Source: Nitrosopumilus sp. (GTDB lineage Archaea > Thermoproteota > Nitrososphaeria > Nitrososphaerales > Nitrosopumilaceae). Taken from it: DNA of 64,000 nucleotides. Location of the stretch: contig OY759726.1 of NCBI GenBank assembly GCA_963662625.1, forward strand, positions 1,440,001 through 1,504,000, given 5' to 3'. Positions 1-64,000 of this stretch are shown one piece after another. Numbering within the stretch: position 1 is the first letter of the stretch; every line of letters begins with the position of its first letter. The notes beneath the pieces were generated by a model. The model made no database searches, was not told where the DNA came from, and saw only the letters and a list, made by a program, of their open reading frames with translations. A program made the position numbers and the translations under genes.

Positions 1-872
<872 letters not shown>

Positions 873-991
873 TAGACACGGAATGGCACGGGTGCACATA
901 GTCTCCGCACAAACCATCGATGCAATGCATCACGAGAGTGGTGTATGAAGGATGTAGCAGGCCCCCCCAACCCGGAGGGACTTGTGATGAT

Positions 992-4042
<3,051 letters not shown>

Positions 4043-4156
4043 CAATCATTTTTGATCACCCCTAGCGGATGCTGTGGGCGGCCGGCGCCGCCCGCCGTCT
4101 TTCGCCGGCGCCATGCGCCCGGGACCTGGGGATCCGCGGGCCCGCAGACGCCCCCG

Positions 4157-4358
4157 GGCGCCAGCAAGAAGGGTCACTGCCCGGCGCCAGCAAGAAGGGT
4201 CACTGCCCGGCGCCAGCAAGAAGGGTCACTGCCCGGCGCCAGCAAGAAGGGTCACTGCCCGGCGCCAGCAAGAAGGGTCACTGCCCGGCGCCAGCAAGAA
4301 GGGTCACTGCCCGGCGCCAGCAAGAAGGGTCACTGCCCGGCGCCAGCAAGAAGGGTCA
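4157..4358. repeat. Perfect tandem repeat, 26-bp unit ggcgccagcaagaagggtcactgccc, ~7.8 copies
   Basis: Units start at 4157, 4183, 4209, 4235, 4261, 4287, 4313 and 4339 (partial); no spacers. Confidence 0.97.
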
Positions 4359-4507
4359 TTCCTCGATGTCCGTCTGGAGTTCCTCGGGAAGCGTGGCCCA
4401 CCATTTTTCGTCAGACATCAACAGTGTTCTCCCAGACTGGCTAATAGATCTGCCGGTCAACTATTCATTCCCTTTGCGCAAGAAAACATGACAAGATCCG
4501 CGGCGCC

Positions 4508-5017
4508 CTAGTCCTTCTCGTAGGGGACGCCCCCGCCGTCCGGCACACCGCGGCGCCGGACCTTCACGACCACAGTGTTGCCTGCCTTGTTGAAGATCCT
4601 CTGCCTGTTGCTGTTCGTGAAGATCCACCCGAGGATCACGTCGACCGGCAACAGGAACGCCTTGCCGAAGCTGCTGATCAGGATCCCCGACAGGCCGGAC
4701 GCGCCGCCGTCCGCGCTGACCACCCTGAGGTTCAGGGCCCTCTTCCCGACGGACTGGCCCGTCCTGTGCTCCAGGATCGCCCAGTACGCGAAGAACACCA
4801 CGCTGGTCCAGAGGTAGCCCGCGCTCTCCGCCAGGAACCGCCCGGGTTCCATCTCCGACCCGGGATCCATGTCTTCCACGGGCTGCACGTCCGGCACGGG
4901 AACCGCCACCATGAACACCGCGCCCGATACCACGGAGATTATCACAAAGTCGATGAGCCACGCGAGGAACCTCTCGCTCCACCTGGCCACCTTCATCTCT
5001 GCGGTTCCGTCTGACAT
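4508..5017 (-). CDS. RDD family membrane protein
   Basis: A-x-W-x-E-R-FLAWLID, GQSVGKRALNLRVV and RQRIFNKAGNTVVV motifs. Confidence 0.9.
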   Translation of the reverse strand: MSDGTAEMKVARWSERFLAWLIDFVIISVVSGAVFMVAVPVPDVQPVEDMDPGSEMEPGRFLAESAGYLWTSVVFFAYWAILEHRTGQSVGKRALNLRVVSADGGASGLSGILISSFGKAFLLPVDVILGWIFTNSNRQRIFNKAGNTVVVKVRRRGVPDGGGVPYEKD

Positions 5018-5166
5018 GGAATCGGTTGGCTGTCCCGTCCTAATATGAATTGCGAGCAGGCCGGAATCCCGCGCCCCGGGCGCCCCCGCGGTTGGTTTTG
5101 AGCTGACCTCCGATCAACCCACGGCGCATGGCAAGCGCTTTAAGACGCCGGGTGGCATCAACTGCC

Positions 5167-5298
5167 ATGAAAGCACGGTTTTTAACGGTATGCACCTCCT
5201 GCGGCGGGAAGATCCAGCCGGGAAAGGAGATCTCCAAGAACGGGGACGAACTGTGGGTCCACAAGCATTGCGCCGAGGACGCAGAGGGACTCCCATAG
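5167..5298 (+). CDS. Small Cys/His zinc-finger-like protein (43 aa; not in ORF track)
   Basis: MKARFLTVCTSCGGKIQPGKEISKNGDELWVHKHCAEDAEGLP with CxxC...HxxC; TATA-like tttaa upstream. Confidence 0.75.
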   Translation: MKARFLTVCTSCGGKIQPGKEISKNGDELWVHKHCAEDAEGLP

Positions 5299-5398
5299 GC
5301 AGGAACGCGCCGCCTGGCAGGCGCCTGGCGTGCCCCCAGAGGGATCCGGGCGACTTGTCCGGCTCCAATGGGCCGGAACGCGCCTCCCGGCAGGCGCC
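5288..5398. repeat. Degenerate 38-bp direct repeat (32/38 identical) enclosing 35 bp
   Basis: 5288-5325 versus 5361-5398, period 73. Confidence 0.7.
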
Positions 5399-5464
5399 CC
5401 GCCCCGCCATTTTCCCGGGATCTTGGGCTAGGTTTTTATTTTGAATCTGGTATGCGACAGGTGA

Positions 5465-5851
5465 ATGCACGCCCAAAACGGCTCCATGATAAAGATGTAC
5501 GACGACAAGTGCGCCAGGCTCCTCGGGGAGGGCGAGATCAGGTTCGCGGGGATCGTCGACAAGGCCGGCAAGCTGGTGGCCGGGGGGTTCAAGGAGGGGC
5601 TGGTCCCGTACGAGGGCGACGAGACGCGCCTGCAGGCGTTCTTCGAGTTCGTGTCGCAGATATCGATCCGGAAGGAGTACGACCGGAGCCTGGGCCCGAT
5701 AAACTACCTGGCGGCGAGGCGGGACAAGGCCGTCCTGGTGAGCTTCCCCTTCCCCATCACGAAGATACTGCTGCTGGTATCCGCAGAGCCCACCGCCAAC
5801 ATCGAGAGCCTGGCAAGGAAGGTAGTCGAGATCTTCACGGACGTGAGGTGA
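5465..5851 (+). CDS. Thaumarchaeal DUF6659/roadblock-like protein
   Basis: IRFAGIVDKAGKLVAGG...YDRSLGPINYLAARRDK pattern; the start may be 5486 or 5495. Confidence 0.75.
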   Translation: MHAQNGSMIKMYDDKCARLLGEGEIRFAGIVDKAGKLVAGGFKEGLVPYEGDETRLQAFFEFVSQISIRKEYDRSLGPINYLAARRDKAVLVSFPFPITKILLLVSAEPTANIESLARKVVEIFTDVR

Positions 5852-5861
5852 CGGCGGGGGC

Positions 5862-6317
5862 GTGAAGGCGACGTTTGCGGCGGGGTGCTTTTGGCACGTC
5901 GAGGACCTGTTCAGGAAGACCCCCGGCGTCAGCGGCGCGAGGTCCGGCTACATAGGCGGGACGCTGGCGGACCCGACATACGAGGAGGTGTGCACCGGCC
6001 GGACGGGGCACGCCGAGGCCGTGGAGGTGGAGTACGATCCTGGCAGGGTGTCCTTCGAGGAGCTGCTCGACGTATTCTGGGACAACCACGACCCCACCAC
6101 GCTGAACAGGCAGGGCCCGGACGTCGGCGTCCAGTACCGCTCCGCCGTGTTCTTCCACGACGGGGCGCAGAGGGAGGCCGCGGAAAGGTCGAGGGACGCC
6201 CTGGGAAGCTCCGGGAGGTTCCGGGACCCGATAGTCACCGAGATCCTGCCGGCGCCCAAGTTCTACGAGGCCGAGGAGTACCACCAGAGGTACCTTGAGA
6301 AGCGCGGCATGTCATGA
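5862..6317 (+). CDS. msrA: Peptide-methionine (S)-S-oxide reductase
   Basis: AAGCFW, GYIGG, TGHAEAV, QYRSAVF and FYEAEEYHQRY motifs. Confidence 0.97.
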   Translation: MKATFAAGCFWHVEDLFRKTPGVSGARSGYIGGTLADPTYEEVCTGRTGHAEAVEVEYDPGRVSFEELLDVFWDNHDPTTLNRQGPDVGVQYRSAVFFHDGAQREAAERSRDALGSSGRFRDPIVTEILPAPKFYEAEEYHQRYLEKRGMS

Positions 6318-6347
6318 GGCCGCCCTGGAGCCCGGAATGCCACGTGG

Positions 6348-6782
6348 CTACTTTACGAGCAGCACGGGTATCTTGGAGGACTGGACGACGTAGTTCGAGA
6401 CGCTGCCGAGGAACATCTTCGTGAGCGTGCCCCTGCCGCGCGAGCCCAGGACCAGGATGTCAAAGCCCGCCTTCTTGTTGTTCGCCATCTTTATGATGTT
6501 GTACCCGGCGTCGCCGCGCGCGATCCTGCCCTTGCAGGCCACGCCGTTCTGCGCCGCTAGCGCCTCCGCGCGCTCTATGACCTTCCTGGCGGCCTCCTCG
6601 GCGCGCTTGCTCACGGAGCCCCTGCCGGCGAACTCCGATCCCGCGGGCGTCGCGGTCACGCACACGCACGTGAGCGACGCGCCAAACTGGCTCGCGAGCG
6701 ACACGGCCATCTTGAGGCTCTTGTTCGCTGTCTTCGTCCCGTCGCTGGCTACCAGGATCTTCCCGATCCCACTCCTTGCCAT
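6348..6782 (-). CDS. Universal stress protein (UspA family)
   Basis: KILVASDG and LVLGSRGRG...LGSVSNYVV...IPVLLVK. Confidence 0.93.
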   Translation of the reverse strand: MARSGIGKILVASDGTKTANKSLKMAVSLASQFGASLTCVCVTATPAGSEFAGRGSVSKRAEEAARKVIERAEALAAQNGVACKGRIARGDAGYNIIKMANNKKAGFDILVLGSRGRGTLTKMFLGSVSNYVVQSSKIPVLLVK

Positions 6783-6877
6783 GCGTATGGTGCCGTCCGG
6801 TCACTAAAAAACATATTCCCGCGGCGCCCCAGATCGCACGCCTCAGTCACGTTTATCCCTCCCGGGGTGTAGCACAA

Positions 6878-7681
6878 TTGGTGCAGGAAAACTTCATCAC
6901 CGTGGACGGGAACAGGATCAGGTACCTAGAGTCGGGCGATTCCGGGGATCCGCTTGTCATGCTCCACGGGCTGGGCGCGTCGGCTGAGCGCTGGGTCCGG
7001 GTGATCCCGGCCTTCGCGGACAGCTACCGGGTGGTGGTGCCGGACATGGTCGGGTTCGGGCTGAGCGACAAGCCGGCGGTCGACTACACCCCGGAGTTCT
7101 TCTCCGGCTTCCTGGCCGGCTTCCTCGCGGCCCTGGGGATCGGGAGCTCCCACGTGGTAGGCTCCTCCCTGGGCGGCGAGATCGCGGCCAACTTCGCGTC
7201 GACCAGCCCCGGCTCCGTGCGGGGGCTGGTGCTGGTCTCCCCGGCGGGGGTGATGCGCCACTCCACCCCGGCGCTTGACGCGTACATCATGGCCGCCATG
7301 TACCCGAACGAGCACAACGCCGGGAAGGCCTTCGAGATCATGGAGGGCTCCGGCAGGAGGGCCGACCGGGAGATAGTCGGCAGGTTCGTCAGGATGATGA
7401 GGATGCCAAACTCCAAGCTCGCGTTCATGTCGGCGCTGCTGGGCCTGAAGAACCACACGCTGCTTCCCGAAAGGCTCGGGCACATCAAGGCCCCCACCCT
7501 CGTGGTGTGGGGATCGGACGACCCGGTGATCCCCATAAGGTACGCCGACGCCTTCGTCTCGGCCATACCGGACTGCAGGTTGTCCAGGATGGACGACTGC
7601 GGCCACACCCCCTACGCCCAGCACCCCGGCAGGTTTTCTGACATCGTGCTCGAGTTCCTCTCCGGGCTTTCAAACGTTTAA
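6878..7681 (+). CDS. Alpha/beta hydrolase
   Basis: HGLG oxyanion motif, GSSLGG nucleophile elbow, WGSDD and CGH; TTG start inferred. Confidence 0.92.
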   Translation: MVQENFITVDGNRIRYLESGDSGDPLVMLHGLGASAERWVRVIPAFADSYRVVVPDMVGFGLSDKPAVDYTPEFFSGFLAGFLAALGIGSSHVVGSSLGGEIAANFASTSPGSVRGLVLVSPAGVMRHSTPALDAYIMAAMYPNEHNAGKAFEIMEGSGRRADREIVGRFVRMMRMPNSKLAFMSALLGLKNHTLLPERLGHIKAPTLVVWGSDDPVIPIRYADAFVSAIPDCRLSRMDDCGHTPYAQHPGRFSDIVLEFLSGLSNV

Positions 7682-7707
7682 ATATACGCTGATTCCCATC
7701 ATTACCA

Positions 7708-8133
7708 ATGGATGGTAATTACAACCAGTACGATCCCTCAAAGATGTTCAGGGACTGGATCCAAAAGAACGGCCGCGCACAGGCCGAGTTCGTGAAGAGC
7801 TTCGGCTCCCTCATGTCCAACCAGACGAGCCAGACCTTCAACCCCCTGGAGACGCTCAGGGAGGTGTCCGACGGTGCCAGGAACGCGCAGTCCCGGCTCA
7901 TGGAGGACGTCTCCTCCATGCAGAGCAGGGGAATCGACGCCATGTTCAACATCGGGAGGATGCTCCCGTCGTTTCTGAACTGGGGAGCGTACAAGACGGC
8001 CGTTGGCAGCAACGGCAGGATCTCGATCCCGGAGGCAGAGCGGAACGCCCTGGGCCTGGGAGAGGGCGACCTGGTGCAGGTAATTGTCCTTCCGATAGCA
8101 AACAAATCAACAGACAAGGAGGTGAAATCATGA
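7708..8133 (+). CDS. phaR: AbrB/SpoVT-domain regulator, haloarchaeal PhaR-like
   Basis: C-terminal YKTAVGSNGRISIPEAERNALGLGEGDLVQVIVLP AbrB fold; overlaps the next gene (ATGA). Confidence 0.65.
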   Translation: MDGNYNQYDPSKMFRDWIQKNGRAQAEFVKSFGSLMSNQTSQTFNPLETLREVSDGARNAQSRLMEDVSSMQSRGIDAMFNIGRMLPSFLNWGAYKTAVGSNGRISIPEAERNALGLGEGDLVQVIVLPIANKSTDKEVKS

Positions 8134-8558
8134 GCGAAACGAAACAAGCACAGGGCAACCCAAAGGACGTGTTTTCCGTGTACCAGCAGAGCGTAGACAA
8201 GCTCTTCAGCGGCGCGAAGCAGTCGATCCCGCAGTACCACCAGTCCATAACCAACGCGCAGCAGGAATGCATACAGGCGTTCGAGAGCGCCGTATCCACG
8301 GCGATCACGACGAACAGGGAGTTTGCGAGAAAGGCGGGCGTGGCGACCAGCGTGCCGGATGCGGCCACCAAGGCGATCCGCGACACGGCGGACGAGTTTG
8401 CAAAGGCCACCGCGATACAGAACCAGCTGGCGCTGGCGACGATCGACGCGGCGCAGCAGAACATCAAGGCGTTCGGCGACGGCGCGAAACTCGCGGCCGA
8501 GCTTAACAAGAACGTGGTCCAGTCGTGGATTGCGGCTTTTGCCACCAAGGGCAACTAG
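8130..8558 (+). CDS. phaP: Helical Ala/Gln-rich phasin-like protein
   Basis: All-helical amphipathic sequence coupled to the PhaR-like gene; function inferred from context. Confidence 0.55.
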   Translation: MSETKQAQGNPKDVFSVYQQSVDKLFSGAKQSIPQYHQSITNAQQECIQAFESAVSTAITTNREFARKAGVATSVPDAATKAIRDTADEFAKATAIQNQLALATIDAAQQNIKAFGDGAKLAAELNKNVVQSWIAAFATKGN

Positions 8559-8571
8559 GTTCCGGGACCGG

Positions 8572-8610
8572 GTTTTTTTCCATCCCCGGCAACGGCTTTT
8601 TTTTATCTTT
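8572..8610 (+). terminator. Oligo-T archaeal terminator candidate
   Basis: Two long T runs just after the 8558 stop, between convergent genes. Confidence 0.5.
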
Positions 8611-8683
8611 GATCTTCCCCGGCTGTGCGGGCCGCGCGCCACGCCTGGCTGACCCTGCGCCCGCGCGATCCCGCGGGGGCGCG

Positions 8684-10423
8684 CTAGATGAACATGGACG
8701 TGGCAAACAGGACGACCCCGCCCACCAGGAAGCACTTTGTTATCTTCAGCGCGTTGTCAAGCGCCCTCGAATAGTCCTCGAAGATGCCGCGCCCCATGAT
8801 CATCACGTCCGTCCTGTTCTCGAGGATCTCGTACTTTGCCTCGCTGGTCTGCGCCCCGGCGTCCGCCGCGATGTCGATCAGCCACCCGGCGAGCTTGTCC
8901 GTGCCCGTCATGAGGCCCAGGTGGTAGTACCCGTTCTTGTTCCTGGCCTTTACCGGGGCGTAGTGCGTGTCGGACGTGCAGATCTCCAGGAGCCGGTAGC
9001 CCCTGCCGGCGAACTCCTCGACGATCGCCTCCCTCACGCCGTTTTCCATGTTGTTCGCGTCGGCCCACCCGATGAAGTACTTCTTGCCGTTGATCTTCAG
9101 GCAGATGACCCCCAGGCCCCCCATCCCGAGGTCCTCGGTCCGCAGGCCCATGCCGTCGGAGTTGGCGTAGCCGAACTCGATCGGGAAGCTGTCCTTGGCG
9201 ATGAGCGAGTCCAGGCAGGACTTGGCGGCCTTCAGCATGTCCTCGGCGTCGTCCCTGGAGATCTCCGGCCCCATGGCGTTGTGGCAGTCGACGATCATCG
9301 GCTTGGAGTATTTCCTGTTCCCGGCGTGCCGCTCTATGTCCGTCTTCATGTAGTTCGGGATGTCCTCCATCCCGTGGGGCGACAGCGACAGGAAGAGGAG
9401 CGGGTTGTTGCCAAACGCCAGCCCTATGACCCGGGACTTGTTGATCTGCACCGTCACCGGCTCGGTGCACGCCAGCCCCTCCTCCCTGACGCTGCTCTTG
9501 CTCAGGCTCTTCAGGTAGTTCTCCACCTGGTTCTTCGACGGAAGGTTCAGCGCGTGGTCCGAGATGCTGTGCATCACCATGGCGGAGGAGTCCATGTTCT
9601 TGTAGATGAGGTACGGTATGTTGCTGCCGCCCACGGGGTGGAACGGCCCGGGGTGGACCTCGGGCAGCACCATCCTGAACTCCCTGCCGCCGTTCTCCGA
9701 ATGCAGCCTGATCTGGGAGGTCTCCACGGTGGTGCTGCTGGAGTGGCGCTCGATGATCCTCTCCACCTCGGTGTAGTCGTTTCCCTGGGACGCTATGTAC
9801 GCCTGGATCGTCTTGTGCGTGCTGTCCATGCTGGGCTTCCCGGCCCTGTCGGTAAGGATCGACCACACGCTGGCGATCACCAGGAACGCCGCCCCGTACC
9901 CCAGCGCCGCCGGGTCGGTCAGCATGGGGATCCAGGACTCCTGCGGCACCAGCACCAGGAACATCGGGAGCGGCTGGACGAAGCATATGGCCCACGCCTT
10001 CCTGACGCTCACCCCGAGCGTCGTGGTGTAGATCCCGATCCTGAAACTGGCCGACAGGAACATGCCAAACGACACGTAGAACAGCGACGGCTCCTTCGCC
10101 AGGACGACGCTGGCGAGCAGGCCGGCCAGCAGGGCGGCCACCCACAGCATGTTGGCAAAGAGCGACGAGTGCAGCGACTTTGAGTACTCCTTCTTCCTGG
10201 TGAACCGCGTGTCGAGCAGCTGGATCGCCGCCAGGATGCCGACCACGGCCGGGATCCTGGCCCAAAAGTCCCCCCCGCCCAGGTACCAGAGGTGGACGGT
10301 GGCCGTGATCGCCGCCGCTATGGCCAGCGAGGCGATGAGCGAGAAGTGGTGCGACGCCGGGTTGATCAGCGTCAGGGAGAACCGGTTGTGTATCTTGGAG
10401 ACGTCGTCCGAGGATCCTTCCAT
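8684..10423 (-). CDS. DUF2070 family membrane protein
   Basis: N-terminal transmembrane helices, then VHPGPF, DCHNA, DANN and TSDTH motifs. Confidence 0.85.
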   Translation of the reverse strand: MEGSSDDVSKIHNRFSLTLINPASHHFSLIASLAIAAAITATVHLWYLGGGDFWARIPAVVGILAAIQLLDTRFTRKKEYSKSLHSSLFANMLWVAALLAGLLASVVLAKEPSLFYVSFGMFLSASFRIGIYTTTLGVSVRKAWAICFVQPLPMFLVLVPQESWIPMLTDPAALGYGAAFLVIASVWSILTDRAGKPSMDSTHKTIQAYIASQGNDYTEVERIIERHSSSTTVETSQIRLHSENGGREFRMVLPEVHPGPFHPVGGSNIPYLIYKNMDSSAMVMHSISDHALNLPSKNQVENYLKSLSKSSVREEGLACTEPVTVQINKSRVIGLAFGNNPLLFLSLSPHGMEDIPNYMKTDIERHAGNRKYSKPMIVDCHNAMGPEISRDDAEDMLKAAKSCLDSLIAKDSFPIEFGYANSDGMGLRTEDLGMGGLGVICLKINGKKYFIGWADANNMENGVREAIVEEFAGRGYRLLEICTSDTHYAPVKARNKNGYYHLGLMTGTDKLAGWLIDIAADAGAQTSEAKYEILENRTDVMIMGRGIFEDYSRALDNALKITKCFLVGGVVLFATSMFI

Positions 10424-10430
10424 CGCCTTC

Positions 10431-10595
10431 TCACGGGGCCAGCAGCAGTTCTATCGCCCATGACACCGCGATCAGGCTTATGGGGACGGATATCACGATC
10501 TTCGGATCGACCTTCACGCCCTTCGTCTCGTCCTCGAAGAACCTCATCAGGCCCCCGCTGGACGCCGGCAGGGGTGCTGACTTTTTGCTGCTCAT
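10431..10595 (-). CDS. secG: Preprotein translocase subunit Sec61beta/SecG (54 aa; not in ORF track)
   Basis: MSSKKSAPLPASSGGLMRFFEDETKGVKVDPKIVISVPISLIAVSWAIELLLAP. Confidence 0.93.
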   Translation of the reverse strand: MSSKKSAPLPASSGGLMRFFEDETKGVKVDPKIVISVPISLIAVSWAIELLLAP

Positions 10596-10631
10596 GCCAT
10601 TTGAAACCGGAATTTTGCCATAAATACTTTA

Positions 10632-10970
10632 TCACTTGCCGAGCTTCTCCAGCGCCGCCAGGGCGGAGTTGATGGATCCCAGGATCTCCTGCTGCCTGCC
10701 GTGGTCCCGCTCCCCCTCCAGCTCCGCGGAGAGCTCGGCCAGCTTGCCCTCCAGGACGGCCCTCAGGCCGGGCCCAGCCGCGCGGCCGGCCGGGGGCGCC
10801 GCGCCCCTCCCGGGCGCCGCGCCCCCCCGCGGCTCGCTGCCGCACCCCACGCACAGCGCGTGCCCGTCCTTCATCACCCTGACCCCGGAACAGTAGGGGC
10901 AGGGCTCGCCGAGCAGGCTCGCGCCCCGGAGGAGCATATCCGCTGCCCTCTTTGTAAGGTCCGTCGTCAT
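10632..10970 (-). CDS. Autoantigen p27 (SSSCA1/UPF0148) zinc-ribbon protein
   Basis: ADMLLRGASLLGEPCPYC...LCVGC followed by a coiled coil. Confidence 0.85.
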   Translation of the reverse strand: MTTDLTKRAADMLLRGASLLGEPCPYCSGVRVMKDGHALCVGCGSEPRGGAAPGRGAAPPAGRAAGPGLRAVLEGKLAELSAELEGERDHGRQQEILGSINSALAALEKLGK

Positions 10971-11065
10971 GGCAACCCACCGATCCCATCTGAGGTCATC
11001 CCCATTTTATTTATCTGTACCCAAACAAGGCTTAATAATGTGAACGGCCAAGGCAAGTGGAACGT

Positions 11066-11374
11066 ATGGCGGTAATCTGTAACACGTGTGGCCTTCCTCA
11101 AGACCTTTGCGCCTGTGGCGAGCTTGCCAGGGACAGCACCAAAATCATCATCCGCCTGGAGACCAGGCGGTTCAAGAAAAAAGGCACCATGATCGAGGGG
11201 CTTGATCCCAAACTGAACAACCTCGAGACCGTCGCCAAGGAGCTCAAGAACAGGTACGCGTGCGGGGGGACCGCGAAGGACGGCTACGTCTTCCTGCAGG
11301 GCGACCACCGCGACACCATCAAGGACACGCTGATCAACCTGGGGTTCCCGGAACCCAACATCGAACTCCACTAG
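11066..11374 (+). CDS. sui1: Translation initiation factor aIF1 (SUI1)
   Basis: ICNTCGLPQDLCAC and ELKNRYACGGTAKDG...LQGDHR. Confidence 0.95.
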   Translation: MAVICNTCGLPQDLCACGELARDSTKIIIRLETRRFKKKGTMIEGLDPKLNNLETVAKELKNRYACGGTAKDGYVFLQGDHRDTIKDTLINLGFPEPNIELH

Positions 11375-11381
11375 GACCGAA

Positions 11382-12371
11382 TTGGAAGGACAGAGCAGGC
11401 TCCCCCACTACGTCGGGATCCCGCACCACGCGTTCACGTCGGTGATCCTGGGGATGATGCTGTTCTCCTTCCCCATGGGGGCGTTCGTCGTCTTCCACAC
11501 CGACGTCGGCCAGGAGATCAACTTCGAGGTGCCGCTGGGACAGCTCGGGGGGTACCGGGGGATCGACCTGGGGCCGCTCTCCGCGGTGGAGCTGGGCGAC
11601 GCGTTCCTGGCGGCGTGGTCCATTTACGCGGTTCTCTTCGCGGTGGCGATGCTGGGGCCCGGGGCCGGGTTCGTCGGGACGGTCTCCTCGGAGCTCTTCA
11701 GGGCTGGCGCCGCGGCGGGGCAGAACTACATGGTCTCGGCCATAAGGTGGTTCTCCATACTCGTCCTGGCGTCCGCCGCCATAAACTTCGTGCAGGAGGG
11801 CTTTGGCGTCTCGATCTTGCCGCCCGACGTCGGCAACGACCTGGAGATGTTCTTCTACGTCAGCATCTCGCCGCTGGTCGAGGAGGTGGCGTTCCGGGTG
11901 CTCCTGGTGGGGCTCCCGGCGTTCGCGCTATGCGGCAGCCGGCTCTCGGCGGGGCTCCTCCTGCGGTCCCTCTGGCACCCGGCCCGCGCCCTCCGGGCGG
12001 GTGGCTCGAAGAGGGTGGCGGCGGTGATAGTGCTGGTGGGCGTGATGTTCGGCCTCGCGCACGTGATGACCGGGGATCCCTGGAGCGAGGGGAAGTTCGC
12101 GCAGGCGTCGGCGGCGGGGATCATCCTGGGGTGGGTCTACTTCCGGTTCGGGTTCGTGGCGGCGCTGCTCATACACTGGGCGACGAACTACTTCGTGTTC
12201 GCGTACGTGAACTTCGTGGCCCAGGCCAGCGAGATGGCCGTCGGCGCGGCCTTCTCGCACTCGCTGGTGGCCACCATGGAGGTGCTGCTGCTGCTCTCCG
12301 GGATCCTGTCGCTCGCGGCGGTCGCCGTGGGGCGACTCCGCCGCCGGCGGGAGGGCGGGCTAGAGTTTTAG
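11382..12371 (+). CDS. CPBP (CAAX/Abi) intramembrane metalloprotease
   Basis: PLVEEVAFR, FGLAH and IHWATN motifs. Confidence 0.9.
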   Translation: MEGQSRLPHYVGIPHHAFTSVILGMMLFSFPMGAFVVFHTDVGQEINFEVPLGQLGGYRGIDLGPLSAVELGDAFLAAWSIYAVLFAVAMLGPGAGFVGTVSSELFRAGAAAGQNYMVSAIRWFSILVLASAAINFVQEGFGVSILPPDVGNDLEMFFYVSISPLVEEVAFRVLLVGLPAFALCGSRLSAGLLLRSLWHPARALRAGGSKRVAAVIVLVGVMFGLAHVMTGDPWSEGKFAQASAAGIILGWVYFRFGFVAALLIHWATNYFVFAYVNFVAQASEMAVGAAFSHSLVATMEVLLLLSGILSLAAVAVGRLRRRREGGLEF

Positions 12372-13268
12372 CGCCACCTTCAGGCCCTTGTACCTGTTCC
12401 TGATCGTGACCTCGGTCACGCCGGCCGCCTCGGCGACGTCGCGCTGCGTCTTGTTCTCGCCGTTGGTGACGCACGCCACGTACAGCGCGGCGGCGGCCAG
12501 GCCCATGGGGTCCTTGCCCGCCGAGATCTTGTTCTCCTCGGCGGTCTGCAGGATCTTGGTCGCCTTGCGCTTCGTCTTCTCGGACAGCTCCGCCTTGCTG
12601 GCGATCCTGGAGATGCACTTGATGGGATCCACCACGGGCATCTTCAGGTTCAGCTCCCTGAGAAGGAGCCTGTAGCACCTCGCGATGTCCTTCCGCTTGA
12701 TGTTGCTCGCCTGGCCTATGTCCTTGAGCGTCCTCGGGGTCTCCGTGTCCCTGCACGCGGCGTACAGCGCAGAGGCTATCAGCGCGGAGATCGAGCGGCC
12801 CCTGACGAGGCCCTTCTCCAGCGCCTTCCTGTAGATGTACGCCGCCTTCTCGATGACCGCGTCGCCCACCGCGAGCTTGTCCTTGAGCCTGTCCAGCTCG
12901 CTGAACGCCTGCCTGAAGTTCCTGTCCACGGGCTCGTGGACCTGGCTCCTGCTGTCCCACGTCCTGAGCCTCTCGATGGTGCTCTTCATGGACGCGGTGA
13001 GCGGCTTCCCCGTCGCGTCCCTGTTCTGCGGGTTGATGACGGTGGCCAGCCCCATGTCGTGCATAGCAAGCGACGTCGGGACGCCGGCCCTGCTCTTGTT
13101 CTCGCCCTCGTTGGAAAACGACCTCCACTCGGGCCCAGACTCCTCGATCTTGTCCGTTATGACAAAGCCGCACTTGCCGCAGTAGTTCTCGCCCGTGTTC
13201 GCGTCGGTGACCAGGGCGCCCTGGCCGCACCTTGGGCACCTGTCCTTTGGATTTACGTTCTTAACCAT
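12360..13268 (-). CDS. tfb: Transcription initiation factor IIB
   Basis: Zn ribbon CPRC...CGKCG, GPEWRSF, two cyclin repeats, GVTEVTIRNRYK. Confidence 0.98.
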   Translation of the reverse strand: MVKNVNPKDRCPRCGQGALVTDANTGENYCGKCGFVITDKIEESGPEWRSFSNEGENKSRAGVPTSLAMHDMGLATVINPQNRDATGKPLTASMKSTIERLRTWDSRSQVHEPVDRNFRQAFSELDRLKDKLAVGDAVIEKAAYIYRKALEKGLVRGRSISALIASALYAACRDTETPRTLKDIGQASNIKRKDIARCYRLLLRELNLKMPVVDPIKCISRIASKAELSEKTKRKATKILQTAEENKISAGKDPMGLAAAALYVACVTNGENKTQRDVAEAAGVTEVTIRNRYKGLKVALKL

Positions 13269-13345
13269 CTTTCAAACCTCACGAAACCGCCTATGCTAAT
13301 ATTTAACATTTACTGAATCATAATATATAAAACTGTCGTTGCCCC

Positions 13346-14618
13346 TAGTCTGTTGCACAACTCGGCACGATCCCCGGGCCGTGGCCAGGCCGTGCCGCTT
13401 GGAGTCCCTACGCCCCCGCCTCCCCCGCCCACCGGTTGTACTGGGCCACCCTGAGCCTTACCTCCTGCACGATGTTCTCCCACCTGCGCGAGTGCGCGTG
13501 GTCCCCGAACATCCTCTTGAACGCCGATATGATTATCTCGATCAGCCACCTCCTGCCGTACCCCTTCCTGGCCTTCCAGTACCGGACGTTCTCCTCCCTC
13601 TCCCTCGTGCCCACCCTGCCGGCGCGCGCCTCCGGGCCGCCCCCCGGCCGGTCCCGCACCGCCTCGCCCCACGCGCCGCCGGTGCCCTTGCCCCTGGCGG
13701 TGGACGCCACCTTGACCGGGATGATAGGCCCCACGCCCATGTCGCGGCACCTCCGCATGTTGTCCCGCGACGCGTACGCCCCGTCCGCGATCAGGCGCGC
13801 CCCGTGGGAGCCGGGCGGCTGGCCGCACTGCAGCGCGAGCGGCGCCACGCCGCTCGCGAGGAGGTTGGGCGGGGGCGAGCCCACGCGCGGCAGGGGATCC
13901 CCCGCCGCGGCTGCCTTCCCGCGGATCAGCGCCATGCGCCTGTCCTGCTTCCCCGCCGGCTTCCCGTCCGGCTTCCCGCCACGCGGCCCCGCCACGGTTC
14001 CCAGGAGCTCCTTCAGCATGGGGGAGTCGCCCGTCCTGTCGTCGGTCACCACCGCCGCGGGCATCTTCTTCGTGTCGGCGTCGGCCAGCAGGTGCAGCCT
14101 GGCGAACCCGCGCCTCGCCTCCCGCTTCTTCCGTACCCGCTCGCCCCGGTTGCACTGCTTCAGGCCCGTGGCGTCGGCCAGCAGGGTCATGGGCTGGCCG
14201 CCGCCGGAGACGCGGACGACTCCCCCGCCGATGTCCACGTCGAGGCGCGCCATCCTCCTGGCCAGCACCGAGTAGTGCGGCGCGCCGTGCCCCCCCAGCA
14301 TCCCCGCGAGGAGCCCGGACAGCTGCCTGTACCGGGCCCCGAGCGAGGTCCTCACCGCGGCGGCGGCCATGACCAGCGCCCCGGCGTACCTGAACGGGGC
14401 GCCCTCCTTGCCGGCGTTGGCCTCCCTCAGGTCGTCCTCCCAGCCGGGGTCATACGACACAGCCAGGCCCCTCCCGCGCCTGACGTATTTCTCGTTGTCG
14501 GTCGCAGCCAACGGGGACGGTGCGCGGCCGTGATCCAAGGCCTTTTCGGTTTGACATGGTTGGGCCGGGGGTTCAACTGTTTAGACTCGGCAATTTCTGG
14601 CAGTTGTGCAACAGACTA
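13346..14618 (-). mobile_element. IS5-family insertion sequence
   Basis: 17-bp terminal inverted repeat tagtctgttgcacaact (13346-13362 / 14602-14618); 8-bp target duplication gttgcccc (13338-13345 / 14619-14626). Confidence 0.9.
13408..14538 (-). CDS. IS5-family DDE transposase, probably degenerate
   Basis: DATGLK, LHLLAD, ADGAYAS and GYGRRWLIEIIISAFKRMFG; many residues shifted to R/P/A/G. Confidence 0.85.
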   Translation of the reverse strand: MDHGRAPSPLAATDNEKYVRRGRGLAVSYDPGWEDDLREANAGKEGAPFRYAGALVMAAAAVRTSLGARYRQLSGLLAGMLGGHGAPHYSVLARRMARLDVDIGGGVVRVSGGGQPMTLLADATGLKQCNRGERVRKKREARRGFARLHLLADADTKKMPAAVVTDDRTGDSPMLKELLGTVAGPRGGKPDGKPAGKQDRRMALIRGKAAAAGDPLPRVGSPPPNLLASGVAPLALQCGQPPGSHGARLIADGAYASRDNMRRCRDMGVGPIIPVKVASTARGKGTGGAWGEAVRDRPGGGPEARAGRVGTREREENVRYWKARKGYGRRWLIEIIISAFKRMFGDHAHSRRWENIVQEVRLRVAQYNRWAGEAGA

Positions 14619-14626
14619 GTTGCCCC

Positions 14627-14680
14627 TAGCTTGTTGCACAACTCGGCACGATCCCCGGGCCGCGGCCTGGCCGTGCCGGG
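14627..14680. mobile_element. Solo end of a related IS5-family element
   Basis: tagcttgttgcacaactcggcacgatccccgggcc..., nearly identical to 13346-13398. Confidence 0.75.
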
Positions 14681-14687
14681 GAACGCG

Positions 14688-15326
14688 TCACCCCCGCCCC
14701 AGGGCCTCCCTGATCCTCGCGGAGACCTCAGGCTTTTCGTCGTGCCGCAGCAGGAAGTCGAGGTCCCCGCTACTGTCCACGTCCCACATGATCCTCCTCG
14801 CGAAGACGAGCGCCGCGTTGGGCGTGCGCTCCCTGGCCGCGCTCATGTGCATCCTGTAGCTGTCCTCGTCGTAGTGCGTCCCCATCAGGTCCACCGGCAT
14901 CCTTACCAGGGCGTTGGTCCCGTCGAACCTCCGCGACGGCACCACTATCGCGAAGTTGGGCGGCGCGGCGTGCCCCATCACGAAGTCGATGTCCTGCGTC
15001 TTGACGAACGGCACGTCCTGCGGCAGCACGATCGACGCGTCGAACCCGCCGTCCAGCAGGTGCCTGTCCGCGAGGGCGACGGCCCGGTTGACGCCGCTCT
15101 CCTCCGGGTCGGGGATCGCCACGGCGCCGAACTCCTCGCAGATGCGCGCGGCCCCCGGCTCCCCGGTCACCACCACGGTCTCGTCGATCCTCGGGGATAC
15201 GGACAGCACGTGGAGGATCTCCTCGAGCATGATCCTGCACAGCTCCTCCTTCCTGTCGCCCCGCAGGCCGAGCCGGGTCTTCGCCCGCGCGAAGGTCTTC
15301 ACAGGGATCACCGCGGCGGTCTTCAA
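14688..15326 (-). CDS. cofC: 2-phospho-L-lactate/PEP guanylyltransferase (F420 synthesis)
   Basis: VIPVKTFARAKTRL, DGTNAL and WDVDS motifs; adjacent to cofD. Confidence 0.93.
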   Translation of the reverse strand: MKTAAVIPVKTFARAKTRLGLRGDRKEELCRIMLEEILHVLSVSPRIDETVVVTGEPGAARICEEFGAVAIPDPEESGVNRAVALADRHLLDGGFDASIVLPQDVPFVKTQDIDFVMGHAAPPNFAIVVPSRRFDGTNALVRMPVDLMGTHYDEDSYRMHMSAARERTPNAALVFARRIMWDVDSSGDLDFLLRHDEKPEVSARIREALGRG

Positions 15327-15327
15327 G

Positions 15328-16251
15328 TCACACGTACACTTGCTTTAGGATGAAGCTTGCCAGGGCGTCCTCTGCGGCCTTGTTCTTCATCGTGATCTTC
15401 GTCTCGTAAACCTTCATGTTCAGGTTCTGGATCTTCCTCGCCAGCAGCCTGTCCTTGGAATCCACGACGATGCTGGAGCATACGTCCGAGTACATCTTGG
15501 CCAGGCCGTACGAGTTCGTCTCGATCCCGGCGGCCTCCATGTACTTGGCGGCCGGGCCCGTCACCGCCTTGTCCCCTATCAGCGGGCTCACGGCGACCAC
15601 CTTCTTCTTGTTCTTCGCCAGCTCCTTCTTCACGCCCTTGATCTGCAGCATCGGGCCGATAGACGTCAGCGGGTTCCCAGGGGCCAGCACCACCATGTCG
15701 GCCGAGTGGATCGCGCTGATCGCCTCGGGGTTCGGCCTGGCCTTGTCCGCGCCTATGTACTGGATGCCCTCCACGGGGTCCCTCCCCCTGTGCTTCACCC
15801 AGAACTCCTGCAGGTGCATCTCGCCCTTGCCGGTGATTATCCTGGTCTCGATGTTGTTGTCCGTCACGGGGATTATGTTGACGCTGACGGCGAACTTCTC
15901 GCACATCCACTTGGTGATGTCGCTGAGGTTCCTGCCGTTCTTCAGCATGTTGGTGCGGATCAGGTGCGTGGCAGCGTCCCTGTCCCCGATCCTGAACCAG
16001 GTCTCCTCGCCGAAGACCTCCATCTGCCTCAGGAAGTTGAACGTGTCCTTCTTGATGCCCCACCCCCTGTCCTGGTCGAGCAGGTCCGCCAGGCCGTAGA
16101 TCACGGTGTCGATGTCGGGGCACACGTACAGCCCGTACAGCCAGTAGTTGTCCCCCACGTTGCTGACGACGTTCACATTGGACTCCTGGGAGGCCAGCCC
16201 CCTGACCAGCTTCACCGAACCCGTGCCGCCCGCTAGTACAGTAACCGTCAT
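15328..16251 (-). CDS. cofD: 2-phospho-L-lactate transferase
   Basis: LAGGTGSVKL, NVGDN, CPDIDT, IGDRDAATH, LQEFWV and PGNPLTSIGP. Confidence 0.96.
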   Translation of the reverse strand: MTVTVLAGGTGSVKLVRGLASQESNVNVVSNVGDNYWLYGLYVCPDIDTVIYGLADLLDQDRGWGIKKDTFNFLRQMEVFGEETWFRIGDRDAATHLIRTNMLKNGRNLSDITKWMCEKFAVSVNIIPVTDNNIETRIITGKGEMHLQEFWVKHRGRDPVEGIQYIGADKARPNPEAISAIHSADMVVLAPGNPLTSIGPMLQIKGVKKELAKNKKKVVAVSPLIGDKAVTGPAAKYMEAAGIETNSYGLAKMYSDVCSSIVVDSKDRLLARKIQNLNMKVYETKITMKNKAAEDALASFILKQVYV

Positions 16252-16355
16252 CCCACTCGCCCCCAGAACCAAGGGCCCTACTCCGTCACTCCATATTACT
16301 TTTTCAAATCGGGTTTTGGATAAGTTTATTTATCGATGAGCCGGCTCTTCTAGTC

Positions 16356-17735
16356 GTGGTTCGGGCTATAGTTGCGGCGGCATTCGTGGCGGCGCTTGTC
16401 ATGGCGGGCACGGGCTCCGCGGCCTGGGGCGCCCAGCTGTTCACCCAGATCGACCCCAACGCCGCCGATTCCCCGTTCAAGATGATTTACCAGAAGACCG
16501 TTTTCGTGCAGTACCCCGACGGCGGCCAGCTCTTCGACCTGCTCCGCACCAAGAGCTGGAACATAAGCGGCAGCGCCGACTCGTCGGATCCGGGGGTGCG
16601 GCAGCTCATCCAGAACATGAACTCCGGCATCACCTCCAACGGCAGCCAGGCCCAGATATCGGACCTCCAGGTGTCCTACGACTTTAACCTCACGGGGAGG
16701 GACATCAACACCTCCATCGACTACAGCGTGATCCTGGAGGGGGCCATAACCGACTACGTGATCACCCAGGACTCCCAGCGGACGCTGGTCGACCTCGGGT
16801 GGAGGGGCCTGTCTGCCACCGGCGAGGTGGTGGTCGACGGCGTCGAGATCAACGTCCCGCTCAGCCTGATCCGGTCGCAGGAGCCGGAGCTGTACGGCGT
16901 GATCCAGGGGACCGACGCCGAGGGCGTGCTCACCATGAACCTGATCAACGCGGACTTCATCCTGGAACAGCCGCTCACCAACTGGCACTTCCTGTTCGAC
17001 CCGACCGGCGTGAGCGTGGACGCCGGGACGTTCGGCCTCGACGAGTCCATCGCCGGCTCCGTCGTCTCCAGCTGGACGATGGGCGAGAGCAGCATCAGGG
17101 AGGGGATACAGGTCGAGAGGGTGTTCGAGGCCGAGGTGGTCTCCGACCAGACCTACGTGATCGAGAGCGTCCAGTCCTCCGACCAGGGCAACCTCAACAT
17201 ACTGGGCTTCGGCGCGCTCGACATACTCGACGGCCTGGAGATCGCCGGCGTCACGCCCACGCCCCCCGAGGGGTTTGCCACCACGTCGACCGGGGACTTT
17301 CCGGTATTCATAATATACGGCATGGCGGGGATGGCCGTGATCGGCGGCGTGGCGTTCTTCATCTACAGCAACAGGGCCCTCAAGAACGAGAAGCAGGGCC
17401 AGCAGGGAATCGCCCCCTCGAGCCTGGTGGGGTACCAGACCAGCGCGTCGGCCGGCGGGTACCAGACCAACAGGGGCGAGGCGCAGCTCAGGGACGAGTC
17501 CGACTATGCCCAGACCAGGAGCGTCTACGAGGACGCGCCCCCGGAGCGGCAGGACGAGCGGCGGCAGGATCCGCCGCGGGACGGGCAGCAGCAGGCCGAC
17601 TCCACGTGCGGGTGCGCCGCGTCGGCCGATGCGGGCTCCGAGTGCGACTGCGCGATGCAGGACTCGTGCCTCTGCGACGCCACGTGCGGGTGCGACGCGG
17701 CCGTGTGCAGGGAGTACGTCGACTCCATGCGGTGA
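16356..17735 (+). CDS. Exported single-pass membrane protein with Cys-rich C-terminal tail
   Basis: Signal peptide, acidic ectodomain, transmembrane segment FIIYGMAGMAVIGGVAFFIY, 9-Cys tail. Confidence 0.85.
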   Translation: MVRAIVAAAFVAALVMAGTGSAAWGAQLFTQIDPNAADSPFKMIYQKTVFVQYPDGGQLFDLLRTKSWNISGSADSSDPGVRQLIQNMNSGITSNGSQAQISDLQVSYDFNLTGRDINTSIDYSVILEGAITDYVITQDSQRTLVDLGWRGLSATGEVVVDGVEINVPLSLIRSQEPELYGVIQGTDAEGVLTMNLINADFILEQPLTNWHFLFDPTGVSVDAGTFGLDESIAGSVVSSWTMGESSIREGIQVERVFEAEVVSDQTYVIESVQSSDQGNLNILGFGALDILDGLEIAGVTPTPPEGFATTSTGDFPVFIIYGMAGMAVIGGVAFFIYSNRALKNEKQGQQGIAPSSLVGYQTSASAGGYQTNRGEAQLRDESDYAQTRSVYEDAPPERQDERRQDPPRDGQQQADSTCGCAASADAGSECDCAMQDSCLCDATCGCDAAVCREYVDSMR

Positions 17736-17749
17736 CGGCCGCTAGGAAG

Positions 17750-18031
17750 GCGTGTGCTGGGAGTAACCCTCTTTCTGTTTTCGCGACATTTCGCTTTGCG
17801 GCCTACCTGAACCGGCTACAGGATGCCTTGGTTCCGTTTGGCCTTGCTCCATGCGGGGCGACGTTTTCATTCCTGCCCTGGGAACCTCAGGTTCTGCCGT
17901 CACAGTGCCCCAGGCCGGATGCGTTTCTGCGTCGTTGCCAGCCATCTCTGGCTGCCTATCTCCAGGCCGCATTTCCTGTACGGAGGGAGGAGTTTCCTCT
18001 GCCGTGGCAGCGTTCGCGCTCCAGCTCACGC
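17750..18031 (-). ncRNA. rnpB: RNase P RNA
   Basis: Minus strand carries gaggaaactcc near the 5' end and aacagaaagagggtta near the 3' end; terminal helix gcgtgagctgg / ccagcacacgc. Confidence 0.93.
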
Positions 18032-18066
18032 GGATCATGCGGGCCGGGGGGATTTGAGTATTGCCG

Positions 18067-18690
18067 TCAGGGCTTCCGGCCGGTCACGAACAGCGTCCCG
18101 AGCTCCCTCTTCCACTTCTTCCGGCTCAGGGGATCCCTCACCTGCCTGGTCCTGGCCTCGAACCCCGCGTCCCTGAAGAGCCCCCTCCACTCCCGCCTGG
18201 AATACAGGTGCATCTCCAGGCCGGTCCTCCCGGGCCACCCGGCGGTCGCCGCGTTCTCGGCGTAAAAGTCGGTGCCGCAGAAGAACTCCCCGCCGGGCCT
18301 CAGCAGCCCGAATATGCTTTCCAGCGCGGCCGGCACCGACCTCGCATAGTACACGGACTCCATCGCGAAGGCGTAGTCGAACCCCTCCCCGGCGCGCATC
18401 GACTCGACGTCCCCGTGGACGTACGACTCCCTCGCGGACCCCCTCCCCCGCTCGGCCAGCCCCACCATCTTCCTGCTCTTGTCTATGCCCGTGGCGGCCC
18501 TGCACCCCTCCTCCCGGGCCACCCTCCTCACCACCCAGCCGTTGCCGCACCCCACGTCGAGGAACGTGAACCCGTCCCTCCACCTGACGCCGTCGAGGAA
18601 CCTGGCCACGCTCCTCCCGTGCTCCCTCTCCATCAGCTCGGCCCTGCCGCCCGCGGCCCACTCGTCGAAGACGCGCGCGACCCTGTCCAT
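18067..18690 (-). CDS. Class I SAM-dependent methyltransferase
   Basis: FLDVGCGNG, FAMESVYY and LRPGG. Confidence 0.92.
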   Translation of the reverse strand: MDRVARVFDEWAAGGRAELMEREHGRSVARFLDGVRWRDGFTFLDVGCGNGWVVRRVAREEGCRAATGIDKSRKMVGLAERGRGSARESYVHGDVESMRAGEGFDYAFAMESVYYARSVPAALESIFGLLRPGGEFFCGTDFYAENAATAGWPGRTGLEMHLYSRREWRGLFRDAGFEARTRQVRDPLSRKKWKRELGTLFVTGRKP

Positions 18691-18694
18691 ACGG

Positions 18695-19945
18695 TCACCC
18701 CCCTCCGGCGGGAGCGCCGCCGCCGGCGCCACGCCACCCGCCCCTCACCAGCCCGAGGAGCTGCCTGGCGGCCAGCCCGGGGTGGCGGAGCGCGAGCCTC
18801 GCCATGCCGGCCATCCCAAAGTCCGCGCTGATAAAGTCCAGGAACTCGTCGGGGCTCATCCCCCTGATGACGTCAAGCTCCCTGTCCCACTGCTCGTCCG
18901 TCAGCCCGATCCACCTGTCCTGCACCCTGCCCGCTGACCTCACCTTGCCCAGGATCTCCCTCTTCCAGGCCTCCTCGTACGGGCGCAGCGCCCCGCTGTC
19001 CGTCCTGCCCCCCATGGCGGCCCCGGCCGAGACCCTGCCGGCGACCCTGCCGAACCTTATGGCGTACCTTATGCCCTCGAGCACCAGGGGGTTTGCCTGG
19101 CCCGCCGAGTCCCCCACCAGGACCAGGCCGTCGTGGACGGTCCTCCTCGTCAGGCCCTCGTTGGGGATAAGCCCGTAGTGGTACTCCACCGGCGTCACCC
19201 TCCCAAGGCCGCCTATGGGGCCCTCGCCTGCGCCCAGCAGCTCCCTCAGCCTCGCGGCCGGGTCCACCGCCGACTCGGGCTTTCCTATGCCGACGCCGAT
19301 CCTGACGGTGTCCCCGCCCACGGGGAAGATCCACGCGTACCCCGCGGGCGAGTACCTCTGGCCCACCATGAGCCACCACGTGTCGGGGTCGGCGTTCTCC
19401 ACCCTGGCCTCGACCTCGGCGCCGGCCCCGAACCTCCCCCACCGGGGCGCCAGGCCCATGTCCCTGCACACCACGGAGGGGAACCCGCTGGCGTCCACGA
19501 CCACCCCCGCGTGGAAGTCCTCCCTCCGGCCGCCCCGCGTGCAGGTGACCCCCGCGACGCGGCCGCCCGCGCCCCTTATCGCCCCCGTGGCCGTGGTGCC
19601 CAGGAAGATCTCCGCGCCGCGGGCCTCGGCCTGCCGCGCCAGCCAGCGGTACGTCTTCCTGACGTCCAGCACGGCCGCCCTGGGGGCCGAGTCGCTCACC
19701 GTCACCTCGTTGTTCGGGGAGCGGAACGAGTAGTTCCTCACCGGGTTGAAGCAGTCGTCGGGGATCCCGAACTCCCTGACGCTCCGCATCCACGTGACGC
19801 CGCTGGTCCTGACCGTCTCGGCCACGGACGCCTCCCTCTCGATGACGGCGACCCTTGCCCCGAGCGCGGCCGCCTCGGCCGCGGCCGACGATCCCGCGGG
19901 CCCGCAGCCCACCACCACCAGGTCAAAGTCGCGCCTGACTGCCAA
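18695..19945 (-). CDS. Geranylgeranyl reductase family FAD oxidoreductase
   Basis: VVGCGPAG, GYAWIFP and VGDSAGQANPLVLEGI. Confidence 0.92.
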   Translation of the reverse strand: MAVRRDFDLVVVGCGPAGSSAAAEAAALGARVAVIEREASVAETVRTSGVTWMRSVREFGIPDDCFNPVRNYSFRSPNNEVTVSDSAPRAAVLDVRKTYRWLARQAEARGAEIFLGTTATGAIRGAGGRVAGVTCTRGGRREDFHAGVVVDASGFPSVVCRDMGLAPRWGRFGAGAEVEARVENADPDTWWLMVGQRYSPAGYAWIFPVGGDTVRIGVGIGKPESAVDPAARLRELLGAGEGPIGGLGRVTPVEYHYGLIPNEGLTRRTVHDGLVLVGDSAGQANPLVLEGIRYAIRFGRVAGRVSAGAAMGGRTDSGALRPYEEAWKREILGKVRSAGRVQDRWIGLTDEQWDRELDVIRGMSPDEFLDFISADFGMAGMARLALRHPGLAARQLLGLVRGGWRGAGGGAPAGGG

Positions 19946-19991
19946 CCCAGTGCCTTGGGCCGCCCGGGATATAACCCTGAGGGTCGGGGCC

Positions 19992-20201
19992 CTACTCCTT
20001 CAGGACGGGCTTGCCGGCCGAGTCGTTCGCCCTCTCGGCGTCGAACGTCTCCATGTGCGCCGGGTCCCTGTGCATGTAGCTGTGCGAGCTGCCCGGCGAC
20101 TTCCTGCAGAACTTCCCGTGGATCTTGGCCAGGACCTTCAGCGTGTCCCCGTTCTCGTGGAACATCCTCTTGCCGCAGTCCCCGCACGTCGATTCCGGCA
20201 T
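19992..20201 (-). CDS. Small hypothetical protein with CxxC...HxxxC
   Basis: MPESTCGDCG...IHGKFC; host-like codon usage. Confidence 0.7.
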   Translation of the reverse strand: MPESTCGDCGKRMFHENGDTLKVLAKIHGKFCRKSPGSSHSYMHRDPAHMETFDAERANDSAGKPVLKE

Positions 20202-20299
20202 GAGACGGGTCACCCGCCGAATCTATTTAGATGTTTCAAAACCGGCGCCGCCGGCCCCGACCCCAAGCTTTAGATGCCCGGCGGTGCCACTGGATCCGG

Positions 20300-20425
20300 A
20301 TGGACGAGTACGACGCCGTCCCCTTCGCGCTGTGGTCCCTCCTGACCGCCGCGCTGATGGGCATCGCGGCCTTCAGCTACAGGGCCTACGCGGGGCGGGG
20401 CAGGGGTGGGGGCGCTCCGGCTTGA
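20300..20425 (+). CDS. Small single-TM protein (41 aa)
   Basis: MDEYDAVPFALWSLLTAALMGIAAFSYR...; host-like GC3. Confidence 0.55.
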   Translation: MDEYDAVPFALWSLLTAALMGIAAFSYRAYAGRGRGGGAPA

Positions 20426-20984
20426 GAAGCGGGGCCTCCGGGGCCTCGCCATAGCGGAGAGCTTCGCGCCCGGGGCCGGCCGGTCCGTCCTGTCGGGCGT
20501 GGTGATGCGCAGGGACTTCGTGATCGACGGGTTCGTCTTCGGCTGGGCCACTGTCGGGGGGGACGACGCGACCGACGCCATCGTCTCCATGCACGAGAGG
20601 CTGCGGAGGCCCGACGTGGGCTACCTGCTGGTCTCGGGGATGGTGATCTCGGGGTACAACGTGGTGGACATGGGGCGGCTCCACGGGGAGCTCGGGGTGC
20701 CGGTGATAGGGGTCTCGTACGGCGGCTCGGGCGGCATCGGGGGCGCCATAAGGGGCCGCTTCCCGTCGTCGTGCGGGCCCAAGCTCGCCGCGTACGGCCG
20801 CCTGGGGCCCAGGACGCGGGTCAGGCTGCGCACGTCCGGGGAGGTGTTCGTCAGGGCCGAGGGGTGCGGCGCCGGCGAGGCGGCCCGCCTGCTCGACGGC
20901 CTGACACTGCAGGGCTCGGTGCCAGAGCCGGTGCGCGTCTGCCGGCTGCTCTCCCGGGCGCTGCTGGCCGGGTCACCCCTCTGA
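20406..20984 (+). CDS. DUF99 family (endonuclease V-like) protein
   Basis: GLAIAESF, TVGGDDATD, SGYNVVD and PEPVRV motifs. Confidence 0.88.
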   Translation: MGALRLEKRGLRGLAIAESFAPGAGRSVLSGVVMRRDFVIDGFVFGWATVGGDDATDAIVSMHERLRRPDVGYLLVSGMVISGYNVVDMGRLHGELGVPVIGVSYGGSGGIGGAIRGRFPSSCGPKLAAYGRLGPRTRVRLRTSGEVFVRAEGCGAGEAARLLDGLTLQGSVPEPVRVCRLLSRALLAGSPL

Positions 20985-21734
20985 GGCCGTCTTGCCGCCG
21001 TCCACGTCCAGGATCGTGCCGGTGATCCACGACGACTCGTCGGACGCCAGGAAGAGCACGGCGTCGGCGACGTCGGCCGGCTCCCCTATGCGTGCCAGCG
21101 GTATCCTCTCCTCGATCACCCTCCTCGCCTGCGGGTCGTCCAGGTACGGCTTTATCATGCCGGAGTTGATGATGCCCGGGCTGACGCAGTTGCACCGTAT
21201 GTTCCTCCTGGCGTACTCCACGGCGATCGCCCTGGTGAACATGGCTATCGCCGCCTTGGTCGACGAGTACGCCGCGAGGTGGACCCTGGGTATGGCGCGC
21301 CTGCCCGACGTCGAGCCGATGTTCACTATGGCGCCGCCCCCGGCGTCCACCATCTTGGCCAGCACCGCCCTCGTGGCATGGAAGACGCCGAGCATGTTGA
21401 CGTCCACGAGCTTCCTGATGTCCTGGCCCCGCATCTCGTGGAAGTGCGCCGGGTCGTTGATGGTCCCGGCGTTGTTTACCAGCACGTCTATCCTCCCGTA
21501 CGCGTCGGCCACCTGGCCCACCGCGTGCGCCACCTGCGCCTCGTCGGTCAGGTCGCACGACACCGACGCCGTGCGGTCCTTGCGGCCGACCTCGTCCCTG
21601 GCCTTCTCCAGCCTCGGCAGGTCCACGGCCGCGAGGACCACCCTGGCGCCCTCCTCGACGAACCTCTTCACGATGCCCTTGCCGATGTCGCTGGACGCGC
21701 CGGTCACCAGGGCAACCCTCCCGTCCAGCCTCAT
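20973..21734 (-). CDS. Short-chain dehydrogenase/reductase
   Basis: TGASSDIG, NNAG, YSSTK and DVDGG. Confidence 0.95.
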   Translation of the reverse strand: MRLDGRVALVTGASSDIGKGIVKRFVEEGARVVLAAVDLPRLEKARDEVGRKDRTASVSCDLTDEAQVAHAVGQVADAYGRIDVLVNNAGTINDPAHFHEMRGQDIRKLVDVNMLGVFHATRAVLAKMVDAGGGAIVNIGSTSGRRAIPRVHLAAYSSTKAAIAMFTRAIAVEYARRNIRCNCVSPGIINSGMIKPYLDDPQARRVIEERIPLARIGEPADVADAVLFLASDESSWITGTILDVDGGKTASEG

Positions 21735-22044
21735 GGTTTGGGTTTCCGGCCATGTCTTATAGCGTTTTTGGTGGGGCCGGAGCCGCGTGGGATCCGGAAG
21801 GCGTCCACGCGCACTGTTAATAAAGACGGCGCCGCTTTTGGGCTATGGGGCCACCGCCCCCGCGCCATCCCGGACGCCCCGCCTGGCAGGGATTTCCAGC
21901 GCCTCCCCCGCGTGATCATGCGCGTCATGAGGTGGGACCGCCCGCCCCTCCAGGGCTTCCAGCCCTTGATCTGGCAGCTTGTCTTTCGGGACGCCTGCAA
22001 GTTCCCGTACCGTTCCGCCCGGGGGAAATTTTCAATGATCGTCA

Positions 22045-22290
22045 CTACGGGCGGGGCCGCCGCGCCGCGTACTCCCCCAGCACGCCCTCGAGCTCGGAGT
22101 CGGACCCGCACCCCCTGATCCGGTCCACCAGGCCCTCCTCCTCGATCTCGTAGCAGTTCAGGAAGTCCTGGGAGTCCTTGAACACCAGGATCGCCTTGCC
22201 CCTGAAGATGCAGTGGTACAGCCTCTCCCTCTCCATCAGCTCGGGCCTTATGCTGACGCCGTCGTCGTTGGCGGACAGTGGGGAGCTCAC
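22045..22290 (-). CDS. Hypothetical protein
   Basis: Host-like codon usage; LYHCIF...LNCYEIEE. Confidence 0.7.
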   Translation of the reverse strand: MSSPLSANDDGVSIRPELMERERLYHCIFRGKAILVFKDSQDFLNCYEIEEEGLVDRIRGCGSDSELEGVLGEYAARRPRP

Positions 22291-22362
22291 GGGCGTGCTA
22301 CGCCGCCGCGGTATTTAGGTGAATGCGCAATACTGTAATATCGCGCGCGCCCACGGTGGCCA

Positions 22363-23457
22363 TTGGAAAATAGGGTCGTTTTCCACGTGGACTTTGACTA
22401 TTTTTACGCCCAGTGCGAGGAGATACGCCGGCCGGAGCTCCGGCACAGGCCCGTGTGCGTCTGCGTGTACTCGGACAGGGGCGGGGAAAGCGGCGCGATC
22501 GCCACCGCGAACTACGCGGCAAGGGAGTTCGGCGTCAGGTCCGGCGCCCCGATCGCGTCGGCTAGGAGGGCGCTCGAGGGCAGGGACGACGCGGTGTTCC
22601 TCCCGGTCGACTTTGACTACTACTCGGGCGTCTCGGAGGGCGCGATGGAGGCGATGCGGGGCTTCGCCGACGTCTTCGAGTACGTGGGCAGGGACGAGGC
22701 GTACCTGGACGTGACGGGCAGGACGGGGGGCAGCTTCGACGCCGCCGCCCACCTGGCCCAGCAGGTCAAGAACGAGATCCGGCGCCGGCAGAAGCTCGGC
22801 TGCTCGGTGGGGGTGTCGCCCAACAAGCTCCTCTCGAAGATAGCGTCTGACTACCGCAAGCCCGACGGCCTGACGGTCGTCCGGCCGGGGGGCGTCGAGG
22901 GGTTCCTGGACCCGATGGGGATCAGGGCGATCCCGGGGATCGGCGGCAAGGCGGAGGCCAGGTTCTCCCGCATGGGGCTGCGGACGGTCGGGGACGTGAG
23001 GGGGATCGACGCGTTCGCCCTCAACAGGGAGTTCGGGAGGAGGACGGCCGCGTACATCTACAACGCGGTGAGGGGCGAGGACGCCGAGCCCGTGAGGGAG
23101 CGGGAGCCCAACGTCCAGTACAGCAAGATCACCACCCTGAAGAGGGACTCGTCGGACTACGGCTTCCTGTCCGAGAGCATCGCGCAGGTCTGCCGCGAGC
23201 TGCACGGGGTGGTGGCGGCCAAGAACCTGGCGTTCAAGTCGGTGGGCGTCCAGTTCGTCCAGTCGGACATGTCGAGCAAGACCAGGTCGAGGCTGCTGAG
23301 GAGCCCCGCGTCCAGCCTGGAGGACCTGCAGAAGGCCGCCCTGCAGCTGCTGGGCGACGCGCTGGCAGGCCAGGACAAGGACGTCAGGAGGCTGGGCGTC
23401 AGGGTCTCGGAGCTGTCCGGGGCGGGGGCCCGGGGCGACATCACTAGCTACTTTTAG
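22363..23457 (+). CDS. dinB: Y-family DNA polymerase IV (DinB/Dbh)
   Basis: HVDFDYFYAQCE, TANYAAR, DEAYLD, KIASDYRKPDG and RRLGVRVS. Confidence 0.96.
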   Translation: MENRVVFHVDFDYFYAQCEEIRRPELRHRPVCVCVYSDRGGESGAIATANYAAREFGVRSGAPIASARRALEGRDDAVFLPVDFDYYSGVSEGAMEAMRGFADVFEYVGRDEAYLDVTGRTGGSFDAAAHLAQQVKNEIRRRQKLGCSVGVSPNKLLSKIASDYRKPDGLTVVRPGGVEGFLDPMGIRAIPGIGGKAEARFSRMGLRTVGDVRGIDAFALNREFGRRTAAYIYNAVRGEDAEPVREREPNVQYSKITTLKRDSSDYGFLSESIAQVCRELHGVVAAKNLAFKSVGVQFVQSDMSSKTRSRLLRSPASSLEDLQKAALQLLGDALAGQDKDVRRLGVRVSELSGAGARGDITSYF

Positions 23458-24385
23458 GGGCCCGCCCGCCCGCCTCGCTCCTCTTCATGCGCCTCGTCTC
23501 CACCAGTATCACCACCAGCAGGAACGCGAACAGCCACGGCAGGAACATTATCTCGCCGGCGACCTCGTGGAACGCCTCCCACTTTTCCGCGTCGGTCGTG
23601 ACCTTCAGCGCGTACCACGACAGCGAGAAGATCCTGATCATGTTGACCGCCACGGTGCCGACTATGCCCAGCGCAAAGTACGCGGACTTTCTCCCGCGCG
23701 GGATGTTCATCTTGAGCAGGAACGCCCCCATCACCAGCGAGTATATGATCACGCTGTGCACGCCGGCCGAGGGCCAGAACACCTGGAGGGCCATCGAGCC
23801 GTGGTCGCCCCTGAGGAACATGATGTTGTCGCGCGCCGTGGCGAACCCGAGGTCCAGGACGGTGATCAGCCAGACGTTCGCCTGGACCAGGTAGGGGACC
23901 ACGTACTGGAGCGGCCCCAGCGTGTCGTACGGGAAGAACGCGTCCAGCGAGAGGATGATGCCGCTGCCGGCAAGGAAGATGGGCCCGGCGGGGGCTATCC
24001 GTATCCAGCGGCCCCCGAAGAACGCGGTCAGCGCCGCCACGACGAACGCTGCCATCACGAAAAAGTCCCACATCCACGTCCACGAGTGCACCAGCTGGAC
24101 GTCGTACGACCCGGCCGACGCCACTATGTGGTCCCGCAGGCCGGCGTCCAGGCTGGCAAAGTACGCGATCGCCAGCGCGGCGAGCGGCGCCGCGCAGGCC
24201 AGGCGCCCCCGGGACACGGCGATCCTGAGCCCCACGAGCTCGGCGGCGATGAACACCAGCGCGAACAGGAACCCGCCCCGCCCCTGGTTCCAGCTGAAGC
24301 TGAAGCTGTCCGGGTACGCGGCCAGGACGAACAGGATGGGGCTGGTCAGCAGCAGTATGCCCGCGAAGAGGTTCCAGTTAGGCAT
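23444..24385 (-). CDS. Archaeosortase/exosortase family protein (thaumarchaeosortase-like)
   Basis: Multi-TM protein with VFWPSAGVHS, NMIRI and FHEVAGE motifs. Confidence 0.85.
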   Translation of the reverse strand: MPNWNLFAGILLLTSPILFVLAAYPDSFSFSWNQGRGGFLFALVFIAAELVGLRIAVSRGRLACAAPLAALAIAYFASLDAGLRDHIVASAGSYDVQLVHSWTWMWDFFVMAAFVVAALTAFFGGRWIRIAPAGPIFLAGSGIILSLDAFFPYDTLGPLQYVVPYLVQANVWLITVLDLGFATARDNIMFLRGDHGSMALQVFWPSAGVHSVIIYSLVMGAFLLKMNIPRGRKSAYFALGIVGTVAVNMIRIFSLSWYALKVTTDAEKWEAFHEVAGEIMFLPWLFAFLLVVILVETRRMKRSEAGGRAPKSS

Positions 24386-24431
24386 CGCTCTGGTCAGGGG
24401 CCGGGCCAATAAATAGATCGGTCTGCCCCGC

Positions 24432-25586
24432 CTAGGTGTACTCGGAGATCCGCCTCTGCCTCAGCAGCCGCGTGACGCTGCCCCGCGCGAGCCACTCCGC
24501 CTTGCTGACGCTCGTGTGCCCGGCCGCCACGTCCAGCGCCTCGTCGAGGCCGCCGGCCTCCCGCGGCCCGGAGGCCATCGCGAGCCGGACCCCCTCCCTC
24601 ACCTGCCAGACGCCCACCGGGACGGCGTACTCCGGGCGTATCTCGCGCAGCACCAGCGCCCCGGCCTGGACGCCCCTCCCCGCGAGGTACTCGGCGACGC
24701 CGAGCCTGGCCGCAAAGTACGCCCCTGCTATGGAGGGCGGGTGGCCCAGCCCCCTGGCGTCCTCGCAGTCGGAGCCGAACCCAACGGCGCCGCCCGAGTG
24801 CCAGGCCTCCGTCATCTCGAAGACCCACCTGTGCGGGAACAGCACCACGGAGAACGCGTTCCCGAGGTGCGCGTGCGTGAAGACGGCGTGCGAGTCGATC
24901 TCCGGCATGTCCAGGACGTCCCCCACCAGGGACCGCGATATGGTGTCGTCGGTGGCAGCGATGCTCCACCTGGTGGGGACGAGCCTCCTCCTCCGGCCCA
25001 GCATCCCGATGCTGAGGCACCTCTGGATCCTGGTGACGTCTATCCCGGAGCGGTACAGCCCCACCACCGCGTCGGCCGACCCCAGGTCCCTGTCGTAGTA
25101 GGCCCTCTCGATGGCCCTGGACGGCGGCGACGCCGAGAACCTGGCGTCCCTCACCTCCCCCGCGGGGCCGAACGGGGCGCTCTCGCCGTCGACGTGCGCC
25201 GAGGGGGAGACCGCCCCGCTGAACCGCAGGTCGGAGTCGACGGGCCTCGACGACATCGCCACCTCCTGCAGGTCCCCGACGTAGCGCGACCCCGTGTCGC
25301 CGGCGCGGATCCTCCGGATCCCGCGGACCAGTCCCAGGCGGAAGCCGACGATCTCCTCCAGCGTCATGCCGGCCCACCGCTCCGGGCTGTCGAGCAGGCT
25401 GGTGTCGCCGTGGGCCTGCGGGACCATGGGCCCGACCGACACCCTCGGGTACCCGTGCGACCCCACGAAGACGGACGGCGGGCTGGACCCGCTCACGGAG
25501 TCCGACTGGAACAGGCCGCCCCGCCCCGCGGGGCCCGCGTGCCACCTTTCCAGGATGGCCTTCCTGATGTCCTGCGCGCTCGGCAC
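24432..25586 (-). CDS. nreA: Nre (DUF650/DUF651) DNA repair protein
   Basis: GSSPPSVFVG...YP, LVPTRWSIAATD, PVGVWQVRE; C-terminal PIP-like QRRISEY. Confidence 0.88.
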   Translation of the reverse strand: MPSAQDIRKAILERWHAGPAGRGGLFQSDSVSGSSPPSVFVGSHGYPRVSVGPMVPQAHGDTSLLDSPERWAGMTLEEIVGFRLGLVRGIRRIRAGDTGSRYVGDLQEVAMSSRPVDSDLRFSGAVSPSAHVDGESAPFGPAGEVRDARFSASPPSRAIERAYYDRDLGSADAVVGLYRSGIDVTRIQRCLSIGMLGRRRRLVPTRWSIAATDDTISRSLVGDVLDMPEIDSHAVFTHAHLGNAFSVVLFPHRWVFEMTEAWHSGGAVGFGSDCEDARGLGHPPSIAGAYFAARLGVAEYLAGRGVQAGALVLREIRPEYAVPVGVWQVREGVRLAMASGPREAGGLDEALDVAAGHTSVSKAEWLARGSVTRLLRQRRISEYT

Positions 25587-25826
25587 GGGTACCCTTGCGC
25601 GCCTGCGCCTATTAACCTGCCTGACGCGCCGCGCGGGATGGCGGGGCCCCCGGCATGCCGCGCGCCGCCGTCAGCAGCGGTCCATGCCGTCGTCGTCGGG
25701 ATCCCGCCGGCTGGGCCTGATCGGAACGTAAATCAGCTTCACGGATCACCTTGCAGCCGGTGCAAGATACGTTCCAAGGTCGCGAAAGTTTGCCCAATTG
25801 GTGAACGGTCGCAACCAAGCGCCGGC

Positions 25827-26306
25827 TCACCGGCCGGCGCCGCACTCCGCCCGGAGGGACCTGGCGGTGGCATAGTACGCCAGCAGCAGGACCGCGACGG
25901 CGGCGGCGCGGATCGGGATCTCGTGGTTGGAGAGGAACGCCGACGCCGCGGCCCCCGCCCCGCCGAACGTCGAGACCATCGCGAACCCCACCGGGCCGCA
26001 GCCGCACGCCCCCGAGGCGGAGCCCAGGACGGACCCCGCCACGCCCCCGCCGGCCCGCCGCCCCGATCCCCTGGCCGCCCTCATCCTGAAGACGTTCATC
26101 GGGATCACCAGCGCCGACAGGGCGCACAGGGCCAGGATCAGCGCGAGGCCGGCCTCCGAGCCCGGCGGCAGGCCGCCGGCCACGTACGGCTCGAGGAAGA
26201 CGTACCCGGAGGCGGCCAGCAGCCCGAGCGCCATCGCCGAGAAGATGGCCGAGGCCATCAGGGCGTACGCGGGCCTCGAGAACACGAGCCTTGCAGCGCC
26301 GGCCAT
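25827..26306 (-). CDS. Membrane protein with GACGCGP motif
   Basis: Several hydrophobic helices; immediately downstream of the DsbA-like gene. Confidence 0.75.
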   Translation of the reverse strand: MAGAARLVFSRPAYALMASAIFSAMALGLLAASGYVFLEPYVAGGLPPGSEAGLALILALCALSALVIPMNVFRMRAARGSGRRAGGGVAGSVLGSASGACGCGPVGFAMVSTFGGAGAAASAFLSNHEIPIRAAAVAVLLLAYYATARSLRAECGAGR

Positions 26307-26307
26307 G

Positions 26308-26979
26308 CTACACCATGGAGTCGAGCACCATCTTGAAGGACGCGTAGGGCTGCGCGCCGACCAGGGTCTCAGCCCTGCCGTCCGGCCCGACTATGACGAA
26401 CGTGGGGGTGCCGGTGGCCCCGTGCCCGAGGGCCTGGTCCGTGTTGTACCTGACGCGGTCCGCGTGCTCGCCCGATCCCATGCAGCCGTCGAAGGCGCCC
26501 ATGTCCAGGCCGATGTCGAACGCGAACGCCCTGAGCCGCTCCCCGCCGGCCCAGCCGTTGTCGATCCGCGACTCCTGGGAGGAGTACAGCAGGTCGTGGT
26601 ACTCCCAGTACGCCCCCTGGTCGCCGGCGCAGTGGGACGCCTGCGCCGCGGGGCCCGAGTCCCTCCCGAGGAACGCCATGTCGACGAACACCAGGCTCGC
26701 CTTCCCCGGCTCGATGTACTCGCGCGTTATGGCCGGCTTCGTGTTGTGGAACCAGTTGTAGCACTGGTGGCACTGGTAGTCGCCGAACTCTATTATGGTG
26801 ACCGGCGCCGAGGGGTCGCCCAGGACGGGCGAGCCCATGGCGGTGGACACGCCGCCCGGCACCTCGCCCGCCTGGGGGCCGGGGCCGCCGGGGGGCGGCT
26901 GGTACGCGGCCGAGGCGGCTGCCGCCACCGCCACTACGGCGGCGACGGCCGCCACGACGGCGGCGCCCTTCTTGTTCAT
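26308..26979 (-). CDS. DsbA/thioredoxin-like disulfide oxidoreductase
   Basis: EFGDYQCHQC and GATGTPTF. Confidence 0.92.
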   Translation of the reverse strand: MNKKGAAVVAAVAAVVAVAAAASAAYQPPPGGPGPQAGEVPGGVSTAMGSPVLGDPSAPVTIIEFGDYQCHQCYNWFHNTKPAITREYIEPGKASLVFVDMAFLGRDSGPAAQASHCAGDQGAYWEYHDLLYSSQESRIDNGWAGGERLRAFAFDIGLDMGAFDGCMGSGEHADRVRYNTDQALGHGATGTPTFVIVGPDGRAETLVGAQPYASFKMVLDSMV

Positions 26980-27010
26980 GGCTGGTATTCCAGGGACTGG
27001 ACTAAAAAAC

Positions 27011-27205
27011 CTATTCGGGGCGGCCCCGGCGCCCCCTGAACAGGCCGAGCAGCCTGTCTATCGCGGTGTCTATCGGGCAGGCCTCGCAGGGGGCCGCGGG
27101 GGAATGGCCGCGCAGGTGCCTGTCAAACTCGCCCCTGGAGCCGAACACCCGGTCGCACGCCTGGCAGTAGACCTTGGTGACGGGGCTCTTGGGGGGCTTT
27201 TCCAC
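27011..27205 (-). CDS. Small C2H2 zinc-finger protein
   Basis: CQACDRVF...FDRHLRGH...CEACP. Confidence 0.8.
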   Translation of the reverse strand: MEKPPKSPVTKVYCQACDRVFGSRGEFDRHLRGHSPAAPCEACPIDTAIDRLLGLFRGRRGRPE

Positions 27206-27281
27206 AATTGGCAGTGCCGCCCAGTGCTTATAAAGAGTCCTGTCCGCGGATCCCCGGGGCGATCACGCGCGGGGCCGGCGG

Positions 27282-27650
27282 CTACAGGTAGTGCATCTTC
27301 TGGTGGTTCTGGTAGTCCACCTCGTACCTCGTGACGTACCCGCAGTGCGTGCACGAGAACATGTCTGACACCGGCTTGGCCTCCCTCTCGATGGCCTTCC
27401 CGGACAGCGACCTGATGGACACCTTGCCGCCGCCCGACACCACCGCGAAGTTGCCGCCCTCCCCGATCGAGTCGAGGAACTCCTTGATCGCCGACACCAC
27501 CACGGCGGCGTCGATCCCCTCGTCGTCGTCGAAGGACGACAGGGTGAACTCGTGGTTCTTCAGGGTGGGGATCGCGGCCACCTGGTCCGACACGTAGACC
27601 ACCAGCTCGTTCCTTATGGGCTCCACGTCCCTGCAGTCGACCCTGAGCAT
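27282..27650 (-). CDS. Protein with C-terminal C2H2 zinc finger
   Basis: FSCTHCGYVTRYEVDYQNHQKMH; ATG at 27650 preferred. Confidence 0.85.
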   Translation of the reverse strand: MLRVDCRDVEPIRNELVVYVSDQVAAIPTLKNHEFTLSSFDDDEGIDAAVVVSAIKEFLDSIGEGGNFAVVSGGGKVSIRSLSGKAIEREAKPVSDMFSCTHCGYVTRYEVDYQNHQKMHYL

Positions 27651-27757
27651 ACCGTGGTGGGCGCGCCGACGGTATTTTAGTATAACACCGGCGCGCCCCC
27701 GCGGCGCGGGGAGGGGCCCGAAAATGATTATTAGCGGCGTGGCGCCCAACGTGGTGC

Positions 27758-28144
27758 ATGGGGGACTCTGAGACGTTCGGGGTGGAGAGCGGCCACGGCA
27801 GGGAGGTTGTCGAGTGGATGAACTCCCAGTCGGCCGAGAGGGGACTGAAACTGGAGGCGCGGCTGTACGGACACACGGTGTCCACGTCCAACTTCGGCGA
27901 CTTTGAGATGTTCTCGTGGATCGGCGACGCGCAGGCGGCCAGGAAGCTGGTGATCAGGGCCAGCAAGAGGTTCAGGGTAAGGGTGATAGAGGGCGGGTAC
28001 AAGCCAAAGGAGAGGGTGTTCCGCGTGAAGAAGTTCGACTACGGCAAGGTGCGCATGGGCGACAAGACCGTGGGGCAGATCGAGTTCGCCGCGTCCAGGA
28101 TCGGGGGCGGCAAGTGGGAGGTCAGCGATGAGGAGCGGCACTGA
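27758..28144 (+). CDS. Hypothetical protein
   Basis: Strong host codon bias; overlaps the next gene. Confidence 0.8.
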   Translation: MGDSETFGVESGHGREVVEWMNSQSAERGLKLEARLYGHTVSTSNFGDFEMFSWIGDAQAARKLVIRASKRFRVRVIEGGYKPKERVFRVKKFDYGKVRMGDKTVGQIEFAASRIGGGKWEVSDEERH

Positions 28145-29033
28145 GCCGGGCGGGCCGCCCGCCAGGGTGGGGATCGTCGGCGCCGGGATGCTGGGCAGCG
28201 CGGTGGGCGCGCGCCTGCTGGACTCGGGCGTCGGGCTCGCGGTGTACAACAGGACCGCGGAAAAGGCGGAGGCGCTGGGATCCAGGGGCGCCCTGGTGGC
28301 CGGCTCCCCACGGGAGGTGGCCGAGGCGTCAGACATCGTGCTGACCGTGGTGAGGGACGCCGGCGCGGTAAGCGAGGTCTCCTTCGGGAGGGGCGGGATC
28401 GTGGAGGGGCTCCACGACGGCCTGGCAGTCGCCGACATGAGCACCGTGAACCCGTTCGAGTCGAGGGGGATCTCTGCCAGGTTCGCGCGGCACGGGATCA
28501 GGAAGCTGGACGCCCCCGTGATGGGCGGCCCCAAGGCCGCCGCCGCCGGGGACCTGGCCGTGATGTGCTCCGGGGACAGGGAGGAGTTCGAGAGGTTCGA
28601 GCCGCTCTTCAGGACGATCGGCAGGGACGTGTTCTACCTCGGCGGGGACGGCGTGGCGCACTCCGTCAAGCTGGCCATGAACCTACAGATAGCGATGCTG
28701 GCGCTGTCGCTGTCGGAGGGGATCGTACTGGCGGAGAGGTCCGGGGTGGACCCGGAGGCGTTCCTGGAGGTGCTCAACTCCACGTACTTTAGCACCGGGA
28801 TGAGCCGGAACAAGGCCCACGGGATGGTCCGCCGGAGCCACGATCCCACGTTCACGCTGGAGAACCTCAAGAAGGACGTGTCGACGATGACGGAGACGGC
28901 CAGGGAGCTCGGGATCAGGCTCCCGATGACGGAGAGGGCCGAGGGCGTCTACGGGGACGCCGCGGACGGCGGGCTCGGCGGCGTGGACTATACCGGGATC
29001 ATCGAGCACGTGAGGAGGCTCAACGGGTACTGA
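28128..29033 (+). CDS. NAD(P)-dependent beta-hydroxyacid dehydrogenase (3-hydroxyisobutyrate/6-PG family)
   Basis: GIVGAGMLG, YNRT, DMSTV, LDAPVMGG and KLAMN. Confidence 0.93.
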   Translation: MRSGTEPGGPPARVGIVGAGMLGSAVGARLLDSGVGLAVYNRTAEKAEALGSRGALVAGSPREVAEASDIVLTVVRDAGAVSEVSFGRGGIVEGLHDGLAVADMSTVNPFESRGISARFARHGIRKLDAPVMGGPKAAAAGDLAVMCSGDREEFERFEPLFRTIGRDVFYLGGDGVAHSVKLAMNLQIAMLALSLSEGIVLAERSGVDPEAFLEVLNSTYFSTGMSRNKAHGMVRRSHDPTFTLENLKKDVSTMTETARELGIRLPMTERAEGVYGDAADGGLGGVDYTGIIEHVRRLNGY

Positions 29034-29195
29034 GGCGCGCCGGGGGCCCGGCGTCCCGCGGCGCGGGGGGCGCCGTGCAGGCCTTTCGCCGCGTCCTGGG
29101 GCCGCGTCCCGGGGCCGCAGGCCGCGGCGGCTTGGGGATCAGACCCCAAATAATAAATAAAACCAAGCCACAACCTTAATGGTATAGTGGAATAA

Positions 29196-30140
29196 TTGAG
29201 CGACCCCGATAAATCTAAAGACGCCGAAGACATCCTGTCCGAATTTAAATCAAAAAAATCCGAGCCCTCCCGGGAATCCGCCGAGGATCCCCCCGAGCCC
29301 GCGCCGTACGGTTCGCCTTCAGACCAGTCACCCGAGCCCGCACCGTACGGATCACCCTCAGACGATCCCCCCGAGCCCGCGCCGTACGGATCAACCTCAG
29401 ACCAGCCGCAAGAACCCGAGGGCGCCGCGCCCGACGATGCCGACGCGCGGCCCGAACCCCCGGCAGACGATCCCCCCGAGCCCGCGCCGTACGGATCGAC
29501 CTCAGACCAGCCGCAAGAACCCGAGGGCGCCGCGCCCGACGATGCCGACGCGCGGCCCGAACCCCCGGCAGACGATCCCCCCGAGCCCGCGCCGTACGGA
29601 TCGACCTCAGACCAGCCGCAAGAACCCGAGGGCGCCGCGCCCGACGATGCCGACGCGCGGCCCGAACCCCCGGCAGACGATCCCCCCGAGCCCGCGCCGT
29701 ACGGATCGACCTCAGACCAGCCGCAAGAACCCGAGGGCGCCGCGCCCGACAATGCCGAACCGCCAGCCGGGGAGGAGCACGAGCCGGTACCGGAAACCGC
29801 CGAGCCAGCGCCGGAGTCGCCCGGCGCGCCCGCGGAAGACGAGGCAAAACCCGCCGAGGATCGCGACGTCGTGTTCGTCGGGATCAAGCCGCTCATGACG
29901 TACGTCACCGCCACCCTGACGCAGCTCTCGACAAGGGAAACCGTCACCATCAAGGCCAGGGGCAGGAAGATAACCCAGGCAGTCGACATATCCCAGATGA
30001 TCGTAAAACGCATGAACACCGTGGGCTATTCCGTCGGCGACATCAGGATCTCGTCCGTGTCCCTCACCTCCAAGGACGGCAAGCAGCGCAACGTCTCCAC
30101 CATAGAGATCGACATAATCAACAGCGGCAACCTCGCGTGA
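29196..30140 (+). CDS. albA: Alba chromatin protein with long acidic Pro-rich repeat N-terminus
   Basis: C-terminal VFVGIKPLMTYV...IKARGRKITQAVD...RNVSTIEI. Confidence 0.9.
   Translation: MSDPDKSKDAEDILSEFKSKKSEPSRESAEDPPEPAPYGSPSDQSPEPAPYGSPSDDPPEPAPYGSTSDQPQEPEGAAPDDADARPEPPADDPPEPAPYGSTSDQPQEPEGAAPDDADARPEPPADDPPEPAPYGSTSDQPQEPEGAAPDDADARPEPPADDPPEPAPYGSTSDQPQEPEGAAPDNAEPPAGEEHEPVPETAEPAPESPGAPAEDEAKPAEDRDVVFVGIKPLMTYVTATLTQLSTRETVTIKARGRKITQAVDISQMIVKRMNTVGYSVGDIRISSVSLTSKDGKQRNVSTIEIDIINSGNLA
29283..29757 (+). repeat. Coding tandem repeat: 105-bp unit x ~3.8, preceded by two 39-bp sub-units
   Basis: gacgatcccccc starts at 29361, 29466, 29571 and 29676; PEPAPYGS occurs six times. Confidence 0.95.
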
Positions 30141-30260
30141 CCGCGGAGGACGGCCGCCCCGCTCCCGCGTCCTGCGCGACCCGAACCATTCCAGGCAGAT
30201 CCGCGCGCGCCGTGCGTGCCGGCGCCCGCGGCCCGCGCTGCGGCAGGGCCCGCCTGCTCG

Positions 30261-30905
30261 CTAGCCCGCCCCGGGAAGAAACGCGGCCAGCTTTGCAAAG
30301 TGCCCCGCGTACGCCTCCCTCGTCAGCCGCCGCCTCCCGCCGCCCCTTATCACGAAGGCCGGGTGCCACAGGGGCAGGACCGAGAACCTCCCGCCCTTCC
30401 TCACCCTCCCGAAGCCCTTCCCGGAGAAACCCGCGCCCAGCAGCGCCCTGGACGCCGTCAGGCCCAGGGTGACCACCAGCCTGGGCCTGATGATCTCCAG
30501 CTCCTTTTCCAGAAAGCCCGCGCAGTTGGCGATCTCGGCCCCGGTCGGCGGCCTGTTCGTCCCGTCCGCGCCCATGGGGCTGCAGCGCACCACGTTGGTG
30601 ACGTAGACCCGCCGCAGCGCGGGGCGCGTCGACTCCGGCCCGGACAGGCTCAGCCCCAGGCCGCGCAGCAACCCCTGCAGGAACACGCCGCTCCTGTCCC
30701 CCGTGAACGGCACGCCGGTCCGGTCGGCCCCAAGCCTCCCCGGGGCCTCCCCCACGATGAGGATCTCCGCGGCGGGATCGCCATAGCCTGCAACCGCCCG
30801 GCTCCTGGACTCCACGAGCCTCTCGCAGAGCGTGCACGAGCGGACCCTCCTCGCCAGGGCGTCCCTCCGCCTGGCCGGCGCCGCGTCCATGTCCTGTTCA
30901 GGCAT
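30261..30905 (-). CDS. udg: Uracil-DNA glycosylase (family 4/5, Fe-S type)
   Basis: CTLCERL, VGEAPG, TGVPFTG, TNVVRCSP and LWHPA. Confidence 0.92.
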   Translation of the reverse strand: MPEQDMDAAPARRRDALARRVRSCTLCERLVESRSRAVAGYGDPAAEILIVGEAPGRLGADRTGVPFTGDRSGVFLQGLLRGLGLSLSGPESTRPALRRVYVTNVVRCSPMGADGTNRPPTGAEIANCAGFLEKELEIIRPRLVVTLGLTASRALLGAGFSGKGFGRVRKGGRFSVLPLWHPAFVIRGGGRRRLTREAYAGHFAKLAAFLPGAG

Positions 30906-31004
30906 GCGCGCCGGCACAAAAAAACCCTGCCTTCCGCGCGGCGGGCCGCCGCCGGCCGGACCCTTGGAGCCCCCAGCCGCCGTATGTCGGGCACGGGAGG
31001 AGGC

Positions 31005-31590
31005 ATGCCGGGACTCGGCGAAAAGATCGAGCCCAACAATGCGGGCAAGTCCATCCTGCCGCTGCTCGGTGCCAAGAACCGGGAACCCGTCCCGGGCCCG
31101 CCGCACCCCCAAAAAGAGGCGCTCCTACTGCCCGGCCTCTTTTCCTGACCCGACGTGGAAACTGACCACGTGCCATGCCTCTCGGGGCCACACGGCGACA
31201 TCGCGGCCCACGGGGAAGGGCAGCTTTCCACGTATGGCCTAGCGAACGCCAAGGCTGGCGAGACGAGTCTGGCCGGTGGCGGAGCAGGGGCGCGCCAGAA
31301 ACCGGTGGGCGGCGCGCCAAAAGGGCGCGTCAAGAAGATCGAGTAGTTCCAGGATCTCCTGGACGACCTGGCCAAAGGCGGGCTCCCGGCATTCACTTAT
31401 TTTGCATGCCCGCCCGCCGGGGGCCTGGAAAAGGAGCCGGCGGATCACAAGGGCGTGCTCCCAAAACGAAGGCGGCTCGCGGCCTCCCCCGGCAGGAAGG
31501 ACAAGCCGAGCGCGCAAAAGGCGGCACGGGCAGCCGGCCAAGGCCCGGAAGATTTCACACGCGGATTGGAACGGCGGGCCGACGAAGGCG
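31005..31590 (+). pseudogene. Decayed winged-helix antitoxin-like gene with UPF0175-like C-terminal HTH
   Basis: One frame with two in-frame stops (31146, 31344); remnant HPQKEALL...GPHG and KPSAQKAARAAG motifs. Confidence 0.6.
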
Positions 31591-31673
31591 CTGGACGCCG
31601 CGGCGGCCTTCCTGCAACGCCGGCGGGCGGGCGCAATTTTTTTGTATGGCGGCGCCGCACGAAACCCGGTGGC

Positions 31674-31904
31674 ATGGACGGCAGGAGGGCGATAGCGCTG
31701 GCGGCGTCGGCGGTAGCCGTCTCGGCATGCGCCGCGCTCGCCCTCTCGTTCGGCTCCTGCGGGATCGCCCACGTCGAGATAACCGGCGGCCTGGCGTCCT
31801 ACGAGCGGGGCATGGATCCCGAGTCCTGCGAGGAGCTGCTGGACAGGATCTACGAGTTCAACGACGTGTGCGCCCCGCGCGTAGAGATAGTCGACTGCGG
31901 CTAG
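31674..31904 (+). CDS. Small exported Cys-containing protein
   Basis: Signal/TM segment, then SCG...DPESC...DVC...IVDCG. Confidence 0.75.
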   Translation: MDGRRAIALAASAVAVSACAALALSFGSCGIAHVEITGGLASYERGMDPESCEELLDRIYEFNDVCAPRVEIVDCG

Positions 31905-31913
31905 GGGCGGCCC

Positions 31914-32627
31914 CTACCCGTACATCAGGTCCTTGAGGTGCCGCGACTCCTCGTCGGCCTGCCTGATGGCCCTCTCGGCCTTCTCGGCCTCCCTCTGGAG
32001 CGACGGCACGTCGCAGGCGGCCCCCGGGATCAGCCGCGACATCGCCGCGCACAGCTCCGCGCTCGACTTGAAGTCGGGGCCCGCCCCGGCAGACTGGAAC
32101 ACTATCACGATGACGTCCTGCCCGGAGACGCTGCCCTCGCTGAGCAGCATCCCGGGGATGCCCGGGACCACGCCCTGCCCCAGCGCCTCCAGCCCCGCCC
32201 TGGACAGCTCCTCCCTGGCCGACTCCGTGCTGCCCACCGCGGCGATCCCGCCGGCGCCGCCCGCTGACTTTACGGCCGCGCTGCTCACGATCAGCCTGAT
32301 CTTGTGCTTCCTTGCCCACGCGAGCATGGCCCTGGCCGCGCCCCTGTGCATCTGCTCGCCCAGCACGAGGTACGACAGGAACACGGAGACCCTGAGCCCG
32401 TCGTTGGCGAAGATGCGCGTGGGGTAGCTGGGGACGCCCCCGCTCACCAGGCTGATGGGGGGGAAGCCGTCGGAGTCGACCACCCCGGCCAGCGTAAAGT
32501 CGGACGTGCGCACCATCGACTCGGACGCGATCGAGCTGCTGAACCCCACCGACGGGAACCCGTCTATGAGGTAGCCGCCTTCCAGGTCCAGCGGCCTGGT
32601 CTCCCTGATCCTGATCCTCGGGCGCAT
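31914..32627 (-). CDS. PAC2 proteasome assembly chaperone family protein
   Basis: IDGFPSVGFSSSIA, FPPIS and GPDFKSSA. Confidence 0.88.
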   Translation of the reverse strand: MRPRIRIRETRPLDLEGGYLIDGFPSVGFSSSIASESMVRTSDFTLAGVVDSDGFPPISLVSGGVPSYPTRIFANDGLRVSVFLSYLVLGEQMHRGAARAMLAWARKHKIRLIVSSAAVKSAGGAGGIAAVGSTESAREELSRAGLEALGQGVVPGIPGMLLSEGSVSGQDVIVIVFQSAGAGPDFKSSAELCAAMSRLIPGAACDVPSLQREAEKAERAIRQADEESRHLKDLMYG

Positions 32628-32678
32628 CGCAGTGGTTGCCCTGCACGGTGTAATAGGCTTTTTCCCGCCGCGCGTGCC

Positions 32679-33626
32679 CTACCGCGCGCCCTTCAGCCTG
32701 GCCGCCGCGGCGGCGTAGACGAACGGCAGGATGGTCGTGGCCTCCGCGTGCAGGGTAGCCTGCCTGGCCCCCTCGGTGACCTTCCCCCACGAGACGGCCT
32801 CCCTGACCTCAGCGCCGCTCAGGCTGCCGTCAAACTCCTGCGCGGTGGTGACGTAGAACGCATAGTCCAGGCCGCCCCTGTACTGGTTCCACCACAGCGT
32901 GTGGTGCTTGGATATGCCCCCGCCCACCATCAGCGCGCCGGACCTCTCCGCCTTGAAGATCATCCCCGACACCAGGTCCGCGTCCCCGATCAGGTCCAGC
33001 CTGAAGTCCCTGTGCTTCTGGGCGAACATCCAGACCTGGCTGCCCACCGCGCCGTCCACTATCCCGGGCACTATTACCTTGACGCCCTTCCTGCGGGCCC
33101 AGTGGAGGATCGAGTCCTCCCCGAGGTGCCTCCCTATCATGTCGCATATGCCGGCGGTGGACATCTCCCTCACGCCGGCGGCGTACTCCTCCTCCAGGAA
33201 CGACTGCACCTTCTCCTCGATCAGCGGGCCGTAGCTCCCGGCCGGCACCAGGACGTTCCCCAGCCTGTGCAGGCCGCTGCCCGCGAGCTCGCCGTCGTCC
33301 ATCGTGAAGGACCCCTCCCTGTAGTCCGAGAAGTGCCTCGCGATGTCGTGGTCCAGCGCGCCGCAGGTGGTGACCGCCACGTCGAACCACCCCTCCTTCA
33401 CCATGTCCCTGATGACGCCCCTCAGCCCCGTGGACGTCACGGCCGCCACGAACGAGACGAACCGCAGGCACCCCTCGTCGCGGACCATCGACGAGAGTAT
33501 GTCGACCCCGGCCGCGAGGTTCACCGACTCGAAGCCGCCAGACCGGGCCATCTGCGACACGACCTCGTCGGCCGTCGACCCGGCGCCCACGTGGATGTCC
33601 TTCACGGGCCTTCCGGGATCCACCAT
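32679..33626 (-). CDS. dys: Deoxyhypusine synthase
   Basis: STGLRG, GALDHD, GGGISKHH and DGSLSGA...EAVSWGK. Confidence 0.95.
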   Translation of the reverse strand: MVDPGRPVKDIHVGAGSTADEVVSQMARSGGFESVNLAAGVDILSSMVRDEGCLRFVSFVAAVTSTGLRGVIRDMVKEGWFDVAVTTCGALDHDIARHFSDYREGSFTMDDGELAGSGLHRLGNVLVPAGSYGPLIEEKVQSFLEEEYAAGVREMSTAGICDMIGRHLGEDSILHWARRKGVKVIVPGIVDGAVGSQVWMFAQKHRDFRLDLIGDADLVSGMIFKAERSGALMVGGGISKHHTLWWNQYRGGLDYAFYVTTAQEFDGSLSGAEVREAVSWGKVTEGARQATLHAEATTILPFVYAAAAARLKGAR

Positions 33627-33733
33627 GCAGGGATCACCGGCGCCCGCTATAAAACCCTGTCTTGGGGCCGGGGCGGGGCTTTCCCCGCGCCCCCTACGAA
33701 GGCTTTTAATGGCATTGGCTGCAAGCGTACGCA

Positions 33734-34828
33734 ATGTCGTCCAGGATCAAGGTCGGCCTGGTGGGGATAGGGAACTGCTTCTCGGGCCTGATACAGGGGA
33801 TAGAGTACTACCGGCAGAACCCCTCGCAGGAGGTGATAGGGATCATCCACGACAGGCTGGCCGGCTACGGGATACACGACATCGACTTCGTCTGCGGGTT
33901 CGACGTGGGCGAGAACAAGGTCGGCAAGACGATAAACGAGGCGATCTACGAGCACCCGAACCTGGTCGACTGGGTCGAGAGGGGCTCGGTGCCGGAGACG
34001 GGGGCCATGGTGCACGAGGCGCCCGTGCTTGACGGCGTCGGGCTGTGGGTGGAGAACAGGATAAGGCCGGTGGCGAGCACCAAGACCGACGAGCAGCTGG
34101 CAGACGAGATAAGGCGGGTCGTGAGGGACACGGGCGCCGAGATCCTGGTGTCGTACCTGCCCGTGGGCTCGGACAGGGCCACGCGGTTCTGGGCCCAGGC
34201 GTGCCTGGACACGGGCGCCGCGTTCGTCAACTGCACCCCGTCGTTCATCGCCTCGGACGCGCGGTGGGCCGCGAGGTTCGAGGAGGCCAGCATACCCTGC
34301 ATAGGCGACGACATCAAGGGGCAGGTAGGCGCCACCATCGTCCACAGGGTCCTGGCGAAGATGTGCAGCGACCGCGGGACGCGGATCGAGAAGACGTACC
34401 AGATCAACGTGGGGGGCAACACCGACTTCCTCAACATGAAGGAGCAGGAGAGGCTCGCCTCCAAGAGGATCTCCAAGACCGAGAGCGTCCAGAGCCAGCT
34501 CAGCAGGCGGCTGGACGACGACCAGATCTACGTGGGCCCGTCGGACTTCATACCGTTCCTGGGCAACACCAAGATCATGTTCATGCGGATCGAGGGCAGG
34601 CAGTGGGCCAACGTGCCCTACAACATGGAGGTGCGGCTCGACGTCGACGACAAGGCCAACTCGGCGGGGATCGTGATCGACGCGGTCAGGCTGGCGAAGA
34701 TAGCCCTGGACCGGGGCGTGGGCGGGCCGCTCAGGCCGGTCAGCGCGTACCTGATGAAGCACCCGATCGAGCAGATGTCCGACGCCGGGGCGAAGGCGGC
34801 CTGCGAGGAGTTCGTCGCCGGCGGCTGA
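33734..34828 (+). CDS. ino1: Myo-inositol-1-phosphate synthase
   Basis: VGIGNC, SYLPVGS, GDDIKGQVGAT, NVGGNTDFLNM and DKANSAG. Confidence 0.96.
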   Translation: MSSRIKVGLVGIGNCFSGLIQGIEYYRQNPSQEVIGIIHDRLAGYGIHDIDFVCGFDVGENKVGKTINEAIYEHPNLVDWVERGSVPETGAMVHEAPVLDGVGLWVENRIRPVASTKTDEQLADEIRRVVRDTGAEILVSYLPVGSDRATRFWAQACLDTGAAFVNCTPSFIASDARWAARFEEASIPCIGDDIKGQVGATIVHRVLAKMCSDRGTRIEKTYQINVGGNTDFLNMKEQERLASKRISKTESVQSQLSRRLDDDQIYVGPSDFIPFLGNTKIMFMRIEGRQWANVPYNMEVRLDVDDKANSAGIVIDAVRLAKIALDRGVGGPLRPVSAYLMKHPIEQMSDAGAKAACEEFVAGG

Positions 34829-34952
34829 CGGCCGCCCCGGGGACGGCGCCCAGCCGCTACGAAAAAACCGGTTGCAAAACAAGAAAAATGACCGTTGTGT
34901 CAACTAAACTTGTCAGTCATTGGTTATCCTGAGGCGCGGGAGTATAACGCCA

Positions 34953-37900
34953 TTGGTGCACATAAAGAAGGCCGAGATATTCGGCTTCAAGTCGTTCGGG
35001 TTCAGGAACACGGCCGTCCAGTTCCGGCCCGGGCTGGTCTCGATATCGGGCCCCAACGGCTCGGGCAAGAGCAACATCCTCGACGCGATCATCTTCGCGA
35101 TGGGGGAGAACAAGCCCAAGGTGATGCGCGTCGACAGGCTGCGCTCGCTCATACACGACATAGAGGGGGGCAGGCGCGGCCCGAAGATCGCCCGCTCCAG
35201 CGTCCAGTTCGACAACGCCGACAGGAAGATACCCGTCGACTCGGACACGGTCGAGGTGACCCGGGAGCTCGACTCCAAGGGGGAGAACACCTACTACCTC
35301 AACAGGAAGAAGACCACCAGGGGCCACGTCCTGGACCTGCTCGACATGGCGAACGCCGGGCTGGGCCAGCTCAACGCGGTGCAGCAGGGGACGGTCACGA
35401 GGATCTCCGAGATGACCCCCGACGAGAAGCGCTCCACCATCGAGACCATGATCGGCCTGTCGTACTTTGACGAGAAAAAGTCCGAGGCCCTCGAGCAGCT
35501 CGACCGCGCCGACAGGCAGCTGCAGATAGTCCTGGTGAAGATGGGGGACATGAAGGCGAGGATCGACGAGCTCGAGGAGGAGCGCAACCAGCAGCTGCGG
35601 CACGACCTGCTGGGGAGGGAGCTGGCGAGGTACCGCGCCATAGACACCGTGAACAGGCTCAGGGCCCTGGCCGCCGAAAAGTCGGGGAAGGAGGCCGCCC
35701 TGCGGGAGGCCGCGGCCGGGATCGGCAGGCTAGGCGGGGAGAGGGACTCCGTGCGGGCCGAGATGGAGGGGCTCGACTCCGAAAAGTCCAGGATCATGGC
35801 CGAGGCCAACGACTACAACAGGGCCAAGGCCGAGATCGAGATGGAGCTGAGCGGCGCCAAGGACAGGTACGAGTCGGCCAGCAGCGAGGTGAAGGCGTCC
35901 CGGAGGCGGGTGGGCCAGATCGACGCGAGGCTCTCCGAGGTGAGGTCCGAGCTGGGGGAGGCGTCCTCCAGGCGGGACGGCGCCGCCTCCCGCGCAGCCG
36001 AGGCCGAGGGGCTGCTGGAGGCCGCGGCCGGGAGGAAGGCGGAGGCCGGCCGGGGGCAGGCGCGGGCAGACGCCGCGCGGCAGGCCGCGCTCGACAGGCA
36101 GTCCAGGGCGGCGGCCAGGAAGGCGGAGGTCGACGGGGAGGTGGCCGGCCTGACCTCGCAGATGAACGAGGCCAGGCTGGCGCTGGAGCAGGCCAGGAGG
36201 GAGAGGCGGGACGCCGGGGAGAGGATGGCCTCCAACGCCTCCAGGCTGGAGGGCCAGGAGCGGGCCGTGGCGAGCCTGGCCGTGTACAGGGACAGGCTGG
36301 ACGCCATGGCGGCCAACCACGCCGCCTCGATATCGGAGCTGAAGGGGCGCATCGGGAGGCTCGAGGCGAAGAGGGCGAAGGTCGCCGGCGACGTCGAGGA
36401 GCTCGGCGCGCTGCTCGAAAAGTCCAGCAGGGCGGCCAACCAGTACGAGTCCAGGATAAAGACAGTCAAGGGGTTCATGCACGAGGACTACACCGTGGCC
36501 AGGCTCAGGGAGGACGCCGGCAGGCTCGGGATCCTGGGGCTGGCCTACGAGATGATATCGTGGGACAGGAGGCACGAGCGCCCGGTGCTGGCGGCCAGCT
36601 CCGACTGGCTCAAGGCGGTGGTGGTGCGGGACTTTGAGGCGCTGCTCGGGGTGGCCGAGTTCGCGCGGTCCAGGAAGCTGCCCAAGCTGAAGATAATACC
36701 GCTCGAGGCGATGCCGGAGCTCGCCCCGGAGGCGCCCAGCGGCCCCGGGGTGATCGGGGCGCTGTCAGACTACGTCCGGTGCGACCCGGCCCACCGGGCC
36801 CTCAGGGCGTTCCTGTTCGGCGGCGTGGTGCTGGCCGACTCGCGCGGGTCGGCCCGCGCCCTGTCCCGCGCCGGGCACAGGGCGGTCACGCCGGACGGCG
36901 AGTTCTTCGAGGCCAGGGCGGGCACCGTCGTCATCGACATCAACTCCAAGATATCGAAGCTGACCCGGCTCATCTCGATGAGCACGGACATCGACGGGCT
37001 GTTCCACTCCATCGGCCTGATCCGCAGGTACATGGCCAGGAAGAAGGCGCACGCGGCCAGGCTGGAAAGGTCCATCCGGTCGGCCTCGGGGAGGCTGTCG
37101 CTGTCGGAGCGGAACCTGGCGTCCGTCGCCGAGAACCGCTCCCACCTGGAGTCGAGGATCGCCTCGGCCGGCCGCGCCGGCGGGCAGATGCGCGCCAGGG
37201 TGGGGGAGCTCTCGGCCAGGTCGTCGGAGCTGGCCGCCGAGATCTCGAGGCGCGGGTCGCAGGTAGAGTCGATCGCCGGGAGGATCAGGGCGGCCGAGGA
37301 GGGCTACGCCGGCGGCGAGCAGGAGGGCGTGGCCCGCGAGCTGGAGCGGGCCAACTCCGCGAAGCTCGAGGCCGACCGGGCGCACACCGCGGCGCTGCGC
37401 GAGCACGGCGAGGCCTCCTCGCGGCTGGCCTCGCTGCGCGCCGAGGCCCGGAGGGAGGGCTCGCTCGCCCGCGGGCTCGCCGCCGAGGAGTCGTCGCTCT
37501 CCGCCGAGCGCGCCGAGCTGGAGGGGCGGATCCGCTCGGGCGAGGAGGCCATGCGGCTCGGGGAGGAGGAGGGCGCCCGGCTGCGCGGGAGGGAGCAGGA
37601 GCTGATCGCCTCCTCTGGCCACTCCATGGACGACATACGGGGGTACGACTCCAGGCTCAGGGAGCTCTCGTCCAGGGAGCGCGGCCTGACCAAGGAGCTG
37701 GGCTCGCTGGAGAGGGAGTCTGACTCGCTGGGGAGGGACCTGCGCGACATGTCCGCCCAGGAGGAGGGGCTCCGGAAGGTGATCTCGGCCTCGGGGATCG
37801 GCCGGGACGCCGAGACGTTCGACGTCGGCCCGGTGGTGGAGGGGCTGTCTGCCGAGCTGGGCTCGCTGCCCGTGCTGAACGCCAGGGCGCCGGAGCTGTA

Positions 37901-38471
37901 CCCGGAGGTCTCCGACGGGTACGCGCGGTGGTCGCCGCGGAAGAACTCGCTCGAGGAGGAGCGCGACAAGATAGTCAGGTTCATCGAGGGCGTGGACAGG
38001 GAGAAGCGGCAGACGTTCCTGGACGCCTTCGACACGGTCGACAGGGAGGTGCGCCTCGTGTTCGGCAAGATGACCGGCGGCAACGCCTGGATGGAGCTGC
38101 AGAACGAGGACGACATATTCGGCTCGGGGATATCGTACCTGATCCAGTTCCCCAACAAGCCCAAGAGGGAGTCGACCTCGATCAGCGGCGGGGAGAAGAC
38201 GCTGGCGGCCATCGTGTTCGTGCTGGCGCTGCAGAGGCTCAAGCCGTCCCCGTTCTACCTCTTCGACGAGATCGACGCGCACCTGGACGCCCCGAACTCC
38301 GAGCGGCTGGCCAGGATACTCGAGGAGCGATCCCGGGAGAGCCAGTTCATCATGGTGTCGCTCAAGGACTCCGTGGTGAAGAAGGCCGGGCTCATATACG
38401 GGGTGTACCCCAAGAACGGCGTCTCCAACGTCATCGCGTACAAGGACAGGAGGGCCGCCGGCAGGGCGTAG
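34953..38471 (+). CDS. smc: Chromosome segregation protein SMC
   Basis: GFKSF, GPNGSGKSN, coiled coils with hinge, ISGGEK and FDEIDAHLD. Confidence 0.97.
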   Translation: MVHIKKAEIFGFKSFGFRNTAVQFRPGLVSISGPNGSGKSNILDAIIFAMGENKPKVMRVDRLRSLIHDIEGGRRGPKIARSSVQFDNADRKIPVDSDTVEVTRELDSKGENTYYLNRKKTTRGHVLDLLDMANAGLGQLNAVQQGTVTRISEMTPDEKRSTIETMIGLSYFDEKKSEALEQLDRADRQLQIVLVKMGDMKARIDELEEERNQQLRHDLLGRELARYRAIDTVNRLRALAAEKSGKEAALREAAAGIGRLGGERDSVRAEMEGLDSEKSRIMAEANDYNRAKAEIEMELSGAKDRYESASSEVKASRRRVGQIDARLSEVRSELGEASSRRDGAASRAAEAEGLLEAAAGRKAEAGRGQARADAARQAALDRQSRAAARKAEVDGEVAGLTSQMNEARLALEQARRERRDAGERMASNASRLEGQERAVASLAVYRDRLDAMAANHAASISELKGRIGRLEAKRAKVAGDVEELGALLEKSSRAANQYESRIKTVKGFMHEDYTVARLREDAGRLGILGLAYEMISWDRRHERPVLAASSDWLKAVVVRDFEALLGVAEFARSRKLPKLKIIPLEAMPELAPEAPSGPGVIGALSDYVRCDPAHRALRAFLFGGVVLADSRGSARALSRAGHRAVTPDGEFFEARAGTVVIDINSKISKLTRLISMSTDIDGLFHSIGLIRRYMARKKAHAARLERSIRSASGRLSLSERNLASVAENRSHLESRIASAGRAGGQMRARVGELSARSSELAAEISRRGSQVESIAGRIRAAEEGYAGGEQEGVARELERANSAKLEADRAHTAALREHGEASSRLASLRAEARREGSLARGLAAEESSLSAERAELEGRIRSGEEAMRLGEEEGARLRGREQELIASSGHSMDDIRGYDSRLRELSSRERGLTKELGSLERESDSLGRDLRDMSAQEEGLRKVISASGIGRDAETFDVGPVVEGLSAELGSLPVLNARAPELYPEVSDGYARWSPRKNSLEEERDKIVRFIEGVDREKRQTFLDAFDTVDREVRLVFGKMTGGNAWMELQNEDDIFGSGISYLIQFPNKPKRESTSISGGEKTLAAIVFVLALQRLKPSPFYLFDEIDAHLDAPNSERLARILEERSRESQFIMVSLKDSVVKKAGLIYGVYPKNGVSNVIAYKDRRAAGRA

Positions 38472-38674
38472 GGGGGCCGAAAACCCCGCCCCGCTAGCGG
38501 TGGCGCTGGAACCCGCGGGCGCCCGGCCTGGCCGAGCGCCCCCCAAAGCGTTCCGGAGCCGCGCCCCAGGATCCTCCCGCGTTTTGCCGCGCATGTGCGT
38601 GTCCCGCCAGCACCTGCCCTTTCCACACTGCGGCCCCTGCCGCACCGGTACCTGGCGGGGGCTGGGGGATCCGC

Positions 38675-38786
38675 GTTAGGCACAGCCGATCACCTCGTAG
38701 GATGTGCCGGCCCCTCGGCCCACCGCCGGGCCTCCTCCCGCTGCTCCGGTTAGGCACAGCCGATCACCTCGTAGGATGTGCCGGCC
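38675..38786. repeat. Perfect 38-bp direct repeat enclosing 36 bp
   Basis: gttaggcacagccgatcacctcgtaggatgtgccggcc at 38675-38712 and 38749-38786. Confidence 0.95.
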
Positions 38787-39015
38787 GCACGAAAACCAGT
38801 TCCCGTGCCCTGAGCCACACGTACGCATCTCACGTGCGCGCGCCGGCAATCCGTTACGGGCAGTCCGCATATGACGCGCCGTAGGCATGAAGCGCGGATC
38901 GGCAACACCACACGCTCGCAACAAATCCAAGAAATGCGGCAGTGACGTGACTCAGTATCCGTGACTAAAATCGGATCAGGCGCGGCGCGCCAGACTTACT
39001 GTGTTACTGCATGGG

Positions 39016-39126
39016 GCGGATGCGGGCACCGATGCAGGCCATGCTTGGCAACCTGATTATCTCCGGGAAGGTCGCGCCGACTATGATCGCGGATGCGGGC
39101 ACCGATGCAGGCCATGCTTGGCAACC
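39016..39126. repeat. Perfect 38-bp direct repeat enclosing 35 bp
   Basis: gcggatgcgggcaccgatgcaggccatgcttggcaacc at 39016-39053 and 39089-39126. Confidence 0.95.
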
Positions 39127-39178
39127 GGGCGGACAAGGCAGCCAAGACGGTCCAATGTTCAACGCCGTTACTGCGTCC

Positions 39179-39254
39179 CACGCCAACCTGGACGTCATGG
39201 GGCACACCGGCAGGAAGCCCTTGGCGCCCAGGAACTTTTGAGCGTTGCTATACT
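39179..39254 (+). mobile_element. Probable IS 3'-end remnant (homologous copy at 58664-58739)
   Basis: 62/76 identity to the reverse complement of 58664-58739; IS nature and family inferred. Confidence 0.6.
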
Positions 39255-39388
39255 GAGTCTGGCTGCCCTTGCTTTTCTTGATCGGTAAAGCGCAAGGCAA
39301 TCCTTTGCAAGCCTCCTCAAGCTCGTGTGACCTAATTTATGTACGGGCCCACAGCACAATTCATAAATATAAAACGGGGATACGGAAA

Positions 39389-39607
39389 ATGGAGGCCATG
39401 GATACAAGAAAGTTCACCCTGCAGGTAATCAAGTCGCCAGAGGGTGGATTCACCGGACGTTGCCTGGAACTGCCTGCGGCCATCAGTGAAGGGGACACGC
39501 TGGAGGAATTGGAGTCCAATATGAAAGAGGTCATCCAACTGGTTCTGGAATCGATTGAGGAGCAAGTGAAACCAGATCAAAAGAAGGTCATAGAGATTCC
39601 AAATTGA
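39389..39607 (+). CDS. hicB: HicB family antitoxin (short form)
   Basis: EGGFTGRCLELPAAISEGDTLEELESNMKEVI. Confidence 0.9.
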   Translation: MEAMDTRKFTLQVIKSPEGGFTGRCLELPAAISEGDTLEELESNMKEVIQLVLESIEEQVKPDQKKVIEIPN

Positions 39608-39819
39608 GCCTCAGGAACCACAATTGGCTTGATGTGGTCAAGGCAATGAGCAAGCTTGGGTATGCTGTCATCAGGCAACGGGGAAGCCACATGATTTTGG
39701 CAAGCAATAGCGGCAACATAGTTCCTGTCCCGAGGCATTCTCCAATACGGGAATCAACTCTGAGACTGATTTTGGAGCAGGCCAAAATCGCCAAAAGCGA
39801 CTCTCTAAAGAACGTCTGA
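39604..39819 (+). CDS. hicA: HicA family mRNA interferase toxin
   Basis: LGYAVIRQRGSHMIL...VPVPRH...TLRLILEQA; overlaps hicB. Confidence 0.92.
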   Translation: MSLRNHNWLDVVKAMSKLGYAVIRQRGSHMILASNSGNIVPVPRHSPIRESTLRLILEQAKIAKSDSLKNV

Positions 39820-39857
39820 TTCTGGATCAAGCTGGCTCTGTGGGAGCATACGGGACG

Positions 39858-40192
39858 TAGTGTTCACATTAGATAATCGCCCGTCTTGGCGGCCTGATCT
39901 CCCCCGTGCATGGCATCGTCCCTGCTGGTTCCTTCATCTCGCCGGCCGGCCCGCACGGCCCGTTGGCGGCGCGCAGCCCCGTGTTGCGCCACTGTCCCCC
40001 TGCCGGGCCGGGGTCTGGCGCGTGGGCGGGAAAGTGCCCGGGCACGGCGTCCCCGCCGTGGCCCCTGGCGGCTCCCGTCACCTTGCGCGGCTTGCGGCAG
40101 CCCGCGTTGTCCGCAGGGACGGGCGCCTTCCCGGACTCCCTGCGGAGCCTGCCGGGAAAGTCCGCGAGGCTGCCCCCGTTCGCCCTCTCGCA
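39858..40192 (-). pseudogene. IS630-family transposase C-terminal remnant
   Basis: KALVLADNAGCRK...FPAHAPDPGPAGGQW, a decayed DNA-x-x-H / P-x-Y-x-P-E-L-N-P-x-E-x-x-W. Confidence 0.75.
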
Positions 40193-41326
40193 TAGTCAAC
40201 GCCTTATTAAACCGTTCAAACCATTGTGACAGCATTGCCTGGCCGAAAGATCCAGGCCGTGCGCGTGCCGACTGTCACCATGGAAAGAAAAAACATGCTG
40301 AAAAAGGGGCCGGCGTTCCTTCCCGGCACCGGCATGCCGTACCTGAAGGCATGCCACGGGAAGGAGGAATGCCCCAAGGCCCGCGAGAGGCTGCTGGCGT
40401 GCATGGCGGGGAAGGAGGGGCCCGCGGCGCGCCAGGCAGCGCCGGGGCCGGACCGCAGGCCCGCCGCCATGGGGGACTGGCCCGCGGGGGCCGGCCGGGG
40501 CGGCCCGCGGGAGGGGCGCGACGGCCGCAAGGAGGGGAGGCCGCGCAGGCCCGGCGGGCCCCAGGCCAGGGGGCCGGCAGCCGGCATGGAAAGGGGCCCC
40601 GGGGAATTAGGCTCCGGGCCCCCGCTGCGGGCCCCCAGGACGGTGCTGGCCCGCGCCGGGAGGGGTTCGGCGCGGGGTACGGGACAGGCGGCGCGCAGAA
40701 GCTCCCGGCCAGGATCGGCATGTCGCGGGAGAAGGCGGGGCCAAGCCGCCCCAAACCGGCCCCGAAAGGGGCGCAAGGCGGGTCCAAAAAAAGGCGGCGC
40801 GGCTGGCCCGCGGGTACGGCAGGCCAGGGCACGCCGCCCCCGCGGGGGACGGGGCCGCCGCCGCACCGGGCGGCAACAGGGCGCGCTGCGGCCGGCACGG
40901 GAGGGGGAAGGGGAAGGCCGCCCCCGTCACGCCCTCAGGGGACAGGAAGCGCGCGTTCGGCGTCCCCGGGGACGGGGAATCCTGCCGCATGTCCCGCGGC
41001 CAGAAGGATCCCGGCGTGTCCATGAGGTTCCCGGGCAGGGTCCGCGGGAGGTCCGGCAAGGTGCCCGTGTCCGCAGGCAACGCGCCGCGGCGCAAGCCCG
41101 GGGCGGTGCTGCGCCACGCGGGGGGCGCGGGGGCGTCCGGCCGGGGCACTTTCCCCCGCACGCCCCGGAGCCTGGCGGCACCAGGGTGCGGCGGGGGGTG
41201 ACGGGGAACCCCGTGGGCAACAGCCCGTGCGCTGACACCGGGGAGGCCGTGGGGCCCATGCGCGCCATGATCCGCAAGAGGGAGATCGTTCCGGTCAAAA
41301 TGAACGATTACTTAAGGCGTTGACTA
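40193..41326 (+). mobile_element. Degenerate IS630-family element
   Basis: Inverted ends tagtcaacgcctta (40193-40206) / taaggcgttgacta (41313-41326) including flanking TA; decayed motifs ARERLLAC, AGNAPRRK and FPPHAPE. Confidence 0.85.
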
Positions 41327-41750
41327 CGTACCTGGGTATCAGGTGGTAGTCCAGGGCCACGACGCAGCGGATCCGCCTGAGGATCCCCGGCCGCCTGGCA
41401 TCCCGCACGGTGGCGGCGAGGGCGCCGGAGCACCGCTCCCGCATGGCGTCCTGGCCGCCGCGCACCCCCCGTATCCTGGAGAGCACCCACGCCGACGACG
41501 GTACGCGGCGGGGCCCGTGGCGCACGGCGAGCGCCCCGGCGGCGCCCGACGCGCACGAGCGGTCCCTGCACATGGACACCAGCACGCGCACGGAGCCGGC
41601 CGTGCCGCACGCGGCGTTGTGCCGTCCCGAGAACCCGATGCCCGCCTTCCCAAGCAGCCGTGGCAACGTTTTAAACGCCTTGCCCACCACCTCAAGCCGG
41701 TGCCCCCGTGGTTCGTTTTGGTGGTACACGATGGATGACAGGGGCGCCTG
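41327..41750 (-). pseudogene. ISH3/IS4-like transposase N-terminal fragment
   Basis: VPSSAWVL...VVALDYHLIPRY, cut by the IS630 end. Confidence 0.65.
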
Positions 41751-41837
41751 ATCAATTGGCTTTTCTGTCCAAAACGTTCCAGTATCGGGCCAGGACATGC
41801 TGGCCGGCGTCCTGCTGGGGCACATTTCGATCTACTG

Positions 41838-41872
41838 GGCCAGGGGATCGTGCCTAGTTGTGCAACAAGCTA
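41838..41872. mobile_element. Solo IS5-family end, inverted relative to 14627
   Basis: Reverse complement is 33/35 identical to 14627-14661. Confidence 0.8.
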
Positions 41873-41979
41873 GCCCAACCGATACCGCTTTATTCCCTCG
41901 CGGCAGCATGTTTCTCGCGTTCCAAGTGCCTTGAGTCAACGGCTAGCCCAACCGATACCGCTTTATTCCCTCGCGGCAG
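41869..41979. repeat. Perfect 38-bp direct repeat enclosing 35 bp
   Basis: gctagcccaaccgataccgctttattccctcgcggcag at 41869-41906 and 41942-41979. Confidence 0.95.
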
Positions 41980-41990
41980 AGCATCCGCGT

Positions 41991-43154
41991 ATGGCGCCCT
42001 GTCTTGCCTACAAGCCCTGGCAGTCGGTCGACCCGGCCAGGCGCTACTGCCTGGTCGACACGATGGTGCTGCTCCAGCTGTACCGCCGCGACCGGACGCT
42101 GGCTGCCATGGCCGAGGCCGTCCTCGACGGCCGGGCGCTGCTGGTGGTCCCCAGCGTGGTCGGCGAGTGCTACAACGTGTTCAACGCCAACAAGCCGGGC
42201 GCGGGGGGGCCCGGGCCGCCCGGCGGGAAGGGCGGCCCCCGCGAGCTCGCCGCCGTGCGGGCCACGCGCGAGGACCTGGAGGTGGAGCCTGGATCGCGCG
42301 ACGGGTTCGACTGCCTCCTGGTGGACTGCCTGAGCGCGTGGGGGGCGGCGTTCGCGGCCGTCGAGCCGGGCGCGGGCACGCTGGCAGCCGCCAGGCGGAT
42401 GAAGAAGAGCGCGAGGTACGGGCCCCTCTCGCCCACGGACTGCCTCCTGCTGAGGCTGGCCGTCGAGAACCCCAACGTGGACGTCCTCACGGACGACAAG
42501 GACCTGGCCAGGGCCATCGCCTCCGAGTGCGGCCGGGGCAGGGCGTCCAACGTGTTCAACGACTACTTTGGCAGGCTGAACATGACGGCCCGCTTCCTCA
42601 GCATGGTCTCCGGGCTGGGCTTCGTGGACTGCAGGCCCGCCCGGGACAGGATAGAGTACTATGCCGACGACATGAGCGAGGACGAGACCGGCGCCCTGCG
42701 CCGCGACAGGCCCGGGCCCCACTCCCCGCCGGACAGGCGCCCGCCCCTGCTCCTCGCGGTGCGGTGCCTGCCGGGGCGCACGCGGGCCGAGGACGACGCG
42801 GTGCTCCGCCGCCTGAAGCCCGGCTCCGCGCCGGGCATAACGCGCGCGCTGCTGGACTTTGTCGACATGGTGGTGCTGGACTGGTACTGCGCGTGCGGCG
42901 ACCCGAACCTGGTCGCCTTTGACGGCAAGTGGGCCAGGGCCCCGCGCGGCACTGGCGCCGACGCGAGGCCGGCCCCGGACGCGCGCCGGGCCGGGCGGAG
43001 GCGGGCCCGGGCCGGGCGGGGGGGCCGCAGGCCGTACTATGACGCCGCCAGGGGCCTGCTGAGGGAGAAGCGCAACAGCCACTGCGCGTGCGCCAGGCCC
43101 GACGAGCGCCGCCTGCACGAGGCGTTCCGGGACATAGTGTCGGAGCCCCGGTGA
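41991..43154 (+). CDS. PIN-domain protein with long C-terminal extension
   Basis: LVDTMVL, VVGEC, LSPTDCLLL and VLTDDKDL; C-terminal CACG and HCAC. Confidence 0.75.
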   Translation: MAPCLAYKPWQSVDPARRYCLVDTMVLLQLYRRDRTLAAMAEAVLDGRALLVVPSVVGECYNVFNANKPGAGGPGPPGGKGGPRELAAVRATREDLEVEPGSRDGFDCLLVDCLSAWGAAFAAVEPGAGTLAAARRMKKSARYGPLSPTDCLLLRLAVENPNVDVLTDDKDLARAIASECGRGRASNVFNDYFGRLNMTARFLSMVSGLGFVDCRPARDRIEYYADDMSEDETGALRRDRPGPHSPPDRRPPLLLAVRCLPGRTRAEDDAVLRRLKPGSAPGITRALLDFVDMVVLDWYCACGDPNLVAFDGKWARAPRGTGADARPAPDARRAGRRRARAGRGGRRPYYDAARGLLREKRNSHCACARPDERRLHEAFRDIVSEPR

Positions 43155-43629
43155 CGGGCGCGGCGCCGCGCATGCCGGGGCCCGCCGGCGCACAAGCCGC
43201 GCCAGGCCTCCGCCGCCAGGCGGGCCGGGCCGGCCCGCAAGCCCCTGCAACCTGCGCGCGTGTTCCGGGCTGATCCAGCCAGCCATGTGGTCCGGCGATG
43301 CGGCCCATCACGGGCATGCCTGCGTCAACCTCCCGGGCGTGGCTGCCGCAATGCATCCAGCCACGTTTCCGGCCCGTGCACGGGCGCGCGGCGCGGGATT
43401 TGTAGCCGGTGCCGGCACGCGCCCGCAGGGCGCAGGCCCAACCACGCGGCAGCCCGGGCTGCCCCATTCGCGGGCAAGGGCGCCAGGCCCACGCGCCACA
43501 GGGGCCGATCCGTTCGGGCGACCGCGCCCGGGCGGTTACCATGCGCTTGCGGACGCCTAAGACAGCATGGGCGTGATCTTGTGCCTGCCTGATGCTTAGA
43601 GATAAATACGGTCTCTGCGTACCTGTGCC

Positions 43630-43722
43630 ATGACCCCGGCTGAGAGGGAACGACTTGAGCAAGATGTCGAAAAAAGCCTGAAGAAGAACAGGATTGTATA
43701 CTCCATGCTCCATGACCTGTGA
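43630..43722 (+). CDS. 30-aa peptide, possible antitoxin preceding a decayed Doc-like toxin
   Basis: MTPAERERLEQDVEKSLKKNRIVYSMLHDL; TATA-like ataaata upstream; function speculative. Confidence 0.35.
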   Translation: MTPAERERLEQDVEKSLKKNRIVYSMLHDL

Positions 43723-43873
43723 GCCGTACCTCCGGAAGGGGTTACGGCCACTCGCAGCACCGCTGAAAAAAGGCCTGGCGGCAGGCCACGTCGAGATCGG
43801 GGAGCTGGAAGGGCCGGCAGGCCAAGGATCAGAAGCGTCATGGAAAGTTGGGCGACTTGAATGCCCAGTCATT

Positions 43874-45577
43874 TTATCCGGGCCCAAGCCCAACTTCCAT
43901 TAAGCGTGTTGAGCCGGGTTCGGGAGCGACTGCCAGAAGCGCCCCGCGTACCCCGGTTAGCGGATCTGGCGCGGATGTTACCGTGTAGCCTGCAGGTATC
44001 GCCGCCTGGGCGAGCCAGTCGGCAGGAATCAGGTCCGGCTTAACCGCGGAGCCGTCAGGCCCGGTAACCACGGCTTCCAGTTCTGCCGTGGTGTATACGT
44101 ATGTGTGGATCGTCACTCCGGGAAATGCGGGTTCCCCGGGATCCCGCACGCCGTCAGAGTCGAGGTCGTGGTACGCCTCCACCGCAAGTGATGTCATCTC
44201 CGAGGATCCCACCTGACGGAAGCCGACATCCCACACGGCCACGGTGCCTGATTCGGGGGCCAGATACGCATAGAAGCTTCCGGTGGTGAGGACGTGGTCG
44301 AACGGGTAATACCATGCTTGCACCAGGGTGACATTAGGCGACGTGGCTACGCTGTAGAACGTGTAACTCCCGTCGCTCCCGGTGGTCGTGGTTCTGGCAT
44401 CTCCCGTCAGCAGGTCCACCGTGATCATGGTATAGCCCGGCATTGTCTGTTCAGACGCGTCCCTCACGCCGTTGGAATTGGAGTCTAGGAACACGGTGCC
44501 GTATATGGATGTCGGCGCCTTCCCAACCTCGTGGAATACAGAGTATCCTGTCAGGGGGATGGAATCATCGCCGGGGAAATCATATACGGTTACGGTGTAC
44601 GCCCCGGAACCGTGCGCGCTTAGGGTGTCGCCCAGGTCGGCTTTGAACTCGAACCCTTCAGTTGTCATATTCCACACCGCAGCTATTTTGTCCGGCACGA
44701 AGTATTTTTCAGTAGACGTGTAACATGCCGCCTTTGCCCTCTTGTGGTATTCCAGTGCCTCGTCGACGTCGCCGGGCGCGGGAGTTTCGGGCGGGACCAG
44801 GTACGGATCCGGGCACGTCCACCCCACCTCAGTATGGTATCCCAGGGAACCATAATGCCATCCGGGGGGCAACGGCTCCAGGAACCGTATGACGTCTTCG
44901 CCAAGTCCGTAGCCAGACGTGGATGCCAACTGGCCGCCGGTCAGCCCGTGCGGCACCCTGTCATAATATATGACGACTGTGACGTCGTCGGAAAATTCGA
45001 ACCCGTTGATGGCGGACAACGAAAACGACAGCTCGCCGCCACCGCTGATTGACGGCGCCGCGTCAAAGTGCACGTACCCGTACTCAAAGTGCTGTACCAC
45101 CTTCATGTTATAGTCATCATGCGCGATCCCGAGGCTGACCTTTTTGTGGCGGGGATCCAGTATGTTGTCCCTGTGGCCAGGGCTGCTCATGAAACCGTCC
45201 ATCGTGCTGATGATCCGCTGATCCGGGTTTATCTTCCTGTAGTTGTCGCCTTCCGTAACGCAATAGTCCAGGCCGGACACGTTCTCCGCGTTGTACTGGT
45301 GCCCGCCGGCAAGCGTATACCTCATGTACGGCTTGAGCCCGTCAGCCCCCCAGTGCGCGGAACTGCAGCTCTCCAGCATGTCGTCGGCGTGTGACTGCGC
45401 GGCGGAGTTCGTACCGAGCGCGACAGGCCCGAGTCCGGCAGCCATCCGTTCCTCGTTTATGAGGTCGAGCATCTGCAGTTTCAGTTCTGGTGCTGCCTGG
45501 GCATGCGCGGAACCCCCCCAGACAGCGACCAGGCTAACGACCAGCAGTACGACCAACGCTGTCTTTTGCCCCGCCAT
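43874..45577 (-). CDS. Exported CAP (SCP) domain protein with two SdrD-B/Cna-B-like repeats
   Basis: LINEER...AQSHADDM...AENV...SSPGHRDNIL; GTVFLDSNSNGVRDASE and YHDLDSDGVRDPGE. Confidence 0.88.
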   Translation of the reverse strand: MAGQKTALVVLLVVSLVAVWGGSAHAQAAPELKLQMLDLINEERMAAGLGPVALGTNSAAQSHADDMLESCSSAHWGADGLKPYMRYTLAGGHQYNAENVSGLDYCVTEGDNYRKINPDQRIISTMDGFMSSPGHRDNILDPRHKKVSLGIAHDDYNMKVVQHFEYGYVHFDAAPSISGGGELSFSLSAINGFEFSDDVTVVIYYDRVPHGLTGGQLASTSGYGLGEDVIRFLEPLPPGWHYGSLGYHTEVGWTCPDPYLVPPETPAPGDVDEALEYHKRAKAACYTSTEKYFVPDKIAAVWNMTTEGFEFKADLGDTLSAHGSGAYTVTVYDFPGDDSIPLTGYSVFHEVGKAPTSIYGTVFLDSNSNGVRDASEQTMPGYTMITVDLLTGDARTTTTGSDGSYTFYSVATSPNVTLVQAWYYPFDHVLTTGSFYAYLAPESGTVAVWDVGFRQVGSSEMTSLAVEAYHDLDSDGVRDPGEPAFPGVTIHTYVYTTAELEAVVTGPDGSAVKPDLIPADWLAQAAIPAGYTVTSAPDPLTGVRGALLAVAPEPGSTRLMEVGLGPG

Positions 45578-45766
45578 CGCCAGAGTCACAACCCAACGGG
45601 CATAAATACGTGACAACACAGTGCACGAGGTTGTACCTGTGCCGCCGCACCGGCAGCCATGAATCCCACGACATGCGGCCCAGGCGCGGATCGGAAAAGC
45701 CGCGGGATGCGTTGCGGCGACCGCGCCCGGGCGGTTAACATAGGCGCTGCCCCAATGCGCGTGCCA

Positions 45767-46789
45767 TCAGGGTTTGGCGCCCGCGCGCCCCGGCGCGTCC
45801 GCGCCTGCCTCCTGCTCGGCGCCGGCCGCGTCGATGTCCACGTGGCAGGCGGCGAGCCGCCCCGGCCCCTTCTCCTCGAGCCCGGGCTCCTCGGAGCATT
45901 CCTCCACGGCGTACGGGCACCTGTCCATGAACCTGCACCCCGCGGCGGCCGGGGCCCCCCCGGCGTCCCTGATCCTGACCAGCTTCCTCCTCTTCCTGTT
46001 TTCCGGGTCCGGCTCGGATATGGCGTCGATGAGCGCCCGGGTGTACGGGTGCCTCGGGGACGCGAGCACCTCCCCTATGGGGCCCGACTCCACCATCCTC
46101 CCCATGTACAGGATGCCTATCCTGCTGCCAAAGTGCCTCGCGGTGGCGAGGTCGTGCGTGATGTACACGAACGATATGCCGTGCCTCTCCCTGAGGCCCT
46201 GCATGAGCTCGAGCATCTCTGCCCTGACGGAGACGTCGAGCATGGACACGGGCTCGTCGGCGATTATCACCTTGGGGCCGGTGGCAAGCGCCCTCGCCAC
46301 CACGACCCTCTGCCTCTGGCCGCCCGACAGCGTGTGGGGGTACTTTGCGGCGATCTCCTCGGCCGGCTCCAGCCTGACCTCGCGCAGCACCTCGAGCACG
46401 CGCCCCCGCCTCTCGGCCCCGCCGCCCGTCCCGTGGATCCCCAGCGGCTCCGACACGATGTCGCCCACCCTCATGCGCGGGTTGATGGAGTCGTAGGGGT
46501 CCTGGTGGATCATCTGGCAGTCCGCCCTGAGGCGCGCCAGGTCCCCGCCGTCCCTGACCTCCCTGCCCTCGAAGAAGACGCTCCCCGAGTCGGGCCTGGC
46601 AGATCCCAGGATCATCCTGGCCACGGTGGACTTGCCGGAGCCCGACTCGCCGGCGAGCACGAAGACCTCGCCCCTCCCGACGGAGAACGACACCCCGTCG
46701 GCCGCCCTCACCGTGGAGGCCCCGCGGCCGAGGAGGCCCCCCCCGGCGTAGTGCTTTTTGAGGTTCTCCACGCGGAGGATCTCGTCCAT
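45767..46789 (-). CDS. Oligopeptide/dipeptide ABC transporter ATP-binding subunit
   Basis: GESGSGKS, LSGGQRQR, DEPVSMLD, HPYT and GCRF...C...ACH. Confidence 0.95.
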   Translation of the reverse strand: MDEILRVENLKKHYAGGGLLGRGASTVRAADGVSFSVGRGEVFVLAGESGSGKSTVARMILGSARPDSGSVFFEGREVRDGGDLARLRADCQMIHQDPYDSINPRMRVGDIVSEPLGIHGTGGGAERRGRVLEVLREVRLEPAEEIAAKYPHTLSGGQRQRVVVARALATGPKVIIADEPVSMLDVSVRAEMLELMQGLRERHGISFVYITHDLATARHFGSRIGILYMGRMVESGPIGEVLASPRHPYTRALIDAISEPDPENRKRRKLVRIRDAGGAPAAAGCRFMDRCPYAVEECSEEPGLEEKGPGRLAACHVDIDAAGAEQEAGADAPGRAGAKP

Positions 46790-47028
46790 AAGTACGGCTG
46801 GACTCGGCGGTATATCAAGCGATCATGTGGTGCCTCGTACAGATTCCGGCCCGCCTGTTCCCCGCCTGGTTGGAGATGCTTGCGCTGGCTTTGCGCCGAT
46901 CAGACCCTGCGGCCTGGGTTTGTATGGGGATCCCAGGGCCGCCAAGCCGTGCAGGAGGACGGGGTGGCGGTGCCCCGTGCCATTAACAAGAAGGCATTTA
47001 AGTTCCTTTAATACCGTAAGATTGAATT

Positions 47029-47778
47029 TTGTTACTGGAAGCCAGATTTACCAACATAGGAGAATGGAAGGTGATCCTGCAGGCCATTGGGGATGTTACC
47101 GACGAGGCGATGTTCATCTGCAACCAAGACGGCGTCACTTTTCGAGGGATAGACCCCGCACACGTATCCCTGCTAGACATCACATTCCCTGCTTCGTCAT
47201 TTGCCCTCTACGAATGCAGCGCAACGTTTTTCGGCATCTCGGTCACCGACTTCAGAAACATTCTGAGCTCCGCCGCCAACGATGATTACGTGGAACTGGC
47301 CATCGAAAGTTCCCATAAGATGAGGATCTCAATCAAGGGGCGACTAGAAATCATCTATGATCTGAAGCTGGTCGAGAGGACGGAGGTCAGCACGCAGATC
47401 CCCAAGGTCGAAGCTACAAGCAAGATCTCGCTATCCCCGAGCACGCTTGCGAAGATCATGACGGACATTGAAAGAGTCTCGGAAAGCGTCACAATTTCAA
47501 GCATTCCGGAGAGGGTGCAATTTCTGGGATCGGGGGACATAGGGAGGGCCCAAGTCGACCTGGAAAAAGGCAACGCGGAACTGTCCCTGCTTGAGGTCGT
47601 CAAGGACAGCCATGCGGTGTACAGCCTCGAGTACTTGGCCAAAATCATCCGAAACATCGGAAAAGCCAGCAAGAACGTCAACATGGAATATGGCACCCAA
47701 ACCCCGATACGCATGCTCTTTGAGATGCCATCGATGGCCAAAGTCGACTATTACCTGGCGCCAAGGATCGAAAACTGA
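47029..47778 (+). CDS. pcn: PCNA sliding clamp (divergent, probable paralog)
   Basis: GVTFRGIDPAHVSL, YSLEYL and YYLAPRIE. Confidence 0.93.
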   Translation: MLLEARFTNIGEWKVILQAIGDVTDEAMFICNQDGVTFRGIDPAHVSLLDITFPASSFALYECSATFFGISVTDFRNILSSAANDDYVELAIESSHKMRISIKGRLEIIYDLKLVERTEVSTQIPKVEATSKISLSPSTLAKIMTDIERVSESVTISSIPERVQFLGSGDIGRAQVDLEKGNAELSLLEVVKDSHAVYSLEYLAKIIRNIGKASKNVNMEYGTQTPIRMLFEMPSMAKVDYYLAPRIEN

Positions 47779-47835
47779 ATTTCCGCGGCGTGGGTTTTAG
47801 CAAGATTTATTCATAAACCGGCAATTGCTTTAGCA

Positions 47836-50800
47836 TTGGATATCTCCGAGCTTAAGGCTGGCACAATAATCGAAGGGCCAAAATGGCCAGAGCCCGTATC
47901 CATCAAGAAGATCGACAACTTCGGCGACGACGTCCACCTGGTTGGCGTAACGACCGTCAGCAACGATCACATCGACGCGCTTTTGTCCAACGCCGAACTG
48001 TCAAACATTCACCTTAGAACGGTACCGTGCGACTTCTCAAGCGAGCCGTGGAAGGTCTTTTTGGGGCTCGAGGCGCTTCGATACAGGTATGCGTCAGAGT
48101 ACGATCCGTGGCTTGCGATGAACACCTCGAAGGTTGATCCGCTGCCCCACCAAATCGAGGCAGTTTACGGCGTTGTCCTGAAAATGCCCAGGATTCGGTT
48201 CCTGCTTGCACATGATCCCGGGGCGGGAAAAACAATCATGGCCGGCCTGATCATCAAAGAAATGAAGCTGCGGAACCTCGTGAGCAGAATCCTGATAGTC
48301 GTCCCCGGGCACCTTAAGGACCAGTGGCGCAGGGAGCTCAAGGACAAGTTTGAGGAGACGTTCGTCGTCGCAGACCGGGCGACCGCGAACTCCCTCTACG
48401 GCCAAAACATCTGGGGCCACCAAAACCAGCTAATCACCTCGATGGACTTTGCAAAAAGGGATGACATCATCCCGTCCCTGGAGGCGCCGCAGTTTGATCT
48501 AATCATAGTCGACGAGGCCCACAAGATGGCCGCCTACCGGTATAACGACAAAACAACCAAGACGGGAAGATACAGGCTTGGGGAAACCCTGTCCAAGAAC
48601 ACCGAGCACCTTTTGTTTCTGACTGCGACCCCGCACAAGGGGGACGCGGAGAACTTCCGGCTGTTCCTGGACCTGCTCCAGCCGGGGTTTTTCGCGACAT
48701 CCGACATGCTTGAAGAGTCCATCGAGAGGGGCGAGAACACACTCTTCCTGAGGAGGATCAAGGAGGACATGAAAAACTTTGACGGGGCCCCGCTCTTCCT
48801 GCCAAGGCACGTCTCGTCGTGGCCATACGACCTGTCCGGCCCCGAGAGGGAGCTGTACCGCAAAATCACAGAGTACGTGAAAACCCAGTTCAACAGGGCG
48901 CTGACGTCGGAAAACAAGACTAACATAGGATTCGCCCTGATGCTCCTCCAAAGAAGGCTGGCATCCAGCGCATACGCCCTGTGGAGGTCGCTGGTAAGGA
49001 GGCGCGGCAGGCTCAAAGAGATGCTGGAGGATTTCGAAAATTCCAAAAAGTCCAAGCCCAGAACGTTCGACTTTGACGAGATCGACGAAATGAGCGAGGA
49101 GGAAAGGTGGGAGCAGGAGGGCCGCTGGGAGGCGCTGAGCATCGCGGAAAACAGGGGGGAGCTGGAAAAAGAAATCCAGACCCTGGAGGATCTGGCCGCC
49201 GACACAAAAAGGGTGATCGACCAGGACGCGGAAGTCAAGCTTGAAAAGCTAAAAGAGGCCATGGCCGCACTGGAAAAGGAGGCCGGATCCGACAAAATCC
49301 TGATCTTCACGGAATCAAGGGACACCCTGGGGTACCTGGAAAAAAGAATCAAGAACTGGGGGTACTCCGTCAACGTCATACACGGCGGGATGTCCCTCGA
49401 CGAGAGGATCCGCGCCGAGAAGGTATTCAAGACGGAAACCCGGGTGATGATCGCGACCGAGGCCGCGGGGGAAGGGATCAACCTGCAGTTCTGCCACCTG
49501 ATGATAAACTACGACATCCCGTGGAACCCGAACCGGCTGGAGCAGAGGATGGGGCGCATTCACAGGTACGGCCAGAAATTCGAGGTGTTCGTCTACAACC
49601 TGCTCGCGCGCGACACAATCGAGGGGAGGATCTTCAAGAGGCTGTTCGAAAAGCTGGAGGAGATCAAGTCGAAGATGGGCAGCGACAAGGTGTACGACGT
49701 CATCGGGGAGATATACCGCAACAAGGATCTCGCCACGCTGCTGCACGACGCGGCCGTGGGAGCAAGAAGCGAGGAAGAGATTTTTGCGACGCTCGACATC
49801 AAAGTCGACGACGAGTTCATCGCAAAAGTCAAGGACAACCTGGGCGACACGCTAGCCACGAGGCACATAGACTTTACCCAGATAAGCGAGCAAAGACAAA
49901 GGGCCAGGGAAAACAAACTCATCCCGGAGTACACCGCGGAATTTTTCAAGCGCGCGTTCACAAAGGCCGAGGGGAAGATAAGGGAGCGGGGCCGCGGCCT
50001 CTACGCGATAGACTCGATCCCTTACCCGATCCGGAAGATCGCCGAAGGGGACGCCTTTAGGCAGTCATTCGGGCCGACGGTGAGATCCTACCCGAAGGTC
50101 ACCTTCGCGAAAGACGTGGGATCCCAGGACCAGGATGCGGAATTCCTGACCTTCGGCCACCCGCTGTTCGAGGCGGCGTTGGAATGGATCGGGAGGAATT
50201 TCGGCCCTGATCTGCAGACCGGGGCCGCATTCACCGATCCATCGGGGCGCCTGAGCGGCTTCATAGTCTTTTACGAGGGCCGCATCTCCGACGGGCTGGG
50301 GCACGTCGCGGGAAAGCGGCTGTTTGCATACTACGTAGAGCTCAAGACGGGGCTGGTGGAATTCATCGAGCCTTCGATCTTGTGGGATTTGCAGGAGTCA
50401 GGAGCCCGCTCGGGCCCGGCGGACGTCCAAGCGCTAAAGTCAAGAACCCAGCCCCTAATCGTCGAAAACCTGAGGAGCTACCAGCTGGAACTGCAGGAAG
50501 AAAGAAACAGGCAGGCAGAAATCAAGGAAAGATACGGGATAAAGTCGCTCGACAAGCTGATTTTTGACCTGGACGGGGACCTCGTATCTTTAAGACAGCG
50601 CCAGGCCGCAGGCGAAAACGTTGACCTCGTAATACGAAACAAGGAAGACAGGCAGCGCCAATACAGGGACAACAAGGCAGACTTGGCAGACTACATCCAA
50701 AGGGAGAAAAACATCACGATTTCCAGCCCCACCTTCCTGGGAATCATCAGGGTCTCGACCCCGCAGGTCGTCCAGGACGAGCTTAGGAGGGATCCGGAAA

Positions 50801-51165
50801 CCGAAAGGATCGCGATGAGGGTTGTCATGGAATATGAGGCCAAGCACGGGAGAAGGCCAAAGGACGTGTCAAAAGAGATCGGGCCTGGCTACGACATCAA
50901 ATCGCTCGACGGTGGGGGGAACGCGCGATACATCGAGGTCAAGGGAAGGAACGCCGTCGGGGCGGTGGCACTGTCCAAGAACGAGTGGTTCAAGTCAAAG
51001 CACCTTGCAGAGGACTACTACCTTTACGTCGTGTGGAACACGAAAGACCACCCCGGGACGGAACTAGAGCCGCTGATCATCCGCGACCCAGCAAACAATC
51101 TGGAGCCAAAATTAGACGTGCACTACCTGGTAGACCCGCGGCAAATCCGGGAGAAGTCAGAATAA
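47836..51165 (+). CDS. SNF2-family helicase with C-terminal DUF3883 PD-(D/E)xK nuclease domain
   Basis: PLPHQ, DPGAGKT, DEAH, TATPH, EGINLQ, QRMGRIHRYGQ; GYDI...IEVKG. Confidence 0.93.
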   Translation: MDISELKAGTIIEGPKWPEPVSIKKIDNFGDDVHLVGVTTVSNDHIDALLSNAELSNIHLRTVPCDFSSEPWKVFLGLEALRYRYASEYDPWLAMNTSKVDPLPHQIEAVYGVVLKMPRIRFLLAHDPGAGKTIMAGLIIKEMKLRNLVSRILIVVPGHLKDQWRRELKDKFEETFVVADRATANSLYGQNIWGHQNQLITSMDFAKRDDIIPSLEAPQFDLIIVDEAHKMAAYRYNDKTTKTGRYRLGETLSKNTEHLLFLTATPHKGDAENFRLFLDLLQPGFFATSDMLEESIERGENTLFLRRIKEDMKNFDGAPLFLPRHVSSWPYDLSGPERELYRKITEYVKTQFNRALTSENKTNIGFALMLLQRRLASSAYALWRSLVRRRGRLKEMLEDFENSKKSKPRTFDFDEIDEMSEEERWEQEGRWEALSIAENRGELEKEIQTLEDLAADTKRVIDQDAEVKLEKLKEAMAALEKEAGSDKILIFTESRDTLGYLEKRIKNWGYSVNVIHGGMSLDERIRAEKVFKTETRVMIATEAAGEGINLQFCHLMINYDIPWNPNRLEQRMGRIHRYGQKFEVFVYNLLARDTIEGRIFKRLFEKLEEIKSKMGSDKVYDVIGEIYRNKDLATLLHDAAVGARSEEEIFATLDIKVDDEFIAKVKDNLGDTLATRHIDFTQISEQRQRARENKLIPEYTAEFFKRAFTKAEGKIRERGRGLYAIDSIPYPIRKIAEGDAFRQSFGPTVRSYPKVTFAKDVGSQDQDAEFLTFGHPLFEAALEWIGRNFGPDLQTGAAFTDPSGRLSGFIVFYEGRISDGLGHVAGKRLFAYYVELKTGLVEFIEPSILWDLQESGARSGPADVQALKSRTQPLIVENLRSYQLELQEERNRQAEIKERYGIKSLDKLIFDLDGDLVSLRQRQAAGENVDLVIRNKEDRQRQYRDNKADLADYIQREKNITISSPTFLGIIRVSTPQVVQDELRRDPETERIAMRVVMEYEAKHGRRPKDVSKEIGPGYDIKSLDGGGNARYIEVKGRNAVGAVALSKNEWFKSKHLAEDYYLYVVWNTKDHPGTELEPLIIRDPANNLEPKLDVHYLVDPRQIREKSE

Positions 51166-53831
51166 TGGAGCGCCGATTCATCGAGGAGCACTTTCCAATC
51201 AAGGAAATCAGCAAGGAATCCGCAAAGGAAAAAAGCATAAGGCATGGCCACATCTCTACCCTTCACTTGTGGTGGGCGAGGCGCCCGCTCGCGGTCACCC
51301 GGGCCACCGTCTACGCCTCGCTGATTCCGGCGACCGCCGACGCCAAGAAACTGAGAAACGCCAAAGACTCCATCGTCGAGCTATCGCTATGGAAAAACTC
51401 GCTGAACAAAACCGTGATCAACAAAGCCAGGAAACGGATCATGGATTGCAACAAAAGCGCCCCAAAAGTGCTGGATCCCTTCTCCGGAGGCGGATCCATC
51501 CCACTGGAATCCCTGAGGCTGGGCTGCGAGGCGTACGCGTCTGATTACAACCCTGTCGCGAGCTTGATCGCAAAAGCGACGATTGGGACCCTGTTCCGCA
51601 ACCAAACAAATGGACGCGGCGGCGCCAGCTTAAACCCGCAAACCAAGAACCGGCTCATTTCAGATGTCCAAAAGTGGAGCCAGCATGTGCTGGGAGAGGC
51701 AAAAAAAGAAATCGAGCCGTTCTTCCCAGACGACAAACGCGGGGAATCTCCGGTAGGGTACCTATGGTCGCGCAGCATCCCGTGCCAGAACCCAAAATGC
51801 AACAGAGAAATCCCGCTGATAAAGCAGTTCTGGCTCGCAAACAAGCCGACCAGAAAAATCGCGTTATTCCCGCACGTCGTCAATAAAACGGTCCGCTTCA
51901 AAATCGTGGGGGACGGCGCAGAGCTCCCCGAGGGATTTGATCCTAAAAAAGGAACGGTGTCCAGGGGGATCGCGACATGCCTGGTGTGCGGCTATGTCGT
52001 GGACGGGAAAAAAATCAAAGAACTCTTCGCAGAAAGAAAAAACGGCGAAACCTTGAACGCGGTCATCCTGAACTCTGCGGGCAAACCGGGGAAGAAATAC
52101 CGCGTTGCTTCCCCAAAGGACCTGGGGGTTTTTACAAAGGCGCAGCTAAAACTGGCAGAAAGGCAAAATGTATTGCGCGAGAAACTCGGTATGTCGCCTG
52201 TTCCAGACGAGCCCACTCCAGAAGGAAGGGGTCGTGGAGCCGAAAGAGCCTTCTCGCTGAGATCTTACAGCATGAACACTTGGGGAGAATTATTCAACGA
52301 CAGGCAAAAACTAGTTCTGCTGGTATTTCTGGAGAAGATCCTTGACGCGCATGAAAAAATCCAAAAAGAAGAAAAACCAGAAAGGGCAAACGACATCCTG
52401 CTCTACCTTTCAATAATCTTTGACAGGCTTGTGGATAAGAACTCTAATTTGGTTTTCTATAATGCAGTAGGGGAAAAAATCGAGCATGTTTTTGGCAGGG
52501 CCGCCCTAGGAATGGTCTGGGACTATGTGGAGCTGAACCCATTCACGGACGTGGGGTGGAAGAACATGGAAAAATGGGTCTTGGGCGTCTTGGCTCACCT
52601 GGCCCGGATCGACGGCAAACCGGGCCTGGCCAAACACGCCTCTGCCACACGGCTCCCGTTTTCCGACGGGTTCTTTGACGCCGTGATCACGGATCCCCCA
52701 TACTATGACAACATTCCGTACTCCCACCTCTCGGATTTCTTTTACGTGTGGCTAAAAAGGCTGGCCGGGAGGCAGTTTCCAGACTTGTTCTCAACGCCGC
52801 TGACGCCAAAGACCGACGAGATTGTGACGTATTCCAACGGCCCGGAAGGGTGGAAGGGGGGCAAGGATTTCTTTGAAAAAATGCTCAAAAAATCGTTCAC
52901 GGAAATGCACCGCGTTCTCAAGCCCGACGGCATCACGGTGATCGTGTATGCCCACAAATCAACCGAGGGGTGGGAAACCCTGATCAACTCGTTACTGCAG
53001 TCGGGTTTTGTCGTCACGGCCGCGTGGCCGGTCCACACTGAAATGAGGACCAGGCTAAGGGCCACGGACTCTGCCACGCTGGCGTCCTCAATCTACATGG
53101 TCGCGCGAAAGCGGAAAAAAGAGCCGGTTGGATTCTACGGGGAAGTAAAGTCCGAACTCAGGAAATACCTGAACGGCAAACTGGAGCACCTGTGGAAAGA
53201 GGGCATCTCTGGGGCGGACTTTTTCATCGCCGCAATCGGCTCCGCGATCGAGGTTTTTGGAAAGTACGAAAAGGTTGTCGATGACGGCGACGCCGAAATT
53301 AAAACGCTAAGGCTTCTAAACGACGTGAGAAGCATTGTTACGGACTATGCCATAGGCAAGGTCATCAGGGGGGAGTTCTCGGACAGGATATCTAAGATCA
53401 CCAGGTTCTACGTTCTGTGGCGGTGGGCGTACGGGGAAGCCAAGGTCCCGTTCGACGACGCGCTAAAGCTGGCGCAGAGCGTGGGGATCGACATCGGGCA
53501 TGAATGGAACAAGGGATTCATCCTAAAAGAATCCGAAAACATCCGCCTGCTGGGCCCGGCCGACAGGGACGCGGCCAAATTGGAAAAATCCACCGAGCTG
53601 GTAGACGTCTTGCACCACGTGCTGCTCCTCTGGAAAAACAAAAAAACGACGGAATTAGACAGGCTGCTAAAAGAAAGCGGATTGGACAAAAGCGACATGT
53701 TCAAAAGGGTGGGGCAGGCAATCTCCGAGTCACTGCCGCCGGACAGTGCCGAAAAGAGGTGGCTGGACGGATTCCTGACGGGATTCAGGGTACGCGATTC
53801 CCAGGATGGGACGCAAACCAAACTGTTTTAA
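51165..53831 (+). CDS. DUF1156-containing amino (adenine) DNA methyltransferase
   Basis: LHLWWARRPL, DPFSGGGSIP and TDPPYYD; TAATG overlap with the helicase. Confidence 0.93.
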   Translation: MERRFIEEHFPIKEISKESAKEKSIRHGHISTLHLWWARRPLAVTRATVYASLIPATADAKKLRNAKDSIVELSLWKNSLNKTVINKARKRIMDCNKSAPKVLDPFSGGGSIPLESLRLGCEAYASDYNPVASLIAKATIGTLFRNQTNGRGGASLNPQTKNRLISDVQKWSQHVLGEAKKEIEPFFPDDKRGESPVGYLWSRSIPCQNPKCNREIPLIKQFWLANKPTRKIALFPHVVNKTVRFKIVGDGAELPEGFDPKKGTVSRGIATCLVCGYVVDGKKIKELFAERKNGETLNAVILNSAGKPGKKYRVASPKDLGVFTKAQLKLAERQNVLREKLGMSPVPDEPTPEGRGRGAERAFSLRSYSMNTWGELFNDRQKLVLLVFLEKILDAHEKIQKEEKPERANDILLYLSIIFDRLVDKNSNLVFYNAVGEKIEHVFGRAALGMVWDYVELNPFTDVGWKNMEKWVLGVLAHLARIDGKPGLAKHASATRLPFSDGFFDAVITDPPYYDNIPYSHLSDFFYVWLKRLAGRQFPDLFSTPLTPKTDEIVTYSNGPEGWKGGKDFFEKMLKKSFTEMHRVLKPDGITVIVYAHKSTEGWETLINSLLQSGFVVTAAWPVHTEMRTRLRATDSATLASSIYMVARKRKKEPVGFYGEVKSELRKYLNGKLEHLWKEGISGADFFIAAIGSAIEVFGKYEKVVDDGDAEIKTLRLLNDVRSIVTDYAIGKVIRGEFSDRISKITRFYVLWRWAYGEAKVPFDDALKLAQSVGIDIGHEWNKGFILKESENIRLLGPADRDAAKLEKSTELVDVLHHVLLLWKNKKTTELDRLLKESGLDKSDMFKRVGQAISESLPPDSAEKRWLDGFLTGFRVRDSQDGTQTKLF

Positions 53832-53857
53832 ATTCTACATGCCCCCTAAACTCACAC

Positions 53858-56431
53858 ATGGCCAATTTTCCCGAAATAGCTGTCCCGCACACGGACATCT
53901 ATGAGGGCAAACTAACCCTTGAGACCTATGCCGCAAACCTCTGGGACGTGTTCAACGACGAGGGCCCGAGCGAGTACAGGGATCCGAAAACCTTCTTTCA
54001 GAGGACCTATCCCACAAAAAACCTGACAAAAATCCTGGATTCGGTGAAATCGAGGCTAGACGGCGGGCCGGTAGACCACTTCAGACCGATCACGACCCCG
54101 TTCGGGGGAGGGAAAACCCACACGATGATCTACCTCTACCACGAATTCCAGGAATGGCACGGCAAGAAGCCCGTCGTCCTAGTCGGGACGGCGATGGATC
54201 CCGAAACCCAGACGATCTGGGGCGAGATTGAAAACCAGCTTACGGGCAAGGTCGACAAACTCTCGGGAAACGTCTCCCGCGGGGCAACCGCCATAAAGGA
54301 AATCCTGAAAGACCACCAGCCCATTCTGATCCTGATCGACGAACTGCTGCATTACGTGAACAGGGCTGCCGGAATCAAGGTCGAACAAACCAACCTGGGC
54401 GAGCAGACCATCGCGTTTGTCCAAGAGTTAGGCGAGGCAATAATGAACCTCGAAAACGTCTGCGTGGTCGTAACGCTGCCGTCCAGCGCAAACGAGCACC
54501 TGAACGACCAAATGACGGCCGCGCTATTTGAAAAGCTCAAAAAATTCTCGGGAAGGATAGAGGACTCTGTCTCGCCCGTGGATGATCACGACATACCGAA
54601 CATAATCCGGGCCAGGCTGTTTCAAAGCACAAGCGCCCAAATCCAGGACAGGGCGGAGCCAATCATAAGCGACTTTGCAGACTACTGCGAAGAAGAGGGA
54701 ATATTCCCCGAGGGGATGGAAAAGCCAGAGTACCGAAAGCAGTTTGAGCAAAGCTACCCGTTCCTCCCCCAAGTGATCGACGTGCTGTACAAGAGATGGG
54801 GCACCCTGCAAAGATTTCAAAGGACGAGGGGCGTACTGCGCCTGCTGTCCATAGTGGTGAATGATCTCCTCAAAGCCAACAGGCCCTTCATCAGCCTGGG
54901 GGACTTTGACCTGTCAAACGAGCGCCTAAAGGGCGAGCTGACCGGGTACCTCGACGACCAGTTCCAAAGCGTGATCGCCCAAGACATCGCGGGTGACGAC
55001 TCTGGGGCCGCAAAGGTGGACAAGATGATGCCCCAAACCCTGTGGGCCGCAGAACTCGGGACGCGCGCGGCCAGGGCGATTTTCATGTATTCGCATTCCG
55101 GCGCGGTCACCTCCAAGGGGGCGACCGACGCGGAAATCATGAGGGCGACAGTCTCCCGCGGCATAGAATCCGCAAACGTCAACACCGTGCTGGAGAAGTT
55201 CCGGAACCAGCTGTTCTACCTAAACGTCGAGGAAGGCAAGTACATCTTCACAAAAGAGGCAAACATCCTAAAAATGAAGCTCGACAAGATGGAGAACATC
55301 GGCCCCAGCGCAATCGAAGAGTCAGAAAGAAGGCTAATCAAGGAAAACACCACGAGCAACAGGCTCAAGGTAATCCTGTGGCCAAAAAACTCCAAGGACG
55401 TTGAAAACTCCCACCCCATGAAACTGGTAATCCTCAGGGAAAACGACGCCAGGCTCGTCGAGTCTATATATGACTACGTGGGGGAGCAGACCAGGGTCTA
55501 CAAAAACAACATCTTCATCTTGGCGCCCTCCGAGGGGGAGAAAAGCAAGTTCCTAGCTTCCCTGAAAAGCAAACTCGCGTGGGAGCAGATCAAAAGCGGC
55601 GACGCCCGGCTAAGCGGCGAGCAAAAGAAAACGCTGGCACAAGAACTCGCAAGGGAAAACGACTACCTGAAGGACTACGTAAAGGAGTATTACAGCACGC
55701 TGTACGTACCAGGAAGGGAATCCGCGAGCGGCAGGCGCGTAAGCGTCCCGCTGTCGACGTCGCAAACGATAGATCAAATCGTGTTCGACCACCTGAGGCA
55801 GGAATCGCTAATCAACGAGCAGCTGGGGCCACTCCTAATCAAGACGCAGTACCTCGGGGAAAACGAGTACGTCGACACCGACAATCTCTACGAAACCATG
55901 CTGAGGACCCCCGGCGAGAGGAGGCCGGTCTCAAAGGACGTTCTCAAAGACGCGATTACGGACGGTGTGCTGAAGGGCGAATTCGGGCTCGGGGAAATCG
56001 AGGACGGAAAGCCAGTATGCAAATACTTTGGAAACGGGTCATACCCGGAGGTGTCGCTTGATCCCGGCGAGAAAATAATCAGGGCCCAAACCTGCCAATC
56101 CCAGATGGGGCCACGGGCAAAAGAAGAGCTCGGGTGTCCGGAGTGCGGGTACAAAACCACGGACGCCGATGACCTGGCGGGGCACAAAAGATCGCACGCG
56201 AGGGAATCGCCCCAGGACATCACAAGCCTGAACTATTCGTTTTTCGTGCCGCAGGGGGCCGTGAACCACACCGGCGGGATGTTCCTCAGCATAGCCGCAA
56301 AATTCAGCAAACTCCGCCTAACCGTCGAGGCCGATGGCGGCAAAATGACAAAGCAGGACGTTGAAAACCTAAAAGAGGCATTGAGGCAGATGGGCGCCGA
56401 CTCGGACCTGTTTGATCAGTTCGATGAATGA
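53858..56431 (+). CDS. DUF499 AAA+ ATPase
   Basis: VPHTD, FFQRTY, TPFGGGKTH, LIDE, SYPF and FQRTRGVLRLL. Confidence 0.92.
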   Translation: MANFPEIAVPHTDIYEGKLTLETYAANLWDVFNDEGPSEYRDPKTFFQRTYPTKNLTKILDSVKSRLDGGPVDHFRPITTPFGGGKTHTMIYLYHEFQEWHGKKPVVLVGTAMDPETQTIWGEIENQLTGKVDKLSGNVSRGATAIKEILKDHQPILILIDELLHYVNRAAGIKVEQTNLGEQTIAFVQELGEAIMNLENVCVVVTLPSSANEHLNDQMTAALFEKLKKFSGRIEDSVSPVDDHDIPNIIRARLFQSTSAQIQDRAEPIISDFADYCEEEGIFPEGMEKPEYRKQFEQSYPFLPQVIDVLYKRWGTLQRFQRTRGVLRLLSIVVNDLLKANRPFISLGDFDLSNERLKGELTGYLDDQFQSVIAQDIAGDDSGAAKVDKMMPQTLWAAELGTRAARAIFMYSHSGAVTSKGATDAEIMRATVSRGIESANVNTVLEKFRNQLFYLNVEEGKYIFTKEANILKMKLDKMENIGPSAIEESERRLIKENTTSNRLKVILWPKNSKDVENSHPMKLVILRENDARLVESIYDYVGEQTRVYKNNIFILAPSEGEKSKFLASLKSKLAWEQIKSGDARLSGEQKKTLAQELARENDYLKDYVKEYYSTLYVPGRESASGRRVSVPLSTSQTIDQIVFDHLRQESLINEQLGPLLIKTQYLGENEYVDTDNLYETMLRTPGERRPVSKDVLKDAITDGVLKGEFGLGEIEDGKPVCKYFGNGSYPEVSLDPGEKIIRAQTCQSQMGPRAKEELGCPECGYKTTDADDLAGHKRSHARESPQDITSLNYSFFVPQGAVNHTGGMFLSIAAKFSKLRLTVEADGGKMTKQDVENLKEALRQMGADSDLFDQFDE

Positions 56432-56509
56432 CAGGATGGATCCGAGGTACAGGATCAACATAGCCCCCGGAATGAGGGTCATGATCCGGGAGGGGGACGG
56501 GCCCGGGCT

Positions 56510-56937
56510 GGAGCCTAGGGACGCGATCGGGCGTTTCGGCACGCCTGCAACCATGCTCTCCGACAACTACCCGTGCCTCGTGGGCTGGAACGGCCGCAGG
56601 AAGGCCCCTCCCCGGCCGTGGAAGCCCACCGCGTCTGGGGCGGGGCTCCTGGACAGGGGCGCCGGGCCCATGAACTCCAAGCCGCGCCACCCTCAGACCA
56701 ACGGGAAGGCCGGGAGGTTCTTCCGGAGCGTGGAGGACAGGACATGGCGCCACGGGAGCATGCCCGAGCACGTGGCGTACTGCAACGAGGACAGGCTCCA
56801 CTTCTCCCCGGACACCGGCAACTGCCCGACCCCGCTGAAGGCCTTCCATGCCAAGAATGCCACGTACGCGATCAGGGAGAGCAACCCGAGATGGATGGAG
56901 GCGGAGACGGATGACTAGCGGACCGACTTTTCATACA
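56510..56937 (+). pseudogene. IS481-family integrase-core remnant
   Basis: LSDN, HPQTNGKAGRFF and CNEDRLH...TP; right end ...catACA. Left boundary approximate. Confidence 0.8.
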
Positions 56938-57040
56938 CTACCGTCTTTAAATGGAAACACATGTTCAGAAATGTTTGAATCAAAAACCAGCGGCGGTAAC
57001 ACATGGTTGGCATTAATTCTGGCTACGGTGGCGAACAATA

Positions 57041-57568
57041 ATGCTTGATGAATTTTGGCAAATCATAGGCATTGTAGTTTCAATTCTTGGTGTGCTGGGC
57101 TCAGTTGGTATTGCATTTTATCTTAAGCATTTGGATGGAAAACGACGTAGACGTGAGGAAACTTTCTATGTCACTACAACTGTAGGATACATCCAACAAC
57201 TAAAGGATCATTTGATAAGCATACAAAACATTTCAGAAGACGACGATACGATTCCCGAAATGGAAGTACGTGCTGAAATTACTAGAAATTTGGTAAATTA
57301 TGGCGGTAAAAACAAACAACAAATCGAGTCATTGATATCGCGGACACAACTTTCAATGAGTAATTGGATGAGCTTGGCCAGTTCTGAAAAAAGAGACGTG
57401 GAAAGTTTTATTGCTACCGTTAATTGGGTTTTGGAAAATTATCTCCCCAAGCATGATGAAAGCGATGAAACCCAAACTCGACGGTGGTCAAGTTACTTGG
57501 AAGAATTTCAGGAACGTAAAAATAACTCCATTGAAAAAATAAATTATTTGCTACGAAAATATGGTTAA
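57041..57568 (+). CDS. AT-rich hypothetical protein with N-terminal TM anchor
   Basis: 175-aa ORF in AT-rich DNA; IIGIVVSILGVLGSVGIAFYL. Confidence 0.8.
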   Translation: MLDEFWQIIGIVVSILGVLGSVGIAFYLKHLDGKRRRREETFYVTTTVGYIQQLKDHLISIQNISEDDDTIPEMEVRAEITRNLVNYGGKNKQQIESLISRTQLSMSNWMSLASSEKRDVESFIATVNWVLENYLPKHDESDETQTRRWSSYLEEFQERKNNSIEKINYLLRKYG

Positions 57569-58356
57569 AATTTTAAAGTGGGTTTCATTGTTTCAACCAC
57601 GAATCTATTCCATTCCGTAAGGTCTTTGTCAATCCCGAATGATACCGACGCGTCTTTGTTTAATCTTAGCAAGTAACTTTTTTCTAACTGCTGATCTAAT
57701 AATCCATTGCATTTATGAACTCTTAAGACACAACTCCAATGAGTGCAATTGGCGTAATGTTTGTTAAATAATAAGTGCTCAGTTCCACAATAATCTGGTA
57801 TAGTTGTAAATGATAATTTCTTTAGCTTCTGTAATGGCGTATCATAATGATAAAATCTAGCTTCTTCAAGATTGTTTTTACCTTTTCTCATATCGAGAAT
57901 TTTATTCATGAGATCATGCAGTTTTTCCTTACGGATTGTGATTGATTCAAAAAGATCATCTCCATTATGAAGTATGTCAGTAAAAAATTTCAATAACCGA
58001 ACTTGGAATGTTGGATCACCTTGTAAAATAACTATACCTGATAATGGATCAAATAGAAAACTAAATTCCTGAATTGTTACATCATACACCCCTTTGCCCC
58101 TAAACTCATTTTCCTTTTGGAAGTGATATTGGATGTCTCCTTGGACTCCAAAACTACTCCGTTTCAAATTTGAGATTTCATGCGTTAGCTCAATTGTTTT
58201 GTCATAGCCATTTTTGTCTTTGTATTTTAGTTTAAATTTTTTTTTACTTAATTTAGTGTATATGTTACCACTGCTTAATGGGATCTTATATTTTACAATT
58301 AAAATAGAACGTGCCACTGTCTCTGCATTTACTTGGTTTAATATAAAATCGATCAT
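57565..58356 (-). CDS. AT-rich hypothetical protein
   Basis: 263-aa uninterrupted ORF in very AT-rich DNA. Confidence 0.82.
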   Translation of the reverse strand: MIDFILNQVNAETVARSILIVKYKIPLSSGNIYTKLSKKKFKLKYKDKNGYDKTIELTHEISNLKRSSFGVQGDIQYHFQKENEFRGKGVYDVTIQEFSFLFDPLSGIVILQGDPTFQVRLLKFFTDILHNGDDLFESITIRKEKLHDLMNKILDMRKGKNNLEEARFYHYDTPLQKLKKLSFTTIPDYCGTEHLLFNKHYANCTHWSCVLRVHKCNGLLDQQLEKSYLLRLNKDASVSFGIDKDLTEWNRFVVETMKPTLKF

Positions 58357-58663
58357 ATTCTCAATATTTCTAGTACATCATTGATACAGAGGTCTCAGAG
58401 TTACAGTATCATCCTGTAACCAAACACATGTAAGAGCAAAACATGTCGCTGGATCGTGTTACGTCATTAAGGGATCCCTTGCGCTAAGCATGTGTCCTAA
58501 CAAAGTGTTTGATATGTTCTACACATCAAAGATATCTATCTAGCACATAAAGTGCAGAATTTCTAGAGAAAGGATCTTTGCTATGGATCCTGATCCCTGT
58601 ACCATCTATTGTGGGCCAGATGGGATCATGCTGATATCCAGGACCAAACCTGCGTCATGAGAA

Positions 58664-58860
58664 AGTATAACAACGCTCAAAAGTTCTTAAGCGCCAAGGA
58701 TTCCCTGTCAATGTACCTCATGACGTCCAAGTTGGAGTGAGGCATCCTCAGGCATTCGGACGTGGTGCGCCCGCCACCCCCGAACGTCTTGCAATGCCCC
58801 GGGACCGGGACGTCGCGCCTTGGCCGGGAGCCAGCTATTGCTACACCTTGGTGCTTGGGG
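58664..58860 (-). mobile_element. Probable IS 3'-end remnant
   Basis: Homologous to 39179-39254; ORF end ...MPHSNLDVMRYIDRESLALKNF followed by gagcgttgttatact; family uncertain. Confidence 0.55.
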
Positions 58861-59295
58861 CGTGCGGGACGGTGCCAGCCCGCCGCATCGCGCATGCTGG
58901 CCGCACGGGAGGCGGTTGCCGCACGCTGTGGATTTGTAACCCGCACCGAAATTTGTGGAATTCATTCATGGTGCCGCGTGTAATGCACAGCGGCGCTCAA
59001 AGCACCTTGAGGATCACGGACTTCCTGGCGTAACCACACGTGCCCCGATCAAAGCAGCCAGGTGGTGGCATCGACCTAAGAAAGCGCAAGACGGGGCCAG
59101 GAAGGCCGAAAGCAAACAAACACACAACGGCGAATGGGAGGGCGTCAGTATCAGGGGCGAAACCCGCCGGGACGGGCGCGCACAAGAAGGCGATCCGGGC
59201 GTCGGCCATGGGTGGCGCCGACCCACGATTCCATGGCTGGGGGATCTCAATGCGCCCCGGCTGCGTCTCAAAGATTATTATTTGCTGGGAGGGCC

Positions 59296-61062
59296 ATGCC
59301 CTTCGTGTTCATAGAAGAGGTTAAAATACGCAACATGCTGTCGTATTCGGACTGCGCGTTTCCGCTCAAGCAGAACAACGTGGTGGTGGGGCCAAACAAC
59401 TCTGGCAAGACAAACATACTGAGAATACTGGCCATGCTACAAAATGCAGACAGACCCGGAACGGTTCGCTTGCCTGCAGAATCAAGGCTGGACAAAGGCC
59501 CCTCCGTGCTGTCCGTAAGTATCTCACTGACTACAGACGAGCCAAAAATGCTAGAACAGTCGGTGTTTCATGATTCACTCGGTACGCTGGAACCGTCCCA
59601 GGAATTTTCAAAAATCCAGGTTGCCATGAAATGGAATGCAGTGGAGGGTGCCAATTCTGAGCTGCCAGCCGAGGTGATCCTGAGGATCTCCAACGGGTTC
59701 ACGGTTTCTAACAGGCATAAAAAATTCGTGTTTTACACCGATGAGATTCCGGCCTACGGCGAGCCTACGGTGGTGCCTCCTCCGCTCACCGATCGTGATG
59801 TCGCATATGCCACGTATGAAAAAATACACGGAATTAAGCCTGAGCAGCTTTTCTCAAAGGAAGGATCTGAAACCGAGGTTAGAAAAAAACCCAAGCCCTA
59901 CTTTATGGTAGGCGAAGAAGAATACTGCATTCCATTCAGGTCGGAACTGGACAGTGACATGGACACGCTGGCGTACAGCTACTTGAAAATCAACCGGAGT
60001 AGCGGTGCCACGATCACGGTATTTGATCTGGTTGCTGGATTATTCAGGAACTGCATGTCGATATCTGGGGAGACTCCTCCCAGCATCCGGGATATGGCGG
60101 GGTTGCTATTTGAAATGAAGAACGCGCACGAGCCGGACTACGAAGAGGTAAAGTCAAGCTTCTCAAAAATCTTTACGGGAGTAACCCTAGAGGTGCGGAC
60201 ATCTGGCAATCAAGAGCACAGCATAATGATCCACGAACACGGTGGGGAGTTCCCCATCAGCATGTCGTCATCGGGATACTTTGCGACACTCTGCCTCCTT
60301 TACCAGATACATGGCAAAATAGGGCAATCGGTGTTTTTTGACGAGCCGGAAACACACCTGCACCCAAACCATGTCCGGAAGATGGCAAGTTACATAGACA
60401 ATTACCGGAAAAACGACAAAGACGGCGTGGCGGGTTCCCGGCATGGCAGATTCGACAACCGGAGGGAACGCGAAAACCAGATCACAATAATAACCCACTC
60501 GCCTGCACTGGTAAGCCGTCCGCTGCTGCGAGACGGATCAAGAAGCCTGCTTTATGTCAGGAGAGACGGAAAACGCAGTACCGTAAATACGGCACGCGAG
60601 GGATTTGAAATGCCAGTCAAGGCAAACCACTTCGAACCGAGTATATTTTTTGAGAAGTGCGTGATCCTGGTTGAGGGGCCAAGCGACGAGCATGCCGTGA
60701 AGGGGCTGTCCGACAGGCGTGAAGACGTATTCGGGCAGAACGATATAATCGTAGTCAATACCGGCGGCAAGGATCACATTCAGCACCACGTGTCGCTTCT
60801 TAAGGAATACGGAATCCCGCACGTCGCCATGGCGGACTCTGACTATTCTGGTGGCATGGACGGCGTGATCAAGCTTGGCGGCACGTTGGAGGACGAACTT
60901 CGATCGCACGGGTGGAAAAGCCGCGCACAAAAGATCTCTGCCGACGAGGCGTACACGTTCACATCCGAAGACATGGATGAACAAGAGATGGTGAAGTGCG
61001 CGCTGTACGGGGTAATGGAAAAGGCCGTCCAGCTCGCGGGTGGCGCCGTCACCCAGCCATGA
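59296..61062 (+). CDS. OLD-family ATP-dependent nuclease (ABC ATPase + TOPRIM)
   Basis: VGPNNSGKT, MSSSG, DEPETHLHP, ITHS, LVEGPSD, GGK and DSD. Confidence 0.9.
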   Translation: MPFVFIEEVKIRNMLSYSDCAFPLKQNNVVVGPNNSGKTNILRILAMLQNADRPGTVRLPAESRLDKGPSVLSVSISLTTDEPKMLEQSVFHDSLGTLEPSQEFSKIQVAMKWNAVEGANSELPAEVILRISNGFTVSNRHKKFVFYTDEIPAYGEPTVVPPPLTDRDVAYATYEKIHGIKPEQLFSKEGSETEVRKKPKPYFMVGEEEYCIPFRSELDSDMDTLAYSYLKINRSSGATITVFDLVAGLFRNCMSISGETPPSIRDMAGLLFEMKNAHEPDYEEVKSSFSKIFTGVTLEVRTSGNQEHSIMIHEHGGEFPISMSSSGYFATLCLLYQIHGKIGQSVFFDEPETHLHPNHVRKMASYIDNYRKNDKDGVAGSRHGRFDNRRERENQITIITHSPALVSRPLLRDGSRSLLYVRRDGKRSTVNTAREGFEMPVKANHFEPSIFFEKCVILVEGPSDEHAVKGLSDRREDVFGQNDIIVVNTGGKDHIQHHVSLLKEYGIPHVAMADSDYSGGMDGVIKLGGTLEDELRSHGWKSRAQKISADEAYTFTSEDMDEQEMVKCALYGVMEKAVQLAGGAVTQP

Positions 61063-61481
61063 TGGAATCAGATGAGCGCAGGCGTCCACACTTTTTATAC
61101 TAATACTGACACGGAGGTGTGAGATGCTTGGGACGGTGGCAAAGATGGTGCATGGGTGGAGGCACGCGTACCGTGCATACTTTCATGTATATAGACCGAT
61201 CCAAAAACACTGCGGCCTCGGTGGGGGCGAGGCTGTGTATACTTGGGATGGTGTGTGGTATGTTGAAAAGACAAAGGCTAGGGCCATCTGGCAGGATGGG
61301 TGCCATAAAGAGGGCGATGAAGAAAACCAAATGGCCAACTGCAATATTATAATTGGCGAGAATCTAGGCCCCCATTGCGTGACTGAACGTTCATTCACGT
61401 TAATTCACGTTATAACAGATGCATTAATTCCAACACTTCACAGCATGGAGACGTCCATGCCCAAGCCGGGGGCGCCTGCAA

Positions 61482-64000
61482 TTGAGGGGCGGCAGCCCCC
61501 CGGGCACGTTCGACTCCCTCCTAAAGCGGATACGTGAGGAATCAAAGAGTAAGGCTGACCTTGGAGCCCGGTTCGAGAAGATAACGAAGGAATTTCTGGT
61601 CACGGATACCCAGTACAAAACAAGGTTCAGGAAGGTATATCTCTGGAAGGAATGGAGGCGCAGGGCCACCGTATCCCCCCACGGCGGAGACATAGGAGTG
61701 GACCTGATGGCGGAGGAAAGGGATGGGAGCTGGTGCGCAATCCAGTGCAAGTGCTATGCCGACGACGGCACCTTGGACTACAGGATCCTCAGCACGTTCT
61801 TTGCCACGGCAGGCCTGATCAGAGAAAAACACAGGAGAAAGGTCAACACGGTCCTCGTTTACACCGGGGATCGCACCACGCCAAACGCCGACAGGGCAAT
61901 CAGGATAAACCACTGCCATGTCATAGGGCAGGACGAGTTCCGGGACAGCACCATCCTCTGGGAGGACTTCCCGCGACTCCATGTCAGAAAGCCGAAGTCC
62001 CTATACCCGCACCAGCAAAAGGCGCTTGACGACGTCCTGGCAGGCCTGAAAAAAGCCGACCGCGGCAAGCTGATCATGGCATGCGGCACGGGCAAGACGC
62101 TGACGTCCTTAAGGATAGCAGAAGGGCACGCGGGTGCCGGAAGGGCAGTGCTGTACCTGGTGCCCTCGATCTCCCTGATCCACCAGACCATGAGCGAGTG
62201 GAGCGAAAATGCCCGGCTAGAGCACCACTATGCCGTGGTCTGCTCTGACCGTACCGTGGGAGGCGACGAGGACGGCGACATAAGCCAGCTAGCATTCCCC
62301 CGACCACGGACACGGATGAGCTCAGGCGGTCGTTCTCCTCCAGAAAAAAAACCTCCATGGGCGTGGTGTTCTCCACGTACCATTCCATAGACGTGGCAAA
62401 GAATGCCATAGACGGCGAGTTCGACCTGGTACTGTGCGACGAGGCGCACAGGACGACGGGCGCCGAGGATAAGGGGAGCGCGAGCTACTTTACGAAGGTG
62501 CACGATGACGGGAGCGTCAAGGCCAAGAAGAGGCTCTACATGACCGCGACCCCGAGGGTGTACGGGGAGGCGGTAAAAAACAGGGTCGAGGTCTACTCCA
62601 TGGATGACGAGGACACCTACGGGAAGGAGATGCACAACTACTCCTTTGACGCGGCTGTGGACGACAAGCAGCTGTCAGACTTTAAGGTCAGGATACCCGT
62701 CATCCCAGGGGAGGATCTGGCCACATACACCAACGAGAGCATCGACGGGGAGGACGGCACGGTGGACGAGAGGGTACTCCTTGCCGCGGTGTGGCACGGG
62801 TTCAACTACAACGGGGAGGAGAAGCGGCCCCTGCTGCAGAGGGTGATATCGTTCTCAAACAAGATACGGGCGTCAAAGCAGTTTGCGGGCGTCTACGGCG
62901 GGGACGCCCGCACCCAGGACGAGGATCGTTATGAAAAGCGCATCCTGGAAAACGAGGACGACGACAGGGTGAGGGAGGATCGCAGCTTTGGGAACACAGT
63001 GAAAAAATACGAGGCGGTCAGCAACCACAAAACCGGGAACACGGTGTCCGTGCGGCACATGGACGGCACCATGAGGGCCAGCATCCGGAACAACAAGATG
63101 CGGTGGCTCAAGGACAGCGATCAGGACCAAGGGGAGTGCCGCATACTGTCAAACGCCAGGTGCCTCTCGGAGGGGGTCGACGTCCCGGCCCTCGACGCGG
63201 TGATATTCCTCCAGCCCAGAAAGTCAAAGACGGACGTGATCCAGAGCGTGGGACGGGTGATGAGGAAGTCTCCCGGCAAGGAGTACGGGTACGTGATACT
63301 GCCCGTAGTGATACCCACCGGCATGACGTTTGAGCAGTCACTCCACGACAACAGGGCGTGGAAGACCGTGTGGCAGGTCCTCTCTGCCCTGAGATCCCAC
63401 AACCCTAACTTTGCAAACGAGATAAACAGGGTGAACCTCGACCGCAGCCCAGGAGGCGGCCCGGCAAAACTCGAGAACGTGGAGATCGTCTGGATGGGAA
63501 GCCACCACCGGATGGAGCCCGAGCACGAGATGTTTGGGAGGCTTGTCACGCGGATGGTCGAGAAAGTCGGCGACAGGACGTACTTTGAGGACAGGGCAAG
63601 GCAACTCGGGGAAAAGGCAAGCGAGATACGCGACAGGATCAAGACCACGTACGAGACCGGCGGCCACCCGAGCGTGGCAGGGGCGGTCGACTCGCTGTGC
63701 ATGGGGCTCAGGTCAATCATAAACCACACGATAAACGAGGCCGGGACGATCAACGTCCTTGCGCAGCACCACGCGCTCTCGCAGGTGTTTGACACGCTGT
63801 TTCCGGAGGAGTTCAGATCGGCCAACCCTGTGGCCGCCGCGCTTGACGACTCGATAGGAAAAATCGGCATGCGGGGGGAGCTTGAGGACTTTGAAGGGTT
63901 CTACGGGGAAGTAAGGCGCGAGGCAGGCAAATTCCAGAGCAGGGGCGGCAAGCAGGAGTACATCCGCAAGATATACGGGAATTTCCTGCTGGGGTTTGAC
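61482..64000 (+). pseudogene. Type ISP-like restriction-modification enzyme (Mrr-like nuclease + SF2 helicase), one frameshift, 3'-truncated by window edge
   Basis: DIGVDL...AIQCKCY, MACGTGKT, VCSD; after a shift at 62297-62301 it reads STYHS, DEAHRT, MTATP, LSEGVDVPALD and QSVGRVMRK, open to the window end. Confidence 0.88.

Follow-up and report, generated by a model that had tools for sequence, protein, structure and literature searches.

The 1.86-Mb genome of this Nitrosopumilus sp. carries 30 isolated repeat-insert-repeat loci with periods of 69-74 bp, each built on a repeat of its own. AmoA is encoded in this genome, McrA is absent and the SSU rRNA is archaeal, so that an alternative assignment to a methanogen of the Methanomassiliicoccales was rejected. 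These units are very probably off-target (ectopic) spacer integrations, one per unit, made by the resident type I-G Cas4/Cas1-Cas2, although catalysis by this enzyme is inferred and no experiment links it to the insertion events. The mechanism itself is already known; no report of it on such a scale in nature was found.

Repeat-insert-repeat units in the window and across the genome

In the window (the whole 64,000-nt stretch of contig OY759726.1 that was analysed), inspection of the sequence and a direct-repeat search confirmed the three perfect 38-bp pairs described in an earlier note (38675/38749, 39016/39089 and 41869/41942), which have periods of 74, 73 and 73 bp and inserts of 36, 35 and 35 nt, respectively (Table 1). 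In all three units, identity falls to chance level exactly at the repeat edges. The repeat of unit 1 occurs twice in the whole genome and no more, and its true duplication is probably about 36 nt, even though 38 nt are identical. A multi-copy element to the left of unit 3 stops 18-27 bp before the repeat, so that unit 3 lies outside that family. The degenerate fourth pair proposed in the same note (5288/5361) is also real: the two copies are identical at 31 of the 36 best positions, and the pair is an older, diverged unit.

Table 1 Units identified in the window and their component parts (window coordinates).
Feature	Position	Strand	Description
Unit 1 target copy 1	38675..38712	.	38 nt perfectly matching 38749-38786; chance-level flanks
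Unit 1 insert	38713..38748	.	36 nt, spacer-sized, within the array spacer range of 34-40 nt
Unit 1 target copy 2	38749..38786	.	Perfect match to copy 1
Unit 2 target copy 1	39016..39053	.	Inside a multi-copy element
Unit 2 insert	39054..39088	.	35 nt, copy of distant chromosomal DNA
Unit 2 target copy 2	39089..39126	.	Perfect repeat of copy 1
Unit 3 target copy 1	41869..41906	.	Perfect repeat; chance-level flanks
Unit 3 insert	41907..41941	.	35 nt, source not found
Unit 3 target copy 2	41942..41979	.	Just upstream of a PIN-domain ORF
Diverged unit 4	5288..5398	.	Copies 5288-5325 and 5361-5398, period 73

The genome-wide length spike that the note had anticipated was observed at periods of 69-74 bp. 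Isolated direct-repeat pairs with periods of 40-130 number 38 in the genome, and 26 of these fall at 69-74. With a looser threshold (≥27 of 36 identical positions), only 0-1 pairs per period are seen at the neighbouring periods of 61-68 and 76-83, counted without multiples of three. The clustering at 69-74 far exceeds chance. Over the 30 loci the mean period is 72.1 (calculated by hand), the identical target copies span 29-42 nt and the inserts 31-43 nt; about eight further degenerate pairs, unit 4 among them, share the same periods. Each repeat is present twice in the genome, or once per paralogue. Codon-phase GC periodicity is weak around the units (median 0.115 vs a genome median of 0.366, Mann-Whitney p=1.5e-13), which supports the intergenic or junk location assigned to the window units in the earlier note. 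Selection against hits in genes probably explains why surviving events are found in DNA that is non-coding or decayed, although this role of selection is inferred.

Replication slippage, tandem duplication or templated patch insertion during double-strand-break repair could be considered as a source of such loci, since a few loci of the same period are truly tandem. Locus 1842204 contains the same repeat three times and the same insert twice, and locus 1083394 exhibits a 78-nt match at period 73; both are readily explained if the two copies within a unit recombined after it had formed. However, slippage produces two full copies side by side (AB-AB), whereas these loci are A-B-A and their B is copied from as far as ~1 Mb away; tandem slippage was rejected on this architecture. 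Repair does not explain the TTN enrichment described below, duplication and insert lengths are sharply peaked rather than flat, and we know of no repair route that gives a constant 36-bp duplication together with a 34-38-bp insert. We therefore consider these processes highly improbable as the origin of the units.

The resident type I-G system and the sources of the inserts

One type I-G CRISPR-Cas locus is present in the genome, 173 kb past the window, and it contains the only Cas1 match in the genome (1694351-1695190), in agreement with the earlier statement that the window holds no cas gene. This match is a Cas4/Cas1 fusion (NF049935, 727.6 bits) with Cas2 beside it (31.6 bits). The two ORFs, each intact, border the array, and Cas3g, Cas8g/Csx17, Csb2 and Cas7g lie on the opposite side. 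The array consists of 135 repeats of 36 nt and 134 spacers of 34-40 nt, with periods of 70-76 (mean 72.6, calculated by hand) against unit periods of 69-74. The comparison of cas genes and array dimensions that the note had proposed is thus met by a cas4/cas1-cas2 module whose array has the same geometry as the units.

Another integrase with a fixed ruler, be it a casposase, a solo Cas1 or something unknown, was also weighed, since the duplicated targets are unlike the CRISPR repeat and their sequence does not implicate the CRISPR integrase specifically. The single Cas1 match of the genome is the Cas4/Cas1 fusion of the CRISPR locus; this leaves no solo Cas1 or casposase available and narrows the enzyme to the resident Cas4/Cas1-Cas2. 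Insert length, duplication length and TTN flank all fit this system, and unrelated hosts, too, have units next to related cas4/cas1 genes. The target duplications made by casposons are far shorter and lie on either side of an entire element. It is very doubtful that another integrase made these insertions.

Near-full-length copies (89-100% identical) were found elsewhere in the genome for 12 of the 31 inserts, at distances of up to ~1 Mb from the unit, and all but one of the inserts (30/31) are absent or single-copy elsewhere. The insert of unit 2 matches genome positions 502707-502680 (minus strand) at 28/28 nt, and its remaining 7 nt align with 2 mismatches. No source was identified for 19 of the 31 inserts; the genome contains no donor of ≥22 nt for the insert of unit 1 and no donor for that of unit 3. 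The cores (25-26 nt) of three donor-less inserts have no exact match in viral_contigs, and one of them, the 25-nt core of the unit 3 insert, also none in metagenome_contigs. This search for foreign sources used exact matching and is insensitive.

A TTN motif stands directly 5' of the donor on one strand in five of the 12 cases, compared with a null expectation of 7% (binomial p=9e-4); the other seven lack it, and the count depends on donor boundaries that are ambiguous by a few bases. Both an insert source and a PAM, which the earlier note had suggested looking for, were therefore recovered for part of the set. Only two array spacers have any match, in both cases to the organism's own genome, and neither match shows TTN in crRNA orientation (flanks TGA and GGC).

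Seven of 13 single-copy donors (11 from ectopic units and two from the true array) fall at 838-926 kb, and four donors lie ≤6 kb from the only orc1/cdc6 gene. The genes for the two PolD subunits lie on either side of it, and two 27-nt repeats and an AT-rich tract come before it. On the basis of these features the region is a probable replication origin; GC skew marked no origin in the genome. The donor cluster was noticed post hoc. We infer that the cell's own chromosome supplied many prespacers, notably the probable origin and the stretch on one side of it.

Related cas4/cas1 genes provide a view of other hosts. Of 46 loci around such genes, five hold units, nine in all, with non-CRISPR repeats and periods of 71-75. 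In one of these loci (L053) the unit lies inside the cas4/cas1 gene, and the reading frame is open after removal of 73 bp; another locus, from a relative (L032), has three repeats. A same-genus genome with a type I-G system has one unit in a 159-kb sample. No unit was found in a 400-kb sample of a relative with full cas4g/cas1g and an array (G016), nor in a 400-kb sample of a genome without a Cas1 match (G003), so this comparison gives no contrast. Possession of the system is not enough for units to be present, as G016 illustrates.

Empty sites, duplication length and target choice

If a unit arose by insertion, an uninterrupted form of its site should exist. For at least seven of the 30 loci, the reconstructed empty allele (left flank, one target copy and right flank) aligns unbroken to paralogues: 395288, 396382, 457709, 692187, 1020047, 1479016 (unit 2 of the window) and 1578421. 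Alignments of four such loci show that the extra DNA is exactly one target copy plus the insert. For unit 2, the target is single and without an insert in three paralogues (genome 690276-690120, 1061823-1061979 and 1632971-1632821). The empty single-copy alleles that the note had envisaged were thus observed among paralogues but not in sister genomes or reads. No orthologous empty site was found in 40 relatives, because the unit region is not conserved in them; of the query, conservation is limited to the part with the smc gene, at 71-79% in the closest.

Logan contigs from public short-read runs also bear on the authenticity of the units. At unit 1, position 38704 is the last base of contigs from runs X1 and X2, and 38757 is the first base of an X1 contig; at unit 3, contigs of X1 and X2 begin at 41950. 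These breaks, 30 nt into each copy, fit a truly repeated 38-mer in k=31 unitigs. Since the repeat is longer than k, such contigs are uninformative on empty alleles, and the little or no cover over unit 1 in runs X2 and X3 is not evidence of absence. There is nothing positive to suggest that the units are assembly or sequencing artefacts, although the assembly consists of one contig and its raw reads were not inspected. The exact contig breaks in other runs, the faithful copying of distant loci by the inserts, the same architecture in independently assembled genomes and the age evident from ~8 diverged copies all speak against an artefact, a possibility that we regard as almost negligible.

Where the donor defines the extent of the duplication, the possible range includes 36 bp in seven of nine units (assessed by hand); the exceptions are 33-34 bp at 692187 and 38-42 bp at 715397. 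The duplicated target is therefore about 36 bp rather than strictly 38. Its 5' base is G in 19 of 30 cases (p=3e-4) and its last base C in 16 of 30 (p=0.013), and a 5'-terminal G in the duplicated segment, on either strand, is the only target preference found. The earlier note had pointed to CCGAT starting at position 11-14 of all three perfect repeats and to a G(T/C)TAG start in two; this describes the window units correctly but does not extend beyond them, as neither CCGAT/ATCGG nor G(T/C)TAG ranks in the top 15 of 648 k-mers tested for enrichment in the 30 repeats. None of the 648 survives correction (best p 4e-4).

The targets are no more like the true repeat than random sites are (mean best match 14.3/36 vs 14.1, p=0.23), and what draws the integrase to them is consequently unexplained. 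At locus 463591, a 9-mer (ATGGGGCCG) is shared with the true repeat; it is out of register and may be due to chance. We treat likeness of the target to the leader-repeat junction, the repeat or a host-factor site as a property of the particular system and not as class-defining.

The fixed-ruler, Cas1-type integration inferred in the earlier note is supported by the period spike, the cas module, the donors with their TTN flanks and the paralogous empty sites. In the proposed sequence of events, the complex would capture a 34-38-bp prespacer, which the Cas4 domain would often trim next to a TTN PAM. Ordinary chromosomal DNA would then be attacked in place of the leader-proximal repeat, with two strand transfers on opposite strands ~36 bp apart, the length of a genuine repeat, and with a preference for G at the 5' end of the segment to be duplicated. 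Because the targets share no sequence with the repeat, this spacing is inferred to reflect a protein ruler. Gap filling would finally double the 36-bp target; the product, target-insert-target, would have a 69-74-bp period like that of the array.

Instead, the units might function as mini-CRISPR arrays or as regulators resembling repeats, or they might be internal segments of IS or MITE families. Locus 463591, with three repeats and two different inserts, and the three-repeat locus L032 resemble mini-arrays, and several units lie inside multi-copy elements. Yet every repeat is different and is ordinary host sequence, occurring once in paralogues. The true array repeat has a 7-bp hairpin (fold z -3.2 vs shuffles), whereas the three window repeats are no more stably folded than their shuffles (z -1.4 to +1.0) and have no ATTGAAGC handle; PAM-flanked perfect self-targets persist; and no Rfam match was found in window positions 38000-42500. 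A functional CRISPR array was rejected, with no common repeat family and no hairpin signal or handle in the window repeats. Membership in IS or MITE families, which the earlier note had named as a possible refutation, did not hold, since paralogues of the multi-copy elements lack the insert. IS or MITE target-site duplication was likewise rejected, given inserts of 31-43 nt of which 30/31 are absent or single-copy elsewhere. These alternatives have very little left to recommend them. Units produced by ectopic integration are most likely inert scars and not working CRISPRs, because their repeats lack the hairpin and the ATTGAAGC handle and because several contain PAM-flanked perfect self-targets, which would be lethal if used.

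Known integration systems and significance

Most work on off-target spacer integration has been done in vitro or with E. coli proteins that were over-expressed. In Nat Microbiol 2018, Nivala, Shipman and Church reportedly described off-target integration by the E. coli type I-E system, giving rise to neo-CRISPR units, and, according to papers that cite this work, circumstantial evidence in two other species. As far as that partial record goes, the E. coli events are said to be like the present ones in that a spacer is placed outside the array, a repeat-length target is duplicated and a one-spacer unit results, with over-expressed Cas1-Cas2, rare events and a preference for IHF-site-like DNA. 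Here, in contrast, ~30 natural fixed events are seen in a 1.86-Mb archaeon, with a type I-G Cas4/Cas1, a 36-bp ruler and no detectable target motif. The natural examples of Nivala et al. may overlap in kind with these units; we found no report in the literature of a genome-wide natural scatter of such units.

Casposons, virus-borne mini-arrays or solitary repeat units and degenerate repeats of the CreTA type likewise result from Cas1-family integration or have a short repeat-spacer-repeat form away from the main array. A casposon is an entire mobile element with a short duplication, and the repeats of mini-arrays and CreTA resemble a genuine CRISPR repeat. Unlike those of mini-arrays and CreTA, each repeat here is a different piece of host DNA.

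Pyrococcus furiosus Cas1-Cas2 carries out full-site integration into non-CRISPR DNA at a fixed spacing in vitro, according to the accessible part of that study (PMC6698737). The mutant G1A-C30T reported there suggests that the G and C at the two ends of the repeat matter, a parallel to the bias found here towards targets with G first and C last. The P. furiosus off-target sites, as far as the same excerpt describes them, share features of the repeat and lie on plasmids in vitro, whereas the present targets show no such resemblance and the events are fixed in a genome.

For the Geobacter sulfurreducens type I-U (now I-G) Cas4/1 fusion, the available portion of the report gives mainly 36-bp spacers, with TTN in 50% of unique naive spacers (PMC6547450). 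That Cas4/Cas1 and the present one belong to the same fused-gene family (NF049935); here, spacers are 34-38 nt and five of 12 donors carry TTN. Within the same portion, the Geobacter study concerns expanded arrays only, with ~70% of unique spacers derived from plasmid (PMC6547450), whereas the traceable inserts here are chromosomal.

The ammonia-oxidising archaeon thus offers ~30 natural fixed events with exact junctions, and with donor and empty site known for many. They read out the ruler (~36 bp), the end preference (G), the use of a PAM (TTN) and a self-DNA source (the origin region) for a subtype, I-G, in which the mechanism of integration has received little attention. A duplication as long as the repeat, together with an insert as long as a spacer, also provides a search image for any genome, and a caution for CRISPR-finding software, since two-repeat 'arrays' with unique repeats can be scars.

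We infer that the type I-G lineage is common to apparent sponge-type archaeal and bacterial symbionts. Only tentatively can it be proposed that extra-array integration in this lineage is frequent enough to be a mutagenic force, leaving dozens of fixed scars per genome and allowing the natural birth of arrays. Sampling of the origin, knock-out of an integrase gene (L053) and uptake of a second spacer (463591 and the three-repeat locus L032) would belong to this same reading, which remains possible but unlikely. The scars do suggest that CRISPR adaptation can add to the decay of symbiont genomes and disable its own genes.

Short repeat-insert-repeat units in the window and across the genome

The genome is a single contig of 1,858,698 bp (63.4% G+C), and the window corresponds to its positions 1440001-1504000. 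An earlier note had described three perfect 38-nt direct repeats in the window, each enclosing a short insert, and had read these isolated units as possible scars of Cas1-type spacer integration outside CRISPR arrays. All three pairs (units 1 to 3, Table) were recovered by direct reading and by repeat search, and shifted self-alignment placed the drop in identity to chance level on both sides of every copy. The fourth, degenerate pair in that note was also found. Contigs from three public runs, built by others, break at window positions 38704, 38757-39045, 39097 and 41950. At the units they stop 30 nt inside the first copy and resume 30 nt short of the end of the second, as unitigs with k=31 do at a true 38-nt repeat. 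This is not independent proof, since the source sample may be among the three runs. The smc gene ends at window position 38471, and in the 3.4 kb after it no Pfam match was found except for a PIN-domain ORF past unit 3.

Features discussed in the text, with genome, window or locus coordinates
Feature	Position	Description
Unit 1	window 38675/38749	perfect 38-nt pair, period 74, 36-nt insert
Unit 2	window 39016/39089	perfect 38-nt pair, period 73, 35-nt insert
Unit 3	window 41869/41942	perfect 38-nt pair, period 73, 35-nt insert
Fourth pair	window 5288-5325/5361-5398	period 73, 31/36 best positions identical
Tandem repeat	window 4102-4413	26-bp unit, ~9-12 copies, centre 97-99% identical
Nested repeats	window 29278-29863	39-bp and 105-bp direct repeats
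Multi-copy sequence	window 41719-41845	~125 bp, left of unit 3; >20 other genome copies, 80-90% identity
Double-insert locus	genome 463591-463770, outside window	three near-identical repeats, two different inserts
Repeated-insert locus	genome 1842204-1842386, outside window	three identical repeats, two identical inserts
CRISPR array	genome 1683977-1693742	36-nt repeat in 135 copies, separated by 134 spacers (34-40 nt)
Probable replication origin	genome 838249-839460 (L062:8250-9461), outside window	repeats, AT-rich tract, orc1/cdc6, PolD genes
Split cas4/cas1 gene	L053:10954-11062 (Caldilineaceae MAG)	73-bp unit made up of 36 nt duplicated and 37 nt inserted

Two scans revealed the genome-wide length spike that the earlier note had proposed to look for. 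A scan for exact repeats of 20 nt or more (seed 16) that occur just twice in the genome returned 186 pairs, with 31 at periods 70-74 and 24 at period 75, the latter representing a 25-residue protein repeat. In a mismatch-tolerant scan of periods 40-130, 26 of the 38 isolated pairs fell at periods 69-74. At a threshold of at least 27/36, roughly eight more diverged pairs, including the fourth pair of the window, were seen at periods 69-74, and the neighbouring periods 61-68 and 76-83 (multiples of three excluded) held 0-1 pairs each. After the tandem form at 1083394 was dropped and units from mixed clusters were added, the tally came to 30 loci and 31 inserts. At 19 loci the copies are identical; at the other 11 they carry 1-3 mismatched positions. 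Locus 463591 holds two inserts and could reflect a second round of acquisition or what is left of an old array; locus 1842204, holding one insert twice, probably arose by recombination between copies of one unit. Of the other repeats in the window, the nested set suggests a repetitive protein-coding region, since 39 and 105 are both multiples of three.

A resident type I-G system and the origin of the scattered units

The cas genes that the earlier note had proposed to look for are present in this genome, with an array of the same geometry as the units. The Cas1 model gave one match, an ORF encoding a Cas4/Cas1 fusion (NF049935 cas4g_cas1g, 727.6 bits vs a cut-off of 560) with Cas2 adjoining. 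The array separates these genes from Cas7g, Csb2, Cas3g and Cas8g/Csx17, and the system is therefore type I-G. Its cas locus starts 173 kb past the window end. Among the spacers, 44 are 37 nt long, 41 are 36 nt and 22 are 35 nt, and periods average 72.6 in the array vs 72.1 in the scattered units (hand calculation). In the RNA sense, the true repeat has the 3' end ATTGAAGC and folds into a hairpin of 7 bp (-9.7 kcal/mol, z -3.2). Of the three repeats in the window, none folds better than shuffled sequences do (z -1.4 to +1.0). No resemblance was found between the duplicated targets and the true repeat.

For each locus, the presumed pre-insertion allele was built and searched against the genome. 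Unbroken alignment to paralogues in multi-copy elements was obtained for 395288, 396382, 457709, 692187, 1020047, 1479016 (unit 2 of the window) and 1578421, and multiple alignments at four of these loci show that the insert and one copy of the target account exactly for the extra DNA. The units might instead have been internal parts of IS or MITE families, which the earlier note had named as a refutation; some targets do lie inside such families, but other members lack the insert. Several more multi-copy families occur, along with many 75-bp-period protein-repeat arrays (SWDVS-type motifs in translation), and mobile or decayed elements seem abundant in the genome.

The units lie in DNA without codon-phase GC periodicity (median 0.115 vs 0.366, p=1.5e-13). 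The duplicated segment begins with G at 19/30 loci (p=3e-4) and ends with C at 16/30 (p=0.013), with both at 11/30. No 4-mer or 5-mer was significantly enriched in these segments.

When the inserts were mapped to their source by BLAST against the genome, again as the earlier note had proposed, 12/31 had a near-full-length donor elsewhere; the insert of unit 2, for example, matches 502707-502680. Donor alignments mostly end at the insert edges or no more than a few bases away from them. Duplication length was bracketed from the largest possible donor match in nine units, and 36 bp falls inside the range in seven (hand calculation), the exceptions being 33-34 bp (692187) and 38-42 bp (715397). 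Thus, the '38-bp' repeats are most likely ~36-bp duplications, the extra length most likely reflecting 1-2 bases of chance identity or real variation. As to a PAM, TTN stands directly 5' on one strand of 5/12 donors vs 7% of random 35-mers (binomial p=9e-4), an enrichment that is suggestive rather than exact because the boundaries can be placed only to within a few bases. The accessible part of a study of the single Cas4/Cas1 fusion so far characterised in this subtype, that of G. sulfurreducens, reports spacers mainly of 36 bp, TTN in 50% of unique naive spacers, and interference licensed by TTN (PMC6547450); the TTN donors here agree with that usage.

Together, the genome-wide spike, matching array geometry, donors, TTN and empty paralogues support the integrase-scar reading, and the scattered units were very probably integrated off target by the resident type I-G Cas4/Cas1-Cas2.

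Self-derived spacers and a probable replication origin

Two spacers of the true array (1692138-1692174 and 1693522-1693559) match the chromosome perfectly, at 838035-837999, near the probable origin, and at 1799725-1799688. Neither self-target has TTN in crRNA orientation, the flanks being TGA and GGC. This fits, weakly and on two spacers only, selection against usable self-spacers in a working array but not in scattered units.

Thirteen donors are single-copy, 11 from scattered units and two from the array. Seven lie at 838-926 kb, and four of the 13 fall within 6 kb, at the sole orc1/cdc6 gene, which the genes for the two DNA polymerase D subunits flank. Upstream of orc1/cdc6, a pair of 27-nt direct repeats is found together with a long AT-rich tract, and one donor starts immediately past the second repeat. 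This spot is inferred to be a replication origin, although GC skew was of no help in marking it. The probable origin is a hot spot for self-derived spacers, a post hoc observation.

The host, related genomes and known off-target integration

The single SSU rRNA gene (1439402-1440872, with window 1-872 as part of it) scores 1456 bits with the archaeal model vs 1085 with the bacterial one; archaeal AmoA is present and McrA was not found in the genome. The host is thus an archaeon. The closest Cas4/Cas1 proteins are 53-75% identical and come from MAGs labelled Nitrosopumilus, Nitrosopumilaceae, Cenarchaeum, Caldilineaceae and Dehalococcoidia. Nine isolated units with non-CRISPR repeats (periods 71-75) were observed in 5/46 loci around related cas4/cas1 genes. 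One of them splits a type I-G cas4/cas1 gene, whose frame is shifted by the 73 bp and is open for 1653 nt once these are removed; there the enzyme seems to have inserted a fragment into the gene that encodes it. One further unit was seen in a 159-kb sample of G002, a genome of the same genus with the full fusion gene. The reaction therefore recurs in this family of systems. In 400-kb samples, no units were found in G016, which has the system, or in G003, which has no Cas1 match. The unit load in the Nitrosopumilus sp. genome is nevertheless unusually high; weak selection acting on a genome with much decayed DNA is a possible reason, by inference alone.

The mechanism is that of off-target integration in E. 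coli, as papers citing Nivala et al. 2018 describe that work, and a related case is off-target integration in vitro by P. furiosus Cas1-Cas2 (PMC6698737). In the literature searched, including a paper on sponge-associated Thaumarchaeota and as far as its text was available, nothing was found that describes dozens of natural, fixed events in a single genome, and the units are therefore classed as a natural case of a known mechanism. Such natural events provide junction-level data on a little-studied integrase.
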